From contig OZ241996.1 of the NCBI GenBank assembly GCA_965204535.1, positions 1,280,001 to 1,344,000 on the forward strand: a stretch of 64,000 nucleotides of DNA, given 5' to 3'. Of the stretch, positions 1-64,000 are shown one piece after another. Every line of letters starts with the position of its first letter. Within the stretch, counting starts at the first letter, position 1. The notes below the pieces were generated by a model. It ran no database searches. It saw nothing but the letters and a program-made list of their open reading frames with translations, and was not told the origin of the DNA. Source of the DNA: a bacterium. Lineage in GTDB: Bacteria > UBA8248. Made by a program: the position numbers and the translations under genes.

Positions 1-2
1 CC

Positions 3-497
3 TGCGTGGGCCACGACCCGCCCCTGCTCTCGATATCGGTGGGCGTGCGCGAAAGTTCCTACAAGGACACGGCGCGCAACATCATGGAGACGCAGGGCTA
101 CGTCATCCACACGGTGGTGGACGGCCTGGAAGAGCAGATGAACATCTGCGCGGACGACTATCCCTTCGAGGTGAGCGAGTTCGAGGAAGCGGGCTTGACG
201 CCGATAGATTCCGATCTCGTGAAGGCCCCGCGCATCGCAGAAGCCCCCGTGGCTATGGAGTGCCAGTTCCGCCACCTCATCACGAACGGGCGCGAGCACC
301 TGACGAACGTCATCATCGGCGAGGTGGTGCGCTGGCACGTTCGCGAGGACGTGATGATCGAGGAGGGGAAATACATCGACCCCGTGCTGCTCCGGCCCGT
401 GGGCAGGCTGGCGGGCAACGGGTACTGCCGCTCGCACGACGTGTTCGATATGCAGCGGCCCGACAGGAAGGCGACGCAGTTCAGCCCCAAGGGCTGA
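3..497 (+). CDS. Flavin reductase-like FMN-binding family protein, 5'-truncated by the window edge
   Basis: PPLLSISVG, KDTARNI, SEFEEAGLTP, KAPRIAEAPVAMEC and VGRLAGNGY motifs; frame is open to the window start. Confidence 0.85.
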   Translation, partial: CVGHDPPLLSISVGVRESSYKDTARNIMETQGYVIHTVVDGLEEQMNICADDYPFEVSEFEEAGLTPIDSDLVKAPRIAEAPVAMECQFRHLITNGREHLTNVIIGEVVRWHVREDVMIEEGKYIDPVLLRPVGRLAGNGYCRSHDVFDMQRPDRKATQFSPKG

Positions 498-539
498 TCG
501 TCATTATCAAAATCCTCTTAGGCGAAGGAGGGGAATGAG

Positions 540-1610
540 ATGAGCGACATACCGGAAACCATGAAGGCCGCCGTCACGCACGGCGCGCACGAGGTGCGCA
601 TCGAGCAGATTGCCGTGCCCGACTACGAACCCGACCAGGTGCTGGTGAAGGTCGCCGCCTGCGGCATCTGCGGCACGGACATCCATATCTACGAGGGGCA
701 CATGCGCCCCATGTGGCCGCCTTTTTATCCCTTCGTCCAGGGGCACGAGTGGGCGGGGGAGGTGGCCGCCATCGGAAGCGGCGCGAAAACCTCTCTCGAA
801 GTGGGCGACCGCGTCATCATGGAGCCGACGGTTGGCTGCGGCGGCTGCGCCACCTGCATCCGGGGCGACTACCACATCTGCGAGAACGCCGCGAAGCCAG
901 GCGGCGGCTACAAGCTCCTCGGCCATACGGCGAACGGCGCGTTCAGCGAATACGGCTTGGCGCCCCCGAACAACCTCCACAAGATGCCCGACTCCATGAA
1001 ATGGGAAGACGCGGTGATTGTGAACCAGGTCGTCATCGCGCTGCACGCGCTAGAGCGCGGGGGCATCGAGCCCGCCGACACCGTGGCGATTCTCGGCCCC
1101 GGCCTGCTGGGGCTCGCCGTCCTCCAGCTCGTCAAAATGATGGGCGCGTCAAAGACCTTCATCACCGGACGGGGCTACCGGCTGGGAATCGCGGAGGAAC
1201 TCGGCGCCGACCGCACCATCGACATCACGAAGGAGGACCCCGTCGAGGTCGTAATGAGCGAGACGGACGGCCGCGGGGTGGACCTCGTCATCGAGTGCGC
1301 CGGCCCGCCCGAGGTGATGCGCCAGGCGGTGGACATGGCGCGGCGCGGCGGGCGCGTGGTGCTCGAGGGCATCAACGGCGGCCAGGAGACGCCTTTCAAC
1401 ACCGACCGCATCGTGCTCGATGAAATCGCCATATTCGGCGGACGCGGATCGCCCAACTGCTACCCGAGGGCGATCCAGATCATCGCAGACGGCCACATCG
1501 CCATCGACAAGATGCTCACGCACTCTTTCGCGCTCGATGACTTTGGCGAAGCGATGCGCATGTTCAAGGCGCGGGAAGACGGTGTGATGCGCGTGATGCT
1601 GACGCCCTAG
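540..1610 (+). CDS. Zn-dependent medium-chain dehydrogenase (sorbitol/threonine dehydrogenase-like)
   Basis: CGICGTD, GHE, structural Zn CxxCxxCx7C, GPGLLG Rossmann motif; AAGGAGG RBS. Confidence 0.9.
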   Translation: MSDIPETMKAAVTHGAHEVRIEQIAVPDYEPDQVLVKVAACGICGTDIHIYEGHMRPMWPPFYPFVQGHEWAGEVAAIGSGAKTSLEVGDRVIMEPTVGCGGCATCIRGDYHICENAAKPGGGYKLLGHTANGAFSEYGLAPPNNLHKMPDSMKWEDAVIVNQVVIALHALERGGIEPADTVAILGPGLLGLAVLQLVKMMGASKTFITGRGYRLGIAEELGADRTIDITKEDPVEVVMSETDGRGVDLVIECAGPPEVMRQAVDMARRGGRVVLEGINGGQETPFNTDRIVLDEIAIFGGRGSPNCYPRAIQIIADGHIAIDKMLTHSFALDDFGEAMRMFKAREDGVMRVMLTP

Positions 1611-1690
1611 GCTGCGTCACAGCGCAGCGCATTCAAAACGAACGAACCGGTCCGCCGGGCCTGATTTGAGAGACATAAGGAGGATATTCC

Positions 1691-2740
1691 ATGCCCCAGA
1701 AACTCCTGCCCACCACCGTCGTTGGCAGCTACACCCAGCCGGAATGGCTCATCGACCGCGAGAATCTCACCACGCGCCTCCCTCCGCGCGTGCGCGTGCA
1801 GGAGATATGGCGCATCCCGCCCGAACACCTGGAAGCCGCGCAGGACGACGCCACCCTCCTCGCCATCCGCGACATGGAGCGCGCGGGAATCGACATCATC
1901 TCGGACGGCGAGGTGCGCCGCGAGAGCTATTCGAACCGCGTTGCCACGGCCCTGGGCGGCATCGACACGGAAAACCACGGGTATGCGAAGGACCGCTCGG
2001 GCCGGGACAATCCCGTGCCCCGTGTGATGGGCAAAATCCACCGCCCCCGGCCCATCGAGGTGAGCGACGTGGAGTTTCTGCGCGCCAACACGGATCGCGA
2101 GATCAAGATCACTCTGCCGGGGCCGTTCACCATGACGCAGCAGGCGCAGGATGATTACTACGGCGGCGATCAGCGCGCGATGGCGCTCGACTACGCCCGC
2201 GCGGTGAACGAGGAGGTGAAGGACATGTTCGCAGCGGGCGCCGACGTGGTGCAGATCGACGAGCCCTACATGCAGGCGCGCGCGGAGATAGCCAGGGAGT
2301 TCGCCGTGGAGGTGATCGGCGAGGCCTTGAAGGGTGTCGAGGGCACCACCGCGCTTCACATGTGCTTCGGCTACGCGGCCATCCACGCCTGGCAGGGGCT
2401 GGAAAAGCCCGACGCCTATTCCTTCCTGCCCGAACTCAACGAGAGCGACATCGACCAGATATCCATCGAGGCGGCCCAGCCGCGTCTCGATCTCGCCGTG
2501 CTGGAGAAGCTGCCGGACAAGACCATCATCCTGGGCGTCATCGACAACGACGACCCCGCGATCGAAACGCCCGAAACCGTCGCCGCGCGCATCCGGGCGG
2601 CGCTCAACCATATTACGCCCGAGCGGCTCATTATAGCGCCCGATTGCGGCATGAAGTACATGGACCGCGACGTCGCCTTTGGCAAGCTCAAGTCCATGGC
2701 CGAGGGCGCGGCCATCGTGCGCGAGGAGATCGGGGGGTAG
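1691..2740 (+). CDS. Single-domain cobalamin-independent methionine synthase II family protein (MetE C-terminal barrel)
   Basis: PTTVVGSY, SDGEVRR, QIDEP, Zn ligands in HMC, SIE and PDCG; AAGGAGG RBS. Confidence 0.88.
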   Translation: MPQKLLPTTVVGSYTQPEWLIDRENLTTRLPPRVRVQEIWRIPPEHLEAAQDDATLLAIRDMERAGIDIISDGEVRRESYSNRVATALGGIDTENHGYAKDRSGRDNPVPRVMGKIHRPRPIEVSDVEFLRANTDREIKITLPGPFTMTQQAQDDYYGGDQRAMALDYARAVNEEVKDMFAAGADVVQIDEPYMQARAEIAREFAVEVIGEALKGVEGTTALHMCFGYAAIHAWQGLEKPDAYSFLPELNESDIDQISIEAAQPRLDLAVLEKLPDKTIILGVIDNDDPAIETPETVAARIRAALNHITPERLIIAPDCGMKYMDRDVAFGKLKSMAEGAAIVREEIGG

Positions 2741-2755
2741 GGGGGTTGAATCTAG

Positions 2756-3064
2756 TTAATTGGATTTTCCGCCGAAGGCAGTATTGCGCAAGGTGGTGTT
2801 GATGCGGGACTGCCACCCCTTGCCGCCTTTTTTGAAATACGCGACAACGTCCGCATCGAGGCGAATGGTAGTCTGCACTTTGGTGGGCTTTTTCTGCGGC
2901 CCGCGAAACTGGCGGGGAGGGTTGCTCGCCAGTTCTCCCCGTGCGTGGGCCGCGACGATCTCGGGTACGACTTCCGAGGCCGGACGCATCTTTTTCAGCA
3001 TCTCCTTGGTCAAAGGACGATCCTCCGGTTCCATCGGTACGTTGTTCTTTTGTTTTCTCGTCAT
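2756..3064 (-). CDS. brnA: BrnA family antitoxin
   Basis: RGPQKKPTKVQTTIRLDADVVAYFKKGGKGWQSRIN signature; AAGGAG RBS before ATG at 3064. Confidence 0.88.
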   Translation of the reverse strand: MTRKQKNNVPMEPEDRPLTKEMLKKMRPASEVVPEIVAAHARGELASNPPRQFRGPQKKPTKVQTTIRLDADVVAYFKKGGKGWQSRINTTLRNTAFGGKSN

Positions 3065-3077
3065 TTTCACTCCTTCG

Positions 3078-3349
3078 TCATGCGCGCTGTTCCGTATATT
3101 GCCTCATCTCTCTTTGATTCGCCTTACGCAGGCTGATGATTCGCACGAACTGCTCACGGCGGGTGAATACCAGAACATGTACCGTTCCTGAATCAGTCCC
3201 AAAGCCCAAAAGCGCCGTTCGTCATATCCGGAGCGCAAATCCTCATAGACCAAAGCCGTTTGCCACTCAAAATCCAGGGCAATGAGGAAATCGACATCAT
3301 GCTTGTCAAGATTAGCCTCCCGTTTGTTCTCATCCCATTCGTATTGCAT
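3078..3349 (-). pseudogene. brnT: BrnT family toxin with a 1-nt frameshift near 3182
   Basis: N-terminus MQYEWDENKREANLDKHDVDF...DERRFWALG is in one frame; C-terminus VHVLVFTRREQFVRIISLRKANQRE is in the shifted frame and ends at TGA 3078-3080. Confidence 0.8.
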
Positions 3350-3354
3350 GTCTG

Positions 3355-3383
3355 ATTGTAATAACAATTTAAGAAAAGCGCAA
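3355..3383 (-). promoter_or_regulatory. Sigma70-type promoter of brnTA with an overlapping imperfect palindrome; likely leaderless mRNA
   Basis: TTGCGC-17 nt-TACAAT, then 5 nt to the ATG; ATTGTTATTACAAT near-palindrome overlaps the -10. Confidence 0.6.
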
Positions 3384-3473
3384 TCGCTATACTGCGTCAG
3401 TGAGTGATGGCTCAGGCTTCCGGTTGTGATATGGTGTCTTGCATTCGCCCACCGAAGCGTTTCGGATACCCAC

Positions 3474-4337
3474 ATGGCAACAAGTACGAAAGCGCAAGTG
3501 CGCAAACCGAACCTCACAACCCATAATGAAAAGCTGACGCCCCCTCTCAAATGGGCCGGCGGCAAGAGGTGGCTCGTCCCGCACATTCAGGCCTATTGGG
3601 AGGCGCACAGCGAGCGCAGACTCGTGGAGCCTTTCTGCGGCGGGTTGGCGGTCGCGCTCGGCCTCGGCCCCGAACGGGCGCTCCTGAACGACATCAACGC
3701 CCCGCTCATGAACTTCTACGCCTGGCTCAAGAAGGGTCTCTCGAACCTTCGACTCGACATGCAAAACGACGCGGAGACTTACTACGCCCACAGGGAGCGG
3801 TTCAACCATCTCCTCATGAGCGGAAAGGGCCGCAACAAGGAGGCGGCAGAGCTTTTCTACTATCTCAACCGTACGGCCTATAACGGACTATGCCGCTTCA
3901 ACGGCAAGGGCGAGTTCAACGTGCCTTTCGGGCGCTACAAGCGCATCAATTACGTGAGGGATTTCTCGGCCTACCGGGAGGCTTTCGAAGGCTGGGAATT
4001 TCTTCGCCGGGATTTCGAGTCGCTGCCCGTCGAGCCCGGTGATTTCATCTACGCGGACCCTCCCTATGACGTCGAGTTCACCAAATACGCCAAGGAGGAT
4101 TTCTCCTGGGCGGGTCAGGTGCGTCTCGCGGAATTTCTCGCCGCGCACGAAGGCCCCGTCGTCCTCTCGAACCAGGCGACGGATAGAATCGTGGAACTGT
4201 ACGAAAAAAACGGATTCGCCCTCTCGTTCCTCGAAGGCCCCCGCCGCATCAGCTGCACGGGCGACCGATCTCCTGCGCGAGAGGTTTTGGCTGTGCGGGG
4301 GGTTGAGAACAAACGTGGAATAGGGTGTGCCGCGTGA
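3474..4337 (+). CDS. Dam/D12-class DNA adenine methyltransferase
   Basis: PLKWAGGK, EPFCGG, YNGLCRFN, FNVPFG and DPPY motifs; start codon uncertain. Confidence 0.9.
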   Translation: MATSTKAQVRKPNLTTHNEKLTPPLKWAGGKRWLVPHIQAYWEAHSERRLVEPFCGGLAVALGLGPERALLNDINAPLMNFYAWLKKGLSNLRLDMQNDAETYYAHRERFNHLLMSGKGRNKEAAELFYYLNRTAYNGLCRFNGKGEFNVPFGRYKRINYVRDFSAYREAFEGWEFLRRDFESLPVEPGDFIYADPPYDVEFTKYAKEDFSWAGQVRLAEFLAAHEGPVVLSNQATDRIVELYEKNGFALSFLEGPRRISCTGDRSPAREVLAVRGVENKRGIGCAA

Positions 4338-4434
4338 GGGGGAGTTTGAACTACCTCAGGCTTGAGAACCGCTTTAGCGGGTTGTATGATGGCGCACGAT
4401 CAGAATCAGATATTGCCGCCCGTGAGGAAATCGG

Positions 4435-5349
4435 ATGACCAACGCCGCTTCGAGTGTTGAAAGCACGGCGCGGCAGCCGGTGCAGGATATGCTCCCTCGA
4501 TTGGAGGGGGAAAAACCCAAGAGCCAACCCGTCCTCGCGTGCGCGGACAACCTCGTATTCATGAGCGAGCTTCCCGACGAGAGGATGAAGCTCATCGTCA
4601 CCTCGCCCCCTTACAACCTCGGAAAAGAATATGAATCGAGAACACCGCTCGACGCTTACGTCGAGGAGCAGGAGCGTGTGATTCGCGAGTGCGTGCGGCT
4701 CTTGCATCCCAAAGGCTCTATCTGCTGGCAGGTCGGTAATTACGTGGAAAACGGAGAGATCATCCCGCTCGACGCGGTTCTCTATCCCGTCTTTCACGAG
4801 CAGGGCCTCAAGCTGCGTAACCGAATCGTCTGGAGTTTCGGCCACGGGCTTCACTGCACCAAGAGGCTCTCGGGCCGATACGAGACGATCAACTGGTGGA
4901 CGAAGGGCGATGATTACACCTGGAATCTCGACCCGATACGGGTTCCGGCGAAATACCCTGGCAAGAAACATTTCAAGGGGCCGAACATCGGTAAACTCTC
5001 GGGGAATCCCAAGGGCAAGAACCCGAGCGACGTGTGGACCTTCCCGAACGTGAAGAGCAACCACCCGGAAAAAACGGTTCATCCCTGCCAGTTCCCCGTT
5101 GAACTCGTGGAGCGCCTCGTTCTCTCCATGACGGATGCGGGCGATGCGATGTTCGACCCCTACATGGGCGTCGGCTCCTCCGTCATCGCCGCGCTCATGC
5201 ACGGGAGAACGGCGTATGGCTGCGATGTCGTTTCCGAATACGTGGATATCGCGCTGGACAGGGTGCGCCGCTTTTATGAGGGAACCCTCAAAACGCGCCC
5301 GATGGGAAAGCCCATCTACGACCCCGCCAAACCAAACGGCGGGCATTAG
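4435..5349 (+). CDS. Beta-class N4-cytosine DNA methyltransferase, cognate to the downstream endonuclease
   Basis: TSPPY (motif IV) precedes HPCQFP and DPYMGVGSS (motif I); stop codon overlaps the endonuclease start. Confidence 0.9.
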   Translation: MTNAASSVESTARQPVQDMLPRLEGEKPKSQPVLACADNLVFMSELPDERMKLIVTSPPYNLGKEYESRTPLDAYVEEQERVIRECVRLLHPKGSICWQVGNYVENGEIIPLDAVLYPVFHEQGLKLRNRIVWSFGHGLHCTKRLSGRYETINWWTKGDDYTWNLDPIRVPAKYPGKKHFKGPNIGKLSGNPKGKNPSDVWTFPNVKSNHPEKTVHPCQFPVELVERLVLSMTDAGDAMFDPYMGVGSSVIAALMHGRTAYGCDVVSEYVDIALDRVRRFYEGTLKTRPMGKPIYDPAKPNGGH

Positions 5350-5960
5350 TGCGCATCCAGGCCAAGTATTCGCATCTGAACGGCGAGGAATACCTGCTCG
5401 TCCACCGCAAACAACTATGGGATGAGGTGAAGGAAGTCATCGCGGAAGTCGATGCGGCGGCTTGCCGGACAAAGGTTTCCAGAGAAAAGACCATGCCCGG
5501 AAAGGTTTTGTTCTCGCCCGCCGACATGAACCGCGCGTTCAAGGATGGCCTCAAGGCGCGCGGCTGGAGTGAGCGCAGGAGCACTTTCTGGCTCACGGCG
5601 GATGAGAAGCTCATGCGCGGCATATACGGCATGTCGGAAAGTGAGCAGAAACGCGCCATCGAGAAGGCGGGATACGAACCCATCATGTCCTACAACCAGA
5701 CGGATTTTGTGAAAGAGCGCGTCGCGGTGGAGGTTCAGTTCGGCAAATACGCCTTCGTCGCGCATGACCTGTTCGTGAAGCATCTCAGTTTCTATGTTTC
5801 CGATATCATCGACGTGGGCGTGGAGATACTCCCCATGAAGGAACTGGAGCGGGAGATGTCTTCCGGTGTCGCCTACTATGAGCGGGATTTGCTGAACGTC
5901 TTGCGGCAAGGACGCGGGGTTCCCGCCGTTCCTCTGGTGCTCGTGGGCGTCGCGCCATAA
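5349..5960 (+). CDS. Type II restriction endonuclease, BglII/BstYI family (probable site RGATCY)
   Basis: YSHLNG, NQTDFVKERVAVEVQFGKY and RQGRGVPAVPLVLVGVAP closely resemble BstYI as recalled; 203 aa. Confidence 0.88.
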   Translation: MRIQAKYSHLNGEEYLLVHRKQLWDEVKEVIAEVDAAACRTKVSREKTMPGKVLFSPADMNRAFKDGLKARGWSERRSTFWLTADEKLMRGIYGMSESEQKRAIEKAGYEPIMSYNQTDFVKERVAVEVQFGKYAFVAHDLFVKHLSFYVSDIIDVGVEILPMKELEREMSSGVAYYERDLLNVLRQGRGVPAVPLVLVGVAP

Positions 5961-5976
5961 CCCAACAAACGTCCCT

Positions 5977-6639
5977 CTACTCACCCCTTTCCTGAAAGGC
6001 GATGCGCTCGCCGGGGGGCTCCACGACGAGGTGGAGCGCCTCGGCCACACGGCCCGTCAGGTTCCACAGACCGCAGATGAGAGTCAGGGAGACGAGTTGT
6101 TCGGTGGAGAAATGTTTCTGCATGGCCTCGAACGCCGCGTCGTTATTCTTCGCCGTCAGGTTCGTGACTTCCTCCGCCCAGCGGACGGCGGCTTTTTCCT
6201 TCTCATTAAAGAGGTCGCTCTCGCGCCAGCCGTCCCCTTCCAATAGGTTGATTTTCTCCTGCGAGATGCCATGAGCCCGACCGAGCTCGACGTTGTGTCC
6301 CAGTCAGTTGTTGCATTCGGTCAGGATGGCCGTCTTGATGATGACGAGCTGGGCCATGTGGATGTATTCGGGGTCGGTGTCCCGGTGCTGGACTCTCAGC
6401 TTTCCGTCCATGATCTGCCAACCCTCGACGAAGCCGGGCGCCCAGCCGAGCAGGCGCAGGAAGCGAGACACCTTGCCCCAGCGCTTCACGCCGCGCTCAT
6501 AGAGGGGCGCCAGTTCGTCGGCCAGGTGTTCGGGAATGTTGTCCGGATCGATGAGCGGCACGCGGGGGAGGGGGCAGGCCATCATTTCCTCGGTGACGCC
6601 CATATCCTGAGAGAGGCCCGTGGCTTCGTTTATCGGCAT
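5977..6639 (-). CDS. AhpD/carboxymuconolactone decarboxylase-like selenoprotein (C109-N-N-U112), 220 aa
   Basis: ORFs 6304..6717 and 5977..6243 are in the same frame and separated only by TGA 6304-6306, reading ECNN-U-LGHNVELGR; SDLFNEKEKAAVRWAEEVT is typical of the family; hairpin follows the TGA. Confidence 0.85.
6273..6288 (-). promoter_or_regulatory. Putative bacterial SECIS apical hairpin
   Basis: GAGCUC-GGUC-GGGCUC; loop begins 22 nt after the UGA. Confidence 0.7.
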
Positions 6640-6776
6640 GGCGAAATCCTTTTCTGGTGATGCGTGAACGGTTAAGAGCGAGAGGCCATTCTGGCGTAAT
6701 GCTGGGGGTGGGATCAATGGGGGAGGGGATTGTCAGAGAGAAACAAGAACCATGAGCAAGAAGGAAATTGCCTGCC

Positions 6777-6854
6777 GTAGGGACAGGTCGCGACCTGTCC
6801 CTACAATCTTGGAGCTCTTATGCGGCGCTCATCCGGGCGGTTCACGGTTCGCCC
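6777..6854. repeat. GTAG-family REP palindromes
   Basis: Perfect 28-bp palindrome GTAGGGACAGGTCGCGACCTGTCCCTAC at 6777-6804, near-identical to 28718-28744; weaker hairpin at 6835-6854. Confidence 0.8.
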
Positions 6855-6895
6855 CTGATCGCTGTAGGATGGGAGCAGAGGAGTGAAGTCATAAA

Positions 6896-7363
6896 ATGCC
6901 CGAATTCATCATCGCGCGGACGGAAGAAGACTACCGAGAGGCTCGAACCTTGCTGCGCGAGTACGAGGCCGCGAGCGAGGTGGACCTTTGCTTTCAGGGT
7001 TTTGAGGAGGAAGTCGAGACTCTGGAGCGGATGTACGGCCCGCCGGGGGGGAGGTTTCTCCTGGTGCGCGCAGGAGACGCCACAGCGGGCGGCGTCGCGC
7101 TTCGGGATTCGGGCGGCGGAATCTGCGAGATGAAGCGGCTTTATCTCAGGCCCGGTTTCAGGGGGCGCGGCCTGGGGAGAAGGTGTGCGGAGCGGGTCGT
7201 CCAGGAGGCGCGGGAGATGGGCTACGCCAGGATGCGGCTCGATACGCTGCCCTCCATGCGCGCGGCCATCGCGCTTTACCGTTCGATGGGTTTCGCGGAG
7301 ATAGACCCGTATACCGAGAACCCCGTCCAGGGCGCGCTCTTCATGGAGTTGGGGTTGGGATAG
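6896..7363 (+). CDS. GNAT family N-acetyltransferase
   Basis: CEMKRLYLRPGFRGRGLG, MRLDTLPSM and AIALYRSMGF motifs. Confidence 0.92.
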   Translation: MPEFIIARTEEDYREARTLLREYEAASEVDLCFQGFEEEVETLERMYGPPGGRFLLVRAGDATAGGVALRDSGGGICEMKRLYLRPGFRGRGLGRRCAERVVQEAREMGYARMRLDTLPSMRAAIALYRSMGFAEIDPYTENPVQGALFMELGLG

Positions 7364-7384
7364 GGTTCTAGCCGTGGAAATAAC

Positions 7385-7526
7385 GTAGGGACAGGCCCCC
7401 GTGCCTGTCCTGACGGAGGACAACCACAGGGGTTGTCCCTACGTTCCCCCACATCTCCGGTTGGGCTTGACGCCGGAATGACGATCAAAGGCGCAATGGC
7501 GGGCGGACACGGGGGTCCGCCCCTAC
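7385..7526. repeat. GTAG-family REP doublet (REPIN-like) plus a single REP
   Basis: GTAGGGACAGGC...GCCTGTCC and GGACAACC...GGTTGTCCCTAC at 7385-7442; GGGCGGAC...GTCCGCCCCTAC at 7501-7526. Confidence 0.75.
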
Positions 7527-7562
7527 GAGAGCAACAAGCCTTGCCTTTTCAAGCGAGGCCGG

Positions 7563-7973
7563 CTACACCCCCAGCGCTCTTTTGGCCTTGCGGTGATCCT
7601 TGGGATTCACCCAGAAGATGGCGCCGTAGCGCTTTCTGCCCGCGGCGATGGCCGTGATGGCGGTGATGTTCACGCCCGCGTCAGCGAGCTTGGTGAGAAC
7701 CGGTATGAGCGCGCCGGTGCGGTCCGTGCCCTCGACGAGGAAGGCCTTTTTCCGGGGGCTCAGCTTGAGCTTCGCCTTGCGCGCGGCGGCGGTGAAAGCG
7801 CGCGCGTCCTCGGGCACGAGGTCGACCTGCACTCGCCTGCGCTCGGGGAAGGCGTGCACAGCCAACATGCCCACCCCTGCGTCCTTGAAGATTTTGGCGA
7901 GGGCGGCGCCCTGGCCCGGCTTGTTGGAAGCGTTGAGGTAATAGTAGTTTACTTCCCGAACCGTCTCTGCCAT
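7563..7973 (-). CDS. Tandem ACT-domain protein
   Basis: NKPGQGAALAKIFKDAGVGM and DRTGALIPVLTKLADAGVNI ACT repeats; AGGAG RBS. Confidence 0.75.
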   Translation of the reverse strand: MAETVREVNYYYLNASNKPGQGAALAKIFKDAGVGMLAVHAFPERRRVQVDLVPEDARAFTAAARKAKLKLSPRKKAFLVEGTDRTGALIPVLTKLADAGVNITAITAIAAGRKRYGAIFWVNPKDHRKAKRALGV

Positions 7974-8292
7974 TGCTTCTCTCCTGATTGACCCGGCGTC
8001 TCCGGGGGGCGAAGTAAGTCTGTCATAGCGGCGCACCGAAGCGCGCGCCTGAACGTAAATAATCATACAACACGAGGCGATGCGAGGGAAACGGGGTGAT
8101 TTCCGATTGACGGAGGAGGGATTGCGCCGGGCGGCAGAAGAGGGATTGACCCGACCGATAAGCCAGAAAACATCGATTCGCTATTTCCTGGAAAACGAGG
8201 ACTCTCGCTCATCGGTCGAAGCGAATCTCACGCGCCGTCCGCGCGCTTCGAAAGATCGTAAATCCACTCGTCCACGGACCCCCAATCACACA

Positions 8293-8569
8293 CGCATTTC
8301 CCCGCATTTGCCGTCGACGGTATTCCGTCGGGATGGGCGAGAATCCCTCACGCGACAGCGCGTGTTCTCATGGACGAGGGCAGGGGGATAAAATGGAAGG
8401 GCGATTGGGCATCGGATCGGAACCGCAGCTACTTTTTGAGCCACGGCGAATTTCTTCTCCGCGGCCCGGTGAACCGCTATCGAACCCGGATAGTGGCCCT
8501 CAGGGAATTCCTGAAAAATTCGATAAAATCCGATAAATTCACGGGGTTTTTCGATAAATAACTGAAAAT
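8293..8569. repeat. Non-coding repeat module related to 26668-26928
   Basis: 8293-8316 matches 26668-26691 at 22/24 (direct); 8524-8569 matches 26792-26837 at 41/46 (inverted). Confidence 0.75.
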
Positions 8570-8622
8570 ATAAATTGATTTAACAAATCGCCATAACCTG
8601 CTGATATATAATTTAATTTAGC

Positions 8623-9864
8623 TCAGGCGGGCATTACTTTCGGGTGCTCGAGCATCTCCTTGAGGGTAGAAAGGAACTCGGCCGCCGGCGCGCCGTCCAC
8701 CACGCGGTGGTCGGCGTTGATGCCGATGAAGGCCGTCGTTCTGGCCACGACCTCCCCGTTTCGCACCACGGCGCGCTCTCGCGCCGCCCCCACCGAGAGA
8801 ATGGCGGATTCGGGGTGGTTGATGATGGCGCTGAAATGATCGACCCCGTAAGCGCCCAGATTCGAGACCGTGAAGGTGCCGCCCTCAAGCGCATCGAGTC
8901 CCAGCGCACCCGCGCGGGCCGCTTCGGCCAGCGCTCGCGACTCGCGCGATATGGCGTCGATGGATTTCTGGTCGGCGCCCCGGATGACGGGCACCATCAG
9001 GCCCTGTTCAACCGCTACGGCTACCCCGATGTTCACGTCCTGCATCTGCTCCAGGGCGTCTTCGGTGAGGCGAACGTTCACGGCCGGGCAGCGGCGCACG
9101 GCGCGGGCGGTGTAGAACAGGATGAGATCGTTGATGGATACCTTGACGCCGAGGTCGTTTTCCCACGCCTGGCGGCTGGCCTCCCGCACGGCGAGGAGAT
9201 TCGTGAGGTCCACCTCGGCCTGCATGGTGATGCGCGGCACCTGGGACCAGCTGGAGAGCATGCGCTCGGCGATAATTTTCCGCATTCCGGCCAGGGGCGT
9301 GGAACCCGCCACGGCCGCGGGGCCGCTCGCGGCGGCCGTTACGGCGACAGGAGTGCCCGAAGCCGCCGCTGCTCTCACGTCGGCCTGAACGATTCTCCCG
9401 CCCGGACCCGAGCCCTTGAGAGTGCGATAATCAATTCCGAGTTCGCGGGCCACGCGTCTGGCGGCCGGACTGGCGAAAACTCGGCCTTCAGGCGCCGGCT
9501 GAGCAGGGTCAGGGGCAACCGGAGTAGGTGTTGGCGCCGGGGGCGTGGACGCATCTGCCGCAGCAGGTTCGGTCGCTGCCACGGGAGCCTTGGCCGGCGC
9601 GCTTCCAAAACTGCTGATGTCCTCTCCCGCCTCGCCGATGACGGCGATATCCGTGCCGCAGGGGATGACGTCTCCCTCTCCCGCCAGCGTTTTGAGCAGG
9701 AGACCACCATCCGGCGATTCGACCTCGTATTCGACCTTGTCGGTCTGGATGTCGAGGATGATCTCGCCCTTTTCGACCGCTTCACCCTCACCCTTGCGCC
9801 ACTTGAGGATTGTTCCTTCTTCCATGGTAAGGCCGAGTTTGGGCATCGGGAGAGGGGTGGCCAT
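8623..9864 (-). CDS. Dihydrolipoamide acyltransferase E2 (AcoC/PdhC-like)
   Basis: Lipoyl domain QTDKV, E3-binding ASPAARRVA, catalytic DHRVVDG. Confidence 0.95.
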   Translation of the reverse strand: MATPLPMPKLGLTMEEGTILKWRKGEGEAVEKGEIILDIQTDKVEYEVESPDGGLLLKTLAGEGDVIPCGTDIAVIGEAGEDISSFGSAPAKAPVAATEPAAADASTPPAPTPTPVAPDPAQPAPEGRVFASPAARRVARELGIDYRTLKGSGPGGRIVQADVRAAAASGTPVAVTAAASGPAAVAGSTPLAGMRKIIAERMLSSWSQVPRITMQAEVDLTNLLAVREASRQAWENDLGVKVSINDLILFYTARAVRRCPAVNVRLTEDALEQMQDVNIGVAVAVEQGLMVPVIRGADQKSIDAISRESRALAEAARAGALGLDALEGGTFTVSNLGAYGVDHFSAIINHPESAILSVGAARERAVVRNGEVVARTTAFIGINADHRVVDGAPAAEFLSTLKEMLEHPKVMPA

Positions 9865-9899
9865 GAATCTGTGCTCCTACGATTGAATAAGCGTTGAAT

Positions 9900-10880
9900 T
9901 TATACCGTCTCTAACATACCACGAACACCGGCGATTACGTCATCTTTGTCGGGAATGACATAGGATTCGAGTTTGGGTGAAAAAGGAACAGGTGTTTCCT
10001 TGGCGCAGACGCGTTCAATGGGCGCATCCAGGTAATCAAAAGCGTCTTTTGCGGCCAGGGCGGCAATTTCCGCTCCCCAACCGCAACGCTGCACCGCCTC
10101 ATGGGTGATGAGGAGCCGGCCCGTCTTGCGTACAGAAGCGAGAATCGTCTCCGTGTCCAGTGGGAAAAGCGTTCTGGGGTCGATGATCTCGCAACTTACG
10201 CCCTCTTTTTCAAGTTCCTCCGCCGCGTCGAGCGATTTTCCGACCATCGAGGAAGTGGCGACAATGGTGAGGTCGCTTCCCTCTCTTTTCACTTCAGCGA
10301 CACCGATGGGAATGACTTCTTCCTCCTCGGGGACGGCGCCTTTTTCCAGATATAGAAGTTTGTGCTCGATAAAAAATACAGGATCATCATCCCGTATGGA
10401 CGCTTTCAAGAGGCCTTTGGCGTCACGCGCGCTGGAGGGCATGACTACCTTGAGGCCCGGCACGTGAACGAACCATGCTTCCAGGCTTTGCGCATGCTGG
10501 GCGGCGGAACTGCGTCCCGCACCGCCCTGGGTTCTGATGACGAGCGAGGTATTCGCCTTGCCTCCAAACATGTAGCGGACCTTGGCGACCTGGTTGACGA
10601 TTTGATCCATAGCGACGGCGGAAAAATCGATATACATTAACTCCGCCACGGGCCGCATGCCAACGAGTGCCGCCCCCAGGGTAGCGCCTATGATGCCCTG
10701 CTCGGATATAGGCGTGTTCCTGACCCGCTCAGCGCCGTATTTATCCAGTAGCCCCACGGTCGTCTTGTATGACCCGCCGAACTCCGCGATGTCCTCTCCC
10801 AGGAGAAAAACCGAGTCATCCCTCGCCATTTCCTCATCCAGGGCCTCGATAATTGCTTCTCGGTATAAAATCTCGCGCAT
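9900..10880 (-). CDS. 2-oxoacid/acetoin dehydrogenase E1 beta subunit (AcoB-like)
   Basis: GEDI, NTPISE, AAQHAQSLE and IIDPRTL motifs. Confidence 0.95.
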   Translation of the reverse strand: MREILYREAIIEALDEEMARDDSVFLLGEDIAEFGGSYKTTVGLLDKYGAERVRNTPISEQGIIGATLGAALVGMRPVAELMYIDFSAVAMDQIVNQVAKVRYMFGGKANTSLVIRTQGGAGRSSAAQHAQSLEAWFVHVPGLKVVMPSSARDAKGLLKASIRDDDPVFFIEHKLLYLEKGAVPEEEEVIPIGVAEVKREGSDLTIVATSSMVGKSLDAAEELEKEGVSCEIIDPRTLFPLDTETILASVRKTGRLLITHEAVQRCGWGAEIAALAAKDAFDYLDAPIERVCAKETPVPFSPKLESYVIPDKDDVIAGVRGMLETV

Positions 10881-10891
10881 TTCCCTTTCCC

Positions 10892-11863
10892 TTATACGGT
10901 CGCGTAGATATCCGTCATGGCGTCGTCAAGCTCGGGTTCCGGGCTTTTCCGGGCGAATTCGATGGCTTCTTCCATTTCTTTGTTCACTTTCTCATGGATG
11001 GCGTCGATACTTTTTTTGCTCAACCATTTTTTCTTCTCGAGTGTTTCGGCGAAAGTAATGAGCGGGTCGCGCTTGAGCCATTTGCCCACCTCTTTGTCGT
11101 GGCCGTAAGCGGTGCCGGGATCACCCACGTAATGGCCTAGAAAGCGCATTGTTTTCGCTTCGATCAGCGTAGGTCCTCGTCCTTTGCGGGCGTGCTCAAT
11201 CGCTTCGCCGGCCACTTCGAAAACGGCTTGGGGGTCCATGCCATCGACGACGATTCCAGGGATTCCATAAGCCTTGGACCGATCGGCAATGTCCTGTACC
11301 GCCTGATGTGTAGCGCGAGGCGTGCTTTCGGCATATCCGTTGTTCTCGCAGACGAATACCACAGGAAGCTTCCAGGTGGCGGCGATGTTAATGCCCTCAT
11401 GGAATGCGCCTTCATTGCTGGCCCCGTCGCCGAAAAAACTCACGACGATGTGTTTTTCTCCCTTTAGCTTGAGCCCCAAGGCGGCGCCGGCGGCGATTGG
11501 AATGCCCCCGCCCACGATGCCATTCGCCCCTAAAGCCCCAAGGTCCTGATCGGCGATATGCATGGAGCCTCCTTTTCCTTTGCAATAACCAGTCGCGCGA
11601 GCGTATAACTCGGCGAACATGCCCTTGTAGTGGAGACCCTTGGCGATCATGTGTCCATGGCCACGGTGTGTGGATGTGATTTGATCTTTCGGGCTCAAGT
11701 GGGCACATACCCCGGCGGCGACGGCTTCTTCGCCAATATAAGCGTGGAGAAAACCCGGCAATTCCCCTGCCTGGAATAGTTCAATAGAACGCTCCTCGAA
11801 CCGCCGAATGCGGACCATCGTTTCGTAAATCCACAGGGCTTTGGCTTTTGTCAATCGAATCAC
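10892..11863 (-). CDS. 2-oxoacid/acetoin dehydrogenase E1 alpha subunit (AcoA-like)
   Basis: STHRGHGH, GKGGSMH, TPP motif GDGA...ENN; GTG start after AGAGGT. Confidence 0.95.
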   Translation of the reverse strand: MIRLTKAKALWIYETMVRIRRFEERSIELFQAGELPGFLHAYIGEEAVAAGVCAHLSPKDQITSTHRGHGHMIAKGLHYKGMFAELYARATGYCKGKGGSMHIADQDLGALGANGIVGGGIPIAAGAALGLKLKGEKHIVVSFFGDGASNEGAFHEGINIAATWKLPVVFVCENNGYAESTPRATHQAVQDIADRSKAYGIPGIVVDGMDPQAVFEVAGEAIEHARKGRGPTLIEAKTMRFLGHYVGDPGTAYGHDKEVGKWLKRDPLITFAETLEKKKWLSKKSIDAIHEKVNKEMEEAIEFARKSPEPELDDAMTDIYATV

Positions 11864-12076
11864 GGATTTACCTCTTTGTTGATGATTACGCCACAATCAG
11901 GATGCGACTCAATTATTGGGCAAGGATGCCTGCGGTCGCTATTCGAGAAAACCGTATAGCCGATTCACCGTTCGCTTTATTCCAAGACATTACATCCGCT
12001 CAATTCGGCAGAATTTAACATGCCCCCATATTTTCGAGCAAGAAAGACCTCATGTCTTGGAAGGAAGCTAATACAC

Positions 12077-12105
12077 TTGCGCTTTGCCTTAATGGCGATT
12101 AAAGT
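12077..12105 (+). promoter_or_regulatory. Putative sigma70 promoter of the rimP operon
   Basis: TTGCGC-17 nt-TAAAGT. Confidence 0.5.
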
Positions 12106-12128
12106 ATCGGTGATTTTGACTGTTGCGT

Positions 12129-12157
12129 AAGTGGGTCAATTGATGGCCCATTTTTTT
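12129..12157 (+). terminator. rimP leader attenuator hairpin
   Basis: TGGGTCA/TGGCCCA stem plus T7 just upstream of rimP, where such leaders are commonly found. Confidence 0.7.
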
Positions 12158-12179
12158 ATTCAATCTCAGAATAGAGTTT

Positions 12180-12677
12180 ATGGCGACAACAGATGTTGAT
12201 GGTCAAATATGGACCCTTACCCAAGAGGTAGTTTCTGACCTTGGGTATGAATTGGTTGACATTGAGCTGACCGGTAATCGTAGCCGGCAAGTGATTCGGG
12301 TATATATTGAAAAGCCAGAAGGTATCCTTCTCGCTGATTGTGTAGCTGTCAGCCGAAAACTTGGAGAACGTCTCGATGAGGAGGACGTCATTGAAAATTC
12401 TTATCGTCTTGAAATATCAAGTCCTGGCATCGAGAGGCCTCTACGAAAAATCCAGGATTATGAACGTTATGTCGGACACCAAGTGCGGATACGCCTTAAG
12501 GGCAGGCTGAAGGGAAAAAGGAAAATTGCAGGTAAGTTGGACGAGGTTGAGGATAATATTGTCCGTATAATTTCACAGCATGGAGAGAAGGTTTCATTTT
12601 CTCTGGCCGATATCGCAAAAGCGAACTTGGATGTGGATTGGGATAAGGAATTTCAGGGCCCGAGGGGCACAAAATAG
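12180..12677 (+). CDS. rimP: Ribosome maturation factor RimP
   Basis: YRLEISSPGIERPL motif; synteny. Confidence 0.97.
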   Translation: MATTDVDGQIWTLTQEVVSDLGYELVDIELTGNRSRQVIRVYIEKPEGILLADCVAVSRKLGERLDEEDVIENSYRLEISSPGIERPLRKIQDYERYVGHQVRIRLKGRLKGKRKIAGKLDEVEDNIVRIISQHGEKVSFSLADIAKANLDVDWDKEFQGPRGTK

Positions 12678-12710
12678 TTTCAACTCAATCCATCATAGAG
12701 GAGTAGTTTA

Positions 12711-14060
12711 GTGAGTCAAGAATTAATTGCTGTCCTGACACAATTGGAACGAGAACGGGGTGTATCCAAAGACGTGTTACTCGACACACTAAAAGTCGCG
12801 ATGGCATCGGCTGCGAAGAAGCAATACGGTTTGGGTAAAAATGTAGACGTATCTTTTGATGAGCAAACCGGTGAAATTGACGTCAAAGCAGCGAAAGAAG
12901 TCGTCAGGATCATTCAGAACCCCCAGAGTGAAATCCTTTTGGATGAAGCGCGCAAGGCAAACCCTGACATCCAAGTTGGAGATTTTCTTTCACAGGGTGT
13001 CGAAACAGAGGGGTTGGGCAGGATTGCCGCTCAAATCGCGAAACAGGTGATATTGCAGCGAGTAAGAGAGGCAGAGCGTGCGAATATTTATCAAGAATTC
13101 AAGGAACGTGAAGGTGATTTGATTACAGGGTCCGTCTCCCAAGTGGAACGCGGGAATATCTATGTAGATATTGGCCGAACTGAGGCGATCCTCCCTCGGC
13201 GGGAGCAAATATTCAGAGAGGTATATAAACGTGGAGATCGTATCCGCGCCTATATAATGGAAGTGCGCGAAATAACAAAGGGTCCTCAAATCGTTCTCAG
13301 CAGAACACATCCTGGATTGCTGATTCGTCTATTTGAAATGGAAGTGCCCGAAATTTATGACGGGATAGTGGCTATAAAAGGTTGCGTCCGAGAGCCTAGC
13401 GGACGTTCCAAAGTATCCGTCGTAAGTCATGAGCGAGATATTGATCCCGTAGGCGCATGCGTAGGGACACGGGGCAGCCGCGTGCAATCGATTGTTCAAG
13501 AGCTAAGAGGAGAGAAGATTGATATCATCTCGTGGAGTGACGATATACGCACCTATGCGGCAAATGCGCTCAGCCCCGCGAAGATTCAGCACATTACTTT
13601 ATTTGAAGAAGAAGGCAGAATGGAGGTGTTGGTACCTGACGACCAGCTTTCCCTGGCGATTGGGAAAGGTGGCCAGAATGTTCGCTTGGCGGCAAAACTC
13701 CTGGGCTGGAAAATCGATCTGAAAGGCGAGGGGGAGTATCGACGCATTATCGCCGAACAGGCATTTTCCAGCGATGAGCGAGAAGAGAATGGTGCTGGTG
13801 TGGAGGAGCAAGACGAGAGCATTCAGCCTGCTAAGGTCGATGGAGGCTCTTCCGGTGAATTAGTAGAACTGGAGCTTGTCGGCGAGAAAATGGCGCGGCT
13901 TTTAGCAGACAACGGTTTTTCTACAATTTCGGCGATTAGCGCCGCTTCGACGGATGAATTGTGTGAGGTTCCAGGAATTGGGCCGAAGAGAGCCGAACTG
14001 CTGATTGAAGCTGCCCGAGCTCATGAAAAAGCAACTGGATCGGAGCCTCCTGAGTCATGA
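12711..14060 (+). CDS. nusA: Transcription factor NusA
   Basis: GRIAAQIAKQVI, S1 and KH domains, LAIGKGGQNVRLAAKL, C-terminal HhH. Confidence 0.98.
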   Translation: MSQELIAVLTQLERERGVSKDVLLDTLKVAMASAAKKQYGLGKNVDVSFDEQTGEIDVKAAKEVVRIIQNPQSEILLDEARKANPDIQVGDFLSQGVETEGLGRIAAQIAKQVILQRVREAERANIYQEFKEREGDLITGSVSQVERGNIYVDIGRTEAILPRREQIFREVYKRGDRIRAYIMEVREITKGPQIVLSRTHPGLLIRLFEMEVPEIYDGIVAIKGCVREPSGRSKVSVVSHERDIDPVGACVGTRGSRVQSIVQELRGEKIDIISWSDDIRTYAANALSPAKIQHITLFEEEGRMEVLVPDDQLSLAIGKGGQNVRLAAKLLGWKIDLKGEGEYRRIIAEQAFSSDEREENGAGVEEQDESIQPAKVDGGSSGELVELELVGEKMARLLADNGFSTISAISAASTDELCEVPGIGPKRAELLIEAARAHEKATGSEPPES

Positions 14061-14075
14061 TGAAGGAATGACGGT

Positions 14076-14639
14076 TTGCCAGACAGAACATGTATAGCTT
14101 GCCGGAATAAAGGAAATGCGGATATTTTTTTTAGGATGGTAATAAGCCCCGTTGGGAGTATCGTTTGCGAGCTAGGAAGAAAATTGCCGGGAAGAGGGGC
14201 ACACTGTTGTTTTGACATGAATTGCATTTCAAAGTTTGTTTCTTCGAATCGCTTGGAAATTGCGTTGAAAAAAAGGCATTTCAAGATTGATTCAGGCGAA
14301 TTGCTTCAGAATGTGAGAATGCTTCTTAGGAGAAACCTCGAAGGCATGTTGATTGCTTCTAAGAGAAAGGGTGTACTTACCTTTGGGAAAGACGCGGTAT
14401 TTAAGAAGGTAAAACTCTCGAAAGTGGGAAAACCGTTTGTTTCCAAAGATACATCTTCCAAAAACTTGATGAACTTGAAGCGGATTTCTGAAGAATTTTA
14501 TGTGCTCCCTTTTGCTATGAATGAACTCGGGGAGTTTTTTGATCGAAAACCGGTTGGCGTGTTATTTATAGATGACGCTCTTCTTGTAAACAGCATCTGC
14601 TTGCGCTTGGGACAGGAAAGAGCCATTAGTAATGGTTGA
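14076..14639 (+). CDS. ylxR: YlxR (DUF448) domain fused to an L7Ae-like domain
   Basis: PDRTCIACR and GRGAHCC motifs; C-terminal ELGEFFDRKPVGVLFI; lies between nusA and infB. Confidence 0.8.
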   Translation: MPDRTCIACRNKGNADIFFRMVISPVGSIVCELGRKLPGRGAHCCFDMNCISKFVSSNRLEIALKKRHFKIDSGELLQNVRMLLRRNLEGMLIASKRKGVLTFGKDAVFKKVKLSKVGKPFVSKDTSSKNLMNLKRISEEFYVLPFAMNELGEFFDRKPVGVLFIDDALLVNSICLRLGQERAISNG

Positions 14640-14717
14640 AGCAAGAAATGCAGTGGGGTTCATCTTGGGTTTGTTTTGATTGGACAATGGATGTGAATCA
14701 TCTGCAGTGGAGGTTTC

Positions 14718-16976
14718 ATGGCAAGCGTACGAGTATACCAACTGGCTAAAAATCTCGGGTATGACAGCAGAACGTTTGTTGAGGAGTTGGCCAGGGAAGG
14801 AATCGTAGTTAAAAGCCATATGAGCACCGTGGATGATGAAACAGCAGAGCTTGTCATGGCGCTTTTTTCTCAGGAAGCACTCCAGGAGGAAAAAGAAGCT
14901 ACGGCAAGCAAGACGGAAAAAAAGGTTTCCGTAAAAACGAAAGCTGAAACGCCGAAAAAAGCAAGTGAGCCTACCCCGGAAGATGCAGAATCCCATGAAG
15001 TGTCAACAGTCTCTCCTGCCACTCCAGAAACAGCAGTTCAAACGAAAGTCGCACCGGAAGATGCCGCTGTTGACGAAAAGCCAAGTACGGGAAAAGACAA
15101 GGCTGGCACAGACGAACAAACAGTTTCAGATCACGCAACACCGTTGCCTGAAGATAACGTCCTCACACCATCCCCAAGTTCCAAAGTTGCTCGGGATGTC
15201 AGCACGGAGAAACCTTCTCGCCGGCATGGAGGGCGTGTACGTATTGCAGAGACAATTACGGTGAAAGAACTTGCTGAGAAAATTAACGTGAAGGCGACGG
15301 AAGTTATCAAGGAGTTAATGAAAAAAGGCCAGATGACGACTATCAATCAAATGATTGATCACAACACAGCTACCGATATATCTGAAACCTTCGGCTATGA
15401 AGTTGAAATATCCAAAGACAATATTGAAGATCTGCTGATTCAGGAAGAGGATAGAGAAGAAGATCTTTTGCCCAGATCCCCCGTTATAACAATTATGGGT
15501 CATGTTGATCACGGCAAAACAAGACTTCTCGACGCCATCCGCAAAGCCAACGTAATGGAAGGCGAAGCAGGCGGGATCACTCAGCATATTGGCGCCTATC
15601 GAGTTACTACGGACAAGGGGACGGCTGTATTTTTAGATACCCCGGGACACGAAGCTTTTACAGCGATGAGGGCGCGCGGGGCACAAGTAACAGATTTGGT
15701 AATCATCGTTGTGGCTGCGAATGAAGGCGTTATGCCTCAAACTCGAGAGGCAATCGATCATGCGAAAGCCGCCGGAGTTCCGATTATGGTGGCGATGAAT
15801 AAAATGGACTTGGCAGACGCTAATCCCGACAGAGTAAAACAGCAACTCTCGACATTGGATTTAATCCCGGAAGACTGGGGTGGAGATACGGTTTATTCTG
15901 AAATTTCCGCAAAAGAGAACATTGGAATTGATGATCTTTTGGACCTCGCCATTCTGCAGGCTGAACTCATGGAGTTGAAAGCGAACCCGGGCAGACTTGC
16001 CAGCGGTATTGTTGTGGAAGCGAAGCTGGATAGGGGCCGTGGGCCAGTAGCTACTGTTTTGGTTCAACGAGGTACTTTGAATGTGAGTGATAACTTTGTG
16101 GCTGGTAAATGGAATGGCAAAGTGCGCGCACTATTAGATGATCAGGGGCGAAAGTTGAAGTGCGCAGGACCTTCTACGCCAGTAGAAATTTTGGGATTCG
16201 CCGGTGTTCCAGAGGCTGGTGATACATTTACGGTTTTAGAAGATGACAAGATGGCGAGAGAGATAAGCGCAAGGCGTCAACAACGTGAACGTATGGCGGC
16301 GCTTATGGCTTCTGCGCGTGTTTCTTTGGAAAGTTTCATGGAAAGCGTACAAGAAGGACAGGTGAAAGAACTGAGCTTAATCTTGAAGGCGGATGTGCAG
16401 GGAAGCATAGAAGCATTGAAAGAATCTTTGAGCAAGCTAGGAAATGAGGAAGTGGGAGTTAAGGTGCTGCATAGTGCGGTAGGTGGCATCACAGAAACCG
16501 ACGTGATGCTTGCAGCTGCTTCGGCAGCTGTAATCGTAGGTTTTAACGTTCGTCCGACGCCGGGAGCTAGAGAAGTCGCAAAACATGAAAAAGTAGACAT
16601 TCGATTATATTCTGTCATCTATGATGCTATTGATGAAATCAAGTCGGCTCTTGAAGGAATACTCGAACCCGCTCAGCGAGAAGTAGTACGTGGGCACGCA
16701 GAAATCCGGGAACTATTCCATGTCCCTAATGTGGGAACCATAGCGGGTTGTTATGTCACTGACGGAAATATCAACAGAAATTCGGATGTGCGTCTCATCC
16801 GGGATAATGTAGTCATATATACGGGCAAGATTTCATCTTTGAGGCGCTTCAAAGATGATGTGAATGAGGTCCAATCCGGTTATGAGTGTGGAATCGGAAT
16901 TGAAAATTATAATGACATCAAGCAAGGCGATATCATAGAACCATATGTTATGGAAGAAGTATCTCGGACGCTTTAG
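14718..16976 (+). CDS. infB: Translation initiation factor IF-2
   Basis: [23 protein letters not shown] and NKMD motifs. Confidence 0.98.
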
Positions 16977-17012
16977 GTTGATTTATTTGGATTTTTTTGA
17001 AATCTTCACTCC

Positions 17013-17297
17013 ATGCCTGTCGTTGGTCTTTTGAAAATCGATGTTCAAATACCTGAATGCCGTTCGCTCAAAGCAAAGCGTAAGATAGTTCAGTCGATCA
17101 CCTCACGCCTGCGTCAAAGATATAATGTATCTGTCGCTGAGGTCGATTTCCAAGACAAGTGGCAGCGGTGTCGTATCGGCGTGAGTGTCGTAAGCAATGA
17201 CAGTCGGTTTGTAGATAGCCAGCTTCGAAAAGTGCTGAATTGCCTTGAAGGAATGGGGTTAGCAATTGTATTGGATTTTGATATCGAGATATTTTGA
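17013..17297 (+). CDS. DUF503 (YlxP-like) protein
   Basis: SLKAKRKIV and YNVSVAEVDFQDKWQR motifs; synteny. Confidence 0.9.
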   Translation: MPVVGLLKIDVQIPECRSLKAKRKIVQSITSRLRQRYNVSVAEVDFQDKWQRCRIGVSVVSNDSRFVDSQLRKVLNCLEGMGLAIVLDFDIEIF

Positions 17298-17321
17298 AAT
17301 CTATGGAGAACAATTGAAAGC

Positions 17322-17675
17322 ATGAATAATTCTCGCATGCTGCGGGTAGCGGAACTTATACAATCCGAAATCGCGAATATGGTGATGAGGGACGTGAAGG
17401 ATCCGCGTGTGCAACATGTTGTAATTACTCGAGTAGAAATGTCTCCGGATTTAAGAGTAGCGAAGGTGTACTTTAGCCGATACGGTGAAAATCAAGGAAA
17501 TGTTCAAGAGACTGAAGAGGGATTCAAGGGACTCGAACGCGCCAGTGGATTCTTGCAGCGGAAACTTGCCGAACGTTTGCAATTGAAAAGTACGCCCAGG
17601 CTAAAATTCTTTTTCGATCACAGTTTGGTGTACAGCGCCGAGATTGAACGGTTATTATCCGATGTAAAGAGATAA
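17322..17675 (+). CDS. rbfA: Ribosome-binding factor A
   Basis: KDPRV, SPDLRVAKVY and TPRLKFFFD motifs. Confidence 0.96.
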   Translation: MNNSRMLRVAELIQSEIANMVMRDVKDPRVQHVVITRVEMSPDLRVAKVYFSRYGENQGNVQETEEGFKGLERASGFLQRKLAERLQLKSTPRLKFFFDHSLVYSAEIERLLSDVKR

Positions 17676-17692
17676 GTTCGAGAAAGGATGAG

Positions 17693-18622
17693 ATGTTGGA
17701 AATATCGGGTGTTTTGAATCTGAAGAAACAGCATGGTCCTACTTCACACGATATGGTTGATGAAGTGAGAAAGCTGCTCCCTGGAAAAACAAAAGCGGGG
17801 CATGCAGGCACACTTGACCCTATGGCCGAAGGAGTGTTGCCAATTTGTATCGGCCCTTCAACGAAATTGTTCTCATATTTTTTGGAGTGCAGGAAAACGT
17901 ATCGGGCTGTCATGTTGTTTGGGCGAGTCACGGACACCCAAGACATAACGGGAAAACTGCTGTTCGAATCAGAGCCTGGGGATATTACACTATCTCGAGC
18001 CCAAGAGCTTCTGAATGCAATGTTGGGCAAGACAAAGCAGTTGCCTCCGATGTATTCTGCTTTGAAAGCGAATGGAAAGCGTCTGCATGAATTAGCGCGC
18101 TCTGGCAAGGAAATTGAAAGAGAAAAACGACCTATCGAGGTGTTTAGAATTAAGGCAATCGGTATAGATGGCCCCCAACTTACTTTTGATGTTACATGTT
18201 CTCGGGGAACGTATATTCGCTCTATTTGTCATGATGTCGGTGCCAATCATGGAGCCGGCGGGTGTTTGCAAGCACTCACGCGAACTGCTTTGGGCCCGTT
18301 TGAACTCGCGGATTCGGTTTCTCTCGAAGATGCTCGGCAACATTCGAAAGAAAGGCGCCTTAAAGATATTCTCATGAGTCCGGCACAGGCTCTCGCACAT
18401 TTACCTGCCATTTATGTTCGCCCGAGAGCGGAGGTGCGGGTATTGAATGGTGCTATGATCAGGTTCGAAGATGTTCGGGAAGTCGTTGACTTGCCGGTAG
18501 ATACTCGTGTCCGCATGCTGAATGAACCGGGTGAGTTATTGGCAGTCGGAAAGTTGGTCCATGAAAACAAACGAAAACGAAGCCAGGGGTTTGTCGCCCC
18601 TGAAAAAGTGTTTGTCACCTAG
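17693..18622 (+). CDS. truB: tRNA pseudouridine(55) synthase
   Basis: GHAGTLDP, PPMYSALK and CSRGTYIRS motifs. Confidence 0.97.
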   Translation: MLEISGVLNLKKQHGPTSHDMVDEVRKLLPGKTKAGHAGTLDPMAEGVLPICIGPSTKLFSYFLECRKTYRAVMLFGRVTDTQDITGKLLFESEPGDITLSRAQELLNAMLGKTKQLPPMYSALKANGKRLHELARSGKEIEREKRPIEVFRIKAIGIDGPQLTFDVTCSRGTYIRSICHDVGANHGAGGCLQALTRTALGPFELADSVSLEDARQHSKERRLKDILMSPAQALAHLPAIYVRPRAEVRVLNGAMIRFEDVREVVDLPVDTRVRMLNEPGELLAVGKLVHENKRKRSQGFVAPEKVFVT

Positions 18623-18646
18623 ATTCAAGAGAATATCTGCTCCGTA

Positions 18647-18675
18647 TTTACATTGATGGAAAAGTCGTATAGAAT
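18647..18675 (+). promoter_or_regulatory. Putative sigma70 promoter of rpsO-pnp
   Basis: TTTACA-17 nt-TAGAAT. Confidence 0.6.
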
Positions 18676-18756
18676 CCGCCCGTTTTCGTGAAGTTCTGCC
18701 AATATAATTTAGCAGGTTCGAGAGCGGCAATATAAGCAGTGGAGGAAGTGACAGAA

Positions 18757-19026
18757 ATGCCCCTAGCAAAGGAGCGAAAATCGGAAGTTATCGGAAAATT
18801 TCGCACACATGACACCGATACTGGTTCACCAGAAGTGCAGGTAGCTATTCTAACCGAGCGTATTACCTACCTCACAGACCATTTCAAGACCCACAAGAAA
18901 GATCATCATTCCCGAAGAGGTCTATTGAAACTCGTGGGTCAGCGGCGTCGCCTCCTTGATTATCTGAAAGAGAAGGACATCAACCGCTACCGCACGATAA
19001 TTCAGGATCTTGGCCTGCGTCGTTAG
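18757..19026 (+). CDS. rpsO: 30S ribosomal protein S15
   Basis: [13 protein letters not shown] and [11 protein letters not shown] motifs. Confidence 0.98.
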
Positions 19027-19058
19027 ATGTGGGTCTTGCCTCAGAGGGAAGCAATCTA

Positions 19059-21194
19059 ATGCCACCGTATCGTAAAGACATTTCTATCAACGGTTATACA
19101 CTTGCTTTCGAAACGGGTGAGATAGCCAAGCAAGCCGGTGGTGCTGTAATGATGCATTATGGTGAAACCAGTGTGCTGTGTACGGCTTGTGCTTCGCACT
19201 CTCCGCGTGAGGGAATAGATTTTTTCCCGCTTACCGTTGACTACCGAGAATTTTTCTATGCCGCAGGAATTATTCCCGGCAACTTTTTCCGGCGCGAAGC
19301 AAAACCTGGCGAGAGGGAAACATTAACTTGTCGTTTGATTGATAGGCCGATTCGTCCTCTATTTCCCAAAGAATTTCGTTGTGAGACGATGATTCAGGTT
19401 ATGGTCATGTCTTACGATAAGTTGAATGATTCCGACATTTTGGCAATCAACGGGACCTCTGCCGCCCTCCACATTTCGGATATCCCTTTCGCCGGTCCTA
19501 TCGGTGCTGTTCGCGTTGGGCGAATTGATGGCGAGATTATCGTCAATCCGACGGTCGAACAACAAATTGACAGCGATCTGAATTGTGTGATGGCTGGAAC
19601 TTCGGACGCGATAGTCATGGTGGAAGCAGGCAGTTTTGAAGTTTCAGAAGACGTCTACATGGAAGCGTTTGAGCAAGGCCATTCTGTGATTAAAGAGTTA
19701 TGCGCATTGCAGGATGAACTAAGAGCAGAATGTGGGAAGACGAAACGCGTCGTCGAGCCTGAAGAAGAAAATGCGGAACTCATGGAGAAGGTTCGTGAAA
19801 TTGTTGTTCCAAAATTAAAGACGGCTGCCGAGATTCACGACAAAATGGGACAATACGGCGCAATTGATGAGGCGAAAGCTGCTGCAATTGATTCTCTTTG
19901 TGGAGACGAAGAGGGAGCTCCCGATGGGAGAGTCGTCTCTGAATATTTTGGCAAAATCGAAAAAGAAGTTTTCCGTGGCTTGATTCTGGATGATGGCAAA
20001 CGTTCGGATGGGCGGGGGCTCCGCGATGTCAGGCCGATCACCATCAGGATATCGCCCCTTGCCAGACCTCATGGTAGTGCACTGTTCACGCGAGGCGAGA
20101 CCCAAGCGCTGGTGACTGTAACACTCGGAACTGCCTCCGAAGCGCAATTGATAGACAGCTTGGACGGGAAAGCCGACAGGACTTTTCTGCTGCACTATAA
20201 TTTCCCTGGATTCAGCGTTGGTGAAGCGAAACCGAACCGCGGTCCTGGCCGCCGTGAGATTGGGCATGGTGCGCTGGCTTCTCGCGCTGTGCAGGCGATA
20301 TTGCCTGAGCAGGAAAATTTTCCTTACACGATTCGCGTGGTTTCAGACATCACGGAAAGTAATGGCAGTTCATCCATGGCGAGCATCTGCGGCGCCAGCT
20401 TGGCCTTGATGAATGCGGGCGTACCGATAACCTCTCCGGTGGCCGGCATTGCCATGGGTTTGATTAGTGAAGAATCGACCGGGAGAACGGCGATACTAAC
20501 CGACATCCTCGGTCTTGAAGATCATTTGGGAGATATGGACTTCAAAGTCGGCGGCACGCGCCATGGCATTACCGCCCTGCAGATGGATATCAAGATCAAA
20601 GGGTTGCAATTGAGTCTCGTAAGAGAGGCTTTGGCGCAGGCCAATGATGCGAGGATGCATGTCCTTGATCAAATGGACAAAGTTATTTCCCAGCCAAGCG
20701 AAGAGATTTCTCCTTACGCGCCCAGAATCATGACGATGCAGGTTTCCAAGGACCGTGTGAGGGATGTCATTGGGCCTGGTGGAAAGGTGATTCGAGGCAT
20801 TGTCGAAGAGACTGGAGCAGATGTAGATATTGAGGACGACGGAACCATCTTCATCTCATCAACGGATGAGGCGGCTGCCCTGAGGGCGATTGAAATCATT
20901 CGTGAACTCACCCAGGAAGCAGAGAAGGGAACGATTTACTACGGAACAGTCAGAAAAATTATGGATTTCGGAGCATTCGTCGAAATTTTCCCGGGAACGG
21001 ATGGTCTTTGCCATATCAGCATGATCGCGAAGAAGAGAATCGGCTCAGTGAGTGATGTCTTGAAAGAAGGCCAGAAGGTCTTGGTGAAGTGCATCGAAGT
21101 GGAAGGTAATGGGAGAATTCGCCTCTCAATGAAAGATGTTACCGAAGAAGAGTTGCCCGAAGAATGGAAGCAATTCTATGCACCCGTGACTTGA
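19059..21194 (+). CDS. pnp: Polyribonucleotide nucleotidyltransferase
   Basis: [34 protein letters not shown] and S1 domains. Confidence 0.98.
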
Positions 21195-21217
21195 TGTTTC
21201 CAAAGTATGATGTATGT

Positions 21218-21244
21218 GCCGGTCTCCCAGGAGGCCGGTTTTTT
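21218..21244 (+). terminator. Rho-independent terminator after pnp
   Basis: CCGGTCTC/GAGGCCGG stem followed by T6. Confidence 0.8.
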
Positions 21245-21331
21245 GGTTTCTTCCTGGCAAAATGAGATGCAGTGTGCTTCTTGGCTTGCTTGTGTCACGA
21301 GATAACTTTTTATGAAAATCCAGAGGGTAAA

Positions 21332-22420
21332 ATGAGCAAAACGTCATTGGGTGTGGGTGTGATAGGTTCGGGTAGAATCGGGACTTTGCGGGCGAATCTA
21401 GTCTCACATCACCCGTCTCTTGAGTTTTTGGCGGTATCTGATATCGATCAAGACCGCGCGAAAGAATTAGGAGAACAGGTAGGCGCCCAACTCGCAACCG
21501 GCAAAAATGAAGAAGTAATCGAACACCCTGATGTCACGACTGTCATCGTGTCCACGCCCGAGCATGACCATGCCGATTCCATCATCCATGCCCTGGAATT
21601 AGGCAAGCCCGTGCTGGTGGAAAAACCCATTTCCCTGACTTTGGAGGATTCCGACCGTATACTCTCGGTTGCTGAGAGAACGGGCACCGAACTCAGAGTA
21701 GGTTATGCCCAGCGATTCAAACGTCGTTACCAGTTGGCGAAAGAACAGATAGCGCAAGGAAGGCTGGGGGAAATTCTCGCAGGCACGGGCCGAACCTGTA
21801 ACACTCGCGCCCAGGGACTCCAAATCCTCAAGCGCTCCCCGCATGCAACGCCGGTTCTCGACGTGCTCACGTATTGGGTGGATATGACCTGCTGGTTCTT
21901 GGAGGGTCATCGACCGGTGGAAGTGGTCGCCCGAGGTAACGGGAAAATATATAAAGAACACGGTTATTCGGCGAACGATGTCACTTGGTCTATTGTCACC
22001 TTCGATAACGGGGCTGTGATGAATTTGGGCGTTTTTTATGCTCTGCCTGCGAAATATCCGGCACTGGGCCAAAGTGTGAGGATGGAGATTTACGGTACGG
22101 ATGGCGTTTTGATGCTGGATGAAGACCATAAGGATGAGATGCTGTACACCGACAAGGGAATTCCTCACACATATATTCCGGATCATCGCATCAACACGGC
22201 ATTCTTAAGCAGTACGACTCCCGGGGACTGGGCGGCGGGTGATTATTGGGGTCCTCTGGGTGATGAAACAAGGAGTTGGCTGGATCATGTCATCAACGGG
22301 AGGCCGACTACTCACGCCACGGCTGAGGATGCGCGCCAAACCCTGGAAGTGACGATAGCGATGGAACTGTCTTCTCAAACGGGCGAGGCCGTGCAATTGC
22401 CCTTGGGGGAGGGGCATTAA
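21332..22420 (+). CDS. Gfo/Idh/MocA family oxidoreductase
   Basis: GVIGSGRIG, VLVEKP and VGYAQRF motifs. Confidence 0.92.
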   Translation: MSKTSLGVGVIGSGRIGTLRANLVSHHPSLEFLAVSDIDQDRAKELGEQVGAQLATGKNEEVIEHPDVTTVIVSTPEHDHADSIIHALELGKPVLVEKPISLTLEDSDRILSVAERTGTELRVGYAQRFKRRYQLAKEQIAQGRLGEILAGTGRTCNTRAQGLQILKRSPHATPVLDVLTYWVDMTCWFLEGHRPVEVVARGNGKIYKEHGYSANDVTWSIVTFDNGAVMNLGVFYALPAKYPALGQSVRMEIYGTDGVLMLDEDHKDEMLYTDKGIPHTYIPDHRINTAFLSSTTPGDWAAGDYWGPLGDETRSWLDHVINGRPTTHATAEDARQTLEVTIAMELSSQTGEAVQLPLGEGH

Positions 22421-22533
22421 GAAGCACGGTCGGATAGATTTGTCCCCTATGGTGTCGTTCCGTTGGGTGCGTTTCGCACGACCCGGATTTGGACTTGCAA
22501 ACACCAATAAATCAACGACATACGCTGTTTCAT

Positions 22534-23535
22534 CTACGCATTTTCTTTTAGCGCAGTATAATCCTTCGTGTAGTTAGGAGCCGGGGTTGCCCCTTGTCCC
22601 TGGATAATGTGAATTTTCCCCTCGGTTTTATCGGCGTTTCGGAATCCGCGCTGCACACCGGTGGGCACCCAGCAGGCATCCCATGGGTCGAGAACGGCCT
22701 GATGGATCTCTCCGCGCTCGTCGGCCCAGTAGACGACCCATCTGCCTTCCAGCGCGATAAAAAGTTCCTCACATGGGTGGTCATGAAGCGGGGCGCCGCG
22801 GCCATTGCCGCATTCCACCATGGCGTACCCTATCTCGCCTTCGGAGAGAGAAGGCGGTGGTCCGTCCTCTCTGTCCCCGGAAACGCCGCCGATATAGCGT
22901 CTGAGCGAACGAACTCCTTCAGGGAGCGAGGCTTCGTAGTAAACATTCCAGTTTCGAGGACATTCCTCATGACGGACTAACTGGGTGGCCGGATCATAGG
23001 CGGGTTGTTTGACGTAAGCTTCCGTCCTGGCGTCATGGGGCAACCCTTCCTGTAAGGATTCATGGTAGACGGGATATTGGTAGTCGCCCTGGCCATGGAT
23101 GAAATGAATAAACCCGTCATCCTTGCCGACATTTCTGAACCCGCGCATGATGCCCGATGGTACGCGGATGAGGTCATATTTGCCCAGTATGACGTTTTTC
23201 AGGGCTTTGGTTCCAAACTCTTCCCAGTAAATCTCGAATTCACCTTCCCAGACCATGAAAATCTCTTCATCCGGATGGTCATGAAGCGGTGCGCCGTTCT
23301 GGGGGGGAGTCATGGCGATCCCGCAGGTAAATTCCCATCCCGGGAGGGGGGAACGCAGATATTGACCGGAAATGCCGCCGATGTACCGGTAAATCGCGCG
23401 GTGATTCCCCTCGCCATGCGATTCGTGATATTCACCCCAGTCAGGCATCATTTCGCCGAAGCGAATGACCGTAACGGGCGCCACCGTAGTTTTGGGCTTG
23501 AGGGTTTGCTGGTTTGAATTATTGGAAGTATTCAT
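22534..23535 (-). CDS. Bicupin protein with two metal-binding cupin domains
   Basis: Duplicated GAPLHDHP(D/C)EE...VP(S/T)GxxRGFRN motifs. Confidence 0.85.
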   Translation of the reverse strand: MNTSNNSNQQTLKPKTTVAPVTVIRFGEMMPDWGEYHESHGEGNHRAIYRYIGGISGQYLRSPLPGWEFTCGIAMTPPQNGAPLHDHPDEEIFMVWEGEFEIYWEEFGTKALKNVILGKYDLIRVPSGIMRGFRNVGKDDGFIHFIHGQGDYQYPVYHESLQEGLPHDARTEAYVKQPAYDPATQLVRHEECPRNWNVYYEASLPEGVRSLRRYIGGVSGDREDGPPPSLSEGEIGYAMVECGNGRGAPLHDHPCEELFIALEGRWVVYWADERGEIHQAVLDPWDACWVPTGVQRGFRNADKTEGKIHIIQGQGATPAPNYTKDYTALKENA

Positions 23536-23705
23536 TCTTGGTTCTCCTCGACTGTGAGAATTACCATTGCTCCAACCCCGCATTTGCTCGCATTTGCTGT
23601 AAATGGTGTTCAAGGTGAATATGGTATCACCACCCTGGGAGTATTGCTATCCTTGGCTTGAGGGTGGATCGTAAAGAGTGGATTTTAGATTCAGAGGGTA
23701 CTCAT

Positions 23706-25382
23706 GTGGTTCTGAGAAATAAGGTATTCGCAATTATTTTTCTGGTACTGGGAATCCTCCCGCTTTCCGCATTTGCTCAGTCCGCAGATATCGCCCTGGT
23801 GAACGGCAAGATATTAACCGTCGATGCGAGTTTTTCCACCCGGCAGGCAGTGGCTGCCCGGGGCGAGCGCATCTTGTCTGTGGGGGATAATTCTCAGATA
23901 AAGCAATTTATCGATTCTGATACGAAAGTGATTGATCTAAAAGGTAAAATGCTTGTTCCAGGCCTGATAGACAACCATGTGCATTTCATCCGCCACGCGC
24001 TGCGCTGGGAGCACGAAGCGAGAATCGACGGGGTCACCTCCCGTAAAACAGCGCTGTCCCTCATTTCCGCCAAAGCGAAATCCATGAAACGCGGCGAATG
24101 GGTGCTCATCATTGGTGGATGGAACCCGGGGCAATTCCGGGATACGCCGGGTTTGTTTACGAAGGCGGAGTTGGATCTGGCCGCCCCCAACAACCCCGTG
24201 TTCATTCAGCAATCCTATCGATTCATGATTCTGAACAGCCTGGCCCTCCAGAAGGCGGGAATCGATGAGAATTTCGAAGCGCCGAGAGGGTGGCGGATAG
24301 CCAGAAGCGAGTCCGGTGCTCCCACGGGCATCATTCATGGACGCCGGGCCATTTTCCGGTTCTGGCGGCGTGTATTGCCGAAAATTACGGACGACAAAAC
24401 CATATCCGGTCTCAAGAAGCTGATGGCGGATTTCAACCGTGCCGGCGTGACGAGTTTGCTCGAATTGGGCGGCGGCGGGGTCCGGGATTCGACATACGAG
24501 CTGATCAGGAGAAGACTGGCTGATAACGATGGCCTTACGCTGAGGATATTTCACACGCCTCGCTTCCGGGTTCGAACGCCTGAGGCAAACAAAAGAGTGA
24601 TTGAGAGAATTCGAAATTCCCGCCCGGATAAATCTGCGAAGATGATGGGTCATATCGCACTCGGTGAGCATATGTATGCGCCTCTCCACGATTCGGCGTT
24701 CAGGCCCTCCAGGTTCCCGGATGAGGATTATGATGAATTCAGGAAAGTTTCCGAGGCGGCGGCAGACGGGGGATGGACGATTCACGAACATGCTTTTCGC
24801 GATACGACGATCACGCGGTATCTGGATATTTTCGAGAAAATCAATCCAAGAAAAGATATCACGGGGCTGCGATGGTCGATCCACCATGCGGATTTCATCT
24901 CGAAGAGAAATATCGAGCGCGCAAAAGTGCTCGGGATGACTTTCGCCCTGCACAGCAAGATGACGATTCTGGGTTCCGCCCTGAGGCGACGATATGGGGA
25001 GCGGGCCCTCTCACTGCCGCCACTCAGGACAATTCAAAACAGCGGGGTCATCTGGGGGCTCGGTACGGACGCCGGAGCCGTGGCCCCATATCCGCCCATG
25101 TTTTCGCTTTGGTGGGCCGTGACGGGCATGGATTTGGGCGGGGAGAGGGCGCTTTCGGAATCTGAAACCGTTTCGAGAAAACAAGCGTTAATCGCCCACA
25201 CGCGGTCGAACGCATACCTGCTTTTCAAGGAAAATGAGTTGGGCTCCATCGAGAAGGGCAAGCTGGCCGACCTCGTCGTGCTCGACCGCGATTACATGAC
25301 GATACCTGCGGAGCAAATCAAGGACATCAAGCCTCTCCTCACGATGGTCGGGGGAAGGGTGGTGTTCCGATCAGGAATATGA
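23706..25382 (+). CDS. Secreted amidohydrolase 3 (YtcJ-like) family protein
   Basis: Signal peptide ending in AFA-Q; PGLIDNHVH, HEHA, IHHA, GTDA and GSIEKGKLADLVVLD motifs; start uncertain. Confidence 0.88.
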   Translation: MVLRNKVFAIIFLVLGILPLSAFAQSADIALVNGKILTVDASFSTRQAVAARGERILSVGDNSQIKQFIDSDTKVIDLKGKMLVPGLIDNHVHFIRHALRWEHEARIDGVTSRKTALSLISAKAKSMKRGEWVLIIGGWNPGQFRDTPGLFTKAELDLAAPNNPVFIQQSYRFMILNSLALQKAGIDENFEAPRGWRIARSESGAPTGIIHGRRAIFRFWRRVLPKITDDKTISGLKKLMADFNRAGVTSLLELGGGGVRDSTYELIRRRLADNDGLTLRIFHTPRFRVRTPEANKRVIERIRNSRPDKSAKMMGHIALGEHMYAPLHDSAFRPSRFPDEDYDEFRKVSEAAADGGWTIHEHAFRDTTITRYLDIFEKINPRKDITGLRWSIHHADFISKRNIERAKVLGMTFALHSKMTILGSALRRRYGERALSLPPLRTIQNSGVIWGLGTDAGAVAPYPPMFSLWWAVTGMDLGGERALSESETVSRKQALIAHTRSNAYLLFKENELGSIEKGKLADLVVLDRDYMTIPAEQIKDIKPLLTMVGGRVVFRSGI

Positions 25383-25546
25383 GATTAAGATCAGCATTAT
25401 ATCTATTTGAATTTTATGCAATTAAACTTTTGTCTCTCAAAACAAGAAATCGGATTTGACAGCAAGAATCGGATAGAAGCTTCCCGGCGTTGCGGTTACA
25501 TTATGAATGAATATGCAATCGCTCATATCTTTCGGGAGACGATAAA

Positions 25547-26590
25547 GTGAACATGAATGCTCGTTGGGAAGCGATCCTCAAGCGCGACGCCAGGGCGGAT
25601 GGGCATTTCGTATACGCCGTTCGCTCCACCGGGATTTACTGCCGCCCTTCCTGTGCAAGCCGAAAGCCCAAGAAAAACAACGTGTTGATATTCAAATTCC
25701 CGGAAATGGCGGAAGCGCGCGGCTTCAGGCCCTGCCGGCGGTGCGCTCCAAGGGAATCCGGCTACGACCCCCGTCTCGAGAAGGTGAGAAAAACGGTTCG
25801 CTATCTCGAAGAGCATCTGGATGAAAGCCCGACCCTTGCGGAGTTGGGGCGGATGGTGCGCCTGAGCCCCCATCACCTGCAGCGAAGTTTCAAGAGGGCT
25901 TTGGGCGTGAGTCCCCGCCAGTATCTCGAATCTCTTAAAGCGCAGAAATACAAGGATTTGCTGAAAAACGGGCGCGACCTGGCGGGCGCCGGCTACGAGG
26001 CTGGCTACGGCTCCAGCAGGGGGGTGTATGAGGGCGCATCGCGCTATCTGGGCATGACGCCGGCGACCTACAAAAAGGGCGGGGCGGGCGTCTCGATACG
26101 CTACGGAATCACCAAATGCGCGTTGGGTAGATTGCTGGTGGCGGCTACGGAGAAGGGCGTGTGCCGCGTCAGCATTGCGGATACTGTCGGCAAACTCGTT
26201 CACGATATTGAAAGCGAATACCCCGATGCGAACCTGAGTCGTAGTGATGATCAGTTAAAGGAATACTTGAGCATCGTCGCGCACCTCACGCAGGGAAAGG
26301 CGCCTTCAGAATCATTGCCGCTCGACGTTCAAGCCAGCGCTTTCCAGTGCCGCGTATGGGAGCGGCTCAAGGCCATTCCTCTCGGAAAAACAATGACATA
26401 CAAAGAGATTGCCGAGGACCTGGGTCTCCCGAAAGGCGCGCGGGCGGTGGGAAGCGCATGCGCAAAGAACCCGGTAGCCCTGCTGGTGCCCTGCCACAGG
26501 GCGGTTCGGGGAGATGGCAGTCTCGCAGGCTATCGCTGGGGCGTGGAACGCAAGAGAAAACTCTTGGAGATGGAGAAAAAACAGAAGTAA
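25547..26590 (+). CDS. ada: Bifunctional Ada regulator / O6-methylguanine-DNA methyltransferase
   Basis: YCRPSC and PCRRC Zn ligands, AraC-type HTH, PCHR active site. Confidence 0.95.
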   Translation: MNMNARWEAILKRDARADGHFVYAVRSTGIYCRPSCASRKPKKNNVLIFKFPEMAEARGFRPCRRCAPRESGYDPRLEKVRKTVRYLEEHLDESPTLAELGRMVRLSPHHLQRSFKRALGVSPRQYLESLKAQKYKDLLKNGRDLAGAGYEAGYGSSRGVYEGASRYLGMTPATYKKGGAGVSIRYGITKCALGRLLVAATEKGVCRVSIADTVGKLVHDIESEYPDANLSRSDDQLKEYLSIVAHLTQGKAPSESLPLDVQASAFQCRVWERLKAIPLGKTMTYKEIAEDLGLPKGARAVGSACAKNPVALLVPCHRAVRGDGSLAGYRWGVERKRKLLEMEKKQK

Positions 26591-26667
26591 TTTCAATATG
26601 TTACCGGGTAAAACGCATCAGGCGCATGAATGGACGCCAGCGTATCGGGCGGCGCCACGATCGAGCG

Positions 26668-26928
26668 CGCAATTCCCCGCAATTGCCGTCGCGCGCAAGC
26701 CTCCCGCAGCGTGGTATCCTCACGAAGTTTCAGCGGGAGGGAGATTTTCATTCGCGCAATTCCCCGCAGCTTCCCGCATTTCCCCTCGAAAATTTTTAGT
26801 AATTTATCGAAATACACCGTGAATTTATCGTATTTTACGGAAATTCAAACGGCTCCGAGCGGCGAAATTGCGCCATCGCCATACCGCTCACGACTGGCTT
26901 CCAGCAAGCGCAAATGCGGGGAATTGCG
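26668..26928. repeat. Non-coding repeat module related to 8293-8569
   Basis: CGCAATTCCCCGCA at 26668 and 26755, inverted copy at 26910-26928; TTTATCG units at 26792-26837. Confidence 0.75.
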
Positions 26929-27011
26929 GAGTCCATTACGAATGAAGCAGGAGTCATTTTGCATATTGAGGGGAATGAGAGAACGGTTTTTGCGGGGTCG
27001 GACATATATGC

Positions 27012-27168
27012 GGGGCTGTTGAGAAAGTCATCCTTGTGAGGGGACAAAGGCACCCCCCTATCCCCCTTGTCAGGGGGGCAAGAAAAAACAAAACCCCTTC
27101 TACCGGCGGTGGGTGTCGCCTTTTTTACCTCCCTGTTAAGGGGGGCAGGGGGGGGTGGTTTTCAAGCC
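27012..27168. mobile_element. Degenerate MITE-like element with C/G-run palindromic cargo
   Basis: Left end GGGGCTGTTGAGAAA, eroded right end TTTTCAAGCC; internal CCCCCTTGTCAGGGGG hairpins. Confidence 0.5.
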
Positions 27169-27183
27169 GAGTGAGGCGTCCTC

Positions 27184-28536
27184 TCAACCGCCCGGACGCT
27201 CGACGGTCTCGCCGTATCCCGCCCTTCCGGTCACCTCGCCGTTTTCCATCACCACTTCGCCGCGCACGAGCGTCATCACGGGCGCGCCCTTCATCGTCCA
27301 GCCGTTGAACGGCGTCCACTTGCATTTCGAGACGATATCCTCATCGCGCAGCGTTTCTTCGGCGTCCATGTCCACGACGATGAAGTCCGCATCCGCGCCC
27401 ACCTGGATGCACCCCTTGCGTGGATGGATGTTGAAGACGCGCGCGGGCTGCTCACAGCAGACCCGCACCATCTGGTTCAGGGTCAGCACGCCCTCGCTCA
27501 CGGCGTTCAGCATCAGGCGCACCGTCGTCTCCACGCCCGGTATCCCGAAAGGCGCCTCGTGAATGTTCTCGAGCCCGTCCACCTTCCGCTGACGGGGAAA
27601 GGGGCAGTGGTCGGTGCCGATGGTGTCCACCATGCCGCGCCCCAGCGCCGTGCGCATTCCGTCGCGCGTCTCCGCCGAGCGGATGACCGGCGTGAATTTC
27701 ACGAACGGCCCCAGTTCTTCCAGATGCGAGTGGTCGAGATAGAAATACTGGGGGCAGCTTTCGGCAAAAATTCTCGCGCCGCGCCCGCGCGCCGCCTGGA
27801 TGGCATCGAGCAGTACGGGTTGGCTCACGTGCGCGACCAGCACCTTGCAGCCCGTGAGTTCGGCGAGCGCCACGGCGTCGAGCGTCGCCACGTATTCGCT
27901 CTCGGGGTTTCGCCAGTCGCTGATGCACATGTAGTCCGTCCGGTTATCGGCGTCGATCTTTTCTTTCGACTTCTGGAGAATGGAGTCGCTCTCGCAGTGC
28001 AGCATCACCGTGCCGCCGAAGGAATTGACCTCGCGCATGATGTTCAAGAGCACCCCCTCGGACAGGTCGGGCACGCCGTGCAGCTCGCACATGAATCCCT
28101 TGAAGCCCAGCGCGCCGCCCTCCCACATGGGGCGCAGGTGCGCGAGGTTGTCGACGTCGAGACCTCCCAGCTGCCCGAAATCCACCACCGAGCGCGAGTC
28201 GATGTAGGCCGTCTTGTCTTCGAGAATCTCCCGCGTGTAGACGAGCGGGTCGCTCCGGTGGTGGTCGATCACGGTGGTGATGCCGCCCCTGGCCGCCGCC
28301 TCGGTGCCCGTCGTCCAGTCTTCCCGGTCCGTGAAGCCCGGGTCCATCATGTGGACGTGCTCATCCACCATGCCCGGCAGGAGATAACGGCCCGCGGCGT
28401 CGATTTCGCGCGCCGCATTCGTCTCGGCCTTATGGGTGATGGCGGCGATGCGCCCCCCCTCCACGTAGACGCAGCCCTCGTAGGTGTCCGTGGGCGTCAC
28501 GATTTTCGCGTTCTTGATCAAAAGCTCAGCGCTCAT
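27184..28536 (-). CDS. Allantoinase/dihydroorotase-family cyclic amidohydrolase
   Basis: DEHVH, AAARGGITT, FKGFM, HCE, HVS and TDHCPF motifs. Confidence 0.9.
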   Translation of the reverse strand: MSAELLIKNAKIVTPTDTYEGCVYVEGGRIAAITHKAETNAAREIDAAGRYLLPGMVDEHVHMMDPGFTDREDWTTGTEAAARGGITTVIDHHRSDPLVYTREILEDKTAYIDSRSVVDFGQLGGLDVDNLAHLRPMWEGGALGFKGFMCELHGVPDLSEGVLLNIMREVNSFGGTVMLHCESDSILQKSKEKIDADNRTDYMCISDWRNPESEYVATLDAVALAELTGCKVLVAHVSQPVLLDAIQAARGRGARIFAESCPQYFYLDHSHLEELGPFVKFTPVIRSAETRDGMRTALGRGMVDTIGTDHCPFPRQRKVDGLENIHEAPFGIPGVETTVRLMLNAVSEGVLTLNQMVRVCCEQPARVFNIHPRKGCIQVGADADFIVVDMDAEETLRDEDIVSKCKWTPFNGWTMKGAPVMTLVRGEVVMENGEVTGRAGYGETVERPGG

Positions 28537-28717
28537 GCGGTTGCCCTCTCATGATTTTGGCGTTTTTCCGTGAATCTGCGTGTGAATCGAGAACGGCGCA
28601 TTATGACGCATAAGAGCGTTGGGGGCCAAGGGGTCGAACGCGAGTGAGGAGCGAGTATTCGACCCGACTGAGTCAAGAGGGTTTCCCGAGTGATGAGTGA
28701 GGGTTCGCTGGGGGAGA

Positions 28718-28744
28718 TAGGGACAGGTCGCGACCTGTCCCTAC
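28718..28744. repeat. GTAG-family REP palindrome
   Basis: TAGGGACAGGTCGCGACCTGTCCCTAC, same as 6778-6804. Confidence 0.8.
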
Positions 28745-28749
28745 AGTTT

Positions 28750-29646
28750 CTAATTTTTTCCCTCCGCTTTAGGCTTGATGCCGAGCTCCCTTCTTTTCCG
28801 GATCACGCCCGAGAGGCGGTACCATTCCGCGCGGCCGGGGTCGATTCTGGAGCCGCGCTCGATGAGGCGCGAGGCGAAGGCCGGCTCCTTGTTCAGATAA
28901 ACGAGCAGGGAGGCGAGGTTCAGGAGCACGCCCGCGTCTTCGGGCGATAATTCCTCCGCCGCCTTGAGCACCTTCTCCGCCTCTTCGTAGCGGTACTGGG
29001 AGACCAGGTATCTGGCGTACCTGTTGGAGACGACCGGGTTCTCGGGGGCGAGTTCGCGGGCCTTGTCATATGCGGCGAGCGTTTCTTCGAGATCACCCGC
29101 CTCGTCCATCACCTTCGCCAGGGCGAGCCAGGCGTCCACGTTTCCGGGATTGATCTCGAGATCGCGGCGGATGAGCGCAAGCGCGGCCTCGTCTTTTTTC
29201 TTCTCCATGAGCGCCAGGGCGCGTTCGTAATGCGCGCTCGTGGTTTTCTGGAGAATGGAAAATCCCTCGTCCGACTCGATGATTCTCGACGTGGCGCCGA
29301 GTTTCAAATCCTGCACCTCGGCCCGGACGCCGACGCTGAACTCAGAAGGCTCGGCCTTGCGGACCGCGACCGCTTTATCCCTGAACTCCCGGGCCACCTT
29401 GCGGAAGGGAATTCCGAGGATGGCGGTCTTGTCGTACGCTTCTTTCGCCGTGTCATAGTCGGGAAGCGTCAGCACGCGGAAAAAATGCGGCTCTTCGGTT
29501 TTTTTCACCTGTGGTCGTTTTGCTTCGGGCGCCGGTTTCTTCTGCTCCTTGGGAAGGAAGAGGGCGCGGATGTTAGCGCAGCCCGCAAGCATCAGGAGAA
29601 CCGCAAGGGCGGCAATAACTTTTCCGGGCAGCCTGCGTTCGCGCAT
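28750..29646 (-). CDS. Lipoprotein with a parvulin-like segment and TPR repeats
   Basis: Lipobox LAGC; LKLGATSRIIESDEGFSILQK resembles a PpiC C-terminus; TPR helices (LEINPGNVDAW, ELAPENP, ELSPEDA). Confidence 0.7.
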   Translation of the reverse strand: MRERRLPGKVIAALAVLLMLAGCANIRALFLPKEQKKPAPEAKRPQVKKTEEPHFFRVLTLPDYDTAKEAYDKTAILGIPFRKVAREFRDKAVAVRKAEPSEFSVGVRAEVQDLKLGATSRIIESDEGFSILQKTTSAHYERALALMEKKKDEAALALIRRDLEINPGNVDAWLALAKVMDEAGDLEETLAAYDKARELAPENPVVSNRYARYLVSQYRYEEAEKVLKAAEELSPEDAGVLLNLASLLVYLNKEPAFASRLIERGSRIDPGRAEWYRLSGVIRKRRELGIKPKAEGKN

Positions 29647-29653
29647 GGTGGTG

Positions 29654-30283
29654 CTAGGCTTCCCCGTCGGCCAGGGCGCGCTCGAAGGCTTGCCGGAAAA
29701 TTTCCATGGGCTGCGCGCCGGTGATCCTGTATTTGCCGGCGAAATCGACCGTAGGCGTGGACTGTATGCCTGCATTCACCGCCTCGACGTGATCCGCCCG
29801 GACGCGCTTTTCCATATCCGGGTTGGCCATGACCTCGCGCATGATCGCGGGCTCCGCTCCCAGCCGCTCGGCGGCGGTCACGAGCACCTCAAAGTCGTCG
29901 ATGTTCAGGCATACGACCAAGTGCGTTCTCTCCACGGCTTCGAGATATTCACCCTCGCGTTCGGGAAGTTGGGCGGCGAAGGCCTTTATCGCAATCGCGC
30001 CGGGGGTGGAGTGGGGGTAGGGAAAGTCGCGGCGCGCCATGAGTTCGGGATTGATCGCCTCGCCGCCGGGGTGGCTTTTCGCCATCGCCCAGTGGCCCAT
30101 GATGGCCTCCTTGCGGGCCGGACGATAGTCCGGTTCGGGCGAGAGCAGAAAGGCGCGGTATCGGATGGCGAGGCGCCCGCCCGCCTGCTCGCTCAATGTT
30201 CGCAACCGCCCGGTCGCGATGAGGCACCAGGCTCAGTGGACGCAATAGGTATAGGTGGCTTCTACGACGGATTCGTTCGGCAA
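29654..30283 (-). CDS. DsbA/FrnE-like thioredoxin-fold selenoprotein (C14-V-H-U17-A-W-C20), 209 aa
   Basis: ORF 29654..30205 has RYRAFLL, GIQSTPT and ITGAQP but no redox motif; the upstream frame reads TTG-PNESVVEATYTYCVH-TGA(30233-30235)-AWC after a GGGGAG RBS. Confidence 0.85.
30200..30219 (-). promoter_or_regulatory. Putative bacterial SECIS apical hairpin
   Basis: UCGCGACC-GGGC-GGUUGCGA; loop begins 22 nt after the UGA; lower pairings CUCA/UGAG and GCCUG/CAGGC. Confidence 0.72.
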
Positions 30284-30361
30284 TGCGCGCTCCCCATCGT
30301 TCGGCGGACTTAAGGACCAATCCTTTCACCTCCAAGGATTCAGCGCAATACAGAATGTAGC

Positions 30362-31042
30362 TCAGCTAAGAAAGTCCCGCGTATGCCGGGCGCGCGAAGA
30401 ATCCTCGGAGAGGCGGCCCTTCAAGGCCTCCAGATCGTCCGCATCGTCCACGTCGCGCCACTCGGGGAGGAGGGAAACCTCGATATGGAGCGTGTCCGCT
30501 CTTGCAATCGTTCGGGAAAGCACCTCGCTCGTGCTCCAGGGTATGCCGGTGAAAATTTCAGGCAGGAACCGGTTCATCCCAATGAGATAGTAGCCCCCGT
30601 CCGCCGCGGGGCCGAGCGCGACGGTCGGTTCATCCCCGCACTCCAGCTTCTCGAACGCATCTATCAGAACTTCATGCGGCAGATCCGGGAAATCCGTGCC
30701 GATGAGCACAGCATTCCTCCCGGCCGCCAGGCATCGCCCCAGCGCCGCCGCCATGCGCATCCCTAAGTCCGCGCCCGCTTGCGCCCGGTGGAGAAAGGCG
30801 CCGGGCAGCCAGTCCGTGAGCGGAAAGTCATCGGGCGACTCGGCCTCCTCCAGCGCCCACTCGCAGACGAGGGAGACGCCCGGCCTCGCATCGCAGAGCG
30901 CGCGCGCCGTCTCGGCGGCGTCTCTTAAGAAACACGCATACAGATGCGCGGCCCCCTCGCGCCCGAGACTCGCCGCGAGGCGCGTCTTCACCCGGCCGGC
31001 GAGGGGCGGTTTGGCGAACAGGATGAGAGATTCAGCCGCCAT
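30362..31042 (-). CDS. DUF2064 / TIGR04282-like transferase
   Basis: FAKPPLAGRVKTRL, QAGADLG, IGTDFP, LGPAADGGYYLIG, IPWST and DVDDADDL motifs. Confidence 0.9.
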   Translation of the reverse strand: MAAESLILFAKPPLAGRVKTRLAASLGREGAAHLYACFLRDAAETARALCDARPGVSLVCEWALEEAESPDDFPLTDWLPGAFLHRAQAGADLGMRMAAALGRCLAAGRNAVLIGTDFPDLPHEVLIDAFEKLECGDEPTVALGPAADGGYYLIGMNRFLPEIFTGIPWSTSEVLSRTIARADTLHIEVSLLPEWRDVDDADDLEALKGRLSEDSSRARHTRDFLS

Positions 31043-31152
31043 CGGTATCCCTGATGTGGAAGAGTCTGTGGAGTAAAACGCAGCGTCTTGTTAGAATCAT
31101 ACCCTCGTTTGATTATCATTTCGCGTCACACCGAGCAAAAAGGACACCCAAC

Positions 31153-31596
31153 ATGGAATTCAACCAGGAGATCACCGTCGCCGCCCCCCGGGAGAAGGTG
31201 TGGGATTTCATCTGGCAGGTCGAGGAGTTCGCCGCCTGCGTGCCCGGCGTGAAGGACGTGGAGAAGATAGACGACGCGACCTACGGCGTGCGTGTCGAGC
31301 AGAAGGTCAGTTTCCTGAAGGCGAGCTTTCAACTTCAGGTCAACATCGAGGAAGTCCGCGCGCCCGAGTACATCCGCACGGTGGGCGAGGGGAAGGACTC
31401 GAAAATCGCGGCGAGCCTCAAGCAGAAAAATGAGGTGACGCTAGAGGCCGTCTCAGAGAATGAAACCAGGGTGCGCATCGACTCGAGCGTCGACGTGTTC
31501 GGCAAACTCGGCTCGCTCGGCTTCACCGTCATCAAGAACCAGGCGAACAAGATATTCGCCGAGTTTGCAAAGAACGTGAAGGCGAAAGTGGAGTAG
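31153..31596 (+). CDS. CoxG/SRPBCC family protein
   Basis: APREKVWDF, CVPGV and VFGKLGSLG motifs. Confidence 0.85.
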   Translation: MEFNQEITVAAPREKVWDFIWQVEEFAACVPGVKDVEKIDDATYGVRVEQKVSFLKASFQLQVNIEEVRAPEYIRTVGEGKDSKIAASLKQKNEVTLEAVSENETRVRIDSSVDVFGKLGSLGFTVIKNQANKIFAEFAKNVKAKVE

Positions 31597-31756
31597 GGGC
31601 GGAAGCCTCCCGCCGCGCGGCGCGCCGCCGCAGTTTGCCGCACCACCGTTTGGCTGGGTTCGTCATTCCGGTGCCAGCCCCGACTGAGGAGAACAGTGAT
31701 TCACTCCCGGTCGGCTCAATACGCAGAATTACGAAGTGAGGCTTTTCCCAACCCCC

Positions 31757-32233
31757 TCACGGCCGCTTGATGATCCACTCCTCCACCAGTTCGCAGCCGC
31801 TCTCGCGGTAGAGCGCGGAAATGGGGCAGCGCCCGTGGTGCTGGTGCTTGAGTTCGGCCACCCGCTCCTCAGGCTCGTCCGTGGTGAGGTGGATTTTCGC
31901 CTCCACGTAATCGAAATTCGGGCTGATGCCGTTGTCCGGGTCCTTGGCGCCCCGGGGGTCGGCCGTGCCGCGAACCTCCACCTCCTGGGCGATGACGTTG
32001 AAGTCGAGCCCCTCGGCCACCTTGTTCGTGATGACCGTGATGCAGGCGGAAAGCGCGCCGAGGGCCAGTTCGCGCGGCGTGGGGCCCGTGTCGGTTCCCC
32101 CGCCCTGCGCCGGTTCATCGGCGACGAAGGCGTGCTTGCGCGCTTTCAACTCCACCCGGCAGCCCTCCGCGCGCGTGGCCCGAACCCGGCGCTCCTGTTT
32201 GGCCATCACTTCCTTGTCTACGGATTCCACCAT
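31757..32233 (-). CDS. OsmC family protein
   Basis: DEPAQGGGTDTGPTPRELALGALSAC and RCPI motifs. Confidence 0.9.
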   Translation of the reverse strand: MVESVDKEVMAKQERRVRATRAEGCRVELKARKHAFVADEPAQGGGTDTGPTPRELALGALSACITVITNKVAEGLDFNVIAQEVEVRGTADPRGAKDPDNGISPNFDYVEAKIHLTTDEPEERVAELKHQHHGRCPISALYRESGCELVEEWIIKRP

Positions 32234-32284
32234 CGGTATTTCTCCTCGGAAATATGAAAACGAATGCGTCTTGGCGAATAAAAC

Positions 32285-33346
32285 CTAGTCGAACACCACC
32301 GCCGCCCTTCCGGTCACCCGGTTTTCCATAAGCGCCTGGAAGGCGGTTTCGGTCTCCTCGAGCCGAAACGTCTCGGTGACGATGGGTTTGATTTTTCCCT
32401 GCTGAATCAGCGCAAGCGATTGTCCGAGTTCTTCCATCGAGCAGTAGCGCGAGCCGTGAATCTCCTGCGCGTAGGTGAGAAGCTGGAGCGGGTCGACGGT
32501 GAAGTTGGGCGATACGTTGTTGTACGCCGGCGCCGGGCGGTAGCCCACGATCACGAGCTTGCCCCCGCGTCCGATGCTGGCCACGCCGGCTTCGAGCGTC
32601 TCGCGCGAGGCCACGTAGTCGATGTAGGCGTCCACGCCTCGCCCGTCGGTGAGCGAGAGGATTTCCTCCACCGTGTCGGTCTGCGCAGGGTTCAGGGTGG
32701 CGAAGGCGCCGAGCTGGGATACCGTCTCGAGTTTTTTCTCCGACACGTCGATCCCGATCACGTGGCCGCCGCACACCTGGGCCATCTGCACCGCGTGAAT
32801 CGCCACGCCGCCGCCCGCGCCCACGATAGCCACCACGTCGCCGGGTTTTATCTGCGCCTCGGCCACGCAGTTGTGGTAGGGCGTGCAGATGGCGTCCGCC
32901 GCCACGCAGGCATCGAGCGAGGAGACGCCGTCCGGAATCTTGCACAGGTTCACGGCGGGGACGGCCGTGTATTCGGCGTAGCCTCCGTCCATGACGAGGC
33001 CGACATATCCCCGGAAATTCTCGCAAAGCGTCTCGCGCCCGCTGCGGCAATAGCGGCAGTTGTGGCAGGTGAGGTAGAAGTGGCACGTCACGTGATCGCC
33101 GACGCCCACGTTCGTGACATGGGAGCCTGTCTCGACGACCTCGCCCGCAATCTCGTGTCCCAGGATTCGGGGATATTCATCCACCAGCCCCGGCGTGCTG
33201 CGCATGATGACCAGCGTAAGGCCCACGCCCGTGGCCTTCAACTGCACCAGCGCGTCGTTCGGACCCGGCTGGGGCACCGGAACTTCTTCGAGCTGAAACG
33301 ATCCGCCCAACTCATGAAGCCGCATTGCTTTCATCGTGGATGCCAT
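32285..33346 (-). CDS. Zn-binding alcohol dehydrogenase family protein
   Basis: GHE, CxxCxxCx7C and GAGGGV motifs; the usual catalytic C-x-(S/T)-D region reads TGVGLTL. Confidence 0.88.
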   Translation of the reverse strand: MASTMKAMRLHELGGSFQLEEVPVPQPGPNDALVQLKATGVGLTLVIMRSTPGLVDEYPRILGHEIAGEVVETGSHVTNVGVGDHVTCHFYLTCHNCRYCRSGRETLCENFRGYVGLVMDGGYAEYTAVPAVNLCKIPDGVSSLDACVAADAICTPYHNCVAEAQIKPGDVVAIVGAGGGVAIHAVQMAQVCGGHVIGIDVSEKKLETVSQLGAFATLNPAQTDTVEEILSLTDGRGVDAYIDYVASRETLEAGVASIGRGGKLVIVGYRPAPAYNNVSPNFTVDPLQLLTYAQEIHGSRYCSMEELGQSLALIQQGKIKPIVTETFRLEETETAFQALMENRVTGRAAVVFD

Positions 33347-33586
33347 CTCTTCGCCTCCTCAGGTCGTATCGGGCGCGCCGGCCGCAACGGGTGGATGTGT
33401 CGGAACGCGTCATACGACTTTAAGGCTTTTCACGCGGCCTGAAAAGAGGCGAGGGGTTGTTGGGCGCGCCGAGATTTCTCACGCCGGTCCGGTTTATTCT
33501 CCTCATTCTTCACGAGAATCCCCATATACCCATTCCGCCTGTACTCATGCTAAAATCCGCGAAATGCACCGCCAAGGAGAGGCCAC

Positions 33587-33979
33587 TTGATCTTCAAACT
33601 GTTTTTGCTGTTCACGCTCATTCCCATCATCGAACTGATGATTCTCATCGATCTGGGAACCTCCATCGGCCTGGCCCCGACGCTGGGGGTGGTCATCCTC
33701 ACCGGCGCGCTCGGCGCATGGGCGGCGAGAACCCAGGGGTTTTACGTGGTCTCGCGCATCCAGGCGGAAATGGCGGAGGGGAAGCTTCCCGGGGCCGAGA
33801 TGGTCGAGGGTGCGATGGTGCTCGTGGGCGGCGTGCTGCTCCTGACGCCCGGACTCCTGACGGACGCCGCCGGTTTCGCCTTGATGATCCCCGCCGTTCG
33901 GGCCGTGGTGCGGGGCTGGCTGATGCGAAAATTCGAAAAGATGATCGAAGAAGGCAAGGTGCATGTCTACCGGGGCTAG
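33587..33979 (+). CDS. fxsA: FxsA family membrane protein
   Basis: IPIIEL and GGVLLLTPGLLTDAAG motifs. Confidence 0.92.
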   Translation: MIFKLFLLFTLIPIIELMILIDLGTSIGLAPTLGVVILTGALGAWAARTQGFYVVSRIQAEMAEGKLPGAEMVEGAMVLVGGVLLLTPGLLTDAAGFALMIPAVRAVVRGWLMRKFEKMIEEGKVHVYRG

Positions 33980-34910
33980 GGTGGAGCGCATCGGACCGGA
34001 GCACCGCCATTCCCTGACCGCCCTGGCGGCGGAGGCTTTCGGGCTTTCGCGCGAGGAAATGGATGCCGGTTTCGGCGCGCCGGGAACGAAGGTCTGGCTC
34101 GCCTGGCCGGGGGAGGGCGAAGACGAGACCCCGGCGGGCTACTGCCGCATGGTGGTGAACAGGGAGGCGAGAGCGAGGAACAGGGCCTGCATCGACGCTC
34201 TCTACGTGCGGCCCGAAGCCCGCAAGGCGGGTTACGCCCGGAATCTGCTGGAGGCGGCCCTCGCCGAAGCGCGGGAAAACGGCCTGGACGGCATCTGGGC
34301 GTATCTGCCCGTATCGCTTCCGGGGCGTTTCATATATCTGAGCGGCGGGCGAAAAGTGCGCGACCTCCGCTTCCTGAAGCATGACGCGCTCACGGAGTTG
34401 GGAGAACCGCGTCTGCCGGCGGGCTACCGGCTTCGCGCGGCGGCTCTTCCGGAGGACGGGCAATACCTCGCCGATCTGTTCAACGAGATTTTCCCGGACA
34501 TGTGGAACTTCATGCCTCATACGCCCGAGACGATCACCGCCTGGTACGACGCGCCGGATACGGACCCGGAAAACTCGTTCATTCTCGAATTTCATAACGG
34601 CGAATCGGGAAGCCCCCAGGGCGCGGGGATGGCGATATTGGCCGTCGACCCGAGCCGGTTGGCCACGGGCGATAAAGCCGTCTACATCCCCGACCTCGGC
34701 GTTATGCGCGGCCACCGGAGACGCGGGCTGGGCCGCTTGCTGATCCAGGCTTCCGCCCAAAGAGCGCAGGCGTGCGGTGCGGAGGCGCTCGAACTCATCG
34801 TTTCCGCAGAAGACGAAGACGTGCGCGCGTTCTACCAGGGTCTGGGATTCAACGAGGTGGGGGTCATCAGCGTCTATGAGTGGCTCTGCAGTGACTTAGA
34901 ATCTACTTGA
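33963..34910 (+). CDS. Tandem GNAT acetyltransferase
   Basis: Two acetyl-CoA motifs, YVRPEARKAGYA and GVMRGHRRRGLG; FYQGLGF. Confidence 0.85.
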   Translation: MSTGARVERIGPEHRHSLTALAAEAFGLSREEMDAGFGAPGTKVWLAWPGEGEDETPAGYCRMVVNREARARNRACIDALYVRPEARKAGYARNLLEAALAEARENGLDGIWAYLPVSLPGRFIYLSGGRKVRDLRFLKHDALTELGEPRLPAGYRLRAAALPEDGQYLADLFNEIFPDMWNFMPHTPETITAWYDAPDTDPENSFILEFHNGESGSPQGAGMAILAVDPSRLATGDKAVYIPDLGVMRGHRRRGLGRLLIQASAQRAQACGAEALELIVSAEDEDVRAFYQGLGFNEVGVISVYEWLCSDLEST

Positions 34911-34939
34911 ATAAATATTTTCAACATATTGTTATTGAG

Positions 34940-36202
34940 TCATAAATTACTTTTTATGTAGCTCGATACTTCCTCGCGTCTCACCTCGGTCTGGCGGCTC
35001 TCATTCATGTGGCGAACGCTCACCACCCCCTTGGCCGCCTCGTCGTCGCCTAGGAGAAGCACGAACGCCGCACCCGAGCGATCAGCGCGTCTCATCTGGC
35101 TTTTCATGCTGCCCCCGCCGAAGGAGCGGTCGGTGCGAATCCCCCCCGCGCGAAGTTCTGCGGCGAGTCCGAAGACTTGGGGCTCTGCGGCGTCGCCGAG
35201 TGCGACGATGTAGACTTGCGGTTCCTCATTCTGCGCCGGGGCCTTTTTTCCCGCTAACTGCAAGAGACGCTCCACACCGACCGCGAAGCCGATACCCGGC
35301 GTGGGCGGGCCGCCCAGCTCCTCCATGAGACCGTCGTACCGCCCACCGCCGCATACCGCGTTCTGCGCCCCCAGGCTCTCGCTTGTTATCTCGAAGACGG
35401 TGAGGCAGTAGTAGTCGAGGCCGCGAACGAGCCTCGGGTTGATTTCATACGCGACGCCCGCGCTCTTGATGAGCCGGCATACGCTCTCCAGATGCTCCCG
35501 GCAGGCCTCGCTCCAGAACGCGTCTATCCTTGGCGCGCGCGCGATGATCTCCTGGTGGTCCGGGTTCTTGCTGTCCAGAAAGCGAAGCGGGTTGCGCTCG
35601 ACCCGCTCGGCGATTTCGGCGCCCAGGTGCTTCGTTTCTGCTCTGAGATATTCCTGGAGGGCGGCGGCGTAGGCCGGACGGCATTCCGCATCGCCCAGGT
35701 TGTTGATCTGGAGCGCCAGGCTCTTGACTCCCATTTTGTCGAGAAATTCCATGAGCATCACGATGAGTTCGGCGTCGACCGCCGGGTCCACCGAGCCGAA
35801 GACCTCGGCGTCTATCTGGTGGAACTGCCGCAGGCGGCCGGCCTGGGGACGCTCGTAGCGAAACATAGGGCCAATGCAGAAGAGCTTCGATACGCCGGGT
35901 CGGTTGTGGAGGCCGTTTTGCACGTAGGCGCGGCAGATCGAGGCGGTCGCCTCGGGGCGGAGGGTGATGGAGTCGCCCCCCTTGTCTTCAAAGGTGTACA
36001 TCTCCTTGGAGACGATGTCGGTTTCCTCGCCGATGCCGCGCGCGAAGAGTTCGGTGCGCTCGAACACGGGCACTCTTATCTCTCCGTAGCCGTAACGCGC
36101 GAAAATCTCGCGCGCCAGACGCTCGGCGCCATGCCACCGCAAGGATTCTTCGGGCAGGATGTCTTTCACGCCGCGCACCGCCGTGAGTCTGGGCCGCGCC
36201 AT
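34940..36202 (-). CDS. hisS: Histidine--tRNA ligase
   Basis: RGVKDILP, LRPEATA, FRYERPQAGR, LVRGLDYY and GGGRYD motifs. Confidence 0.98.
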   Translation of the reverse strand: MARPRLTAVRGVKDILPEESLRWHGAERLAREIFARYGYGEIRVPVFERTELFARGIGEETDIVSKEMYTFEDKGGDSITLRPEATASICRAYVQNGLHNRPGVSKLFCIGPMFRYERPQAGRLRQFHQIDAEVFGSVDPAVDAELIVMLMEFLDKMGVKSLALQINNLGDAECRPAYAAALQEYLRAETKHLGAEIAERVERNPLRFLDSKNPDHQEIIARAPRIDAFWSEACREHLESVCRLIKSAGVAYEINPRLVRGLDYYCLTVFEITSESLGAQNAVCGGGRYDGLMEELGGPPTPGIGFAVGVERLLQLAGKKAPAQNEEPQVYIVALGDAAEPQVFGLAAELRAGGIRTDRSFGGGSMKSQMRRADRSGAAFVLLLGDDEAAKGVVSVRHMNESRQTEVRREEVSSYIKSNL

Positions 36203-36204
36203 CG

Positions 36205-36954
36205 CTATCCTCCAAGAGCCGCTTCGAGCAGGCGGGGCAGGGCGACGCCCGAGGGCTCCTGCACCGCCTCGCTCATGTACGGGCTGATATCCGTCGGCTC
36301 GGGGTTCACCTCGAGCACGAACGCGCCGCCTCGCGAGGCCGTCATGGGCATCGAGGCGGCCGGCTGCACCGCGGCGGACGTGCCCGCCACGATCAGGTAA
36401 TCGCAATCATCCACCGCAACGAGCGCCCGACGCAACTGCTCGGGGTCGAGCATCTCGCCGAACCACACCACGTGGGGGCGCAGCAGGCTCTCGCACGCCT
36501 CACACTTCGGGGGCAGGGGGTCGATCGGTACGTCGCGGTTCTCCCATGCGAGCGTGTAGCGCTCACAGCCTATGTTCGTGCAGCGGACGCGCCAGATGTT
36601 GCCGTGCAGTTCCACGATTTCGCGCGTCCCGGCGACGCGGTGTAAGTTGTCGATGTTCTGCGTGATGAGTGCGAAGCGCGCGAAGTGCTCCTCAAGCGAG
36701 GCGATGGCGTAATGGCCCGGGTTGGGCGCCAGGGGTTCGAGCACCTCGCGGCGGTAGTTGTAAAACTCCCAGACGAGTTTCGGGTCGGCGCGAAAGGCCT
36801 CGGGCGTCGCCAGCGAGGTGGCGCTGTACTCGCGCCACAGGCCGCCCGCTCCCCGGAAGGTAGGCACGCCGCTCTCCGCACTCACGCCCGCCCCGGTCAG
36901 GACGACCACCGATTCCGCGTCTTTGAGAGTGTCAATCGCGCGTTGGCTGAACAT
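36205..36954 (-). CDS. cobB: NAD-dependent protein deacylase (class III sirtuin)
   Basis: GAGVSAESG, FYNYRR, TQNID, ELHG and RPHVVWFGE motifs. Confidence 0.95.
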   Translation of the reverse strand: MFSQRAIDTLKDAESVVVLTGAGVSAESGVPTFRGAGGLWREYSATSLATPEAFRADPKLVWEFYNYRREVLEPLAPNPGHYAIASLEEHFARFALITQNIDNLHRVAGTREIVELHGNIWRVRCTNIGCERYTLAWENRDVPIDPLPPKCEACESLLRPHVVWFGEMLDPEQLRRALVAVDDCDYLIVAGTSAAVQPAASMPMTASRGGAFVLEVNPEPTDISPYMSEAVQEPSGVALPRLLEAALGG

Positions 36955-37043
36955 CGTTTTCTCCATTCCATCATGCGTCCGCCGCCTACTCGGGATGAGG
37001 GGGCGGACCCGATCGGTGGGGGGCAAGCCCGATTGAAGAATGA

Positions 37044-37319
37044 GGGCTTGTTGAAAAGCTCCTTTTGAGAGCGCGCGCGTTGAATTTCACTCCCCCCTTG
37101 AGGGGGAGTCAACGAGGCAAGGGCGAAGCCCGCAGGCGAGTTGGTGGGGGGACATGCCACAGAATAAATCTCCCCCCACCGAATCGGCCTTCGTCCAAAG
37201 GACTCGGCCTCTTCGACTCCCCCTCAAGGGGGGAGTGAATCTCGCTTTTGCTCGTCTTGCCGCCGGGTTTTTCGAGGCGGAGAAACTCGACCCCCCCAAG
37301 AGGGCTTTTCAACAAACCC
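37044..37319. mobile_element. MITE-like element with 18-bp terminal inverted repeats and an internal perfect 25-bp inverted pair
   Basis: Ends 37044-37061 and 37302-37319 match at 16/18; TTCACTCCCCCCTTGAGGGGGAGTC at 37086-37110 has its inverse at 37215-37239. Confidence 0.75.
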
Positions 37320-37514
37320 CGCACAGTCGGGTTTGTTCGCAACGAACCCCGGCAATCTCTACCGCCGCCTCCCGCCATGTACGCCCGTATGAAACTTCGG
37401 AGAAGGTAGTCCATCGGCCCCGCGTGCGCAAACGGGTATGGAAGTTGACACGCGCGCGGATGCCGCCTAGCTTTGGCGGGCTTTGTTTCTATGGGGGAAC
37501 CGGAGGAGTTTCAG

Positions 37515-39218
37515 GTGGCGCGAAACGGATCGCAGGTCCTGCTGGATGCGCTTAAGGAAAACGGCGCGGAATACATCTTTGGCATTCCGGGCACGCTCAC
37601 GCTGCCGGTCTACGACGCGATGATCGACGGCGCGGGCGCGACGCCGGTCGTCACGCGCCACGAGCAGGGGGCGGGTTTCGCGGCGGACGGCTACGCCAAG
37701 GTGTCCGGTAAGACGGGTGTGGTCTTCACCGTGCCGGGGCCGGGCGGCACGAACCTCGCCACCGCGCTTCGCTCCGCTTATGAGGACGCGGTTCCCGTCG
37801 TCGCGGTGACGGCCACCCTCGCCGACAACATGCGGAACAGAAGCGCCATCCATGACGTGGACATGGAAAAGGCGCTCGCGGGCTGCGTCAAAAAGGCGTT
37901 CACGCCCGATTCGGTCGCGGGCATAGAGCCCGCCGTGGAGGCCGCGTTCCGCTGGGCGGAGGCGGGAAGGCCGGGACCTGTGCAGGTGGTGATGAAGGCG
38001 GACCTGTTCCAGGCCGAAGAGGAGCGGGTGATCATAAAACCCGAATTCAAGGGGCCGCCGCCCCCGCCGCCCGTCGATGAGCGCGCGCTCGATGAGATCG
38101 CGAAATCGCTCCTGGCCGCCAGGCGCCCGGTGATTTACGCAGGCAATGGTGTTGTGGCTGCCCGCTGTGAGAGGGAGGTGCAGCTTCTCGCTTCCAGGCT
38201 GGGCGCGCCCGTCGTCACCTCCGTGAAGGGGCGGGGGATTCTGTCCGAAGCCGATCCGCTCTCCTTCGGCCTGGTGCATTTCCTGGGCTGTGAGGAGATG
38301 CTCGAAGAGGCGGATTCGTGTCTGGCCCTAGGGACGGGTTTCGGGCAGTTCGCCACGTTCTACTTCAAGGCACCGATGCCGAAGAATCTCGTTCAGATCG
38401 ACATCGACCCCGAGCGCATCGGGCGGAATTACCCGGCATCAGTGGGCCTGGTGAGCGACTTGAAGCCTGCACTCGATGGCCTGCTCAAGGGAATCGCAGA
38501 CGCGGATGACGCTGCCCTCACAGAAGGACACGTCCGCGTGCGCGAGGGGAAAAGGCGCTATGAGGAGAGGCTGCGCTCGTTTTTGGCAGAACCGGCCGAG
38601 CCGCCCTTCCACGGTCTTTTCGTGATGAAGACGCTGCGCGAGAACACCTCGCCGGATACCATTTTCGTCTCCGATTCCTCCGCCACCCAGAGCTGGCTCA
38701 TGGAGCAGGTGTTCGTGATTCACCGCCCCAGGAGCATCCTGCTATCAGAAGCCTACCAGTCGATGGGCTACGCGGTGGGCGCGGCGGTCGGTGCGAAGCT
38801 CGGCGCGCCTGAGAGGCCGGTGTGCGCGGTCGTAGGGGACGGCAGCTTCACGATGACCTGCGGCGAACTCGCCACGGCGGCGGCGCTCGGTTTGTCGATC
38901 ACCTACCTCATCTTCAACGACGGGGAATACAACGCGCTCAGACACTCGCAAAAGCACGTGTTCGGCGAGCGCTACATCGCCACTTCTCTCAACAACCCCG
39001 ACTTCCCGGATCTCGCGCGCGCGTTCGGCGCGAATGGGCATCGCGTGGAATCGGCGGAGGCGTTGGGGAGCGCCATCCGGGATGCGCAGTCGGGGGGCGG
39101 CGTTCACGTCATCGACTGTCCGATCGACCGGGATGTGCTCTCATCGAGATGGACGCGGACGGTGAAATCCTTCCGGGGCGGGGCCGCCACCGCGCCGCCG
39201 CCCGACGCGGGCTCTTGA
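37515..39218 (+). CDS. Thiamine pyrophosphate-dependent enzyme (acetolactate synthase large subunit-like)
   Basis: FGIPG, RHEQGAGFAADGYA, PGPGGTN and GDGSF...FND motifs; GGAGGAG RBS before GTG. Confidence 0.92.
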   Translation: MARNGSQVLLDALKENGAEYIFGIPGTLTLPVYDAMIDGAGATPVVTRHEQGAGFAADGYAKVSGKTGVVFTVPGPGGTNLATALRSAYEDAVPVVAVTATLADNMRNRSAIHDVDMEKALAGCVKKAFTPDSVAGIEPAVEAAFRWAEAGRPGPVQVVMKADLFQAEEERVIIKPEFKGPPPPPPVDERALDEIAKSLLAARRPVIYAGNGVVAARCEREVQLLASRLGAPVVTSVKGRGILSEADPLSFGLVHFLGCEEMLEEADSCLALGTGFGQFATFYFKAPMPKNLVQIDIDPERIGRNYPASVGLVSDLKPALDGLLKGIADADDAALTEGHVRVREGKRRYEERLRSFLAEPAEPPFHGLFVMKTLRENTSPDTIFVSDSSATQSWLMEQVFVIHRPRSILLSEAYQSMGYAVGAAVGAKLGAPERPVCAVVGDGSFTMTCGELATAAALGLSITYLIFNDGEYNALRHSQKHVFGERYIATSLNNPDFPDLARAFGANGHRVESAEALGSAIRDAQSGGGVHVIDCPIDRDVLSSRWTRTVKSFRGGAATAPPPDAGS

Positions 39219-39233
39219 GTCTGCGCCTTAAGC

Positions 39234-39572
39234 GGGGCTGTTGAAAAAGCCTGCAATGCGGTCAATGGGACACCGCCTTGCCGAAGGGATTGTAGGGGCC
39301 GCATATATGCGGCCCGAGTGCCGACGGTGAAAAAACAGGGACGCATACTATGTCGGACATATATGTCCGACCTACAAAAACCGCCCCCTCCACGGTCGCG
39401 TCGAATCCTCGTTAATCGGGGTTTTTTCAGCAACCCTATTTTTATCCCTCACCCTGAGTAGCCGCCGAAGGCGGCGTATCGAAGGGCGCTCCCTCTATAC
39501 GGCGCGCAAGCGCGCCTACTCGGGATGAGGGAGGGGTGAAGTCCGACCGAGGATGCCTTTTTCAACAACCCC
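39234..39572. mobile_element. Nested MITE-like element containing a GTAG REP doublet and a CTGAG-type REP doublet
   Basis: Left end GGGGCTGTTGAAAAAGCC; right ends at 39423-39436 and 39555-39572; GTAG...CTAC at 39292-39375; CCTCACCCTGAG...CTCGGGATGAGG at 39447-39530. Confidence 0.7.
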
Positions 39573-39592
39573 TTTCCCGCTCCCGGTTCGTC

Positions 39593-42115
39593 TCACCGGG
39601 CGTAGGCGGCCCTTCGCCCCCTCTTCTCTCGGCCAGAAAATCCGGGCGCAAGGCTCCTGCGAAACGCGCGCCACCCGGCGGCGCCGCTGCCGGGCCAGGC
39701 TTCGGACGCGCGGAACCGCTCGACGGAAAGGTGTCTCCCATCGGGGTCGCCGCCCGCCTGAACGCGGAGCATCCCGCCGCGCCAGGGGCGATACACCCCC
39801 AGCCTTCGCTGTCTTCTACTCGTCTCCCGCCACAAGTCGGCTTTCATCCATTTCACCCTTTGGGGAGCAGCCACGAGGGCGCGGGGCGGACGCGCTTCGA
39901 GCCAGTCGAGGACTTCCCGTTTTCTCATCAAACTCTCGGGCAGGCGCACGAGGTCGTATCTCTTGCCCCGAAACCACTTTGCGTTGAAAGCCGGGTATCT
40001 CGATCGCAGCATGAGCAGCCAGCGCGAGCCGGTGGTTTCGACCTCGAATCCCCTCACGCCTCCTCCCCAGGAACGCAAGGAAACCCGCGCTCCGGCTCCG
40101 CTCATCCGCCAGATGGTGCGTGGGGAATGCCGCCTCCTGAAGCGGGAGTTATACGGCGCGGAAGCGCCGAGGTCGTTGATGCGAAACACGTTTTCGACCC
40201 GGATACCCGTGGCGAACGCATTCGCGGCGAGCCGGTCTTTGGGATACCTGGAGAGGCTGAGCATCGCGCGCCAGGTCAATTGATTCTCCCGGCGCATCAG
40301 GGGAGCGAGCACGTTCCCCCAGGCGTTGAAGCCGCCGGCCCGGCTTCCGGAACCATCCACCACCAAACCCTTTCCATCGGGGAGGCGAAGGAAAAAGGCG
40401 TCCGTGCCTCCGGCGTCGGGCAGAAACAGCGTGGTGTGCTTCGGAGTCACGGGCCGCGCGCCGGCGTCGGGGAGGAGCAGGAAAAACGTGAGGCCGCACA
40501 CGCCCGCCCAGGCGATCCGCCGCCTCTGCGCGCGTCTTGAGCGTAAGCCCAAGGCCATGAGGGCGTAGATCGAGGCGACGAGCCAGACCTGGGGACTCGG
40601 CGCGACGATGGAGGACCAGGGCATTTCAGAGGAATAAGTCGATACGAGAATCATGAATTGCGCGAGGGTGCCGGTGAGCCACGTGGCGGGGAGCAGGAGG
40701 GCGGACGCGCCCGCCGGCAGGACCGCAGCGAGGGCGCTCGCCACGAAAGACAGCGGCACGAGGAGCGAGGCGACGGGGATGAGCAGGAAGTTCACGAGCA
40801 GGCCGATGGGATGCGCCTGATGGAAATGGAGCGCCGTGAGCGGCGTGACCGCGGCGGTGACGACGAGTTGGATGACGGCGAGTTGATGCGCTCGCGCGAA
40901 CCACCACTCTTTCTCCCAGATTTTCAGGCGCGCCTCCGGCCGCGGTAGCCTGTCCGCCGCCAGGATGATGGCGCTTACCGCCACGAAGGAGAGTTGGAAG
41001 CCCACGTCCCAGATGAAGCCAGGCTCGACCAGCAGGATGAGCAGGGCGGCGAGCAGGACGGAGTGGATCGCGCTTCCTGGCCGCTCTAGGAGCCGGGTGA
41101 GGAGGTAGGTGACGATCATGATCGTGGCGCGCACGGTGGATATACGGGCGCCGCTCAAAAGCGCAAAGAGAATCACGAGAGGGATAACGCCGAGCGATGC
41201 GAGTTTGGACGGCGTGAGCACGAACGGGCGCAGGGGAAAAACCCGGGGCGGGAACCTGCGTAGAACGCCTTGCAGGGCGAAGAAGAAAAATGCGGCGATG
41301 AAGCCCACATGCAGGCCGCTGATGGCGAGCAGATGCGCCGCGCCCGATTTTCTGAATGCGTCCTTGAGTTCCGGGTCGATCCCCTCGCGCAACCCGATGG
41401 TCATCGCTTCGATGAGACCGGCGGCGCGTTCGGGGTAGACGGCGTTCATGTGGGCGCTCATGCGCTCGCGGAACTGAAACAAAAGCCGCCGCCAGCCCCA
41501 TTTCTCCCTTGGTTCCAAAACGTGGAGGTTGCGCACGGAACTGTATCCGACGGCGTGGACGCCTCTTAGGCGCAGGAATTCGCGGTAGTCGAACGCGCCG
41601 GGGTTCTTGAAGCGCTCGGGAGGTCTCAGGCGCACGCGCCGGATGAGCAGCCTGTCGCCGACTTCGGGTGTTTTTTCGAGCCGCGAGGCCAGCGTGATCC
41701 GCACGACGCCGGTCATGGGAACCTCGACGCCGCGAATGAGGGCGCGCTCGGCGTCGAGGTAGATGCGCGGTCTGCGCGACGCGCTGGTGTTACGCTCCAC
41801 GGGCCGGGAGAGATGGCCCGTGACGTTCATGCGCTCGTAGGGGATGTGCCGCAGCAGGTGATGCGCGGGCGTGGCGCCGCGATGGAGCGCGGGGGCGGCA
41901 ATAGAGGCGGCGAATCCCAGGAGCAGGAGGAGCACCGCGTGGACGCGCTGCCGCTTCCCCCGGATACGTCTGCTCAAGGCGAGCAGGACCGAGAAGGCCA
42001 GCACGAGCGCAGCGGTGAGGGTGGAGGCGACGTCTTCCCGCTCGAAATCGAAGGAAAGTCCGCCCGTCAACAAACCCGCGATGTAGCCGACAGCCAGCAG
42101 ATGCAGGGGGTGCAC
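39593..42115 (-). CDS. comEC: ComEC/Rec2 DNA uptake channel with a degenerate C-terminal metallo-beta-lactamase domain
   Basis: NPGAFDY, HLLAISGLHVG, RATIM and GFQLSF motifs; many hydrophobic segments. Confidence 0.92.
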   Translation of the reverse strand: MHPLHLLAVGYIAGLLTGGLSFDFEREDVASTLTAALVLAFSVLLALSRRIRGKRQRVHAVLLLLLGFAASIAAPALHRGATPAHHLLRHIPYERMNVTGHLSRPVERNTSASRRPRIYLDAERALIRGVEVPMTGVVRITLASRLEKTPEVGDRLLIRRVRLRPPERFKNPGAFDYREFLRLRGVHAVGYSSVRNLHVLEPREKWGWRRLLFQFRERMSAHMNAVYPERAAGLIEAMTIGLREGIDPELKDAFRKSGAAHLLAISGLHVGFIAAFFFFALQGVLRRFPPRVFPLRPFVLTPSKLASLGVIPLVILFALLSGARISTVRATIMIVTYLLTRLLERPGSAIHSVLLAALLILLVEPGFIWDVGFQLSFVAVSAIILAADRLPRPEARLKIWEKEWWFARAHQLAVIQLVVTAAVTPLTALHFHQAHPIGLLVNFLLIPVASLLVPLSFVASALAAVLPAGASALLLPATWLTGTLAQFMILVSTYSSEMPWSSIVAPSPQVWLVASIYALMALGLRSRRAQRRRIAWAGVCGLTFFLLLPDAGARPVTPKHTTLFLPDAGGTDAFFLRLPDGKGLVVDGSGSRAGGFNAWGNVLAPLMRRENQLTWRAMLSLSRYPKDRLAANAFATGIRVENVFRINDLGASAPYNSRFRRRHSPRTIWRMSGAGARVSLRSWGGGVRGFEVETTGSRWLLMLRSRYPAFNAKWFRGKRYDLVRLPESLMRKREVLDWLEARPPRALVAAPQRVKWMKADLWRETSRRQRRLGVYRPWRGGMLRVQAGGDPDGRHLSVERFRASEAWPGSGAAGWRAFRRSLAPGFSGREKRGRRAAYAR

Positions 42116-42174
42116 GTTCTCTCCATGTAAGGAATACGCCTATCCTACATCAAAATGCGCCGCGGGCGCATTCC

Positions 42175-42432
42175 GGGGTTGTTGAAAAAGCCCGCCTGCG
42201 ACTCCCGCAAACCGTCAACGTCTCTTTCCTCACCCTGAGTCGCCGCCGGAGGCGGCGTATCGAAGGGCGAGGGGAGCAGAACGCCTCGCGCCGAGCGAGA
42301 GGGCATCCTTCGATACGGCGCTTACGCGCCTACTCAGGATGAGGGGTGTCGGAGAACGGCGGAGCCTGTCCCGAGCGAAGTCGAGGGGCCGCTAGTCAGG
42401 ATGAAGCGGAGAGGGGTTATTCAACAGGCCCC
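42175..42432. mobile_element. MITE-like element with a CTGAG-type REP doublet
   Basis: GGGGTTGTTGAAAAAGCC...TTATTCAACAGGCCCC; 42228-42267 matches 39447-39486 at 38/40. Confidence 0.7.
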
Positions 42433-42588
42433 TCAAGGGGGGGAGTGAGTCTCCTGCCTCCTCAGTCGGCTCCATACGCCGAATCACGAAATCATGTTTT
42501 TCAATATCCCCGTTCTCCTTCGACTTCCCGCCTGCTCGTGGTAGGCTTCGCCCCGGACGAATGGAAGGGTTCTTTTCAGAGGATGACG

Positions 42589-43587
42589 ATGCGCGAGCGC
42601 ACCCTGGGGAATACGGGTATATCGGTGTCCGAGATAGGTTTCGGCACGGGCGGCATCAGCCGTCTGATGGTGGGCGACGACCACGAGGCGCAGCTTCGCG
42701 CGGTACGCGGCGCACTGGACGGCGGCGTGAATTTCTTCGATACGGCGATGGGCTACGGGAGCGGCAAATCGGAAGCCAACCTGGGCGCCGCGCTCAAGAG
42801 ATTGGGAGCAGAAGTCGTCCTCACGACGAAGATCCGCCTCACCGCCCAAGAGCGCGAAGCGCCCGAAGCGGCGGTGGTCGCCTCGGTGGAGAAGAGTCTG
42901 GAGCGTTTGGGCCGACCCCACGTCGACCTGATCCAGATCCATAACTACGTGGCCCCCGAGCGGAACTGGCCGGTGGGGGAGGTGGCCTTCGATCTCTCTG
43001 ATATCTATCGCGCAGGCGGCGTGCTCGATGGTTTCAAGGAATTGCGCGATCGCGGGCTCGTGCGTTTTTTCGGGTTCACCGGCATCGGGCATCCCGCCTT
43101 GCTGAACGAGATGGTCGACAGCGGCGAATTTCACACGGTGCAGGTGTATTTCAATCTGCTCAACCCGAGCGCGGCGTATCCCGTCCCCGAAAGTTTCAGC
43201 GCGGTGGATTACGACCTGCTCATCGAGCGTGCCGCGTCCATCGGGATGGGGGTGCTGGCGATTCGCGCCCTGGCATTGGGTGCGCTGACCGCCGAGCCGA
43301 ACCTGCTAGGGTTTCTGGACGAGCGCCCGCCGGTTCTCTCGCTCGACTCGGAATACGATAAAGACGTAGAGCGCGCGGAGAAGCTCGCGTTCCTCGTTCG
43401 CGAGGATTGCACGCTGGCGCAGGCCGCGCTTCGATTTGTCTTGAGCCACGATGAGGTCTCTTGCGCGCTGGTGGGTTTCTCGGGCGAGGAGCAACTCGCA
43501 GAAGCGCTCACCGGTGCAGACGCCGGTCCTCTGACAAGAGATGAAATGCAGAGACTTGAAAAAATCTGGCAAAACGATTTCGCCTAG
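42589..43587 (+). CDS. Aldo/keto reductase
   Basis: LGNTGISVSEIGFG, FFDTAMGYG, TTK and DLIQIH motifs. Confidence 0.93.
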   Translation: MRERTLGNTGISVSEIGFGTGGISRLMVGDDHEAQLRAVRGALDGGVNFFDTAMGYGSGKSEANLGAALKRLGAEVVLTTKIRLTAQEREAPEAAVVASVEKSLERLGRPHVDLIQIHNYVAPERNWPVGEVAFDLSDIYRAGGVLDGFKELRDRGLVRFFGFTGIGHPALLNEMVDSGEFHTVQVYFNLLNPSAAYPVPESFSAVDYDLLIERAASIGMGVLAIRALALGALTAEPNLLGFLDERPPVLSLDSEYDKDVERAEKLAFLVREDCTLAQAALRFVLSHDEVSCALVGFSGEEQLAEALTGADAGPLTRDEMQRLEKIWQNDFA

Positions 43588-43614
43588 GCGCAGAGCTAAC
43601 CGATCGCTGAATTC

Positions 43615-44862
43615 ATGGACACTCCCCAAAAAGCGCGCATGAGCCAGGCGTCCCTGTGGGTGCTGAGCTTCTCCCTGCTTCCCATCATGTTCGTCTACGC
43701 CAACTACCCGACCGCCATCCCGATCCTGAAGGCGGAATGGTCCCTCACCAATGCGGACGCCGGCGTTATTTATTTTGCCTTTTACGTGGGCTACGTCGTC
43801 GCCTCCGCCGTGCTCACCGGGGCGACCGACTATTTCAGTGCGAGAACGATATATCTCTTCTCGGCCGCCTGGCTCGGCCTCACGAACCTCATGTTTCCTT
43901 TTTTTGCCGAGGGTCTTTGGACGGCCGCTCTTCTCCGGTGCGCGTGCGGCGTGGGGCTTGCGGGCGTGTTCGGCCCGGGATTGCGCCTCGTGGCCGAGAA
44001 CGCCTCGCCGGGAATGCGTGCGAAGACTGTGTCCGGTTACGCTTTCTTCTTCAGTTTCAGCGTTTCGGTTTCGATGTTCCTGACAGGCTACCTGCTTCCC
44101 GATTTCGGCTGGCGCTTTACCTTCGCCGTGGGCTCACTCGGCCCGGTTGTCGGCATCTTGATGGTGCTGCTCCGGGTGCCCGACCCCGGCAGGGAGGAGG
44201 CGGGAAGCGGTGAGAAATTCACCTTCCCCCGCCTGCCGCTCAGGTGCTGGGTGCTCATCGGCTCCTACGTCATGCACCGCTGGGAGTTGTTCGCCTTCAG
44301 GGGGTGGGGCGTCACGTTCCTGGCCTCGGCGTTCGTGGCGCATGGCCTGCCGAGAGGTGACGCCGTGGACAACGCGGCCACGGCCTTGGCGTTCATGATC
44401 GCGATTTCCGCTTTTTCGAACTTCATCGGCGCATGGTCGGCCGACAGGTTCGGAAGGCTCCCGAGCATCGGGGGCAGTATGTTCTTGAGCGGCGCAATGA
44501 CGTACGGGATAGGATATCTCTTTCACGCGCCGATACCGGTTCTGCTGATCGTGGCGCTTGTCTGGGCGGTGACGATGGCCGTGGATGCGACGGTATTCCT
44601 GGTCGTGATGAGCGAAATCGCGCCAAAGCGCCACCTGGGCACGGCGCTGGGCTGCCTGGCCGGGTTCGGCTTTCTGTTCGGCGCGCTCTCCTCTATCGAG
44701 GTGGGCTACATTCTGGACGTCACGAATCCCGGCTCTCGGGGCGAGGTTCTGCCCACGGAATGGACGGCGGCCTGGGCGTCGGTGGGCGTGGCCGTCTGGA
44801 TTGGCCTGGGCGGAATCGTCTGGCTTTCCCGTATAATGAAGAGGCGGGCGCAGGATGCTTGA
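43615..44862 (+). CDS. MFS transporter
   Basis: About 12 hydrophobic segments; GAWSADRFGR motif. Confidence 0.92.
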   Translation: MDTPQKARMSQASLWVLSFSLLPIMFVYANYPTAIPILKAEWSLTNADAGVIYFAFYVGYVVASAVLTGATDYFSARTIYLFSAAWLGLTNLMFPFFAEGLWTAALLRCACGVGLAGVFGPGLRLVAENASPGMRAKTVSGYAFFFSFSVSVSMFLTGYLLPDFGWRFTFAVGSLGPVVGILMVLLRVPDPGREEAGSGEKFTFPRLPLRCWVLIGSYVMHRWELFAFRGWGVTFLASAFVAHGLPRGDAVDNAATALAFMIAISAFSNFIGAWSADRFGRLPSIGGSMFLSGAMTYGIGYLFHAPIPVLLIVALVWAVTMAVDATVFLVVMSEIAPKRHLGTALGCLAGFGFLFGALSSIEVGYILDVTNPGSRGEVLPTEWTAAWASVGVAVWIGLGGIVWLSRIMKRRAQDA

Positions 44863-44947
44863 ATTCCGGTTGCGAAGCTTATACGCTCCCGCGCCAGTGA
44901 GGAGATTCGTGAATTCAGGCGCGGACATGAATGAAGGATAAGAAATC

Positions 44948-46732
44948 TTGAGCGAGCTTTTGGAGAAAGGAAGAACCCACGACTGCGGAACGCTTCGCGC
45001 CACAGATGTAGGCAGCGAAGTCGTCCTGATGGGCTGGGCGGGGTCGAACCGCGACCACGGCGGGCTGATTTTCATCGATTTGCGCGACCGCTACGGCGTC
45101 ACCCAGGTGGTGGCCGACCCCTCCTATGACGAGGCGTCCCATGCCCTCGCCGAGCGGGTGCGCGGCGAATGGGTGCTCGCCGTTCAGGGGGTCGTCATCG
45201 AACGCCCCGAGGGGATGGCGAACCCGAATCTCGATACCGGCGAAATCGAGGTCCGGATAACGAAACTCGAAGTCCTGAGCGAGGCGAGAACGCCGCCTTT
45301 CGAGATAGAGGACGACTCCGACGCCGGCGAAGCGCTGCGCCTCCAGTACCGCTACCTGGACCTCAGGCGCTCCGCATTGCGCGAGAATTTCATCAAGCGT
45401 CATCAGGCGACCCAGGTGATTCGCAATTTCCTGACGGAAAACCACTTCGTCGACGTGGAGACCCCGGTGCTCACCAGGAGCACGCCCGAGGGGGCGAGGG
45501 ATTACCTGGTGCCGAGCCGGCTCGCGCGCGGTAGCTTCTTTGCACTCCCCCAGAGTCCCCAGATGTTCAAGCAGATTTTGATGGTCGCGGGCTTTGATCG
45601 CTACTACCAGATCGTCAGATGCTTCCGGGACGAGGACTTGCGTGCCGATAGGCAGCCCGAGTTCACGCAAATCGACGTCGAATGCTCTTTCCTGAACCGC
45701 GATACCTTTTTCGGCCTCATGGAAGGTCTGGTGGCCCGGATATGGAAAGAGGTGGGCGGGGTCGAAATCGAGACGCCCTTCGAGCGGGTACCCTACGCGG
45801 AGGCGATAGCGCAGTACGGGACCGACAGGCCGGACAGGCGCTTCGGCATGAAGCTGGCCACCTTCACCGACGTGGCGCAGGCGAGCGAGTTCAAGGTGTT
45901 CAAGGGGGCGGTGGAAAAAGGGGGCGTGGCGCGCGCCATGGCGGGGCCGGGCATGGCGTCGGCCTCAAGAAAGGAGATTGACGATATCATCGCGCGCGCA
46001 CAGGAGTTGGGCGCAGGCGGTCTCGCCTGGGCGAAGCGCACCGAAAACGGGTATGAGTCGAACATCACCAAGTTCTTTCTGGACGGCCAGTTGGAGGAGG
46101 TCGGCGCGCGGGCGGGCGTGGAAGTCGGCGATCTGTTGATGATGGTGGCCGATGCGCCGGCGGTGAGCGCCTCGGTGCTGGGCCAACTCCGCGAAGAAAT
46201 CGGCGCGCGTCTGGGCCTCGTTTCCCGCGACGATGGGGAATTCGATTTTTGCTGGGTCGTGGATTTCCCGCTTCTCGAATACGACGAGGCAGAGAAGCGG
46301 TTTCATGCGCTTCACCACCCCTTCACCGCGCCCGTGCCCGAGGACGTAGCACTTTTCGATTCCGACCCCGGCGCCATCCGCTCCCAGGCCTACGACATGG
46401 TGGTGAACGGGAACGAGATCGGCGGCGGCAGCCAGAGGATCCACCAGCGCGAGGTGCAGCAGAAGATGTTCGCCGCCCTGGACATGGATGAAGATGAGGC
46501 GCAGCGGCGCTTCGGCTTCTTCATGGAAGCGCTCGAATTCGGCACGCCGCCTCACGGGGGGATCGCGTTCGGCCTGGACCGCATCATGATGCTGTTGACG
46601 GGCGCTCCCTCCATCCGCGACGTCATCGCGTTCCCCAAGACACAGAAAGCCACCTGCCTAATGACCGGCGCGCCGGCCTCTGTCGAACGCCTCCAGCTCC
46701 GGGAGCTGGGCATCGACGGGGCGTTTCGGTAG
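44948..46732 (+). CDS. aspS: Aspartate--tRNA ligase, probably non-discriminating (Asp/Asn)
   Basis: RDHGG and RPEG (His/Gly determinants of the non-discriminating type), LPQSPQ, FRDED and PPHGGIAFG motifs. Confidence 0.97.
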   Translation: MSELLEKGRTHDCGTLRATDVGSEVVLMGWAGSNRDHGGLIFIDLRDRYGVTQVVADPSYDEASHALAERVRGEWVLAVQGVVIERPEGMANPNLDTGEIEVRITKLEVLSEARTPPFEIEDDSDAGEALRLQYRYLDLRRSALRENFIKRHQATQVIRNFLTENHFVDVETPVLTRSTPEGARDYLVPSRLARGSFFALPQSPQMFKQILMVAGFDRYYQIVRCFRDEDLRADRQPEFTQIDVECSFLNRDTFFGLMEGLVARIWKEVGGVEIETPFERVPYAEAIAQYGTDRPDRRFGMKLATFTDVAQASEFKVFKGAVEKGGVARAMAGPGMASASRKEIDDIIARAQELGAGGLAWAKRTENGYESNITKFFLDGQLEEVGARAGVEVGDLLMMVADAPAVSASVLGQLREEIGARLGLVSRDDGEFDFCWVVDFPLLEYDEAEKRFHALHHPFTAPVPEDVALFDSDPGAIRSQAYDMVVNGNEIGGGSQRIHQREVQQKMFAALDMDEDEAQRRFGFFMEALEFGTPPHGGIAFGLDRIMMLLTGAPSIRDVIAFPKTQKATCLMTGAPASVERLQLRELGIDGAFR

Positions 46733-46741
46733 GGCGTCAGG

Positions 46742-47731
46742 GTGTCGGCGAAGAAGAGGACCTCTCGAAGACGGGACGACGCGCGCACGCTCGATCTCGA
46801 GAAAATCTTGAGAAGCGGCGATGCGCGCCACGAGACGCCGGAGGGGTTTCGCTCCGGCTTCATCGCCATCATCGGCCGCCCGAACGTGGGCAAATCCACC
46901 CTGCTCAACCGCATCCTGGGCGAAAAACTCGCCATCGTCACCCGAAAGCCCGGAACCACGAGGCGCAGGCTTCTCGGCGTGCTGAACGCCGAAAACGCGC
47001 AGGCGGCTTTTTTCGATACACCGGGTCTTGAGCGCCCCGCCTCAAAACTCGGGCGCTTTCTGCTTGAAGAGGTGAAGGCTGCCTGCGCGGGGGCGGACCT
47101 CGCCCTGTTCATGACGGACGACGCCGAGGGGGAGGTGGACGAAAACGCGCTCGCTTTGATCGAGGATGCGGGTGTGCCCGCGTTTCTCGTCATCAACAAG
47201 GTGGACCGGTTGAAGGACAAGACGAAACTCCTGCCCGTTCTGGCGAAATACGCCGAAGACGAGGGGTTCGAGAGCGCCTATCCCATCTCGGCGCTCAAGG
47301 GGGACAACGTGGAGCCGCTGGTGGAAGAGATCATCCAGGCGCTTCCGGAAGGCCCCAGATATTTCTCTCCCGACATGACGACGGACGTGAGCGAAGCGCT
47401 CCTGATAGAGGAATTCGTTCGCGAGCAGGTGTACCGCCTGCTGCACAAGGAGATTCCCTACGCCGTGGCGGTGAAGGTGCGCGAGATGGAGCGCGCCGGG
47501 CGTTCCGGCCTGTTGCACGTCGAGGCGGAAATCTACGTGGAGCGGAAGAGCCAGCGGGGCATTCTGGTGGGCAAGGGAGGCGCGCTGATCAAGAAGATCG
47601 GAGAATTATCGAGAAAGGAGATCGAACGGCGACTGGGCGAGCAGATATATCTCGGCCTCAAGGTGGGCATCAAGCCGAACTGGCGGCAAAAGGATGCCGC
47701 GCTTTCCGAACTTGGGTATGAGAATGTCTAG
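46742..47731 (+). CDS. era: GTPase Era
   Basis: GRPNVGKS, DTPG, NKVD, EIPY and KH GILVGKGG motifs. Confidence 0.96.
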   Translation: MSAKKRTSRRRDDARTLDLEKILRSGDARHETPEGFRSGFIAIIGRPNVGKSTLLNRILGEKLAIVTRKPGTTRRRLLGVLNAENAQAAFFDTPGLERPASKLGRFLLEEVKAACAGADLALFMTDDAEGEVDENALALIEDAGVPAFLVINKVDRLKDKTKLLPVLAKYAEDEGFESAYPISALKGDNVEPLVEEIIQALPEGPRYFSPDMTTDVSEALLIEEFVREQVYRLLHKEIPYAVAVKVREMERAGRSGLLHVEAEIYVERKSQRGILVGKGGALIKKIGELSRKEIERRLGEQIYLGLKVGIKPNWRQKDAALSELGYENV

Positions 47732-47733
47732 GC

Positions 47734-47922
47734 TTAGCGGTTCTGGGCGCGCATGCGCTTTTTGTGCGCGGCGAGTATCTTTCTCTTGCGCTTTACGCTG
47801 GGCTTCTCATAGTACTCGCGCTTTTTGATTTCCGTGAGAATGCCTGATTTTTCGCATTGTTTCTTGAATTGTTTCAAAGCCTTGTCGATGGATTCACCCT
47901 CGTGTACTTTTACTCCCGGCAT
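47734..47922 (-). CDS. rpsU: 30S ribosomal protein S21
   Basis: [12 protein letters not shown]...REYYEKPS; AGGAGG RBS. Confidence 0.97.
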
Positions 47923-48049
47923 ATTGGTTTCGTTCCTCCTGTTTGCGGTAACTGGCGTTAGAAAATAGAATCGTTCCGGTCGCAAACTATCTCGCATCCG
48001 CCCGGTTTCGTCAAGACCCCCAAAAGAAGACCTGTCGGGAGGCGTTTTC

Positions 48050-48802
48050 TTGGCCATTCTGAACGACGAAGCCATCGTCCTGGGCGCGCGCCCGTTCTCG
48101 AACACGAGCCTGATCGTGACGTTTCTGACCAACGAGCAGGGAAAAGTGCGCCTGGTGGCCAAGGGCGCGCGATCGGCGAAGTCGAGGATGGGCGTGGGAC
48201 TCGAACCGGCGAGCGTGAATCATGTCGAGTGGAGCCGGCGCACGGGTTCCGGTTTGGGGACGATGCGAAAATGCGAGACGACACGGGTTTATCAAAGACT
48301 CTGGAAGAACTATGAGGCCATGCGGATGTCGTCGCGTTTATTGAAGATACTCGATGCGGTGTTGGGCGTGGACGAGGGTGAGCCCGCGCACTACCTGTTG
48401 CTCAAGTCCTCGCTCGAAGCGCTGGAGGCGGGCGCGGGCGCGGCGAGCATGGAGGGGGTCTTCCTCCTCATGCTGCTCAAGACGATGGGTCTCGACCCGA
48501 GCCTTGATTATTGCGCGGCGTGCGAAAAAAGACCAGGGAGCGAGACGGCGCGTTTCGATATCGCCACGGGCGAGCTTCGCTGCGCGAGGTGTCCGGAGCC
48601 CGCTGGCCGGGAGGCGCGCCTGCGCGCCGGCGCCGTCGCCGCGATGAGAGAGGTTTTTCGCCTGACGCCTGAGAAGTGTTTTTCCATCCGGTTCGCCGCA
48701 CCCCTGGAGCGTGAGATCATCGGGTGTGCGGAGGCGTTTCTGCAATATCACGGTGGCAAGAGCTTGCCGAGACGCTCCGGCCAAACCTCCGTTTCGCGTT
48801 GA
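48050..48802 (+). CDS. recO: DNA repair protein RecO
   Basis: [22 protein letters not shown] and Zn finger CxxC...CxxC. Confidence 0.92.
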
Positions 48803-48865
48803 CGGAATCCCGCCGGAGGAGTATTTGTTCCCTCGTTTCGGAGGTGATTTTTCGATGAGGTCGAT

Positions 48866-50539
48866 GTGCTGAAACAATTGATGGTTCCCATATTCGAGAA
48901 CGCGTTCGAAAGCGCGCGCGCGGCGGGCGACCTGACTTCGGAGGGGAAGCCCGAGGTCGTCATCGAGACGCCGCCGAACGAGGCGTTCGGCGATTTCTCC
49001 TGCAACATCGCGATGACGTTGGCGAAGGCCGAGCGCAAAGCGCCCCTGTTGATTGCGGAGCAAATCGTCAAGCACTTCGATGCGCCCGAAGGGTTTTTCA
49101 CTGATGTCCGAATCGAAAAGCCCGGCTTCATCAACCTGTATCTCGATGGAGAACTTCTGTGCGCGAAGCTCACCGACATATTGTCCGCACCGGATGATTT
49201 TGGAAAAAACGAATCGGGCGCGGGAAAATCGGTTCACTTAGAGTTCGTGAGCGCGAACCCCACGGGGCCGCTTCACGTCGGCCACGGCCGGGGCGCCGCG
49301 CTGGGCGACGTTCTGGGACGCGTGCTGGAGGCATCGGGCTTTCGCGTTCACCGGGAGTATTACATCAATGACGCAGGCAACCAGATAGAGACGCTGGCGA
49401 AATCGGCCTACGCGCGTTATCTCCAGGACGTGAAGGGGGAAGATGTTCCCTTTCCCGAAGACGCCTACCAGGGGGAATACATTCGCGAGATCGTGAAATC
49501 CGCGAGGTTCTGTGAGGGCCTCGAGACGCCGGAGGATGAGGAAGCGCTCCTCTCGCAAGCGGGCGCCATCGCCAAGGACTTGATACTGGAGGACATCGAA
49601 AAATCCCTCGCCGAGTTCCGGGTTCGCTTCGATGAATGGTTCAGCGAGTCTTCCTTGTTCACGGGAAACGGGAACAAGGTCGAGGAGGCGATCGCCGCGC
49701 TTGAGGCGAACGAGAAACTCTACGAGAAAGACGGGGCCAAGTGGCTCGCATCGAGTGAATATGGCGATGAGAAGGACCGCGTCGTCGTGCGGGACGACGG
49801 CCGCCCGACCTATCTGGCGTCGGACATCGCCTATCATCATCTCAAGTATGAGCGCGGCTTCGATCGCTACATCAACATCTGGGGGGCGGACCATCACGGG
49901 TACTTGCCCCGGGTGCGCGCGTCGATGGAGATGCTCGGCCATGACCCCGAGAAGCTCGACGTCCTCTTCGTTCAGTTCGTGAGCCTGCGCCGCGGCGGCG
50001 AGGCGGTGCAGATGAGCACGCGTTCGGGCGAGTTCGAGGAATTATCCACGGTGGTGGATGAGGTGGGCGTGGACGCGGCGCGTTTTTTCTTCTTGATGCG
50101 GAGCGCGGACACGGCGCTCGAGTTCGACCTGGACCTGGCGAAAGAGCAAAGCAGCGAGAACCCGGTCTATTACGTGCAATACGCACACGCGCGCGTATGC
50201 AGTATATTCAGGCAGGCGGAGGAGGAGGGCGTGCCGCTCGATAGTCGCGATGCTCCGCCGCCCGGCGTGCTCATGCTGGCCGAAGAGCGCGGGCTTATGA
50301 AGAATCTCCTCGAATGGCCCGACGTGGTGCGGACCGCGGCGGAGAGACTCGAACCTCACCACGTCCCGTTCGGCCTCGTCGCTCTCGCCAAACAATTCCA
50401 TGCCTACTATAATCGCAACCGTATATTGGGACAGGACGAGGAACTCACCCGCGCTCGTCTGTGCTTGGCCAGGTGTGTTCAGGTCGTCTTGAGGAACGGT
50501 TTGAATTTGCTGGGAGTTTCCGCTCCCGAGAAGATGTAG
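48866..50539 (+). CDS. argS: Arginine--tRNA ligase
   Basis: EFVSANPTGPLHVGH, WGADHHGY, MSTRSG and YVQYAHAR motifs. Confidence 0.98.
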   Translation: MLKQLMVPIFENAFESARAAGDLTSEGKPEVVIETPPNEAFGDFSCNIAMTLAKAERKAPLLIAEQIVKHFDAPEGFFTDVRIEKPGFINLYLDGELLCAKLTDILSAPDDFGKNESGAGKSVHLEFVSANPTGPLHVGHGRGAALGDVLGRVLEASGFRVHREYYINDAGNQIETLAKSAYARYLQDVKGEDVPFPEDAYQGEYIREIVKSARFCEGLETPEDEEALLSQAGAIAKDLILEDIEKSLAEFRVRFDEWFSESSLFTGNGNKVEEAIAALEANEKLYEKDGAKWLASSEYGDEKDRVVVRDDGRPTYLASDIAYHHLKYERGFDRYINIWGADHHGYLPRVRASMEMLGHDPEKLDVLFVQFVSLRRGGEAVQMSTRSGEFEELSTVVDEVGVDAARFFFLMRSADTALEFDLDLAKEQSSENPVYYVQYAHARVCSIFRQAEEEGVPLDSRDAPPPGVLMLAEERGLMKNLLEWPDVVRTAAERLEPHHVPFGLVALAKQFHAYYNRNRILGQDEELTRARLCLARCVQVVLRNGLNLLGVSAPEKM

Positions 50540-50568
50540 TCAGCATCCGCCCAGGAAACGAGAAGTCC

Positions 50569-51366
50569 ATGAAGTCCCGGCAGCGCGCATCCGCGAAACC
50601 CTATAGGATCGTTTTCGGTAAAGTGCAGGCGGGCGTTTTTGCGCTCGTTCTCCTCACGGGAATGGGGGCGTCCTTCGGCTTCGGCTACCTCTGGGGCACC
50701 AGCGGCGCGTCGAGCAAAAAGGTTATGGCTGGGGTCAAGCCTGAACCGGAGGCCGGGAAAAAGGGCGAGAGAAAAGAGGCGGAACGCGAAGAGGTCACCG
50801 CGCTGAAAAAAATGCCCGAACGCGAAGCGCAAACAGTGATGGCGAAGAAGCCCGCAGATGTCATCCAGCCGAAATTTTACCAGGACTTGCTCAAGGAGAA
50901 CCAGGAAGACGAACAGCCCATCGAACCGATCAAGCTGCCGGAGGTGAAAAAAGAAATACCCCAGAAGCCGACGCCCCCGCTCGCAGCGGCGGTGGAGGAA
51001 CCCTCCGAGAAGGAAAAGCCTCTCGAGGAGAAAGTTGACGAGAAGAAAGAAAATACGAACGGCGTCGGCAACCAAACCCCGAGGCAGGCAGAGGTGGATG
51101 CACGTGCTTCGAAACCCTGGACGAAGGCGAGCGGATATACGATTCAGGTGGTTTCCGTCAAAAAATTCGACGAGGCGCTTCGAGTCGTCCGAAAGCTGCG
51201 GGACGCGGGCTTTCAGCCTTTTATCAAGAATGTCGATCTCGGCGCCAGGGGCAAGTGGTACCGTGTCCGGGTGGGGCACTACCGAGACAAGGCGGAGGCC
51301 CAAAAGACGCTCTCCCGGATGCGGGCGAGGATAAAGCTCCAATCGGCTAGAATTATGGCAATGTAA
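50569..51366 (+). CDS. SPOR-domain cell division protein (FtsN/DedD-like)
   Basis: N-terminal transmembrane helix, charged linker, YTIQVVS...WYRVRVG; downstream of argS. Confidence 0.88.
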   Translation: MKSRQRASAKPYRIVFGKVQAGVFALVLLTGMGASFGFGYLWGTSGASSKKVMAGVKPEPEAGKKGERKEAEREEVTALKKMPEREAQTVMAKKPADVIQPKFYQDLLKENQEDEQPIEPIKLPEVKKEIPQKPTPPLAAAVEEPSEKEKPLEEKVDEKKENTNGVGNQTPRQAEVDARASKPWTKASGYTIQVVSVKKFDEALRVVRKLRDAGFQPFIKNVDLGARGKWYRVRVGHYRDKAEAQKTLSRMRARIKLQSARIMAM

Positions 51367-51482
51367 AGTATATTTGAATACAATGTTTTGTGGTTTGTTT
51401 GCTATAAACGACTTTAAGCTTGACACCTGCGCTTCGCATTCCTAAGATGAGCCTCCCGATTCCCGGGACTGGAGGCAATTCG

Positions 51483-52466
51483 ATGGCTTCTCGACGCTTT
51501 CCGCCCTGGCTCGTAAAGCGGTTGCCGAATCCGAGCCGATCGCACGAAGTCAAGGCGCTGATGCGGAACAAGCATCTGCACACCGTGTGCGAGGAAGCCC
51601 GTTGTCCGAACCTGTTCGAGTGTTTTTCCCGCAATACGGCCACCTTCATGGTTGGCGGGGACGTCTGTACGAGAACTTGCGGTTATTGCGCCGTCACGAA
51701 GGGCGCGCCCGAGCCTTTGGACGTAAACGAACCGCTGCACGTGGCGGAGGCCGCGAAAGGCTTAGGATTGAAGCACGTAGTCGTCACGATGGTGAATCGC
51801 GACGATTTGCCCGATGGCGCAGCCGGCCATGTCGTGGCGACGATTGAGGCGATTCGCGAATTGCTGCCCGAGACCACGGTGGAAGTGCTGGTGAGTGATT
51901 TCATGGGTGATTTCGACGCGGTCGAACGGGTGGTTCGCGCAGCCCCCGATGTTTTCAACCATAACATCGAGACGGTCAGGAGGCTGTTCAAGAGCACGCG
52001 CCCGAACGGCGATTACGAACGCTCGCTGCGCGTTATCGGCATGGCGAGGGAAATCGCCCCGGAGATGGTGACGAAAAGCGGCGTCATGGTCGGCATGGGC
52101 GAAACCGAAGAGGACGTGCTCTCCTTGATGGATGATTTGAGGGATGAAAAAGTCGACTGTCAGATAATGACGATCGGGCAGTATCTCTCGCCCAAGAAGA
52201 AGGCGATTCCCGTTCGCGAATACATTCACCCGGATGTCTATGCGCGCTACCGTCTGGCGGGCGAGGCGAGGGGTTTTGCGCACGTGTTCGCCGGCCCTTT
52301 CGTGAGAAGCTCCTACAATGCGGAGGAGGCCCTGCACGCCTCCCAGGGATTGCGGGAAGGGAAATTGCAAGGAGACCCCGAGGGCCGCGCTTTTATGACG
52401 AGCGACGGCTCGGGCCGGAACGTCCCGGCGCCCTCCCGTCACCTGATATCCTTGCCGGTCAGTTGA
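51483..52466 (+). CDS. lipA: Lipoyl synthase
   Basis: CEEARCPNLFEC, CTRTCGYC and RSSY motifs. Confidence 0.97.
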   Translation: MASRRFPPWLVKRLPNPSRSHEVKALMRNKHLHTVCEEARCPNLFECFSRNTATFMVGGDVCTRTCGYCAVTKGAPEPLDVNEPLHVAEAAKGLGLKHVVVTMVNRDDLPDGAAGHVVATIEAIRELLPETTVEVLVSDFMGDFDAVERVVRAAPDVFNHNIETVRRLFKSTRPNGDYERSLRVIGMAREIAPEMVTKSGVMVGMGETEEDVLSLMDDLRDEKVDCQIMTIGQYLSPKKKAIPVREYIHPDVYARYRLAGEARGFAHVFAGPFVRSSYNAEEALHASQGLREGKLQGDPEGRAFMTSDGSGRNVPAPSRHLISLPVS

Positions 52467-52478
52467 GGATTTTTGAAC

Positions 52479-53675
52479 ATGCATGAGTTCCAGCGCATTA
52501 CCCGCCTGCCTCCCTATGTCTTCGCCGGCGTTGACGAGTTGAAGATCGAGGCCCGCCGCCGGGGCGACGACATCATCGATTTCGGTATGGGGAACCCCGA
52601 CCTCGCCACCCCGCCGCACATCGTGGAAAAACTCGTGGAAGCGGCGACGAACCCCAGGAATCATCGCTATAGCGCTTCGCGCGGCATCACCCGGCTGAGA
52701 GCGGCCATCGCCGATTGGTATGGCCGCCGCTATGACGTGAATATCGACCCCGAAGAGGAGTCCATCGTCACCATCGGCGTGAAGGAGGGGCTCTCGCATC
52801 TGGCATTGGCCATCACGAACCCGGGTGATTTGGTCATGGTGCCGAGCCCGACATACCCCATCCATACCTACGCCATGGTGCTGGCGAACGGCAACGTGGT
52901 CCATGTGCCGCTCTCCCAGGGGGATGATTTCTTCGAAAACATGACCGACATCATCCGCCCGATATGGCCGCGGCCGAAAATCCTCGTTTTGAGTTTTCCG
53001 CACAACCCCACCACGGTATGCGTGGACCTCGATTTTTTCGAAAAAGTCGTCGCCTTCGCGAAAGAATACAACCTCATCGTGGTCCATGATTTCGCCTATG
53101 CCGACTTAGGCTTCGACGGCTACGAGCCGCCCAGCATTCTGCAGGTGAAAGGTGCGAAGGATGTGAGCGTGGAATTTTTCTCGCTCTCCAAGAGCTACTC
53201 CATGCCGGGGTGGCGGATAGGCTTCGCCGTGGGGAACCGGGAGATCATCGGCGCGCTCAGGCGCATCAAGAGCTATCTCGATTACGGCGCGTTCCAGCCC
53301 ATCCAGATTGCTTCCATCATCGCGCTCAACGGCTCTCAGGAGTGCGTCGAGGAGATTCGCCAGATTTATGAGAATCGCCGGGATGCGCTGTGCAACGGGC
53401 TGGAGAGAATCGGCTGGCCCGTTCAGAAACCCAAAGGCACGATGTTCGTGTGGGCCGAGATTCCTCAACAGTACAGGGAGATGGGTTCTCTGGAGTTTTC
53501 CAAATTCTTGTTGAGGGAAACCGAGGTGGCCGTCTCGCCCGGCATTGGTTTCGGCGAACTGGGCGACGGGCACGTTCGCTTCGCTCTCGTGGAGAATGAG
53601 CACCGGACACGTCAGGCGCTCAAAAACCTCCGTTCCCTGTTTCAGGAGAAAGCGCCCAGGCGAGCGGCGAACTAG
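52479..53675 (+). CDS. alaC: Class I/II aminotransferase, AlaC-like
   Basis: [23 protein letters not shown] and RIKSYLDYG motifs; upstream of hom. Confidence 0.88.
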
Positions 53676-53701
53676 TTCACCGTCCCCGGGGTCAAGAAGA
53701 C

Positions 53702-55030
53702 ATGAAGAAAATTTGCGTCGGTATATTGGGCTTGGGCACGGTCGGAAGCGGTGTGGTGAACTTGCTTGATGAGCAGCGGGAGTTGATCAAAAGGCGCCTC
53801 GGCGTGGAAGTGTGCGTCTCCAGAATTGCGGATCGCAGCGTTTTCACCAAGAAGAAGACGGCGCGCGGGGTGGCTCCCGAGAACATCGGGACGGACTTCG
53901 AAGCCGTGATCGACGCCCCCGAGGTGCACGTGATCGCGGAACTGATTGGCGGTACGGATGATGCCAGACGCCATATCCTGCGGGCGATCGGCAAGAAAAA
54001 GCCGGTGGTGACCGCAAACAAGGCGGTGCTCGCGGTTCACGGGGAAGAGATATTCGCCGAGGCGGAGAAGGCGGGTTGCCCGCTGGGTTTCGAGGCGTCC
54101 GTCGCAGGCGGCATTCCGATTGTCAGAAACCTGCGTGAAGCTTTCGCGGCAGATAGAATCGAGAGGCTCGCCGGCATCCTGAACGGCACGTGCAACTATA
54201 TCCTGAGCCGTATGACGGAGGTAGGCGCGGATTTCGGCGAAACGCTCAAGAGCGCTCAGGAACTCGGCTATGCGGAGGCCGATCCGGCATTTGATATCGA
54301 CGGCGTCGATGCCTCGCACAAGATAGCAATCCTGGCGAACCTGGCCTATGGCACGCCCGTGGATGTCGAGGAATATCACACCGAAGGGATACGCCACATC
54401 ACTTCCGTCGACATCGACATCGCCAAGGAACTCGGCTTCCGAATCAAGCTCATCGCCACGGCTCAGGAGAAAGACGGGAAACTGGATATCCGCGTTCATC
54501 CGATGATGCTTCCCGAAAGCCATCCCCTCTCGCAGGTGGGCGGTGTCTACAACGCGGTGGCGGTCGCGGGGGTGAATGCCGGGCCGCAGGTTTTCATCGG
54601 CAAAGGCGCAGGTTCGGAGGCGACGGCTTCCGCCGTCGTGGGCGATATCATCGAAGTGGCGAGGTGGCTGAAAAACGGTGGCGACTCGCGGATTCCCGCC
54701 GCCGCTTTTTTGCCGGATCAGCGCGCGCGCCTCGACATCCTGACGCCCCGGGAAATTTCAACACGCTTCTACGTTCGCTTTGCGGCTTTGGACAAGCCGG
54801 GGGTATTGAGCCGTATCTCCGGCGTTTTCGGCGATCACGACATCAGCCTCGAAACCGTCGTCCAGAAGGGCCGCGCCGACGAAGACGGCTATGCCCGTCT
54901 GGTGTTGCTCACCCACAAGGCGACGGAGGAAAACATGCAAAACGCACTCGGGGTAATTTCCCGCCTCGACGTGGTGCAGCCTTCTTACGCGCTCGTGCGT
55001 GTGGAATCGGACGGCATGGCGTTCATGTGA
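53702..55030 (+). CDS. hom: Homoserine dehydrogenase
   Basis: GLGTVG, VVTANK, EASVAGGIP, GILNGT and a C-terminal ACT domain. Confidence 0.97.
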   Translation: MKKICVGILGLGTVGSGVVNLLDEQRELIKRRLGVEVCVSRIADRSVFTKKKTARGVAPENIGTDFEAVIDAPEVHVIAELIGGTDDARRHILRAIGKKKPVVTANKAVLAVHGEEIFAEAEKAGCPLGFEASVAGGIPIVRNLREAFAADRIERLAGILNGTCNYILSRMTEVGADFGETLKSAQELGYAEADPAFDIDGVDASHKIAILANLAYGTPVDVEEYHTEGIRHITSVDIDIAKELGFRIKLIATAQEKDGKLDIRVHPMMLPESHPLSQVGGVYNAVAVAGVNAGPQVFIGKGAGSEATASAVVGDIIEVARWLKNGGDSRIPAAAFLPDQRARLDILTPREISTRFYVRFAALDKPGVLSRISGVFGDHDISLETVVQKGRADEDGYARLVLLTHKATEENMQNALGVISRLDVVQPSYALVRVESDGMAFM

Positions 55031-55055
55031 TCAAGCAGACAAGGGTTCATCCCTG

Positions 55056-56306
55056 ATGCGGAAAATCTTGATGGTTCTCGCACGCGGCCTGGCCGACAGG
55101 CCGGTGGCGGACTTTGGTGGTGAAACGCCTTTACAGAGGGCGCGCACGCCCGGGCTGGATCGCCTGGCCGATATGGGGTTTTCCGGCCTGTGGTCGCCAA
55201 CGCCTGAAGACGCGTATCCCTCTCTGGATGGATTTCTCAAGAAATTTTACGGCTCCTCCGTCGCCCTGTCTTCCGGCTTGATGATGGCCGCCGCCACCGG
55301 CCATCTTCCGGAAGCGGGAGAAGCTGTCTTCCGGCTCAATTTCGTGTGTTTGAAGCCCGGCGCTACGAGCGTCGTCATGCTCGACCCGACGGGCTTCGGC
55401 GTCACGGACGAGGAGAACCGCGAACTCATCGCTTACCTGGAGCGGCAGATGCCGCCGGATGAGGGGGAATCTTTCCGCTTCGAATCCCTGGGCGGCTGTG
55501 AGGCGCTTCTCTTTTACAAGCGTGCGGGTGCGCCGCTTCTGCAAGAATCTTTTCGCGACTTCTCGCCCCCATATGCGATTACCGGAAACCCCATCGGGGA
55601 TCATATGCCGGTAGCGGAGGCGGCCCGGCGCTTCGTTCATTTCGTCAACGATTCCCAGATGGTGCTCTCCACCCACTCGGGTTTGAGGGAAAAGGCGCAA
55701 ACCCGCATGTTCGCTGCAAACTCCGTGTGGCTTTGGGGAGGCGGCCTCACCGAAGAGGTCGGGCGGATGTCGGAAAAAACGGGAGGCAGGAGTTCGGCCC
55801 TGATAACAGACTCGCAACTCGCTAAGGGTTTTGCCAAACTAGGCGGCGCGGATGTATATGAGCCGGGGGAGAAGGTGCCCGTCACGGTGAGCCAGGTGCT
55901 TTCGAGCCATGATTTCGTCTGCTTGATAGAGGATGCGGACGACGTGTCCCCCTGGCGCGAACCGGAGGAGAAAATCGAGGCCATCGAGAAGTTCGACGCC
56001 GGGCTCTTCTCGCCCCTGTTGGGAAGGCTGAGCGAGCCTTGCCGCATACTCGTGGCGGTGGATCATGGATTCAGCGTGGAATCTCAGGAATGGACTGCCG
56101 ATGCCGTCCCGTTCGCCATCGCGGATTTCGATGGAGAGAATTTGACGCCGCCGAAGCGTCCGGGAGGGTTGGCCGCTCTTTGGGAGTTGATGCGTGGCGG
56201 AGAAGGAAAACAAAAAAATTCGGCCGTCGGTTTTTCCGAGGAACTCGGGGGAGCAAGGCGCGTCTATTCGCTGAATGCAGTGAAAAAGCGGTTGTTCGCT
56301 GGATGA
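55056..56306 (+). CDS. ApgM-like (cofactor-independent phosphoglycerate mutase family) protein with a degenerate metal site
   Basis: GETPLQRARTPGLDRLA, FRLNFV, ANSVWLWGGG, KIEAIEKFD, VDH and VPF motifs. Confidence 0.82.
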   Translation: MRKILMVLARGLADRPVADFGGETPLQRARTPGLDRLADMGFSGLWSPTPEDAYPSLDGFLKKFYGSSVALSSGLMMAAATGHLPEAGEAVFRLNFVCLKPGATSVVMLDPTGFGVTDEENRELIAYLERQMPPDEGESFRFESLGGCEALLFYKRAGAPLLQESFRDFSPPYAITGNPIGDHMPVAEAARRFVHFVNDSQMVLSTHSGLREKAQTRMFAANSVWLWGGGLTEEVGRMSEKTGGRSSALITDSQLAKGFAKLGGADVYEPGEKVPVTVSQVLSSHDFVCLIEDADDVSPWREPEEKIEAIEKFDAGLFSPLLGRLSEPCRILVAVDHGFSVESQEWTADAVPFAIADFDGENLTPPKRPGGLAALWELMRGGEGKQKNSAVGFSEELGGARRVYSLNAVKKRLFAG

Positions 56307-56316
56307 TGGGGATAAA

Positions 56317-57521
56317 ATGAGTCTGGTCGTAAAAAAATTCGGTGGTACCTCGGTCGCGAACCTGGAAAAGATTCGCGGCGTGGTCAAGCGAGTCTCGGGA
56401 GCGAGAAGTTCCTGGGAGCGCATCATCGTCGTGGTGAGCGCGATGGCGGGGGAAACCGACAAGCTCATCCGGTTCGCGCATGCGCTTTCGCCTCAACCGG
56501 TGGGACGGGAGATGGATTTGCTGCTCACCTCGGGGGAGCGCATTGCGAGTTCGCTTTTGGCCATCGCCCTCGATGCGGTCGGGATACCGGCCATATCCCT
56601 GACGGGCGGGCAGGCGGGCATTCTGACGGAAGGCGCCCATACCCGCGCCCGCGTGCGCTCCATCCGCCCGGCGAGGATTGTAAAGGAGCTCGACGAGGGG
56701 AAGGTGGTCGTCGCCGCGGGCTTTCAGGGCGTCGATGCGTTCGATGAGGAGACGACGCTGGGACGCGGGGGCTCCGACCTCACCGCCGTGGCGTTGGCTG
56801 CGGCGCTTGAAGCGGACCGCTGTGAGATTTATACCGATGTGGACGGGGTGTACACGGCTGACCCGCGCCTTGTACCCGACGCGAAGCGCATGGAGCAGAT
56901 ATCGTTCGAGGAGATGATGGAACTCGCGTCCCTGGGCGCGAAAGTGCTGCAGGCGCGCTCTGTGGATCTGGCGGCGAAGTATGACCTGCCGCTCGTCGTC
57001 CGATCCGCGTTTGATGAAGGAGAGGGAACGTTGATCATTCCAGAGTCGACGGGAATCGAGTCCCCCGCCGTTCGCGGCGTGAGCTGCGATTCGAAGCAAT
57101 CGAAACTCACGATTAGCGCCGTGCCCGACAGGCCCGGAATCGCCGCTGCTCTCTTCGGTCAGTTGGCCGAGAAATCCATCATGGTGGACATGATCGTCCA
57201 GAACGTGAGCGAAAACGGCCTGACGGACATCTCCATCACGGTGAACAGCGACATGGCGCAGCAAGCCGAACAAATCATGGTGGAATCGAATGAATCCTTC
57301 GGCGGGGCCACCATCTCCCGCGATGACGACATCGCGAAAGTCTCCGTCGTGGGCGTGGGCATGAAGAGCCAGGCTGGCGTGGCGGCGCGCGTTTTTTCCG
57401 CATTGGCGAGAAGCCGCATCAACATCATGATGATCTCGACTTCCGAGATTTCCATATCCGTTGTGGTGGGCCAGGCGGACTCCGAGAATTCGGTGCGCGT
57501 ACTGCATAAGGAGTTTATCGG

Positions 57522-57525
<4 letters not shown>
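56317..57525 (+). CDS. lysC: Aspartate kinase
   Basis: [21 protein letters not shown] and two ACT domains. Confidence 0.97.
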
Positions 57526-58499
<974 letters not shown>

Positions 58500-58510
58500 A
58501 GGGTTTCAGT

Positions 58511-60709
58511 TTGGGCAAAGAACTGCTTTTTGAAATCGGTACCGAGGAGATCCCCTCGACCTACATGCCGGGGATGATAGCTGCGCTCAAAGACCGGGCG
58601 GAGGCGGCGTTTGGCGAGGCGCGCCTTGATTACGAAGGTCTGAAGACGTTCGGGACGCCCAGAAGGCTCGTCTTGCATGTAGCCGATTTGGCGGAGCGCC
58701 AGAAACCGCTTCAAGAGGAGATACTGGGGCCGCCAGTGAAAAACGCGTTCGATGAAGACGGGAATCCGACGAAAGCGGCTCTCGGCTTCGCCCGGACAAA
58801 TGGGGCGGAGGTGTCCGAACTCAAGCAGGTGGATACGCCCAAGGGCGCGCGCCTGATGTATTTCAGAGAAGACTTAGGGGATGAGGCCAGGACCGTACTG
58901 GGGTCTTTGCTGTCGAAACTGGTTCAGGAGTTGCCGTCTCCCAAATCCATGCGTTGGGGAGCGGGCAAGTTTTCCTTTGTTCGGCCTGTGCAATGGATTC
59001 TGGCCCTTTATGGGCAAGAACGCATCGATGGTCCTGTAGCGGATGAGGATACATCGCTCCCGCTTTTTTCTTCACTCACGTACGGACATAGGTTTCATCA
59101 GAATAAACAATTAAATATCAATAACTATCAGGAATATATCCATGTATTACATGAGAGCAATGTGGAGCCTGTCGTCGATGACGGAAAGGGCGGCGGGCGC
59201 ATTCCCATGGTGCGAGCGGACGTCCTGGAAGTAGCCGGGTCCCTGGACGCCGAGCCGGCAGCGGACCCGGAGGCCGTGGAGCGCTTGGTGGAGAAGGTGG
59301 CGCATCTGGTGGAGTGGCCGTTTCCTGTGGCGTGCGGGTTCGATGAAAAATTTCTCGATCTCCCGAGTGAAGTCATTATCTCCACCCTGGAGGTGCACCA
59401 AAGATGTTTTGCGCTCAAGGAGAAGGGGGGAGAGAGACTCATTCCCTCCTTCATCGGCGTGAGCAATACGCATGCGAAGGACATGAGCGTCGTTCGGAAA
59501 GGATATGAACGCGTCGTGCGCGCGAGGTTGGAGGATGCGGAATTTTACTGGCGCCAGGACCTGGCGACACCCCTCGCCGACATGGCGGAGGAGCTCAAGG
59601 GCGTGGTTTATCACCCGAGGCTGGGCACGAGCTGGGACAAGGTGGAGCGGTTCAGACGCCTGGGCGCATGGCTTTGCGAGAAGCTCGCGCCGGGAGACGG
59701 CGCGTTGGCGAAAACCGTGGACGAGGCGGCATATCTCTGCAAGGCGGATTTAACCAGCGGCATGGTGTATGAATTCCCGGAACTTCAGGGCGTCATGGGC
59801 CGGCGCTATGCCGAACGCGAAAGCAGGAGCGAGGCGGTATCCCGCGCCATATATGAGCATTACCTCCCCAGAGGCGAGGGCGACGATCTCCCCAAAGAGC
59901 GCGCGGGCGCCATCGTGGGGCTCGCAGACCGCATGGACACCATCGTCGGCATGTTGGGGTTGGGCTACCTGCCCAGCGGTTCGGAAGACCCTTATGCGCT
60001 GAGGCGTGCGGCGAATGCGATTTTGCTCATTCTGGAGGACCGGGGTTTCAGAATCTCACTGCCCGAATGGGTGGAAGTCGCGAGCGAGCCTCTGGCGGAT
60101 AAGTTCAAGGGAGATTCCGCCGAGGCGGCTGAAAGAATTCTGGGTTTTCTGCGCAACCGGGTGTCCGCCTATCTTTCGCGTGGCGGCGCGCGAGGCGATC
60201 TGGTGGAGGCGGTGCTCGCTGCGGGAGAGGATTCCGGCTGGCGCGACGTGTTGGACGCGCGGGCGCGGCTTCGCGCACTGGAGCGGTTGGCCTCGAGCGA
60301 AGAGACCTTCGAGCCGCTCACGACGACTTTCAAGCGGGTGAGCAACATCATCCGACAGGCGAAAGAGGGTGGTGAGCATGATGAGGCGACCAGCCTGGAT
60401 GAGCGTCTTCTCGTGGATGACGCCGAGAAGAAGCTGAACGCATCTTTGTGCGCGGTTTCAGAAACAGTAGAGAAAGCGCTGGGGAACGTGCAGGCGGGAG
60501 ACGCCGCCTCTTTGGAGGAAGCCTATGTTTCGGCGAATACCTCCATTGCGGAAATTCGTCCGGTGGTGGATGATTTTTTCGACGAGGTGATGGTGATGGC
60601 CGAGGACGCCGCCTTGCGGAAAAACCGCCTTGCGCTGATGGCCGACGTCGGCGCGCTGTTTTCAGCGAATGCGGATTTCACAAAAATTCAATTGAGGGCG
60701 ACGAAATAA
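58511..60709 (+). CDS. glyS: Glycine--tRNA ligase beta subunit
   Basis: LLFEIGTEEIP, TPRRL, EFPELQG, DPYALRR and FFDEVMV motifs. Confidence 0.97.
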   Translation: MGKELLFEIGTEEIPSTYMPGMIAALKDRAEAAFGEARLDYEGLKTFGTPRRLVLHVADLAERQKPLQEEILGPPVKNAFDEDGNPTKAALGFARTNGAEVSELKQVDTPKGARLMYFREDLGDEARTVLGSLLSKLVQELPSPKSMRWGAGKFSFVRPVQWILALYGQERIDGPVADEDTSLPLFSSLTYGHRFHQNKQLNINNYQEYIHVLHESNVEPVVDDGKGGGRIPMVRADVLEVAGSLDAEPAADPEAVERLVEKVAHLVEWPFPVACGFDEKFLDLPSEVIISTLEVHQRCFALKEKGGERLIPSFIGVSNTHAKDMSVVRKGYERVVRARLEDAEFYWRQDLATPLADMAEELKGVVYHPRLGTSWDKVERFRRLGAWLCEKLAPGDGALAKTVDEAAYLCKADLTSGMVYEFPELQGVMGRRYAERESRSEAVSRAIYEHYLPRGEGDDLPKERAGAIVGLADRMDTIVGMLGLGYLPSGSEDPYALRRAANAILLILEDRGFRISLPEWVEVASEPLADKFKGDSAEAAERILGFLRNRVSAYLSRGGARGDLVEAVLAAGEDSGWRDVLDARARLRALERLASSEETFEPLTTTFKRVSNIIRQAKEGGEHDEATSLDERLLVDDAEKKLNASLCAVSETVEKALGNVQAGDAASLEEAYVSANTSIAEIRPVVDDFFDEVMVMAEDAALRKNRLALMADVGALFSANADFTKIQLRATK

Positions 60710-60773
60710 TCGGAGTTGTTTTCAGCCACCCATATGTATTGCACAGACGCGCGAGGGGCGCGGGAGGACGCAG

Positions 60774-63425
60774 GTGATGACGGAGAAGATGATTTATTCC
60801 TTTGGGGCCGGGCGAACCGACGGCAGCGCCGATATGCGTAATCTGCTGGGTGGCAAGGGCGCGAATCTGGCGGAGATGGCGAGTCTGGACATACCTGTGC
60901 CGCCGGGCTTTACCATCACCACGCAGGTTTGCGTCGATTACCTGAAAGAAAAGGCGTTACCCGGGGGCCTCTGGGAGGGCGTGAAGGAGCAGATGGCGCG
61001 TCTCGAAGAGGCGATGGGGGCGCAATTCGGCGGCGATGAGAATCCGCTTTTGGTGAGCGTGCGCTCGGGCGCGCGCGATTCGATGCCGGGCATGATGGAT
61101 ACCGTCCTGAATCTCGGGATGAACGACAAGACGGTCGCCGCCCTCGAGAAAAAATCGGGCAACCGGCGCTTCGCATACGACAGCTATCGCAGGTTCATCA
61201 ACATGTTCGGCAACGTGGTTCTCGAAATGGAGCACCACGACTTCGAATCGAAGATCGAGGCCATGAAACAGCGCAAGGGCGCGGAATCCGACCTGGAGTT
61301 GACGGCGGACGACCTGGTCGAACTGGTGACTGAATACGCCGTCCTTGTCGAAGAAAAAACGGGTGCGAGTTTCCCCCAGGATCCTTACGAGCAACTCCGG
61401 CTGGCCATCGAGGCGGTGTTCAAATCCTGGAACAACGATCGCGCCTTCACCTACCGCAGGCTGTATCACATTCCCCATGACTGGGGCACCGCGGTGAACG
61501 TGCAGTGCATGGTGTACGGCAATATGGGGGAGGATTGCGGCACCGGGGTCGCTTTCTCGCGGAACCCCGCGACGGGCGAGGATGCCCTCTATGGCGAGAT
61601 TCTCTTCAACGCGCAGGGCGAAGACGTGGTGGCCGGCATCAGGACGCCCGAACCCATCGAAAGCCTCAAGGCGAAGATGCCCGAATGTTACGCCGAGTTT
61701 GAAAGCATCACCGAGAAGCTCGAAGCGCATTACAAAGATATGCAGGACATGGAGTTCACGATTCAGAACGGGCGTCTTTTCATGCTCCAGACGAGAAACG
61801 GAAAGCGTACGGCGGCGGCGGCCGTGCGAATCGCCATCCAGTTGGTGAGGGAAGGCGTGATAGACAGGCGAACCGCTTTGAAAATGGTGGACCCCGACAG
61901 CCTGGATCAGTTGCTGCATCCGATGATCGACGCCGAGGGGGAATTGAAAGTAGTGGCCACGGGTCTGGCCGCGTCGCCCGGAGCCGCGGTAGGTCGAGTG
62001 GTCTTCACCGCGGCGGATGCGGTCGAGCGGGCCGAAGCGGGGGACCCCGTGATTCTGGTGCGCCAGGAGACGAGCCCCGAAGACATCAACGGGATGAACG
62101 TATCTCAGGGCATTCTCACGGCGCGGGGCGGACTCACCTCGCACGCGGCCGTCGTTGCGAGACAGATGGGGAAATGCTGCGTCACAGGGTGCAGCGCCCT
62201 GAACGTGAAGGCCGACGAGAAGGTGGTCCTCGTGAACGGCGAGACGGTGTCGGAAGGTGATCATATTTCCTTGAACGGTACTACCGGAGAGGTGATTCTG
62301 GGTGAGGCGAAGCTCAAGCAGCCCGAGCTTTCGGGGGATTTCGCCACCTTGATGGAATGGGCGGACGAGCTCCGAACTTTGGGAGTGCGCGCCAACGCCG
62401 ATACGGTGATGGACAGCGAGGCGGCCATCCAATTCGGCTGCGAGGGAATCGGCCTGTGCCGCACGGAGCACATGTTCTTCGAGGGAGAGCGCATCGACTA
62501 CGTGCGCGCGATGATTCTGGCGTCTACCGAGGAGGGGAGGCGGGATGCGCTTGATCACCTCCTGCCCATGCAGCGCGAGGATTTCGTCGGCATCTTCGAG
62601 GTGATGAAAGAAAGGCCTGTGACGATCAGGCTGCTGGATCCGCCGCTTCACGAGTTCTTGCCCAAAACGAAAGAAGACATGGAGCAGGTCGCCAGGCTGC
62701 TGGATGTGGACCTCGACGCGGTGCGCCATGCCACCGAGGCAACAGAAGAGCAGAATCCCATGCTGGGCCACCGGGGTTGTCGTCTGGTGGTCACCTATCC
62801 TGAAATCGCCGAAATGCAGGTGCGCGCCATCATCGAGGCGGCTTGTGAAATGAAATCGCGAGGCGTGGACGTGTTGCCTGAAATCATGATTCCTCTTACC
62901 TCGGGCATCGGGGAATGGGAGTTCAATCGCGACATCGTGCACGATATCGCCGGACAGGTGATCCAGGAAAAAGGCGTCACGCCCCGATATCTCACGGGCA
63001 CGATGATCGAAATTCCCAGGGCTTGCCTCCTGGCGGGAGAGATTGCCGACAGCGCGGAATTCTTCAGTTTCGGCACGAACGATCTAACGCAGCTGACCTA
63101 TGGTTTGAGCCGTGATGACGCGGGCTGGTTCCTGCCCAAATACATCGAAAAAGAGCTGATTCCCAGAGATCCGTTCGTGGCCGTCGATCGCGAGGGAGTG
63201 GGTGAGATGGTGCAAATCGGCATCGAGCGCGGCCGCGCGAGACGGGAGAATCTCGAGGTGGGCATCTGCGGGGAGCACGGCGGGGAACCCACCTCGGTCG
63301 AGTTTTGCCACATGATGAAAATGGATTACGTCTCTTGCGCGCCGTACCGGGCCCCGATCGCGAGGCTCGCCGCTGCCCAGGCGGCCATCACCCACGGCTC
63401 ATACCAGACTGTCGAAATCCATTGA
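60774..63425 (+). CDS. ppdK: Pyruvate, phosphate dikinase
   Basis: LGGKGANL, SMPGMMDT, GGLTSHAAVVAR, GTNDL and GICGEHGG motifs. Confidence 0.98.
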   Translation: MMTEKMIYSFGAGRTDGSADMRNLLGGKGANLAEMASLDIPVPPGFTITTQVCVDYLKEKALPGGLWEGVKEQMARLEEAMGAQFGGDENPLLVSVRSGARDSMPGMMDTVLNLGMNDKTVAALEKKSGNRRFAYDSYRRFINMFGNVVLEMEHHDFESKIEAMKQRKGAESDLELTADDLVELVTEYAVLVEEKTGASFPQDPYEQLRLAIEAVFKSWNNDRAFTYRRLYHIPHDWGTAVNVQCMVYGNMGEDCGTGVAFSRNPATGEDALYGEILFNAQGEDVVAGIRTPEPIESLKAKMPECYAEFESITEKLEAHYKDMQDMEFTIQNGRLFMLQTRNGKRTAAAAVRIAIQLVREGVIDRRTALKMVDPDSLDQLLHPMIDAEGELKVVATGLAASPGAAVGRVVFTAADAVERAEAGDPVILVRQETSPEDINGMNVSQGILTARGGLTSHAAVVARQMGKCCVTGCSALNVKADEKVVLVNGETVSEGDHISLNGTTGEVILGEAKLKQPELSGDFATLMEWADELRTLGVRANADTVMDSEAAIQFGCEGIGLCRTEHMFFEGERIDYVRAMILASTEEGRRDALDHLLPMQREDFVGIFEVMKERPVTIRLLDPPLHEFLPKTKEDMEQVARLLDVDLDAVRHATEATEEQNPMLGHRGCRLVVTYPEIAEMQVRAIIEAACEMKSRGVDVLPEIMIPLTSGIGEWEFNRDIVHDIAGQVIQEKGVTPRYLTGTMIEIPRACLLAGEIADSAEFFSFGTNDLTQLTYGLSRDDAGWFLPKYIEKELIPRDPFVAVDREGVGEMVQIGIERGRARRENLEVGICGEHGGEPTSVEFCHMMKMDYVSCAPYRAPIARLAAAQAAITHGSYQTVEIH

Positions 63426-63441
63426 GCGGGATTTCCCTTTG

Positions 63442-63999
63442 ATGGTTCACCTCTCCGCCGAGCGGAAAAACGAGTTGATGGGCCAGGCACTCTCTCTCGC
63501 GGGGCGCGCGGAGGGAATGACGAGCCCGAACCCGCTAGTCGGGGCCATTGTTCTTGACGCCGACGGAGAAATAGCGGGCCGGGGCTGGCACCAAAAGGCC
63601 GGGGAGCCGCACGCAGAAGTGCTGGCTCTTCAGGAAGCGGGTGTGCGTGCGCGAGGCGGTGTCTTGTTCGTCACGCTGGAGCCGTGTTCTCACCAGGGCA
63701 GAACGCCCCCTTGCGCGCCTGCTGTGGTGGAGGCGGGCGTCGCTCGCGTCATCGCCGCTGTTCTGGACCCGAATCCGCAAGTGCAGGGAAAGGGATTTGC
63801 GCACCTGCGCGCACATGGGGTCGGGGTAGAGACCGGTATAATGGCAGAGGAGGCGGTACGCCTGAATGAAGTATATTTTCACTGGTGGCGGCGTGGCCGG
63901 CCTTTTCTGACGCTTAAGGCCGCGGCGAGTCTGGACGGCAAAATCGCCACCCGGAGCGGGGAGAGCAGGTGGATAACGGGTGAGGCGGCGAGAGACGCG
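63442..63999 (+). CDS. ribD: Riboflavin biosynthesis protein RibD, 3'-truncated and absent from the ORF track
   Basis: Manual translation gives TSPNPLVGA, HAE, TLEPCSHQGRTPPC, LKAAASLDGKIAT and SRWIT. Confidence 0.95.
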   Translation, partial: MVHLSAERKNELMGQALSLAGRAEGMTSPNPLVGAIVLDADGEIAGRGWHQKAGEPHAEVLALQEAGVRARGGVLFVTLEPCSHQGRTPPCAPAVVEAGVARVIAAVLDPNPQVQGKGFAHLRAHGVGVETGIMAEEAVRLNEVYFHWWRRGRPFLTLKAAASLDGKIATRSGESRWITGEAARDA

Positions 64000-64000
64000 G

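Follow-up and report, generated by a model that had tools for sequence, protein, structure and literature searches.

A DsbA/FrnE-like selenoprotein of a UBA8248 bacterium carries overlapping CxxU and UxxC motifs around a single predicted selenocysteine

Introduction

Thioredoxin-fold selenoproteins pair their selenocysteine (Sec, U) with a cysteine on one side or the other, as UxxC or CxxU. DsbA-like selenoproteins of the UxxC type were described in 2005 (PMC1088965), and a 2026 review lists in its Table 1 only two forms of them, form 1 with UxxC and form 2 with DxxUP (PMC13188914). According to the same review, a bacterial SECIS element has a stem of 4-16 bp and a small apical loop with a G, located 16-37 nt past the UGA. 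Among the cysteine-containing relatives, the FrnE protein of Deinococcus radiodurans (DrFrnE) is reported to be a cytoplasmic reductase that reduces insulin and regenerates its active site with extra C-terminal cysteines, arranged in a CxxxxC tail that many, not all, FrnE members have (PMC8945050), and the mycoredoxin-like protein NCgl2478 works with an attacking and a resolving cysteine (PMC8280269). The CxxU motif of SELENOM is reported to lie between strand beta1 and helix alpha1 (PMC10668967).

In this study, we analyzed a gene within a stretch of 64,000 nucleotides (the window; positions 1,280,001 to 1,344,000 of contig OZ241996.1, assembly GCA_965204535.1) from a bacterium of the UBA8248 lineage. 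Three UBA8248 genomes, labelled Nitrospinota, are among the ten richest in selenoproteins in BSepDB (PMC13326102). These presumably belong to the same lineage as the genome studied here, and the genes described below may already be catalogued in BSepDB as DsbA-like. An initial annotation, made from the letters of the window, had proposed that the gene encodes a DsbA/FrnE-like selenoprotein with an overlapping CxxUxxC motif, and had noted that UxxC members of this family exist, in line with PMC1088965 and PMC13188914.

Results

A reading frame interrupted by a single TGA codon

Translation of 29654-30283 on the minus strand with TGA read as Sec gave a protein of 209 residues. Codon 17 is its only internal TGA, and the motif around it reads C14-V-H-U17-A-W-C20, in agreement with the read-through product C-V-H-U-A-W-C of the initial annotation (Table 1). 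The list of open reading frames made with translation table 11 contains only a 183-aa ORF (29654-30205), which begins past the TGA. The TTG start is at 30283, and the frame can extend no further than another in-frame TGA, which lies 14 codons upstream. GA-rich runs like the GGGGAG ahead of this start, often GAGGA, also precede the start in relatives. The initial annotation had seen no signal peptide, and by eye the first residues of the 209-aa protein indeed show no basic/hydrophobic signal-peptide pattern. Promoter and terminator scans gave counts near chance (2 vs 0.9 and 11 vs 6.3). A contig from a sequencing run is identical over 29500-30500 and may be the source of the window, and the contig of a second sample terminates within the TGA codon. 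Contigs from RNA libraries of a relative span 29667-30218 in three pieces, which stop before the TGA and are no demonstration of transcription.

Table 1. Features of the selenoprotein gene, its upstream neighbor and related genes of the same genome (window positions unless a contig is named)
Feature	Position	Strand	Remarks
DsbA/FrnE-like selenoprotein gene	29654..30283	minus	209 aa, TTG start, TAG stop
In-frame TGA (Sec17), attacking-cysteine position	30233..30235	minus	TGA in 25/25 orthologues
Cys14, replaces family Asp three residues before nucleophile	30242..30244	minus	TGC in 25/25
Cys20, canonical resolving-cysteine position	30224..30226	minus	Cys in 24/25 orthologues, Arg in G008
SECIS-type hairpin	30200..30219	minus	8-bp stem, GGGC apical loop 21 nt past TGA
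Shine-Dalgarno-like GGGGAG	30290..30295	minus	6 nt ahead of TTG
H121-L-V-x-C125 segment	29909..29923	minus	H121 and C125 invariant in 18/18 aligned orthologues
S175-T176-P177-T178, putative cis-proline loop of thioredoxin fold	29750..29761	minus	Invariant in alignment; aligns with G-V-P loop of FrnE; cis geometry predicted
TIGR04282 arsenosugar-biosynthesis-type glycosyltransferase, upstream neighbor	30362..31042	minus	180.3 bits vs cut-off 134; 79 nt gap
C-Y-V-U-P-Y-A paralogue	G000:C1:726423-727079 (locus L053:1492-2148)	plus	Extra Cys before Sec, no resolving Cys
Three further DsbA-like genes (L051, L052, L054)	G000:C1:699449-700003, 1496743-1497306, 669191-669670		TGA at attacking position

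A scan of all six frames of the genome gave 222 occurrences of C-x-x-TGA-x-x-C, so the bare pattern proves nothing and the case rests on homology. The scan also contained 14 occurrences of one translated string of 27 residues, on contigs C1 and C2 (for example at C1:744840 and C2:619822), which points to a multi-copy mobile element.

The TGA codon and a downstream hairpin are conserved

A profile search of 51 genomes of the phylum gave strong orthologues, all with E values of at most 2e-63. They are present in 25 of the 51 genomes, 21 from family f1 (including this genome) and 4 from family f4, with identities that reach down to about 49%; no orthologue was found by this search in four g1 genomes that are 94-100% complete. 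The conservation of C14, named beforehand as a check by the initial annotation, holds throughout: all 25 orthologues have TGA at codon 17 together with Cys14, His16 and Trp19, and 24 have Cys20. H16, H64, H121 and C125 are invariant among 18 aligned orthologues. The start codon is TTG in 24 orthologues and ATG in one, and the four f4 genes start two codons later. Two orthologues show damage that may reflect assembly error or decay, namely C20R plus L30P in G008 (L015) and a frameshift near residue 138 in G032 (L024).

The hairpin fits the bacterial SECIS criteria, with an 8-bp stem and its GGGC loop at 21 nt. Its codons 24, 26 and 27 are base-identical in all 25 orthologues, codon 23 contributes to a G-U pair in some and an A-U pair in others, and variation is seen in codon 25, which makes up most of the loop. 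Among 14 f1 orthologues, where the pairs compared are non-independent, pairwise single-base differences in codons 7-16 were mostly synonymous (178, against 49 non-synonymous), as were the pairwise differences in the gene body (3284 against 1243). Synonymous changes were rarer in the hairpin codons (7.6 vs 19.5 per codon, again from non-independent pairs of the 14 f1 orthologues). The C14 codon is TGC in all 25 without any synonymous change, which leaves some room for a base-level constraint on C14 in this gene.

The genome (95.7% complete) encodes SelA, SelB and SelD, all above curated cut-offs, and a tRNA-Sec, so that the sel genes named as a check by the initial annotation are present; the selD gene itself has an in-frame TGA. 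With TGA rather than TGC at codon 17, the Sec machinery in the genome and C14 conserved, the initial annotation survived on each of the three points at which it could have failed. Judging from these sequence features, the gene almost certainly encodes a real DsbA-like selenoprotein. The opposite reading, in which translation really stops at the TGA or the codon is an assembly error, and the product is a 183-aa or shorter protein or the gene a pseudogene, would fit the damaged G032 and G008 orthologues and the databases, where the close orthologues (21 matches of the protein) are all N-truncated, none spanning more than 88% of the query. Against it, the same TGA is present in 25 of 25 genes, their start codon and N-terminal residues are conserved and change mainly at synonymous sites, a hairpin conserved at the base level follows, the genome has a full Sec machinery, and homologues have Cys at the same position. 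A truncated form would lose strand 1 and the whole active site. We consider this reading extremely improbable.

The protein belongs to the DsbA-like family but is not a canonical FrnE

The 209-aa protein matched the DSBA domain (PF01323) with 46.8 bits against a cut-off of 25.6, and no NCBIfam model reached its cut-off. The model for the Rcas_1661 family thioredoxin-like (seleno)lipoprotein (NF041057) was rejected; it scored 28.2 bits against 190, over the C-terminal part only, and the protein has no lipoprotein signal. Among solved structures, SCO1869 and DrFrnE are the best sequence relatives, and in both the attacking Cys aligns with U17. An AlphaFold2 model, with Cys in place of Sec, has a pLDDT of 93 and places a strand at residues 7-13 and a helix at 18-34; its best fits among solved folds were 2in3 (Z 25.2), DrFrnE (22.3), YjbH (21.9), DsbM (21.3) and kappa GSTs (about 19).

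The initial annotation had set C14, U17 and C20 against the Asp, the attacking Cys and the resolving Cys of D-x-x-C-P-W-C. This register is borne out by the ungapped alignment with DrFrnE and SCO1869, by the paralogue with D-F-L-U-P-W-C and by the strand and helix of the model. An alternative register, in which C-V-H-U would be a shifted C-P-H-C, was ruled out by the alignment and the model. Of the features of the FrnE subfamily (cd03024), the protein has the DsbA-type thioredoxin fold with a helical insert and lacks, like the subfamily, a signal peptide; the Asp-preceded C-P-[W/F]-C and the C-terminal CxxxxC tail are absent. Without Asp, Pro and tail it does not qualify as a canonical FrnE. 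It falls within the broad DsbA-like selenoprotein family (form 1, UxxC), and since UxxC members of this family are known, CxxUxxC is a new active-site variant and not a new family.

Cys14 replaces a nearly universal aspartate

To see how unusual Cys14 is, we took the best 150 of 695 representative homologue matches and screened the 145 that were new; among those shorter than 300 aa, 74 had a scorable CxxC. In 73 of the 74 an Asp lies three residues before the first Cys, and in the remaining one the match is not the active site. Homologues have Cys or Sec at the nucleophile position; conservation of Cys/Sec at position 17 was among the checks proposed in the initial annotation. No Cys-only C-x-x-C-x-x-C version was present among the best 150 of 695 representative matches and 42 profile matches, and a literature search that covered few subscription papers found no description of CxxUxxC. 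A search for the role of the Asp, PMC3792642 included, returned nothing usable, and the acidic residue discussed in PMC2749146 is a different one.

The closest sequences, at 33-44% identity, are an Asp-type sister group with H-D-V-L-[C/U]-[A/V]-W-C (the uncharacterised P0035, P0046, P0048 and P0053; loci L067-L071), which was the sister of this gene in both of our trees (quick-method, unrooted). The group shares E-E-I-x-G-H-W, F-P-Y-P-x-S-x-P-G and often H-L-x-E-C-x-N-I with our protein, and both Sec and Cys versions exist, but it keeps Asp at the Cys14 position. Part of it (P0034, P0041, P0046, P0048 and P0053) also has the H121-x-x-x-C125 segment; C125, being common to Asp-type relatives, is older than Cys14.

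Additional cysteines occur close to the active site elsewhere. The f4 relatives of the D-F-L-U-P-W-C paralogue (L029, L122, L123 and L124) have D-Y-C-U-P-W-C, with a Cys directly before Sec, and P0066 of the sister group has H-D-C-L-S-A-W-C, in which Ser occupies the attacking position and the second residue before it is a Cys. A Cys near the site may therefore be tolerated rather than catalytic, and this bears on the main rival explanation, that the protein is an ordinary UxxC reductase in which Cys14 makes no covalent bond and only replaces the lost Asp in structure or in pKa tuning. The residue replaced is a conserved, non-redox Asp in nearly all scorable homologues among those best matches, and with Cys20 kept in all orthologues except one the normal resolving route is intact. 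Against this, the G008 orthologue has lost Cys20 and still keeps C14 and the TGA, although this gene may reflect error or decay. Cysteine is, by general chemistry, a poor stand-in for a carboxylate. The 25 orthologues form a single clade and hence count as one evolutionary event.

A paralogue made the same change separately and has no resolving cysteine

The genome has six PF01323 matches, five of them with Sec-type motifs: this gene, D-Y-T-U-P-F-C (L051), D-F-L-U-P-W-C (L052), E-Y-H-U-P-W-A (L054) and C-Y-V-U-P-Y-A. The last of these likewise has Cys three residues before Sec, and Ala in place of the resolving Cys. The subfamily to which it belongs, C-Y-[VI]-U-P-[YF]-A, has a match in 49 of the 51 phylum genomes; at all 40 of the 49 loci that we examined, the extra Cys (37 TGC, 3 TGT), the TGA and the Ala at the resolving position were present. 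Among the best 120 of 257 homologues of the paralogue, 20 had an intact motif, comprising 17 Asp-type single-cysteine proteins and 3 with C-Y-V-C-P-Y-A. Its close database entries, among the matches listed, are N-truncated. In its structural model the extra Cys directly follows strand 1 and Sec immediately precedes helix 1, as in the model of our gene. The C-Y-V-U-P-Y-A gene is located just past nitrite/sulfite-reductase-like and uroporphyrinogen methyltransferase genes, which are on the opposite strand (L128).

In a tree of 68 proteins, each of the two extra-Cys groups formed one side of a branch with a support of 99. This gene grouped with the H-D-V-L-C-A-W-C proteins, the paralogue with D-x-x-C-P-[YW]-A proteins that have a single cysteine. 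Forcing both extra-Cys groups together cost 94.7 log-likelihood units (p-AU 5.3e-5), and a single origin was rejected in this test, which used 32 of the 68 rows with the motif columns masked, the LG+G4 model and motif-defined groups, and was carried out with the first tree already known. In the masked tree the paralogue rows are in an open fork with Asp-type rows, so the direction of the change, from Asp to Cys, rests on Asp being near-universal.

The only other lineage found with this change thus has no resolving Cys and keeps the extra Cys without exception, which suggests Sec as the likely partner of Cys14, in the manner of the CxxU in the SelM loop. The paralogue also lends indirect support to the alternative selenenylsulfide bonds that the initial annotation had put forward as a possibility. 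This runs counter to a purely structural role of Cys14, and we regard that role as rather unlikely. Whether Cys14 is a redox partner of the predicted Sec17 is, from the sequence comparisons, an evenly balanced call.

The neighborhood hints weakly at an arsenic link, limited to one lineage

In family f1 the gene order is the TIGR04282 glycosyltransferase, our gene, and then a TPR protein and an allantoinase-like amidohydrolase. An OsmC-like protein is encoded at 31757-32233 of the window (minus strand); the OsmC-related (seleno)protein model gave 56 bits, below its cut-off of 95, and the ORF has no internal TGA and looks like a cysteine version. In one f4 genome (G029; L075:6143-9065) an ArsR-family regulator and a heavy-metal P-type ATPase are divergent near the orthologue.

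This context, and the suggestion of the initial annotation that the triple motif might bind metals or metalloids, raises the possibility of a three-chalcogen site, made up of C14, U17 and C20 together with H16, H121 or C125, for binding or passing on As(III), Hg(II) or a transition metal. Three S/Se donors lie within seven residues, in a protein with the invariant H16, H64, H121 and C125. A TIGR04282 gene is found within 2.5 kb upstream in all 21 f1 orthologues, TIGR04283 and TIGR04167 are also above cut-off in the genome, and the G029 locus has the metal-related genes just mentioned. DsbA-like mycoredoxins are reported to reduce a mycothiol-arsenate adduct (PMC8280269), and DrFrnE to be cadmium-induced (PMC8945050).

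However, TIGR04282 adjacency is absent from all four f4 loci (a DUF3179 gene follows our gene in three f4 loci tested), TIGR04282 occurs in 51 of 51 genomes and our gene in 25, and the f1 genomes are close kin, so that their synteny counts as one event. The TIGR04283 glycosyltransferase (G000:C2:2676895-2677551) and the TIGR04167 radical SAM gene (C2:2186391-2187293) are on another contig than TIGR04282; the arsenosugar-type set is dispersed, and TIGR04282, TIGR04283 and an ArsS-type radical SAM gene are not clustered across lineages. H121 and C125 predate C14, and the C-Y-V-U-P-Y-A paralogue, which shares the extra Cys, has two donors only. The adjacency being confined to f1, the arsenic link drawn from gene context is weak and limited to a lineage, and we consider a metal or metalloid site improbable.

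Discussion

Our analysis describes a gene that very likely encodes a cytoplasmic selenoenzyme with a DsbA/FrnE fold, and by analogy with its characterized relatives it likely works as a thiol-disulfide reductase. Our best explanation of the active site, held with little more than even confidence, is that the predicted attacker Sec17 has two possible sulfur partners, Cys20 and the lineage-specific Cys14. In such an enzyme, SelB would bind the hairpin and Sec would be inserted at codon 17. The selenolate of Sec17, where helix 1 begins, would then attack a substrate disulfide or mixed disulfide, like the first Cys of DrFrnE and the DsbA-like mycoredoxins, and Cys20 would resolve the adduct to give a Se17-S20 bond. 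In the last and weakest step, Cys14 at the end of strand 1 might also bond to Sec17, as a loop-type CxxU, or take over the oxidation from Se17-S20, and could serve as a built-in relay or as a guard against over-oxidation of the selenium. Either the thioredoxin reductase system or a small thiol would then reduce the oxidised enzyme again. In this 95.7% complete genome, TrxR is above cut-off and a GCS2-type ligase was found; gshB and bshC did not score above cut-off, and PF04262 had no match.

As a tentative generalization, the DsbA-fold selenoproteins of this phylum may have turned the conserved Asp into a Sec-bonding Cys twice. One selenium could then close either a loop-type CxxU ring, like SelM and SelW, or a helix-type UxxC ring, like thioredoxin, as a two-way redox switch or four-electron relay within seven residues, and the paralogue would be a DsbA-fold enzyme that resolves backwards through CxxU alone. 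The genome offers a natural series, in which one protein has both motifs around a single Sec, a paralogue has CxxU only and others have UxxC only or Sec alone. This makes the choice between UxxC and CxxU directly testable with small soluble proteins. In this lineage, moreover, a whole group of conserved redox enzymes is truncated by gene callers, as seen in the entries for the close orthologues and the paralogue among the matches listed. Should Cys14 be only structural, the protein would be a routine new member of the family described in 2005.

Compared with known systems, the protein is nearest to the DsbA-like selenoproteins of form 1, with which it shares PF01323/COG2761, Sec at the attacking position, UxxC, a SECIS-type hairpin and Cys homologues; it differs in having Cys for Asp three residues before Sec, which creates the overlapping CxxU and UxxC, and Ala for Pro after Sec. 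The model superimposes on D. radiodurans FrnE (DR_0659; PDB 5CNW/5COH) with a Z score of 22.3 and an rmsd of 2.5 over 199 residues at about 19-20% identity, and neither protein has a signal peptide. FrnE has D-x-x-C-P-W-C and a C-terminal CxxxxC tail, whereas our protein has Sec and no such tail, and its extra cysteine sits within the active-site loop. The mycoredoxin cluster (Rv2466c, NCgl2339 and NCgl2478) and DsbM resemble it as cytoplasmic reductases of DsbA-type fold in which one cysteine attacks and another resolves (PMC8280269), but have C-P-[W/F]-C and depend on mycothiol or glutathione, in contrast to the U-A-W-C found here. Finally, in SelM and the Rdx family (SelW/T/H), proteins of a thioredoxin-like fold, the CxxU is reported to follow strand beta1 and precede helix alpha1 (PMC10668967, PMC10650576), as C14-U17 does in our model. 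Theirs is a minimal fold without the DsbA helical insert and without a second Cys after Sec, whereas the 209-aa protein has the DsbA helical domain and lacks the C-terminal tGxFEI motif of the Rdx proteins named in PMC10650576; the likeness is one of position and not of homology.
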